A stretch of DNA of 5,109 bases. Origin: a virus. How positions within the stretch are numbered: the first letter of the stretch is position 1; every line of letters starts with the position of its first letter. The notes beneath the pieces are model-generated. The model ran no database searches and was not told where the DNA came from. It was given only the letters and a program-made list of their open reading frames with translations. A program made the translations under genes and the position numbers. This document shows positions 1 through 5,109 of this stretch, piece after piece. The stretch lies in IMG/VR virus record IMGVR_UViG_3300045988_011322. One strand, given 5' to 3'.

Positions 1-55
1 AATAATCCTCATCTCGCTTCTGATAATAGGTTTATTCGTGTTCCCTGTGGTCAGT
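1..55. repeat. Terminal redundancy, left copy (identical to 5055-5109); assembly overlap of a circular genome
   Basis: Read directly: aataatcctcatctcgcttctgataataggtttattcgtgttccctgtggtcagt occurs at both ends. The reading frame of the Rep ORF is continuous across the junction. Confidence 0.97.
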
Positions 56-819
56 GTCTTGGTTGCAGGCTAGAACGTTCACGTCAATGGGCTGTTAGAT
101 GCGTGCATGAGGCTCGTGTGTCTGAATCTGCTTATTTCTTGACTTGTACTTTTGACAATTATCATTTGCCTGCCGATAAATCTTTGTCGATTAAATTCCA
201 TCAAACTTTTTTAAAGAATCTTCGTAGAGAGTTTGGTTCTGGAATTCGTTTTATCGGTTGTGGTGAATATGGTGAGTTACATGGCCGTCCCCATTATCAT
301 TACATTTTTTATAACATTGATTTGTCTGATAAAGTTTTTGCATTCCGTGCCGATGGTTATAATACCTATACTAGTCCTCGTTTTGGTAAAGTCTGGAAGT
401 ACGGTATGCATCTTATCGGTGAGTTTAGCTTTGATGCCGCTGCTTATGTCGCGCGCTACATAGTTAAAAAGCAGACTGGTTCTAATTCCAACGAACATTA
501 TAAAGGTCGAACCTCTGAATTTCTTGTAGCTTCTCGTAGGCCTGGCATTGGTGCAGCCTGGCTTGAGAAGTATGGTCAAGACGTTTATTCCAATGATTTT
601 GTTGTTATCAACGGCAGGAAGATGAGGCCTCCTCGCTTTTATGATAAGAAATTTTCTGAAAAGTATCCTGAATGGATTGACTACGTTAAAGAAAATCGTG
701 TTCAAAAAATGCTCTTTCATCTCGAAAATAACACGTTTGAGCGTTTGGTTGACCGTTGCAGGTGTCTTGAAGGAAAATACAAAACATTTCTTGGCAGAAA
801 GCTTGACAAACAATTGTGA
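1..819 (+). CDS. VP4: Replication initiator protein VP4, remainder of the gene. The full gene is 4962..5054 joined to 1..819, 303 aa. The track start at 103 is only an internal in-frame GTG.
   Basis: Frame 1 is open from base 1 to TGA 817-819. RCR motif 1-like FLTCTF is present. The HUH motif is HGRPHYHYIF, with HYH at 292-300. The paired catalytic tyrosines YVARYIVKK sit at 445-447 and 457-459, spaced Y-x3-Y as in phiX174 protein A. Confidence 0.93.
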   Translation, partial: NNPHLASDNRFIRVPCGQCLGCRLERSRQWAVRCVHEARVSESAYFLTCTFDNYHLPADKSLSIKFHQTFLKNLRREFGSGIRFIGCGEYGELHGRPHYHYIFYNIDLSDKVFAFRADGYNTYTSPRFGKVWKYGMHLIGEFSFDAAAYVARYIVKKQTGSNSNEHYKGRTSEFLVASRRPGIGAAWLEKYGQDVYSNDFVVINGRKMRPPRFYDKKFSEKYPEWIDYVKENRVQKMLFHLENNTFERLVDRCRCLEGKYKTFLGRKLDKQL

Positions 820-831
820 TTGTGGCATACT
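803..831 (+). promoter_or_regulatory. Putative sigma70-type promoter: TTGACA, 17-nt spacer, extended -10 TGgCATACT
   Basis: The -35 TTGACA (803-808) is perfect. The spacer 809-825 is 17 nt. TG at 823-824 gives an extended -10 with hexamer CATACT (826-831, 4/6). It overlaps the end of VP4 and predicts a transcription start near 838, just before the strong SD at 839-849. Confidence 0.45.
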
Positions 832-1101
832 ATAACGGAAGGAGGTGATATTATAGAAGAACTTAGCTTTTTGAAAAAATGGTGTCAAGTTGTTGATTTT
901 TCTTTTGACCCTTTTTATTGTGGCTCTAAGTATGCTTGTTATAAAATGCGTGAAAATGATCCGTCTTTAAGTGTTGTTAAGATTGATTCTTTATATTACG
1001 TTTTTCCTAAGCATACTGCTTTGATGTTTTCCCGTGTCTTGCGTGTTTATCAATTAAAAAAGGAGAATATGGTTTCAAATGAAAATTTATTCAGTTTATG
1101 A
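820..1101 (+). CDS. Hypothetical protein (orphan ORF between VP4 and VP5); the start codon is uncertain
   Basis: The frame is open from 820 to TGA 1099-1101. Third positions are T-rich as in the confirmed genes. An 11-nt perfect anti-SD complement, AAGGAGGTGAT (839-849), lies inside the frame. The only codons at good spacing are in-frame ATT 850 and ATA 853. Canonical in-frame options are TTG 820 (abuts the VP4 stop, no SD), TTG 871 and ATG 946. I recognise no family. The 3' end overlaps the VP5 start by 23 nt. Confidence 0.45.
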   Translation: MWHTITEGGDIIEELSFLKKWCQVVDFSFDPFYCGSKYACYKMRENDPSLSVVKIDSLYYVFPKHTALMFSRVLRVYQLKKENMVSNENLFSL

Positions 1102-1357
1102 TAAGAAAGCAGAATCTTTTAGCCCCCCGTATGTTGCTCATAACGATTTAATTGCTCTTCGTAATTTTGAAGGGAGTGTTAATAATCCTGAGTTCCCTAT
1201 TTCGAAATATCCTGATGATTTTGCTCTTTATTATCTTGGCAATATTGGTGATATGGATGGTCGCTATTACCTTAGCGATGATGAACTTAACACCGTAATA
1301 CCAAAACTTATAGGCGAAGCTCGTGATTATGTTGCAAAATCTCTTGAAAAGGAGTAA
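1079..1357 (+). CDS. VP5: Gokushovirus VP5-like small non-structural protein (92 aa)
   Basis: AGGAG at 1061-1065 precedes ATG 1079. The N-terminus MKIYSVYDKKAESFSPPY and the motif YPDDFALYYLGNIGDMDG match my recollection of the conserved VP5 (ORF5) pattern: M-K-x-F/Y-x-x-F/Y-D-x-K, then HPEDF-x-L-x-x-x-G-x-F-D. Stop is TAA 1355-1357. Confidence 0.75.
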   Translation: MKIYSVYDKKAESFSPPYVAHNDLIALRNFEGSVNNPEFPISKYPDDFALYYLGNIGDMDGRYYLSDDELNTVIPKLIGEARDYVAKSLEKE

Positions 1358-1380
1358 AATAAAAAAGAGCGATGCAAACT

Positions 1381-1411
1381 AAGACGTTCTCAATAGAGAA
1401 CGTCTTTTTTT
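1381..1411 (+). terminator. Rho-independent (intrinsic) terminator
   Basis: A perfect 11-bp stem, aagacgttctc (1381-1391) with gagaacgtctt (1396-1406), has the 4-nt loop aata and runs into a T tract (T x7 at 1405-1411). It starts 24 nt after the VP5 stop. An A-rich tract lies upstream (1356-1366). Confidence 0.8.
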
Positions 1412-1461
1412 GCATTGCTACGCTCGCCGCGTCTAGGCGCCTGCGAAAGGAGGTGAAAATT

Positions 1462-1926
1462 TTGAGGTTCAAGACTCCCTATGATGATATTGAATCCCAT
1501 GATCATTATGGAAAGGTGTTTAATTTGCCCTCACTTACTCTACAGGACGAGAAAGAGGAAACAGATATCAATTATATCGTCAATAAGTATTGCGATGGCC
1601 AGAAAGGCATTTCTACGCTTGATTTAGGCAATACTGATATTTACCAGTATCTCCAGTTCGGTGATGCTACGCTTCCTGGCGATTACGAAACTGCTCTTGA
1701 CCTTGTTTCTGGCGTTCGTGAAGAATTCTACACTTTGCCTTCGAAACTTCGTGCGGTATTCAACCATGACCCTATGGAATTTGTGCAACGTTTGAATCGT
1801 CCTGAAACTTTAAATTTGCTTCAGGAATACGGTCTTTATACTCCTGACGTAGTACAAGATTCTATCGTAGAAAAACAAAATAATAATGAAAGTAACAATT
1901 TAGGAGAAAATGAAGAAAAAAAATAA
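1462..1926 (+). CDS. VP3: Internal scaffolding protein VP3 (154 aa from TTG 1462)
   Basis: AAGGAGGTGA (1447-1456) lies 8 nt from its GGAGG core to in-frame TTG 1462. The product starts (M)RFKTPYDD. It contains TDINYIVNKY and the C-terminal LPSKLRAVFNHDPMEFVQ, which resemble conserved gokushovirus VP3 blocks. The track start ATG 1372 has no good SD and would translate through the terminator hairpin. Confidence 0.78.
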   Translation: MRFKTPYDDIESHDHYGKVFNLPSLTLQDEKEETDINYIVNKYCDGQKGISTLDLGNTDIYQYLQFGDATLPGDYETALDLVSGVREEFYTLPSKLRAVFNHDPMEFVQRLNRPETLNLLQEYGLYTPDVVQDSIVEKQNNNESNNLGENEEKK

Positions 1927-1931
1927 AAACA

Positions 1932-1980
1932 GCGGCAGTTGTGCCAGTAACCTACTTGATGTAACTGGCACAACTGACGC
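1932..1980 (+). repeat. Large intergenic stem-loop (inverted repeat) between VP3 and VP1
   Basis: cagttgtgccagt (1936-1948) is the exact reverse complement of actggcacaactg (1964-1976). The stem extends by gcg/cgc (1932-1934 with 1978-1980) across one G/A mismatch. The 15-nt loop is aacctacttgatgta. No T tract follows, so it is not a canonical terminator. Confidence 0.8.
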
Positions 1981-1990
1981 AAAATTAAAC

Positions 1991-2033
1991 TAAACCTTAA
2001 TAAATGTTTCTTTAGGCTTAATTTTAAGGTTTA
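1991..2033 (+). repeat. AT-rich inverted repeat upstream of VP1
   Basis: taaaccttaa (1991-2000) is the reverse complement of ttaaggttta (2024-2033), with a 23-nt loop. It ends about 10 nt before the VP1 SD. Confidence 0.5.
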
Positions 2034-2054
2034 CACTCTAGAAAGGAGTAAAAA

Positions 2055-3794
2055 ATGTCACGTAGAATCCGTGTTAAAGGTCATCGTTTTTCAGATGCTC
2101 CTGCTATGTATATGCGTCGTACTAAGTTCGACCGCTCACACGTTTATAAGACTACCTTTGATTCAGGTAAGCTTATTCCTGTGTTTGTTGACGAGGTCTT
2201 GCCTGGCGACACTTCCAGTTTAAGAGTTAAGTATTTTTCTAGACTTGCTACCCCTGTAAAGCCTATCATGGATAATATCTACCTTGATTGGTTCTTCTTT
2301 TTTGTGCCAAACCGTCTTGTATGGAACCATTGGCAAAACTTCTGCTTTGAACAAGAAGACCCTGACGATTCCACTGATTACGTTTGCCCTACCACTTCTT
2401 TGATCGGTAAAGCAGGCGATACTTTGCATGGTGTAGGTACTCTTTGGGACTATTTTGGTCTTCCTACTGGCCTTCCTAATACTATATCTGGTATAAACGC
2501 ACTTCCTTTTCGTGGCGTTTATCTTATCTGGAATGAATGGTTCAGGGATGAAAACCTCCAAAAATCCGTAAAAATCCAGAAAGGTGATACCAATGAGGTT
2601 TTTGACGGTTCACGTGTAGCTGAACAACCTGAATGGCTTCAGGGAATTCCTGAAAGTTATCTTCCTTGTCCGCCTCGTGGCAAGCGGCATGATTATTTTA
2701 CTTCGGCCCTTCCTTGGACTCAGAAAGGTCCCGGTGTGTCTATAGGTTTAGCTGGTACAGCTCCTATAGTAAATCAAGGTACTTTGCCTAACTTCTTTCT
2801 TTCGTCAACGTCTAATCAGCTTGCCGCTGTAACCGCCTATGGCGGTGATGCTTCTAGCTCTGGTGGTTCAAGGGCTGCTCAAGGTACTGGTTCTATTACT
2901 TTTAACCGTGGTTCAGACTCTGATTGGTCTAATATTGGTGGCTTTGCTGGTAATACTTCTAATCGTATCACCATGACTGCTACTCCTGGCAGTTCTTTGC
3001 TTGGCAGCGAATCTTATGTCAATCTTGATGCATCTTCTATATTCACTATTAATAGTTTGCGTACTGCTTTCCAGATGCAGAAGTTTTACGAGCGCCTTGC
3101 TCGTGGCGGTAGTCGGTACACAGAAGTCTTGCGCTCTTTCTTTGGCGTAGTTTCTCCTGATGCTAGATTGCAACGTCCTGAATTTTTAGGCTCGTTTACT
3201 ATGATGATGAATATTAATCCTATAGCTCAGACTTCTAGTACCAACGACACGACACCGCAAGGCAATCTTTCTGCTTATGGTGTTACAGGTGCCAAGTTTC
3301 ATGGTTTTACGAAATCTTTCGTTGAGCATGGCTATGTTTTCGGTTTTTGTTGCGCTCGTGCTGACTTGACTTATCAGCAAGGTATCAATCGCATGTGGAC
3401 TAGGTCTACTGTTTACGATTGGTATTGGCCTACTTTTGCCCATCTAGGTGAGCAGGCTATTTTGCTTAAGGAAATTTATGCTACTGGCGATACCGAACAG
3501 GACAATTCTGTATTTGGCTATCAGGAACGTTATGCTGAGTATCGGTATAAACCTTCTATGATTTGTGGAAAATTTAGGTCTAATATCAAAGGTAATCTTG
3601 ATGTATGGCATTTGTCGCAGTATTTCGAAACTGCTCCTAAGTTGAATTCTGAATTCATTGAGGAAGATGTGCCTATAGGCCGTATTATAGCTGTTCCCAG
3701 TGAGCCTCAATTTTTGATTGATATAGGATTCAAGTACACTACTGTTCGTCCTATGCCTATGTTTGGTACTCCTGGCCTTGTTGATCATTTCTAA
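2055..3794 (+). CDS. VP1: Major capsid protein VP1 (phiX174 F-like jelly roll, gokushovirus type), 579 aa
   Basis: AAGGAG (2043-2048) lies 6 nt before ATG 2055. Conserved blocks are KFDRSHVYKTTFDSGKLIPVFVDEVLPGDT, FFFVPNRLVW, TINSLRTAFQMQKFYERLARGGSRYTEVLRSFFGV..DARLQRPEFLG and VWHLSQ. Confidence 0.97.
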   Translation: MSRRIRVKGHRFSDAPAMYMRRTKFDRSHVYKTTFDSGKLIPVFVDEVLPGDTSSLRVKYFSRLATPVKPIMDNIYLDWFFFFVPNRLVWNHWQNFCFEQEDPDDSTDYVCPTTSLIGKAGDTLHGVGTLWDYFGLPTGLPNTISGINALPFRGVYLIWNEWFRDENLQKSVKIQKGDTNEVFDGSRVAEQPEWLQGIPESYLPCPPRGKRHDYFTSALPWTQKGPGVSIGLAGTAPIVNQGTLPNFFLSSTSNQLAAVTAYGGDASSSGGSRAAQGTGSITFNRGSDSDWSNIGGFAGNTSNRITMTATPGSSLLGSESYVNLDASSIFTINSLRTAFQMQKFYERLARGGSRYTEVLRSFFGVVSPDARLQRPEFLGSFTMMMNINPIAQTSSTNDTTPQGNLSAYGVTGAKFHGFTKSFVEHGYVFGFCCARADLTYQQGINRMWTRSTVYDWYWPTFAHLGEQAILLKEIYATGDTEQDNSVFGYQERYAEYRYKPSMICGKFRSNIKGNLDVWHLSQYFETAPKLNSEFIEEDVPIGRIIAVPSEPQFLIDIGFKYTTVRPMPMFGTPGLVDHF

Positions 3795-3806
3795 GGAGTT
3801 GATTTT

Positions 3807-4565
3807 ATGTCTTGGTTATCTGACGCAGCTGGTTCTATAGCTGGTTCTATATTTGGTTCCGCTGTTCAGGGTCATTATAATTCTGCCGCTTCAGCTCAAC
3901 AAAATGCGTGGAATGTTGAAAATTATAAACATCGTTATCAATGGGCTATGGAAGATATGCGCAATGCTGGTCTTAATCCTATTCTTGCCGCTACTAATGG
4001 TATTGGTGGTAGCATTGCAGGTGCATCTGCTGCTAGTATCGGTATGTCTGATGTTGCTGGCAATCTTAGTTCGGCTCGTGGCGTTTCTGCCGCTTCTAAA
4101 CAGGCTAAAGTAGCTGAGAATCTTTCTGCAAGTCAGATTGAGAAGAATATTGCTGATGCTAAAGCTTCTTCTGCTAATGCTGGTCTTGCTACTGCTAATA
4201 CTACTAATGCAGGTCTTCAAAACAAGATTTTGCAGAATGATGTTGATTTTAAGACTAAAACTTTTGACCAGCGTGTACAATTTGAATTTGACCGTATGAA
4301 AGCTGAAATTGATAATCTTCATAAGCTCGGTCAGATGTATGATGCCAATTCTTTAAATGCAACTGCTTCTGCTTTGCGTGCCAATTCTGCGGCCGCTTTT
4401 GATAATGTTCAAACGGAGCTTGCAGGCTATGAACGTGATTTCTATAAGTCCCTTGGTGACCTTGGAGCTGATGCTAAAGTTATGGGTCCTGCTATTGGTA
4501 AAGGTGTTGCCGGTGTTATTGGTAAAGGCATCGGATTCTTGAGAAAACGTTATTTTGGAAGGTGA
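3807..4565 (+). CDS. VP2: Minor capsid / DNA pilot protein VP2 (252 aa)
   Basis: TAAGGAG (3792-3798, containing the VP1 stop) lies 8 nt before ATG 3807. The N-terminus is Gly/Ser/Ala-rich. The block NYKHRYQWAMEDMRNAGLNPILA is characteristic of gokushovirus VP2. The central region is Ala/Asn-rich and looks coiled. Confidence 0.9.
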   Translation: MSWLSDAAGSIAGSIFGSAVQGHYNSAASAQQNAWNVENYKHRYQWAMEDMRNAGLNPILAATNGIGGSIAGASAASIGMSDVAGNLSSARGVSAASKQAKVAENLSASQIEKNIADAKASSANAGLATANTTNAGLQNKILQNDVDFKTKTFDQRVQFEFDRMKAEIDNLHKLGQMYDANSLNATASALRANSAAAFDNVQTELAGYERDFYKSLGDLGADAKVMGPAIGKGVAGVIGKGIGFLRKRYFGR

Positions 4566-4570
4566 TTTTT

Positions 4571-4810
4571 ATGTCAAACAAAACTACCATGATTCTTACT
4601 TTTATCGTTTCTGTCGTTGTTCCCTTTATTCAAGAAGTTGTAGATTTGATTGAAGCTTTAAAAGGTAAGTCCACTGCTAACTTAGTTACTGCCAAGAAGG
4701 TGGCTTCTGACTTTCAAGCCGATGTTAGTGAAGTTCTTACTCCAGTTTCTTCTAAAAAAGATTCTTCTAAAGGTTCTTCTCGTTTTTTCGGTTCTTGGAG
4801 AGATAAATAA
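4571..4810 (+). CDS. Small hypothetical protein (79 aa) with a hydrophobic N-terminal segment and a basic Ser/Lys-rich tail
   Basis: GGAAGGTGA (4557-4565) overlaps the VP2 stop and precedes ATG 4571. The track's GTG 4562 is an alternative start. Product: MSNKTTMILTFIVSVVVPFIQEVVDLIEAL...SSKKDSSKGSSRFFGSWRDK. Third positions are T-rich as in neighbouring genes. The stop TAA 4808-4810 shares its last A with the next ATG. Confidence 0.6.
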   Translation: MSNKTTMILTFIVSVVVPFIQEVVDLIEALKGKSTANLVTAKKVASDFQADVSEVLTPVSSKKDSSKGSSRFFGSWRDK

Positions 4811-4920
4811 TGCGTAGACGCAGGATTAGCAAAAGAGGTTCTCGTCGCCTCTTCCGCCGTACATCCAAACCCAGACGTAGAAATATTCGTAGAGTACAGC
4901 GAGGCGGATTTAGGATTTGA
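4810..4920 (+). CDS. 36-aa arginine-rich DNA-binding/packaging protein (phiX174 J / gokushovirus ORF8-like); not in the supplied ORF track
   Basis: ATG 4810 overlaps the upstream stop (TAATG). Translation is MRRRRISKRGSRRLFRRTSKPRRRNIRRVQRGGFRI, with stop TGA 4918-4920. It has 16 Arg and 2 Lys in 36 residues. The position after VP2 and the RGGFRI ending match my recollection of gokushovirus ORF8 proteins. Confidence 0.8.
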   Translation: MRRRRISKRGSRRLFRRTSKPRRRNIRRVQRGGFRI

Positions 4921-4945
4921 CAATTCCGTTATAATCCGTTATAAT
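4917..4945 (+). promoter_or_regulatory. Perfect consensus sigma70-type promoter (TTGACA, 17 nt, TATAAT) upstream of VP4
   Basis: TTGACA is at 4917-4922 and overlaps TGA 4918-4920 of the basic-protein ORF. The spacer 4923-4939 is exactly 17 nt. TATAAT is at 4940-4945. The predicted start is near 4952, about 10 nt before the VP4 ATG 4962. Confidence 0.7.
4925..4944 (+). repeat. 10-nt tandem direct repeat (tccgttataa x2), each copy carrying a TATAAT box
   Basis: tccgttataa at 4925-4934 is repeated exactly at 4935-4944. TATAAT occurs at 4930-4935 and 4940-4945. ccgtta (4936-4941, or the earlier copy at 4926-4931) can pair with taacgg (4949-4954). Confidence 0.9.
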
Positions 4946-4961
4946 CTGTAACGGTGATGTT

Positions 4962-5109
4962 ATGGTTTGTTTTAATCCTATGCTTATGACTGATGTTGTT
5001 GGAGCGTATACTAAAAATGGTAAACAGCATCGTGCTTTCTATGGTTCTTTGGCCAATAATCCTCATCTCGCTTCTGATAATAGGTTTATTCGTGTTCCCT
5101 GTGGTCAGT
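4962..5109 (+). CDS. VP4: Replication initiator protein VP4 (HUH rolling-circle endonuclease), N-terminal part; continues at position 56 through the circular junction
   Basis: ATG 4962 follows GGTGA (4953-4957). Translation is MVCFNPMLMTDVVGAYTKNGKQHRAFYGSLANNPHLASDNRFIRVPCGQ, which runs in frame (5055 is equivalent to 1) into CLGCRLERSRQWAVRC. This is the Cys-rich N-terminus typical of microvirus Rep proteins. Confidence 0.85.
   Translation, partial: MVCFNPMLMTDVVGAYTKNGKQHRAFYGSLANNPHLASDNRFIRVPCGQ
5055..5109. repeat. Terminal redundancy, right copy (identical to 1-55)
   Basis: Exact 55/55 match to the window start. Confidence 0.97.

Follow-up and report, generated by a model that had tools for sequence, protein, structure and literature searches.

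A conserved intergenic stem-loop is a candidate viral-strand replication origin of gokushoviruses

The window, that is, the whole 5,109-nt stretch of DNA analysed here (IMGVR_UViG_3300045988_011322), is the complete genome, circular and 5,054 nt long, of a gokushovirus, positions 5055-5109 being a repeat of positions 1-55. All of its genes lie on the + strand. The gene for VP4 (Rep) runs from 4962 to 5109 and then across the circle junction to 1-819, and encodes a protein of 303 aa (Pfam PF23343 REP_ORF2-G2P, E = 1.2e-15). It is followed by a small ORF (820-1101), VP5 (1079-1357), VP3, the internal scaffolding protein (1462-1926; Pfam Chlamy_scaf, E = 7e-22), VP1 (2055-3794), VP2 (3807-4565) and two further small ORFs, one of which codes for an Arg-rich 36-aa product (4810-4920). 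The Pfam matches in the genome are Phage_F, Chlamy_scaf, Phage_ORF5 and REP_ORF2-G2P, and the closest GenBank records are gokushoviruses from human, pig and dog gut, with about 75% nucleotide identity across half of the genome. Gokushoviruses are among the most abundant ssDNA phages in gut, marine and soil viromes; to our knowledge, their replication has so far been inferred entirely from phiX174.

A hairpin occupies positions 1932-1980, between the end of VP3 (1926) and the start of VP1 (2055). It begins 5 nt 3' of the VP3 stop, ends 74 nt 5' of the VP1 start and reads GCG-G-CAGTTGTGCCAGT-A-AC CTACTTGAT GT-A-ACTGGCACAACTG-A-CGC. Its perfect core stem of 13 bp (1936-1948 paired with 1964-1976) is followed on the outside by a G.A mismatch and three more pairs, and on the inside by an A.A mismatch and two pairs. 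The initial annotation had described a 13-bp perfect stem, or a 16-bp stem with one mismatch, in the VP3-VP1 intergenic region, and had called it the longest perfect inverted repeat of the genome; all of this was borne out, the next hairpin being a terminator-like structure with 11 bp at 1381-1406. A repeat finder returned arms of 20 nt with 90% complementarity and 9 nt in between, which gives a 5' arm at 1932-1951, a loop nonamer CTACTTGAT at 1952-1960, and a 3' arm with its tail at 1961-1980, including GTAACTG at 1961-1967 and CTGACGC at 1974-1980. Counted from the 13-bp stem, the loop measures 15 nt (AACCTACTTGATGTA, 1949-1963). The heptamer ACTTGAT does lie within it, at 1954-1960, as first reported, but the 16-nt string originally quoted as the loop had run one base into the 3' arm. 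Among 300 dinucleotide shuffles, one yielded a perfect stem of 13 bp or longer. Folded as single-stranded DNA, the hairpin had an energy of -20.7 kcal/mol (z = -7.6), which none of 200 shuffles equalled, and no local fold of the virion-sense strand is more stable. The window contains a single ACTTGAT, on the + strand; by itself this 7-mer is insignificant, because 0.82 copies per genome are expected by chance, in agreement with the earlier estimate of about one. No Rfam family matched anywhere in the window at E <= 1.

Related genomes carry the same structure. At the same VP3-VP1 site, four close relatives in GenBank have GGCGGCACCTACACCAGTTAC TTACTTGAT GTAACTGGTGTAGGTGACGC and variants of it, in which the stem sequence is unlike that of the window yet paired, and the loop and the top of the stem are identical. 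The three nearest relatives in IMG/VR (VP1 84-91% identical) show a compensatory T-A to C-G change relative to the window; since they read GTTAC where the window has GTAAC, the A.A mismatch is private to the window. IMG/VR has at least 120 contigs, each about 5 kb long, with the exact 19-mer GTTACTTACTTGATGTAAC; among the matches listed are lineages with only 44-52% VP1 identity to the window. In these contigs the stems are unrelated in sequence and still complementary, and next to the 3' arm comes a tail (G/C)TGAC(A/G)C, which is present even when unpaired. This sample had been picked by motif, and three further samples were therefore drawn by capsid homology only: 80 contigs with a VP1 similar to that of the window, 80 contigs with a VP1 similar to that of Chp2 (55-84% identity) and 71 loci taken from genome assemblies, bacterial apart from a few archaeal ones. 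When presence was called by a leave-one-out weight matrix at a score of at least 15 bits, the gene strand gave 77/80 and 66/80 in two of the capsid-homology samples and the opposite strand 0/80 and 1/80. In the Chp2 sample, 71/80 contigs have CT[TA]G in the loop of a perfect stem that is 7 bp or longer, and most of the other nine, on inspection, had imperfect stems or variant loops (for example CTCGAT in L204 and CTTGTT in L245). A covariance model seeded from 80 elements recovered 54 of the 71 assembly loci at E <= 0.01, the misses being mostly fragments. Almost every gokushovirus sampled has the element, on the gene strand. The range over which hairpin and loop motif were recovered extends from about 75% nucleotide identity to capsid proteins that are 28-50% identical.

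The way in which the element is conserved was examined on an alignment of 80 diverse elements. Its 14-pair helix was paired in 77.5% of cases, against 60.5% in shuffles, and 12 of the 14 pairs had changed on both sides. The covariation score was 0.428, against 0.143 after shuffling (0/500 shuffles reached 0.428) and at most 0.117 when the partner was slid. Compensatory substitutions in the stem, which the initial annotation had proposed to look for, are thus abundant. Conservation is asymmetric: of the 5' arm, only the complementarity to the 3' arm is kept, and the loop (ctACTTGATGT) and the 3' side are kept as sequence, the latter in the blocks AAcTG... and then cTGACACC (tail GTAACTG..TGACACC). 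The weight matrix gives TccCtACTTGATGTAAcTGtgCtgAcTGACACC as the gokushovirus consensus, and the 3' half reads ATGTAACTG-N6-CTGACACC across the subfamily. The loop spans 9-15 nt in the window, depending on where the stem is taken to end, and 8-18 nt in relatives. The initial annotation had likewise proposed to look for a conserved loop motif, and a CTTGAT-type motif was found to be kept as sequence, with a consensus CT(T/A)G(A/T)T; the hexamers in the capsid-selected sample were CTTGAT (53), CTAGAT (8), CTTGTT (7), CTTGTC (2) and CTTGAC (1). The hexamer varies beside the presumed scissile bond (CTAGAT, CTTGTT, CTTGTC, CTCGAT). The gap from ACTTGAT to (G/C)TGAC is 13 nt in 73/74 distinct elements. 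These data show that the stem is under selection as structure and that the loop and 3' tail alone are under selection as sequence. Presence in relatives, compensation in the stem and conservation of the loop had been set as tests beforehand, and all three outcomes were favourable.

The element could also be a binding site for some protein other than VP4, that is, a site for a regulator of the downstream gene, a packaging signal bound by the capsid or a J-like protein, or a recombination site. The tail xTGACA agrees with a -35 hexamer at 5/6 positions, and the element lies 5' of VP4 (usually) or of VP1. Against such a role, the base before TGACA is T, the best-conserved position of a -35 box, in only 2/70 elements, and there is no conserved -10, the information content after the tail being about 0 bits. 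TGACAC was consequently rejected as a -35 box. As to recombination, the dif-like motif of temperate gokushoviruses is a 28-bp sequence at the prophage junction, composed of two 11-bp arms and a 6-bp spacer, and a comparison of the element with dif revealed no similarity. In the tandem prophages of Intestinirhabdus alba (L271) the dif-like motifs are at 1974 and 10629 and the elements at 3595 and 7926, within the intervals 3573-3625 and 7904-7956, between VP3 and VP1, and the element was rejected as a dif site; the phage dif motifs for XerCD integration are likewise located elsewhere (PMC7062461). We regard a site for another protein as very improbable.

The element also keeps a steady place in the genome. 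It is outside coding sequence almost everywhere among relatives, and in 73/78 genomes it lies 3' of the VP3 stop, 6-669 nt away and in most cases 15-120 nt. Further downstream, the first gene that could be recognised is VP4 in 66 genomes and VP1 in five; the latter group includes the family of the window, with the order VP4-VP5-VP3-element-VP1-VP2, which is the same as in enterobacterial prophages. The linkage to VP3 persists where gene order differs. This position raises the question of whether the hairpin acts in RNA, as the 3' end of a VP3-containing transcript, be it as a terminator, a processing site or a 3' stabiliser. The location 3' of VP3 in those 73 genomes, the fact that the element keeps to VP3 when the downstream gene is VP1 and not VP4, and an A-rich run 5' of the hairpin in the family of the window would all suit such a role. 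Rho-independent terminators consist of a GC-rich stem, a loop of 3-8 nt and a U/T tract directly downstream. As the initial annotation had pointed out, no T tract is found 3' of the stem on the + strand of the window; more generally, a run of at least four T follows the stem in 4/71 cases, and the T fraction there is 0.19. The loops of 8-18 nt exceed the size of those of intrinsic terminators, and a stabiliser would need no invariant loop and tail sequence. Thus the absence of a T tract, the length of the loops and the strict sequence conservation make the element unfit as a terminator or stabiliser. Consistently, a scan of the + strand of the window for the terminator consensus did not report the hairpin, and Rfam had no match in the window that would indicate an RNA element. 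A terminator acting on the antisense transcript was considered and rejected: the T-rich run on the - strand is confined to the family of the window, where it corresponds to the Lys/Glu-rich end of VP3. In only 3/71 cases did another terminator lie between VP3 and the element, which speaks neither for nor against this role. An RNA function as the principal role is therefore improbable in our estimation. Nevertheless, the steady linkage to VP3 is the sole feature that a pure origin model fails to predict; it could mean a role at the transcript level, or merely inherited synteny.

The heptamer in the loop is the core of the phiX174 origin. The initial annotation had given that origin correctly, as CAACTTG^ATATTAATAACACTATAGACCAC cut by protein A: in NC_001422, positions 4299-4328 read CAACTTGATATTAATAACACTATAGACCAC, with rep_origin annotated at 4306. 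An origin of the phiX174 type has a tripartite layout of about 30 nt, made up of a recognition sequence, an AT-rich spacer and a downstream 'key' sequence. Cleavage in phiX174 takes place between G4305 and A4306 (bioRxiv 10.64898/2026.07.25.740675). We scanned both strands of phiX174 (10,772 positions) with a matrix trained only on capsid-selected gokushovirus elements, and the mapped (+) origin came out as rank 1 of 10,772 (7.3 bits, the runner-up having 3.9). Without the ACTTGAT columns it ranked 46/10,772 (top 0.4%); the signal therefore comes mostly from the core, to which the downstream block adds modestly. Like the 30-nt origin of phiX174 and G4, the element has the ACTTGAT core on the virion-sense strand. 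The window sequence CTACTTGATG is identical to CAACTTG^ATA at 8/10 positions, with ACTTGAT exact. The spacing is shared as well, with ACTTGAT-N13-TAGAC in phiX174 and ACTTGAT-N13-(G/C)TGAC in gokushoviruses, so that the gokushovirus block TGACACC stands at the same distance as TAGACCAC of phiX174. In other respects the two differ. The spacer is AT-rich in phiX174, whereas in the gokushovirus element it is the 3' stem arm; the phiX174 origin is located within gene A and lacks an inverted repeat around it, whereas the element is intergenic and borne on a hairpin; and the phiX174 origin matches the gokushovirus consensus at only 17/30 positions. The likeness beyond the 7-nt core is modest, and since phiX174 has no hairpin, its origin is missed by the covariance model.

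The enzymes resemble each other too. As the initial annotation had it, VP4 has the HUH and Y-x3-Y motifs of protein A: HYH lies at aa 129-131 (nt 292-300) and YVARY at aa 180-184 (nt 445-459), in the context AAAYVARYIVKK. The corresponding sequences of protein A are HFH and GFYVAKYVNKK, with the catalytic tyrosines Y343 and Y347, to be compared with HYH and AYVARYIVKK in VP4. The Reps of the two subfamilies, Bullavirinae and Gokushovirinae, are reported to be monophyletic and related only to each other (PMC6668415).

The element is found in phages of very different hosts. All four classical isolates carry it, namely Chp1 and Chp2 of Chlamydia, SpV4 of Spiroplasma and phiMH2K of Bdellovibrio; the last, which was outside the seed, is matched by the covariance model with E = 4e-7. 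The elements read CTAGCGTATAACAG tctacttgat CTGTTATACGCTAG gtgat in Chp2, GGGCTATAT cctcttggct ATATAGCCC gagcgacac in Chp1, TGGGGCATAT attacttgttata ATATGCCCCA ttgacgac in SpV4 and GTTCGGCTAC ggaccctacttgttgtaa GTAGCCGAAC tcacag in phiMH2K. The GenBank record of Chp1 annotates four hairpins (h1-h4), and none of them is the present element. Prophages or contigs with the element were also found in Phascolarctobacterium (P. faecium DSM 14760), Sutterella, Intestinirhabdus (I. alba), Desulfovibrionaceae, Gastranaerophilales, Treponema and Brevinema, the prophages spanning at least seven bacterial groups, and in close relatives of phage EC6098 from Enterobacteriaceae. Since the element is kept across hosts of many phyla, recognition by a phage protein fits better than recognition by host factors. 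This bears on the question of whether the hairpin is only a complementary-strand (-) origin, which would fold in the incoming ssDNA and recruit the host PriA primosome, primase or RNA polymerase without any nick by VP4. Intergenic hairpins of phiX174, G4 and M13 do act as complementary-strand origins, and the element resembles the sites of phiX174 and G4 in being intergenic and adjoining structural genes. Its rank as the most stable of the local folds on the virion strand would suit this role, and its orientation on that strand fits a (-) origin as well as a (+) origin. The same role has been suggested, as a possibility, for hairpins of other small microviruses (PMC9865509). A site read by the host, on the other hand, is not expected to keep its loop and tail across Chlamydia, Spiroplasma, Bdellovibrio, Negativicutes, Enterobacteriaceae and spirochaetes; the conserved loop is a nick motif of the phiX174 and pC194 type; and a CTG that could possibly serve a primase of the E. 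coli type is present in only about 31/70 elements. We therefore consider it unlikely that the hairpin is a (-) origin and nothing else.

The reading that we favour, and that we hold to be probably correct, makes the hairpin at 1932-1980 the viral-strand (+) origin and its counterparts the origins of the subfamily; VP4 would nick it between G1958 and A1959, by analogy with G4305/A4306 of phiX174. What is observed is that the element exists, how it is built, that it is conserved almost universally, that it is biased to one strand, and that it matches the phiX174 core. The comparative evidence supports the proposal of a candidate origin that the initial annotation had made, and by analogy it would be VP4 that cleaves, at this very bond, with the 3' tail as a putative binding site. 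The mechanism is modelled on that of HUH initiators, protein A among them (PMC5714925). It would start with the opening or extrusion of the inverted repeat in the supercoiled replicative form, which would expose the loop CTACTTGAT on the coding (virion-sense) strand. VP4 would recognise and bind the conserved 3' half (ATGTAACTG ... CTGAC(A/G)C), proposed as the binding or 'key' part, cleave CTACTTG^AT between G1958 and A1959, and become joined to the 5' phosphate. Host enzymes would then extend the 3'-OH while VP4 remains on the 5' end. After one round, the hairpin regenerated in the displaced strand would be cut and re-joined by the second tyrosine, and this re-joining would free a circular + strand for packaging. 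The same hairpin may additionally start complementary-strand synthesis.

Two other kinds of origin share features with the element. The double-strand origins of plasmids of the pC194/pUB110 family (nick motif CTTGATA) have the same CTTGAT, followed by an inverted repeat with GTAAC, and in pC194 the cut is between G and A. In these plasmids the nick motif stands beside the inverted repeat, whereas in gokushoviruses it is in the loop, and the pC194-type Reps, which are also HUH enzymes, belong to Pfam Rep_1, whereas VP4 belongs to PF23343. The pC194 origin is printed as TTCTTTCTTATCTTGATAATAAGGGTAACTATTGCC... (PMC7072734). With the stem-loop origins of CRESS-DNA viruses the element shares its architecture, that is, a covarying stem, an invariant loop and an intergenic position. 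The CRESS-DNA origins of geminiviruses and circoviruses present a conserved nonanucleotide in the loop and are cut between its positions 7 and 8; in the family of the window, the loop CTACTTG^AT also has 9 nt, with the proposed cut likewise between positions 7 and 8. The sequences are unrelated, the CRESS loop being of the NANTATTAC type ((T/N)A(G/N)TATTAC) and that of the window CTACTTGAT. CRESS Reps have a single catalytic Tyr and an SF3 helicase, and their origins have iterons, whereas gokushoviruses have one conserved tail and a VP4 with Y-x3-Y; a Pfam search of VP4 (303 aa) gave no helicase domain. Thus the element is phiX174-like in core motif, strand and enzyme, and CRESS-like in its presentation on a stem-loop. 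It is no strict member of the phiX174 type, because it is intergenic, hairpin-borne and without an AT-rich spacer, nor of the CRESS type, because loop sequence and type of Rep differ.

The initial annotation had taken the gokushovirus origin to be unmapped, and in the searchable literature we indeed found neither a gokushovirus origin described nor this hairpin; the original papers on Chp1, Chp2, SpV4 and phiMH2K lay outside the search and may mention it. The nearest published precedent is the hairpins of two other microvirus clades: reekeekee- and roodoodooviruses, which are small Microviridae, have intergenic hairpins that are conserved, loops included, and show compensatory substitutions; these were read as possible complementary-strand origins, their function being left open (PMC9865509). 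No link to the phiX174 nick motif was drawn there, and we liken them to the present element by description only. A broader proposal, which we hold to be rather likely, is that the hairpin is the hitherto unmapped (+) origin of all Gokushovirinae, homologous to the 30-nt origin of phiX174 and presented as an intergenic stem-loop whose 9-nt loop is cut at 7/8, as in CRESS-DNA viruses. If so, a hairpin-borne origin could be ancestral in Microviridae and the hairpin-less origin in gene A of phiX174 derived, and the element would be a universal landmark for the strand, start coordinate and completeness of microvirus genomes. With a conserved element, about 45 nt long, in which a candidate nick site is defined, the question of the gokushovirus origin becomes directly testable. 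The element is a natural point from which to number, and by which to orient, thousands of metagenomic genomes; engineered gokushovirus replicons could use it as a minimal cis-acting cassette; and it connects the way origins are built in phiX174, in plasmids of the pC194 type and in CRESS-DNA viruses.

Some minor observations concern variants and contig ends. For rare loop types, the nearest neighbour shared the type in 7/17 cases by VP4 and in 6/17 by VP1, so that loop type goes no more tightly with Rep than with capsid relatedness, and CTAGAT arose repeatedly. An apparent recombination junction at ACTTGAT in contig L101 proved to be a circularisation artefact, as this contig starts there and has a terminal repeat. 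Contig ends were also tried and rejected as a proxy for the nick: two contigs begin 4-5 nt 5' of the putative nick, and there is some excess of ends within 80 nt of the element, but it comes mostly from one metagenome and one lineage, so that assembly breaks at an inverted repeat are the simpler explanation. Finally, in L232, whose flipped-element junction has no second instance in IMG/VR, and in L305, the element or its loop is inverted relative to the genes.

The origin-like element, the hairpin at 1932-1980 (+) with ACTTGAT in its loop, is present in temperate gokushoviruses of enterobacteria. The Intestinirhabdus alba sequence NZ_WMJZ01000007 carries, at 1974-10629, two different gokushovirus prophages in tandem, flanked by dif-like motifs, and in each of them the gene order is VP4-VP5-VP3-element-VP1-VP2, as in the window. 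Temperate viruses of this kind make the element experimentally tractable.

The window itself departs from its close relatives at position 1949 in the 5' arm of the element, where it reads GTAAC and all of them read GTTAC. This substitution creates an A.A mismatch and opens the 9-nt loop to 15 nt. The change is probably tolerated, since the top stem pairs of the element are absent from most distant relatives. In the origin of pC194, the CTTGATA nick motif is followed by GGGTAACTA...TAGTTACCC, which form an inverted repeat that includes GTAAC (PMC7072734); in gokushoviruses, CTTGAT is followed by GTAACTG. This likeness may be a coincidence or may reflect a common mode of DNA recognition by the Rep proteins.

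Some contig ends lie close to the putative VP4 nick. Among the IMG/VR contigs L062, L101 and L042/L066/L069/L080/L099/L106, two start 4-5 nt 5' of it, and in several related ones it lies 62-63 nt from a contig end. Probably these ends are not biological but mark places where the assembly broke at the hairpin. In two further contigs the orientation is reversed: the element of L232 (503-545) and the loop of the element of L305 (2483-2538) are oriented opposite to all genes, at the usual site, 3' of VP3 or VP2. If these flips are real, it is the non-coding strand that would carry the putative nick. The junction of L232 is unique in IMG/VR, so its flip may be an artefact that arose at the inverted repeat during amplification or assembly.

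Two other hairpins lie near the element in the window. Between VP5 and VP3, an 11-bp stem (1381-1406) followed by T7 is nested in a longer inverted repeat with 24-nt arms (1368-1419); this is the sole canonical intrinsic-terminator candidate in the vicinity. A second hairpin, TAAACCTTAA ... TTAAGGTTTA (1991-2033), separates the element from the VP1 ribosome-binding site. It is kept in the close GenBank relatives L001-L004 with stems of other sequence (AAACCTAATAAT/ATTATTGGGTTT) and a conserved TTTAGG in the loop, and may serve either as a complementary-strand origin or in the expression of VP1.

The genome is circular and complete at 5,054 nt, positions 1-55 of the window recurring at 5055-5109 as a 55-nt terminal redundancy, and the VP4 gene (+) spans the junction (4962..5054 then 1..819). 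Directly 5' of its start, 4917-4960 matches the sigma-70 consensus TTGACA-17 nt-TATAAT at 12/12 positions. Overlapping this match is a tandem direct repeat, TCCGTTATAA TCCGTTATAA, then TCTGTAACGG, an arrangement that yields an inverted CCGTTA...TAACGG; these repeats could constitute an operator for Rep expression. A small ORF of 36 aa (MRRRRISKRGSRRLFRR...; 4810-4920, +) of extreme Arg content resembles J/ORF8-type DNA-binding proteins, and the Intestinirhabdus prophage has a similar one.

Follow-up and report, generated by a model that had tools for sequence, protein, structure and literature searches.

A conserved small gene between VP2 and J/VP8 in a clade of animal-gut gokushoviruses encodes a candidate membrane-anchored accessory protein

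Small lysis and membrane proteins of microviruses and other small phages

The phiX174 lysis protein E (Pfam Microvir_lysis) is an inhibitor of MraY that requires SlyD and lyses growing cells, and its gene is overprinted in the +1 frame of the scaffolding gene and weakly translated. Both E and the phiX174 K protein are small, non-structural membrane proteins. Most single-gene lysis genes of ssRNA phages are also overprinted, and they are poorly conserved. In animal guts, gokushoviruses rank among the most abundant ssDNA phages. A preliminary description of the DNA analysed here stated that gokushovirus-type microviruses have no recognisable E homologue, and in the literature they have neither a recognised lysis gene nor a known route of exit from the host (PMC7062461, PMC3394797). 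One gokushovirus, EC6098, lyses E. coli (PMC7062461). Pilot proteins have membrane helices at the N-terminus (PMC3394797), and the C-terminal aromatic residues of J/VP8 occupy a pocket in the capsid (PMC11281519). The microvirus Ebor encodes a 45-aa predicted membrane protein, Gp1, near the gene for its pilot protein (Gp3); Gp1 was undetected in virions (PMC11980548 Table 1).

The gene described here, ORFx, resembles phiX174 E only superficially. Both encode a small microvirus protein (79 aa for ORFx, 91 aa for E) whose N-terminal helix, a predicted one in ORFx, is hydrophobic and includes a conserved proline and whose extreme C-terminus is basic, and both are carried on late transcripts. The preliminary description took this as the same overall layout, a comparison that is not supported: ORFx resembles neither E nor any characterised protein in sequence, profile or fold. 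The gene is not overprinted but fills the interval between VP2 and J, and it has a strong Shine-Dalgarno (SD) site of the GGAGG type, a much weaker hydrophobic segment and reversed flanking charges. The acidic amphipathic segment and the conserved SRF motif at its C-terminus have no counterpart in E.

ORFx can be compared with other small phage proteins in similar terms. Like MS2 L and LysM of phage M, it is small, has a single moderately hydrophobic helix and no enzymatic domain, and comes from a very small genome without an endolysin. In MS2 L, however, the helix is C-terminal and accompanied by an LS motif, and ORFx differs from the ssRNA phage lysis genes in being free-standing and hyper-conserved, with no sequence relation to them. 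The likeness to Ebor Gp1, a small predicted membrane protein encoded near a pilot gene, is one of description only. Because Ebor carries a gene for a peptidoglycan hydrolase as well, its Gp1 may be holin-like, whereas this genome encodes no hydrolase: the eight proteins tested lack peptidase and lysozyme domains, and neither an endolysin nor an E homologue was found among them. ORFx therefore does not belong to the class of holins that act with an endolysin. In i-spanin/o-spanin pairs such as P2 LysB/LysC, a type II N-terminal anchor is followed by a long helix, as is possible for ORFx, and a +1-frame ORF begins in the 3' part of ORFx and ends past its stop. This second ORF, however, is just 31-35 aa long, has no lipobox or Cys and is absent as a conserved frame in distant members; ORFx itself is shorter than i-spanins, and the genome has neither holin nor endolysin.

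Gene context, family and selection

The window is the whole 5,109-nt stretch of DNA analysed, taken from IMG/VR record IMGVR_UViG_3300045988_011322. Its ends share a 55-nt terminal direct repeat, indicating a circular source genome of 5054 nt. ORFx (4571-4810, plus strand) extends from an ATG at 4571 to a TAA at 4808-4810 and encodes 79 aa plus the stop (MSNKTTMILTFIVSVVVPFIQEVVDLIEALKGKSTANLVTAKKVASDFQADVSEVLTPVSSKKDSSKGSSRFFGSWRDK). Directly upstream on the same strand is the gene for VP2, the DNA pilot protein (3807-4565; phrog_8693, E-value: 4.6e-63). The SD site of ORFx (GGAAGGTG; 4557-4564, plus strand) is 6 nt 5' of the ATG and overlaps the VP2 stop codon (TGA, 4563-4565), such that the last VP2 codons (Y-F-G-R-stop) share nucleotides with the ORFx ribosome-binding site. 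VP2 C-termini throughout the family read FGG(D/R), which is encoded by the GGAGG SD of ORFx. Downstream, the final A of the ORFx TAA is the first base of the ATG at 4810 (TAATG) of a J/VP8-like gene (4810-4920, plus strand; phrog_10695, E-value: 0.0047) for an Arg-rich DNA-binding protein of 36 aa (MRRRRISKRGSRRLFRRTSKPRRRNIRRVQRGGFRI). The SD of this gene (GGAGAG; 4797-4802, plus strand) is inside ORFx codons W76-R77, and the W-R-D codons of ORFx thus double as a ribosome site for J/VP8. The translational chaining claimed in the preliminary description, with an SD over the VP2 stop and a TAA overlapping the next ATG, is present in the sequence at both junctions. A strong ribosome site serves ORFx, the middle gene of the chain VP2, ORFx, J/VP8. 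It is not itself the J/VP8 DNA-binding protein, having a net charge of only about +3; the next ORF (4810-4920) fills this role.

ORFx is a member of phrog_23638, a family annotated as of unknown function; the match is full-length, with residues 1-78 aligned to positions 1-77 of the 79-position profile (E-value: 9e-41). Twenty GenBank phage records carry a family member at the same position after VP2, with 58-86% identity in tblastn local alignments. These include the "hypothetical proteins" ARQ16029.1 (KX513872) and ARQ16039.1 (KX513874) of human gut gokushoviruses; in many GenBank records the gene is left unannotated. The family comprises 256 IMG/VR loci and 493 clusters at 90% identity, one of which has more than 1,200 member sequences. 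When the ORFx profile was compared with 1.84 billion representatives, about 30 clusters were obtained. Of the 19 full-length clusters inspected, all but two evident artefacts (P0144 and P0150) consist of similar small proteins, with no recognisable cellular homologue among them. A scan of contigs for prophages or hosts gave a single 22-residue match in an Acidobacteriota MAG, which was rejected as spurious. A VP2-profile scan of IMG/VR for distant positional analogues recovered the same clade only.

No match of known function was found in Pfam, NCBIfam or PHROGs. ORFx has no Pfam match at E-values up to 1, no NCBIfam match and no match at E-values up to 10 in profile and sequence searches of the PDB, which presumably includes the MraY-E-SlyD complex. 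Foldseek comparison of the AF2 model with BFVD was also without a match of known function, and so homology to a lysis protein was found in none of Pfam, NCBIfam, the PDB or Foldseek/BFVD. Kinship with VP2 was considered and discarded, as the hhalign match between ORFx and VP2 covers four residues (RFFG/RYFG).

An ATG-started ORF is present at the ORFx position in all 85 related loci, with 79-80 codons (96 in one), and in every locus a GGAGG/AAGGAG-type SD occurs in the same place, as it also does in distant relatives. The ORFx start is 4-5 nt past the VP2 stop in 72 of the 85, and the overlap of the ORFx stop with the J start is found in 84; in some distant family members the J gene begins 17-218 nt further downstream. 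The preliminary description had proposed syntenic conservation and purifying selection as checks, and both came out in favour of the gene: ORFx is retained without stops or frameshifts in 85 of 85 loci, with an overall dN/dS of 0.19, comparable to that of VP1 (0.17) and VP4 (0.17). Constraint is uneven along the protein, with pN/pS of 0.024 in codons 1-32 (pN 0.014, pS 0.53) and 0.51 in codons 33-69. Across codons 1-48, variation at position 3 is far above that at positions 1 or 2, and pN/pS in the alternative frames is 2.6-8.6. ORFx is a real protein-coding gene. Its median identity within the clade is 79.5% (VP1 73%, VP2 56%). In deep comparisons its N-terminal 32 residues are 77-84% identical where VP1 is only 42-49% and Rep 44-46% identical; together with the VP2 N-terminal block (57-88%), they are the two most conserved peptide segments. 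In the EC6098 genome, VP8 directly follows VP2 and a gene of the ORFx type is absent. Because EC6098 is lytic without it, ORFx is a clade-specific addition and not the general gokushovirus solution to lysis. It is a late gene restricted to one group of gokushoviruses from animal guts.

Protein anatomy and the predicted membrane helix

In ORFx, conserved N- and C-terminal segments flank a variable linker. An uncharged hydrophobic run (TTMILTFIVSVVVPFI; 4583-4630, plus strand; codons 5-20, T5-I20, 16 aa) contains an invariant proline, Pro18, and is 16 residues long in all 21 family representatives. The other invariant residues of the run in the family alignment are I8, L9, F11 and F19, and its substitutions are exclusively to hydrophobic or small residues. 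The hydrophobic stretch and proline noted earlier are thus real, but the protein does not begin with them: it starts MSNKTT, and the run is T5-I20. The helix continues as an acidic amphipathic segment (QEVVDLIEALKG; 4631-4666, plus strand; codons 21-32) with E22, D25 and E28 on one face; D25 is invariant in the family alignment, and Q21, I27 and L30 are nearly so. The polar linker (4667-4777, plus strand; codons 33-69) has indels, little conservation and low-confidence structure and is probably disordered; it is neutral to acidic in charge and is the main source of the spread in family length (75-100 aa). The protein ends in a basic-aromatic motif, SRFFGSWRDK (4778-4807, plus strand; codons 70-79), of which (S/R)-R-F-(F/L/I) is found in all family members. 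R71 and F72 are invariant throughout the family, even where the J gene starts 17-218 nt further downstream. The last 19 residues here carry +6/-2 charges, in keeping with the basic Ser/Lys-rich tail described previously; this tail is not a family feature, however, as only the last 12 or so residues are basic/aromatic in the family. AF2 models one continuous 54-residue helix, confident for residues 1-30, with pLDDT of 89-96 in codons 5-20 and 46-69 in the linker. A single helix was again obtained with a diverse alignment.

The earlier proposal of a transmembrane helix is borne out in part. The N-terminus has a Kyte-Doolittle mean over 19 residues (KD19) of 2.06, above the classical membrane cut-off of 1.6 over 19 aa, and a GES value of 30.2 kcal/mol over 20 aa. 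The corresponding KD19/GES20 values of MS2 L (1.74/26.0) and Pf3 coat (2.21/31.5) are close to those of ORFx. The simple Hessa 19-residue sum of +4.2 kcal/mol, however, makes insertion marginal on the biological scale. Compared with phiX174 E, ORFx has a shorter uncharged run (16 against 24 residues), a lower KD19 (2.06 against 2.79), a less favourable Hessa sum (+4.2 against -3.4) and different N/C flank charges (+1/-1 against 0/+5). ORFx is thus borderline-positive for a membrane helix and far below E. Codons 5-20 probably form the core of a membrane-spanning or buried helix, and on balance the protein is somewhat more readily seen as membrane-anchored than as soluble. In all but one of the 21 family members, the 15 residues after the run carry a net charge of -1 to -2. 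Given flank charges of +1 before the helix and -1 after it, the positive-inside rule would favour an N-in/C-out orientation; by this rule alone, the reversal of the flanks relative to E predicts a topology opposite to that of E, which is N-out/C-in with a basic cytoplasmic flank after the helix. The hydrophobic segment is not a cleaved Sec signal peptide or a lipoprotein signal because it has no AXA-like site and no Cys, and the run continues P-F-I-Q-E-V-V.

Candidate functions and the constrained 3' end

The proposed model for ORFx is as follows. The N-terminal helix would act as an uncleaved signal-anchor in the host cytoplasmic membrane; in an N-in/C-out placement, the linker and SRF tail would be exposed at its outer face. 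ORFx would then be a non-structural, late-expressed accessory protein acting on the envelope, where its most likely effect would be to bring about or time host lysis as a new effector of the single-gene-lysis type. Lysis is put forward here as the leading role within this model, tentatively and as a conjecture. It fits the pattern that small membrane proteins of microviruses are non-structural (phiX174 E and K) or undetected in virions (Ebor Gp1), and the extreme constraint on the N-terminus agrees with a partner that is itself highly conserved, for instance an enzyme of the host membrane. Several features point the other way. Judging by its strong SD and its coupling to structural genes, ORFx is made abundantly, whereas small phages do not typically make their single-gene lysis proteins in quantity; other gokushoviruses, EC6098 among them, lyse or exist without the gene; and a plain membrane anchor does not need a near-invariant sequence. 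In addition, the conserved C-terminal motif and the hyper-conservation parallel to that of the VP2 N-terminus equally fit a partner inside the virus. A more specific form of the lysis model, which is speculative and unlikely to be correct as it stands, makes ORFx a "protein antibiotic": a free-standing, hyper-conserved lysis protein with a type II anchor, whose outward SRF tail would block a conserved step of envelope synthesis in a host with strong Shine-Dalgarno sites, possibly Gram-positive. This would be the first lysis mechanism for any gokushovirus. More generally, ORFx is the most conserved short peptide encoded by these genomes, in a family abundant in metagenomes, and action on the envelope would point to a conserved bacterial target in gut anaerobes and to a new small lysis or inhibitor scaffold.

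The main rival to the lysis model is a DNA-delivery or assembly factor associated with VP2. ORFx would in that case be part of the virion or procapsid, its helix co-assembling with the VP2 N-terminus or entering the host membrane at DNA delivery, and its SRF motif docking to the capsid interior or scaffold. The position of the gene between VP2 and the packaged J/VP8, chained to both in the 85 loci and in distant relatives, is consistent with this role, as are an SD strong enough to suggest synthesis at structural levels and the fact that the two most conserved segments in deep comparisons are the N-termini of ORFx (77-84%) and of VP2 (57-88% in its N-terminal block). Pilot proteins use N-terminal membrane helices (PMC3394797), and the C-terminal aromatics of J/VP8 that dock in the capsid pocket are a precedent for short docking motifs (PMC11281519). 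Related gokushoviruses, however, including the structurally studied EC6098, make infectious virions without ORFx, and the small membrane proteins of other microviruses are non-structural or undetected in virions. VP2 as a whole is fast-evolving, at 56% median identity, in contrast to the nearly invariant N-terminus of ORFx, and the RYFG/RFFG likeness to VP2 is largely set by overlapping SD sequences. A C-terminal motif shared by VP2, ORFx and J was rejected as a capsid-docking signal for the same reason, since GGAGG encodes G-G/G-R and TGGAGR encodes W-R; once the SD effect is removed, only S/R-R-F-(F/L/I) remains at the protein level. A VP2-partner role is thus possible but doubtful; if correct, the DNA-delivery machinery of microviruses would gain a further component. 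In either case, the 79-codon gene is a cheap and well-defined experimental target.

It is also conceivable, but improbable, that ORFx is a membrane-anchored accessory protein with no part in lysis, serving in superinfection exclusion, as a tether for replication or assembly, or as a modulator of burst size like phiX174 K. The evidence for a membrane anchor is identical to that for the lysis model, a variable linker between two conserved ends suits a tether, and a clade-specific gene that is dispensable in the wider subfamily is usual for accessory functions. Accessory or exclusion genes are, however, usually among the least conserved, and ORFx is among the most conserved genes of the clade (79.5%, compared with 73% for VP1) and was never found disrupted; nor does it show similarity to known exclusion proteins in PHROGs, Pfam or NCBIfam.

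Less probable again is that ORFx is soluble and helical, serving as an assembly chaperone or additional scaffold or regulating J/VP8 or DNA packaging, with its hydrophobic N-terminus buried in an oligomer or partner. The Hessa sum of +4.2 argues against autonomous insertion, the hydrophobic core is just 16 residues long and is followed immediately by Q-E..D..E, AF2 gives a single continuous 54-residue helix, and conservation of all N-terminal residues is typical of a protein-protein interface. Nevertheless, the KD and GES criteria for a membrane helix are satisfied, beta-branched runs containing Pro, of which ILTFIVSVVVPFI is one, are characteristic of membrane helices and ill-suited to soluble coiled coils, and a heptad pattern is not evident by eye in the sequence.

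The 3' third of ORFx (4721-4795, plus strand) is the zone of strongest synonymous-site constraint in the genome. Observed/expected synonymous codon diversity there is 0.17-0.35, the three lowest values of 240 windows, and codon identity among identical residues is 0.84, compared with 0.60 in codons 1-48. In nine diverse sequences CGTTTTTTCGGTTC, followed by TGGAG and GA, is invariant, with two variable bases (Y and R) between. A second, overprinted gene in the +1 frame (4722-4817), whose 31-aa product MLVKFLLQFLLKKILLKVLLVFSVLGEINNA would be an amphipathic cationic peptide and the true E-like lysis factor, would account for this peak of constraint, for a +1 frame that is open with an ATG in most clade loci and for a +1-frame pN/pS of 0.66 in columns 49-59 (2.6 in a control region), but it is very unlikely: 36% of random synonymous recodings of ORFx also give an ATG and an open +1 frame, distant family members that retain ORFx have +1 stops, codon-position diversity is unlike that of a +1 gene, the AAGGTGG upstream ends 18 nt away and leaves no SD at a useful distance, and the J SD together with the conserved SRFFGSWRD motif accounts for part of the constraint. 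This second ORF has probably arisen as a by-product. A hydrophobic ORF embedded in VP4 (233-463) is open in 72 of 75 loci and was likewise considered as an E-like gene; it was rejected, as its +1-frame pN/pS of 1.86 equals that of the flanks and indicates no selection, and it is regarded as a by-product of T-rich codon composition. RNA structure was also rejected as an explanation of this synonymous constraint, since the predicted fold is no stabler than those of shuffled sequences (z = +1.0). A weak U-G-rich hairpin for which RNAalifold shows no covariation does lie over the J SD, at about 4782-4804, and it may sequester this site.

Genome organization and the VP2-ORFx-J gene chain

The window is a complete circular gokushovirus genome. 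An exact 55-nt direct repeat at its termini (1-55 and 5055-5109) represents the assembly overlap of the circle, giving a true length of 5054 nt. Its closest GenBank records are gokushoviruses from the gut of humans, pigs and dogs, with ~74-82% nucleotide identity across VP3-VP1-VP2. All genes lie on the + strand. VP4/Rep starts near 4962 and continues across the junction to 819. It is followed, before VP5 (1079-1357; PF20577), by a TTG-initiated + strand ORF of 93 codons (820-1101). This ORF is very poorly conserved (median identity 31%), has no SD site and no family match, and may be a non-coding or hypervariable region. Next are VP3 (scaffold; listed ORF 1372-1926; PF09675), VP1 (2055-3794; PF02305, E-value: 8.8e-162) and the VP2 pilot protein gene (3807-4565; phrog_8693, E-value: 4.6e-63). 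A perfect 11-bp hairpin followed by a T-run (1381-1406), resembling a terminator, lies 24 nt past the VP5 stop and inside codons 1-12 of VP3 as listed. Because of this position, the late start of the VP3 matches (residue 48 for Pfam and 32 for PHROG) and the shorter VP3 proteins of relatives (121-160 aa), the true VP3 start is probably downstream of 1372.

ORFx, the 79-codon ORF at 4571-4810 (+), is situated between VP2 and a J/VP8-like gene (J; 4810-4920, +) encoding an Arg-rich protein of 36 aa. All of the features ascribed to ORFx in the preliminary description are present: a Shine-Dalgarno (SD) site, GGAAGGTG, at 4557-4564 overlaps the VP2 stop, ORFx ends in a TAA that has one A in common with the J ATG, and the product reads MSNKTT-MILTFIVSVVVPFI-QEVVDLIEALKG-...-SRFFGSWRDK. 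The protein matches phrog_23638 over its full length (E-value: 9e-41). Clustering at 90% gives 493 relatives, almost all of 79-80 aa and on contigs of ~5 kb, and IMG/VR has 256. The gene is also present in 20 phage records of GenBank that are of faecal origin (human, pig, dog, monkey and mink), where it is annotated as 'hypothetical protein' or left unannotated. Databases already list the family, unnamed and hypothetical. Within the literature searched, no paper discusses it.

The suggested search for a syntenic small ORF recovered an ATG start with a GGAGG/AAGGAG site in 85 of 85 fetched loci. The ORF begins 4-5 nt past the VP2 stop in 72 of these, in 84 its stop codon and the start of J overlap, and distant family members retain both the VP2-ORFx-J order and a strong SD. 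A chance ORF is ruled out: ORFx is a real late gene, chained to VP2 and J, and its product is probably made in substantial amounts. The conserved VP2 C-terminal 'YFGG(D/R)' is co-encoded with the ORFx GGAGG ribosome site (4548-4565; homologous sites in the related loci L087-L093), and 'W-R' near the ORFx C-terminus likewise co-encodes the J ribosome site, so these short C-terminal 'motifs' are partly nucleotide-level signals.

A perfect sigma-70 consensus (TTGACA, 17 nt, TATAAT; 12/12, with no second such match genome-wide) is found at 4917-4945, between the end of J and the Rep start, with its -35 hexamer overlapping the J stop (4918-4920). This is probably the Rep/early promoter, in which case ORFx and J would end the preceding transcription unit. 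Strong GGAGG-type sites are present at all well-supported gene starts; they would argue against a Bacteroidota host and be compatible with one in the Firmicutes or Proteobacteria. Clostridiales have been speculated to be hosts of some gut gokushoviruses (Roux et al., PMC3394797). A scan of genome contigs found no prophage or host link.

Conservation and predicted structure of the ORFx protein

ORFx is under purifying selection, as the preliminary description had proposed checking: its dN/dS (Nei-Gojobori) is 0.19, compared with 0.17 for both VP1 and VP4 and 0.40 for VP2. Median amino acid identity to the window is 79.5% for ORFx, 76.5% for VP4, 73.3% for VP1, 63% for VP3, 56% for VP2 and 55% for VP5. 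Over codons 1-32, pN is 0.014 and pS 0.53 (ratio 0.024). Over codons 1-48, diversity is 0.24-0.28 at third positions versus 0.00-0.05 at the others, and the two alternative frames have pN/pS values of 2.6 and 8.6; it is therefore the protein, rather than the DNA, that is constrained. Even between distant genomes, with VP1 42-49% and Rep 44-46% identical, residues 1-32 remain 77-84% identical, the sole near rival being the N-terminal block of VP2 (57-88%). In VP2, residues 36-68 (3912-4010; NVENYKHRYQW..D...AGLNPILA.T.G..G) form a block that varies little or not at all among VP2 proteins whose identity is otherwise 33-59%; no peptide encoded by these genomes is more conserved than this block and the ORFx N-terminus.

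When 1.84 billion representatives were searched exhaustively with a profile, only ~30 clusters (50% identity) were recovered. Of these, the full-length ones examined were small proteins of the ORFx type, except for two evident artefacts (P0144 and P0150). The ORFx product is helical; both of its ends are conserved, whereas the linker between them varies. M1, I8, L9, F11, P18, F19, D25, R71 and F72 are invariant in the family alignment, and K4, T6, T10, I20, Q21, I27 and L30 nearly so. An uncharged run, 16 residues long in every member, is followed by an acidic amphipathic continuation (E22, D25 and E28 share one face), a polar linker varying in sequence and length (total 75-100 aa) and a C-terminal (S/R)-R-F-(F/L/I) (SRF) motif. 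AlphaFold2, run with a shallow and then a diverse alignment, predicts a single helix from residue 2-3 to 56 (pLDDT 86-96 over the first 30 residues, low further on). No match was found by Foldseek against BFVD, by PDB profile searches, or in Pfam or NCBIfam.

On classical criteria the N-terminus qualifies as a membrane helix: it scores 2.06 on the Kyte-Doolittle scale (19 residues; cut-off 1.6) and 30.2 kcal/mol on the GES scale (20 residues; cut-off about 20); the position-independent sum on the Hessa biological scale is marginal (+4.2 kcal/mol). Corresponding Kyte-Doolittle/GES/Hessa values are 1.74/26.0/+3.4 for MS2 L, 2.21/31.5/+0.9 for Pf3 coat and 2.79/48.8/-3.4 for phiX174 E. By this comparison ORFx resembles weaker but genuine membrane helices and is far less hydrophobic than E. 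A membrane helix is also favoured because the run never varies in length, substitutions within it are purely hydrophobic and it is beta-branched and contains a Pro. That every residue is nearly invariant indicates that the helix makes specific contacts as well. On balance, ORFx is predicted to be membrane-anchored. Inspection revealed neither an AXA-like site nor a Cys behind the helix, pointing to an uncleaved signal-anchor. The net charge is +1 on the N-terminal flank and -1 to -2 on the C-terminal one, for which the positive-inside rule predicts a likely N-in/C-out topology.

Possible functions of ORFx

The preliminary description likened ORFx to lysis protein E of phiX174. The likeness holds for size, for the N-terminal hydrophobic helix with a proline and for a few basic C-terminal residues, but for nothing else. 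The two share no detectable homology; E is overprinted and has a weak ribosome site, whereas ORFx is free-standing with a strong one. The uncharged core is 24 residues in E versus 16 in ORFx, E has flank charges of 0 and +5 and the reverse of the topology predicted for ORFx, and it lacks the conserved acidic helix and SRF motif. The basic Ser/Lys-rich tail is specific to the window's subclade; members of the family at large have a neutral to acidic linker. The E-like lysis reading is at present only a hypothesis.

The ORFx gene is a clade-specific insertion. In the gokushovirus EC6098 no gene separates VP2 (3573-4352) from VP8 (4355-4474), and the parrot and chicken gokushoviruses examined have no ORFx homologue. 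As EC6098 lyses E. coli and forms plaques (PMC7062461), ORFx is not the general gokushovirus lysis gene, although small phages as a rule have lysis genes specific to their lineage. A different 33-codon GTG-start ORF with a GGAGG site lies between VP2 and the VP8-like gene of a chicken microvirus (L175, MN379641.1; 2571-2672) and is possibly a non-homologous positional analogue.

The tentative model is as follows. With the N-terminal helix as an uncleaved signal-anchor in the cytoplasmic membrane (N-in/C-out), the basic-aromatic SRF tail would lie external to that membrane. ORFx would then act on the host envelope, most likely by causing or timing lysis. This role as a lysis or envelope effector is conjectural and less likely than not, though it is the leading reading. 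In its favour, the other lysis candidates of the genome all failed when tested, conservation this extreme is compatible with a conserved target in the host, and the known small membrane proteins of microviruses are non-structural or undetected in virions: phiX174 E and K are non-structural, and Gp1 of microvirus Ebor was not detected in virions (PMC11980548). Strong expression, dispensability in relatives and the lack of homology to any lysis protein argue against it. A VP2-associated delivery or assembly factor is a doubtful reading, another membrane accessory role is rather improbable, and a soluble assembly or regulatory protein is unlikely. If the envelope effector model is true, ORFx would join the small phage membrane/lysis proteins while being unrelated in sequence to any characterized one; the finding itself is real and merits experiment.

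Overlapping and alternative-frame ORFs

Synonymous constraint is strongest, genome-wide, at 4721-4795 in the final (3') third of ORFx, where the three lowest observed/expected values of all 240 windows occur (0.17-0.35). This zone is overlapped by a +1 ORF of 31 aa (4722-4817, +), to which a pN/pS of 0.66 over a short stretch lends some support. That part of the function comes from this overprinted ORF is very improbable: a comparable ATG and open frame arise in 36% of synonymous recodings, the ORF is broken in distant family members, and the codon-position pattern is unlike that of a +1 gene. It is probably a by-product. The J ribosome site inside the W-R-D codons, a weak SD-sequestering hairpin and the conserved SRFFGSWRD peptide account for only part of the constraint.

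Many hydrophobic alternative-frame ORFs result from the T-rich genome. The most striking, ORF 233-463 (+1 frame in VP4; 76 codons), is very hydrophobic and is open in 72 of 75 related loci; of the 12 commonest variants listed, 11 span 82 codons from stop to stop. Across this ORF the synonymous diversity of VP4 is modestly lowered (observed/expected 0.39-0.56). As a lysis gene it was rejected, since its own-frame pN/pS of 1.86 equals that of flanking controls and indicates no purifying selection; it is probably a composition artefact.

Follow-up and report, generated by a model that had tools for sequence, protein, structure and literature searches.

In the human gut, gokushoviruses belong to the most abundant ssDNA phages; few have been cultured and their transcription signals are unmapped, and a literature search found no description of gokushovirus promoters. 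The DNA studied here, a viral stretch of 5,109 nt from IMG/VR (hereafter, the window), raises the question of what lies in the short gap upstream of the Rep (VP4) gene and what part, if any, is played by a tandem repeat found there. An original prediction had placed in this gap a perfect consensus promoter, and had proposed that a 10-nt duplication inside its spacer may have created or tuned the promoter and could also act as iteron-like or operator sites. Comparison with related genomes leads us to favor, with a probability of about 0.78, the reading that the element is a host-type sigma70/sigmaA promoter for Rep (P_rep) and that the exact repeat is an older imperfect repeat that was made identical.

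Genome and gene context

The window represents a single circular genome, 5054 nt in length and terminally redundant by 55 nt (1-55 = 5055-5109), in which T and A make up 34% and 26% of the bases, respectively. Pfam and PHROGs recognized the gene set of a gokushovirus (Microviridae), i.e., VP4/Rep (PF23343, REP_ORF2-G2P, E 7e-16), VP5 (PF20577), the VP3 scaffold (PF09675), the VP1 capsid protein (PF02305, E 9e-162) and VP2, annotated as the pilot protein. The nearest GenBank records are labeled 'Human gut gokushovirus' and faecal Microviridae and show ~75% identity in VP1 and Rep, the Rep match (75%) being to a 'putative VP4'. The plus strand carries every gene, each with a strong Shine-Dalgarno (SD) sequence. 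Rep, whose stop codon is at 817-819, is separated by 41 nt (4921-4961) from a 36-aa basic ORF that is likewise predicted as a gene in relatives. No prophage relatives were found among 185,579 species genomes.

A consensus promoter sequence precedes Rep

Both strands of the genome were scanned, and the exact TTGACA-17-TATAAT in front of Rep was the sole 12/12 match, in agreement with the original prediction. The TGA stop codon (4918-4920) of the upstream basic ORF lies inside the -35 hexamer, as had been noted, and the leader length that had been predicted, ~10 nt, agrees with the position of the start expected from promoter geometry (Table 1); the Rep ATG begins 16 nt beyond the end of the -10 hexamer. 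The earlier estimate that such a match would arise by chance at a rate well below 0.001 was too low: the composition-aware expectation is 0.0022 per genome, or 0.0066 when spacers of 16-18 nt are allowed. The hexamers, spacer, orientation and conservation at P_rep are those of a sigma70/sigmaA-type promoter.

We propose that, on the double-stranded replicative form, the host holoenzyme would recognize TTGACA and TATAAT across the optimal 17-nt spacer and start RNA synthesis at the position suggested by geometry and conservation. The mRNA would then carry a leader of about ten nucleotides that in essence opens with GGTGAT, the ribosome-binding site of Rep. The orientation, the distances to the SD sequence and the ATG, and the lack of another promoter for Rep fit this reading.

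As had also been described, the spacer repeat yields two TATAAT boxes, the first of which (4930-4935) is merely 7 nt past the -35 hexamer and not at functional distance. We considered this first box as a separate promoter and rejected it; the hexamer 17 nt upstream of it, GATTTA, shares 1/6 positions with TTGACA, and a TG extension is lacking. Terminator prediction gave no site within 4900-4990, the sole strong terminator of the genome being at 1381-1406, and the local hairpin at the junction has 3 G-C pairs and lacks a U tract.

Table 1. Positions of features at the VP8-VP4 junction and at the end of Rep, numbered in the window.
Feature	Position	Strand	Remarks
36-aa arginine-rich ORF, putative VP8/J-like DNA-binding protein	4810-4920	+	Translation MRRRRISKRGSRRLFRRTSKPRRRNIRRVQRGGFRI; weak PHROG match, phrog_10695
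-35 hexamer of P_rep, TTGACA	4917-4922	+	Invariant in 74 unique clade R sequences and in clade W
17-nt spacer of P_rep, ATTCCGTTATAATCCGT	4923-4939	+	Length kept, sequence diverged between clades
Exact tandem repeat, TCCGTTATAA x2	4925-4934, 4935-4944	+	Tandem Repeats Finder
Weak hairpin, CCGTTA(TA)-loop-(TG)TAACGG	4936-4954	+	Encloses the -10 hexamer; folding versus shuffles
-10 hexamer of P_rep, TATAAT	4940-4945	+	TACAAT with TGn in clade R, invariant there
Predicted transcription start	4951-4953	+	Expected from promoter geometry, 6-8 nt past -10
Shine-Dalgarno of Rep, GGTGAT	4953-4958	+	3 nt upstream of ATG 4962; conserved in clade R
Rep (VP4) gene, 5' part	4962-5109	+	ATG 4962; crosses the circular junction to 819; 303 aa
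Second promoter-like site P2, TTGACA-17-CATACT with TG	803-831	+	10/12; overlaps the end of Rep
TATAACGGAA, reverse complement of TTCCGTTATA (4924-4933)	831-840	+	Directly past the P2 -10

The probable promoter is conserved at the VP8-VP4 junction of gut gokushoviruses

We compared the junction in about 170 related genomes, comprising 5 GenBank genomes, 80 IMG/VR loci, 6 more distant GenBank genomes, 77 loci around a relative with 54% identity, and several contigs from a large protein database. Results from this comparison showed that in all of the gut clades examined the -35, the -10 and their spacing are kept at the VP8-VP4 junction, so that related genomes do carry a promoter-like element at this position, down to 44% Rep identity. 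The window's own clade (clade W, Rep 93-99%) has TTGACA-17-TATAAT, and clade R (Rep ~75%, about 78 genomes) has TTGACA-17-TACAAT with a TGn extension. The same extension accompanies TTGAC(A/G)-18-TAAAAT in L101 and L335 (~53%), TTGACA-17-TAAACT in L102, and, in a pig-gut clade (Rep 44%), TTGACA, TTGATA or TTGCAA followed at 17 nt by TATAAT, two members again being 12/12 matches. A clade resembling KX513874 shows a weak match only (TTGATT-17-TAATAT), and in environmental gokushoviruses the VP8 stop abuts the VP4 start, leaving no gap and no promoter-like site. In most of the compared gut genomes, the best promoter-like site genome-wide is the one at this junction. No alignment of the spacer sequences themselves is possible from one clade to another; between W and R, indels compensate each other and the length is still 17.

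Variation within clade R was examined in 74 unique sequences. The mean minor-allele fraction was 0.011 in the 42-nt gap versus 0.11 at flanking third codon positions, i.e., the gap is ~10x less variable than its neighbors, and 0/12 hexamer positions were polymorphic while 80-90% of the flanking third codon positions were. The gap is thus under strong purifying selection, although conservation of the -35 could partly reflect the VP8 C-terminus and stop codon, because this hexamer overlaps coding sequence. Constraint in clade R also reaches past the hexamers, CCTGA...CGGTACAGGTGAT being invariant, which hints at an added function beyond that of a plain promoter.

Further sampling of the divergent lineages gave little. 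Diversity in the large protein database was discrete, at >=90%, about 76% and about 53% identity, with no true intermediates, and no members of the L101/L102 clade beyond these two were found in IMG/VR. A metagenome scan with the pattern AGRATTTGACA-N17-TAWAMT hit at least 120 loci, and a Rep relative was encoded in none of the matches listed.

No support for creation of the promoter by the tandem repeat

Tandem Repeats Finder reported TCCGTTATAA x2.2 at 4925-4946 with 100% identity, so the exact 10-nt repeat is as originally described. Among relatives, exactness was limited to the window and its nearest neighbors (L006-L009, Rep 98-99%). The first unit is imperfect in L010 (ttcccgtttaaa followed by tccgttataa) and in L011, L012, L333 and L338 (tttccgtttgaa followed by tccgttataa), these sister sublineages differing from the window by 2-4 substitutions in that unit and by no indel. 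Clade R holds a degenerate repeat of period 11, CTGACTTAATC/CTGATACAATC. Because the sister lineages carry an imperfect first copy, the repeat would pre-date its exactness; furthermore, position 4931 is A in the window and T in both L010-L012 and the outgroup R, which argues that the exactness is derived.

The proposal that the promoter owes its origin or tuning to the duplication is not supported, the spacer being 17 nt in 10/10 W and about 78 R sequences and all differences being substitutions. Nor was the copy-number variation that might have been expected at this junction observed: none of ~90 sequences of the W and R lineages has 1 or 3 units. Since the repeat is older and imperfect and its exactness derived, the duplication would not have made the promoter. 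An ancestor with a 7-nt spacer is unnecessary on this evidence from the alignments, and there is no sign of one among the relatives. More probably, the first copy became identical to the second through 2-3 substitutions in the sublineage of the window, with the spacing unaltered. We found no evidence that promoter function depends on exactness of the repeat.

A short direct repeat whose period approximates one helical turn was itself significantly non-random in all three W sublineages (p <0.001, 0.03 and 0.003). Elsewhere such a repeat occurred sporadically, in L335 (p 0.03), in the pig-gut genome L087 (0.02) and in R (0.12), and it was absent in other clades.

A motif shared by the two predicted promoters that flank Rep

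P2 is the second-best promoter-like site on the plus strand. The corresponding site reads TTGACA-17-TATCAT or TTGACA-17-TATTAT in clade R, and in L335 it is a perfect TTGACA-17-TATAAT. All occurrences of CCGTTA/TAACGG in the genome (4/4, versus 1.6 expected) fall at P_rep and P2: two direct copies lie in the P_rep spacer, one inverted copy lies between the -10 and the SD sequence, and one inverted copy lies at P2 (site 2). In clade W the inverted pair formed by 4924-4933 and 831-840 is perfect over 10 nt, and in clade R the homologous pair, TTCTGACTTAAT/ATTAAGTCAGAA, is a perfect 12-nt inverted match at the two promoters, next to a local pair at P_rep, CCTGATAC/GTACAGG. Between W and R, four positions differ complementarily at both promoter sites, which is an argument for co-evolution. 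The concerted change of the motif at the two Rep-flanking promoters is a moderately supported observation, and it constitutes the residual novelty of this locus.

The motif is inherited together with the Rep module, not with the downstream ORF, a pattern that simple linkage would produce as well. Behind P2, the small ORF (82 aa) is a swapped cassette, with 51-55% identity between the window and L006-L012, and Rep, both promoters and the motif are alike in these genomes despite the swap. In clade R, at least 2 alleles of the ORF occur alongside one motif. A structural model of the 82-aa protein (pLDDT 86) has the order alpha-alpha-beta-hairpin-alpha, and no family match and no significant PDB structural match were obtained for it. 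We consider this protein an unlikely binder of the motif, given that exchange of its alleles leaves the motif unchanged and that its confident model resembles no known structure significantly. An arrangement in which inverted repeats bound a Rep cassette was likewise rejected, the recombination breakpoints in L010 being at ~-130 and +1545 from the Rep ATG and not at the repeats.

The most plausible reading of the motif may be that of an operator, with a pairing element as a weaker one; both are compatible with the promoter. That the motif (CCGTTA in W, CTGAC-type in R) is a genuine regulatory element of either kind seems to us doubtful. If it were, microviruses, whose gene expression is considered constitutive, would have their first described control circuit at the transcriptional or post-transcriptional level.

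As an operator, the motif would be bound by Rep, VP5, VP8 or a host factor, and P_rep and P2 would thereby be regulated jointly, e.g., by autorepression. We regard this addition to the promoter as unlikely. It would account for the confinement of every copy to the two promoters, for the complementary W/R switch at four positions in both sites, and for co-segregation with the Rep module. It would also fit the palindrome centered on -10/+1, a classic repressor position, and the invariance in clade R from repeat 2 to the SD sequence, which exceeds promoter needs. In its layout (CCGTTA-N7-TAACGG centered on -10/+1, with a related site at a second promoter) the element is like LexA- or phage-repressor-type operators; unlike them, it has a half-site only at P2, and its statistics are marginal. 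To our knowledge, the motif has no convincing match to LexA, CRP, IHF or DnaA boxes, nor to any operator consensus that we can name. A search for a candidate regulator also came up empty, with no HTH or RHH family match in any ORF of the genome, VP5 carrying only the PHROG label 'DNA binding protein', and the 82-aa alleles swapping without regard to the motif. Moreover, in clade R no part of the respective regions varies more than repeat 1 and site 2; L101, L335 and L102 have both promoters and keep at most TTCTG/CAGAA; and the local inverted repeat is marginal (p 0.04-0.09) and missing in several clades. Unregulated promoters are, in addition, thought to be typical of phiX174-type phages (bioRxiv 10.1101/2020.03.05.979765).

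Hairpin formation and pairing across Rep

The original prediction held that CCGTTA and TAACGG can form a hairpin over the -10 and the start site with either repeat copy, giving two alternative folds in ssDNA or mRNA. The hairpin is indeed present, at modest strength relative to shuffled sequences. As RNA it has 8 bp and -7.3 kcal/mol (z -2.3), with 8/200 shuffles equally good, and as DNA it has -4.8 kcal/mol (z -3.1). The alternative folds in promoter-started mRNA did not stand: RNA started at P_rep lacks the 5' arms, so such folds are possible in ssDNA or read-through RNA only. A 6-nt inverted repeat flanking the -10 gave shuffle p values of 0.04 in W, 0.07 in R and 0.04-0.09 in the KX513874-like clade, and by the same test was absent in L101, L335, L102 and the pig clade. 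In clade R the arms (CCTGaTAC/GTAcAGG) lie outside the predicted fold (z +1.1 as RNA, -0.5 as DNA). We rejected the hairpin as a conserved structure, given that it is missing from the clade R fold and its shuffle statistics are marginal; it is at best a weak, lineage-specific feature.

A different use of the motif would be as a pairing element in ssDNA or read-through mRNA, the local TAACGG being the partner of repeat 2 and the copy 3' of Rep that of repeat 1. Such pairing would bracket the Rep gene and might modulate translation, mRNA processing or genome folding. We judge both the pairing and this role for it to be improbable. The complementary W/R switch at both partners, with 10 nt and 12 nt perfect, is what pairing would predict, and each partner in clade R is specific, site 2 being the exact counterpart of repeat 1 and the local arm the counterpart of repeat 2; the window hairpin is also somewhat more stable than shuffles. 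Against this, a 10-nt inverted match somewhere in the genome was found for 16% of random 45-nt windows, and the local hairpin of clade R is absent from the predicted fold. Within clade R (70 sequences), pairing between repeat 1 and site 2 is perfect in 26/70 and disrupted by true mismatches in 21/70, and no compensated double changes were observed. The unpaired probability of the Rep ribosome-binding site, calculated with and without the upstream sequence in 10 clade representatives, shifted in no consistent direction; in the window this region is more open in read-through RNA. Sequestration of the SD sequence in read-through RNA was rejected, the change in accessibility being inconsistent across clades. 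Finally, Rfam searched at a permissive threshold gave no match anywhere in the window, and P_rep-started RNA would not contain the 5' arms.

A better origin candidate lies at 1932-1980

The repeats had also been suggested to act as iterons. In the rolling-circle version of this idea, which has parallels in CRESS-DNA viruses and certain RCR plasmids, the tandem repeats would be Rep-binding sites, and Rep would introduce its nick in the loop of the neighboring hairpin. The layout is superficially geminivirus-like: as in geminivirus and other CRESS-DNA Rep promoters, direct repeats whose sequence is lineage-specific and that are significantly non-random in all three W sublineages lie beside a small hairpin just upstream of an HUH Rep gene. 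Unlike in those systems, the loop at P_rep has no motif resembling the nonanucleotide nick site, the hairpin is weak and unconserved, and the likely origin is ~3 kb off. The loop is in fact the -10 box; it varies from clade to clade and contains no conserved nick motif. Furthermore, an origin in the VP8-VP4 gap cannot be general, because the environmental gokushoviruses have no such gap.

A far stronger structure was observed in the VP3-VP1 intergenic region, where the hairpin at 1932-1980 has -20.7 kcal/mol as DNA (z -7.9). This hairpin was found in every gokushovirus locus fetched, down to ~35% Rep identity. All of its 66 distinct variants have CTTGA(C/T)GTAA in the loop or inner stem, followed by (A/G)(C/G)TGACAC, and an alignment of 25 diverse copies showed compensatory double changes in 7/8 stem pairs. 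We take the loop to resemble the nick sites of phiX174 (CAACTTG^ATATT) and of the pC194 type (CTTG^ATA). The 1932-1980 hairpin, ~3 kb away, is a much better replication signal and origin candidate than the promoter repeats. Alternatively, by analogy with other microviruses, for which a complementary-strand priming hairpin has been discussed (PMC9865509), it could instead be a hairpin of that kind. Given this better candidate, a hairpin shared by all sampled Gokushovirinae and invariant in its CTTGAYGTAA loop, an origin or iteron role at the promoter is very improbable.

A chance consensus match without promoter function, for which one could cite the T/A-rich genome and its 16 weaker promoter-like sites (12 expected), is barely credible against an expectation of 0.002 per genome and a position and spacing kept down to 44% Rep identity, with strong purifying selection.

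Comparison of P_rep with the phiX174 gene A promoter

In phiX174, genes A, B and D are each preceded by a constitutive promoter that host RNA polymerase uses, pA being located in the H-A gap (bioRxiv 10.1101/2020.03.05.979765). Like pA, P_rep is a predicted host sigma70-type promoter that occupies the short interval separating Rep from the last late gene, and it is presumably constitutive, with no phage-encoded polymerase. The two differ in that pA is weak and combined with the terminator T_H, whereas P_rep is a perfect consensus with no terminator-like hairpin and U tract, and in the upstream gene, which is H in phiX174 and that of a J/VP8-like basic protein at P_rep. By this analogy, P_rep is very probably the functional counterpart of pA and an element of the expected kind; the surprise is small for that reason, and the concerted motif switch and the family-wide candidate origin hairpin are of more interest than the promoter itself. 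A positionally conserved Rep promoter would nevertheless provide an anchor for annotating gokushovirus genomes and, as predicted here, a ready-made strong promoter part. P_rep also points to hosts with sigma70/sigmaA-type promoters and strong Shine-Dalgarno sites, rather than Bacteroidetes-like hosts.

A conserved hairpin between VP3 and VP1

The hairpin in the VP3-VP1 intergenic region was found throughout the Gokushovirinae. Its loop and inner stem (...CAGTTAC..ACTTGAYGTAACTG...) are invariant and are followed by (A/G)(C/G)TGACAC, and the outer stem covaries freely, with compensatory changes in 7 of its 8 pairs. We consider this hairpin a candidate for the Rep nick site, i.e., ori(+), or else for a complementary-strand priming signal. 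No description of it was found in the searchable literature. Another intergenic hairpin (1993-2035, arms aaaccttaa...ttaaggttt) lies directly upstream of VP1, and its counterpart in the sister clade (clade R), aaacctaataat...attattaggttt, has arms that differ from those of the window while complementarity is kept.

Coordinates of features in the window
Feature	Position	Details
82-aa ORF downstream of second promoter	853-1101	SD GGAGG, 841-845
Promoter-like site, end of VP5	1332-1360	TTGCAA-17-TAAAAT
Intrinsic terminator, strongest in the genome	stem 1368-1419; core 1381-1406	followed by T7; z -8.7
VP3-VP1 intergenic hairpin	1932-1980	pan-Gokushovirinae; also in related loci L001-L212 (e.g. L087, pig-gut clade, about 2050-2095)

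Genome form and exchange of the replication module

Because the ends of the window share an exact 55-nt redundancy (1-55 = 5055-5109), it represents a circular assembly of 5054 nt, and these ends divide the Rep gene in two. Comparison with the window and the related locus L013 showed that the genome L010 is a mosaic. It resembles clade R up to a point about 130 nt ahead of the Rep ATG, and does so again from about 1545 nt past this ATG (VP3 onward); its middle part, comprising Rep, the small ORF, VP5 and the terminator, resembles clade W, the window's own lineage. The lineages exchange the replication module.

Elements downstream of Rep

The 82-aa ORF is a hypervariable, recombining cassette, with only 51-55% identity between genomes whose Rep proteins are 94-99% identical. 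It appears to start at ATA (853), which lies 7 nt past GGAGG. Clade W retains this ATA, as do several members of clade R (L019-L021, L024 and L059), and others have ATT or ATG in its place; gene callers chose an upstream TTG, giving 93 aa. An AF2 model of the ORF (pLDDT 86) had no significant match in the PDB.

At 812-823, the spacer of the second promoter (803-831) holds two tandem copies of ATTGTG as well as the palindrome ACAATTGT, and in clade R, TGACT...AGTCA occurs on both sides of this promoter's -10. Promoter spacers in this group of phages repeatedly carry such small repeats, which may be open to over-interpretation.

The terminator comes immediately after the promoter-like site, an order reminiscent of pA-T_H in phiX174. 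At the equivalent location in the pig-gut clade, a perfect TTGACA-17-TATAAT precedes a terminator-like hairpin.

Finally, an imperfect 30-nt tandem repeat (77%) in VP2 (4157-4217) encodes an Ala/Asn-rich repeat, a part of the pilot protein that is probably coiled or of low complexity.
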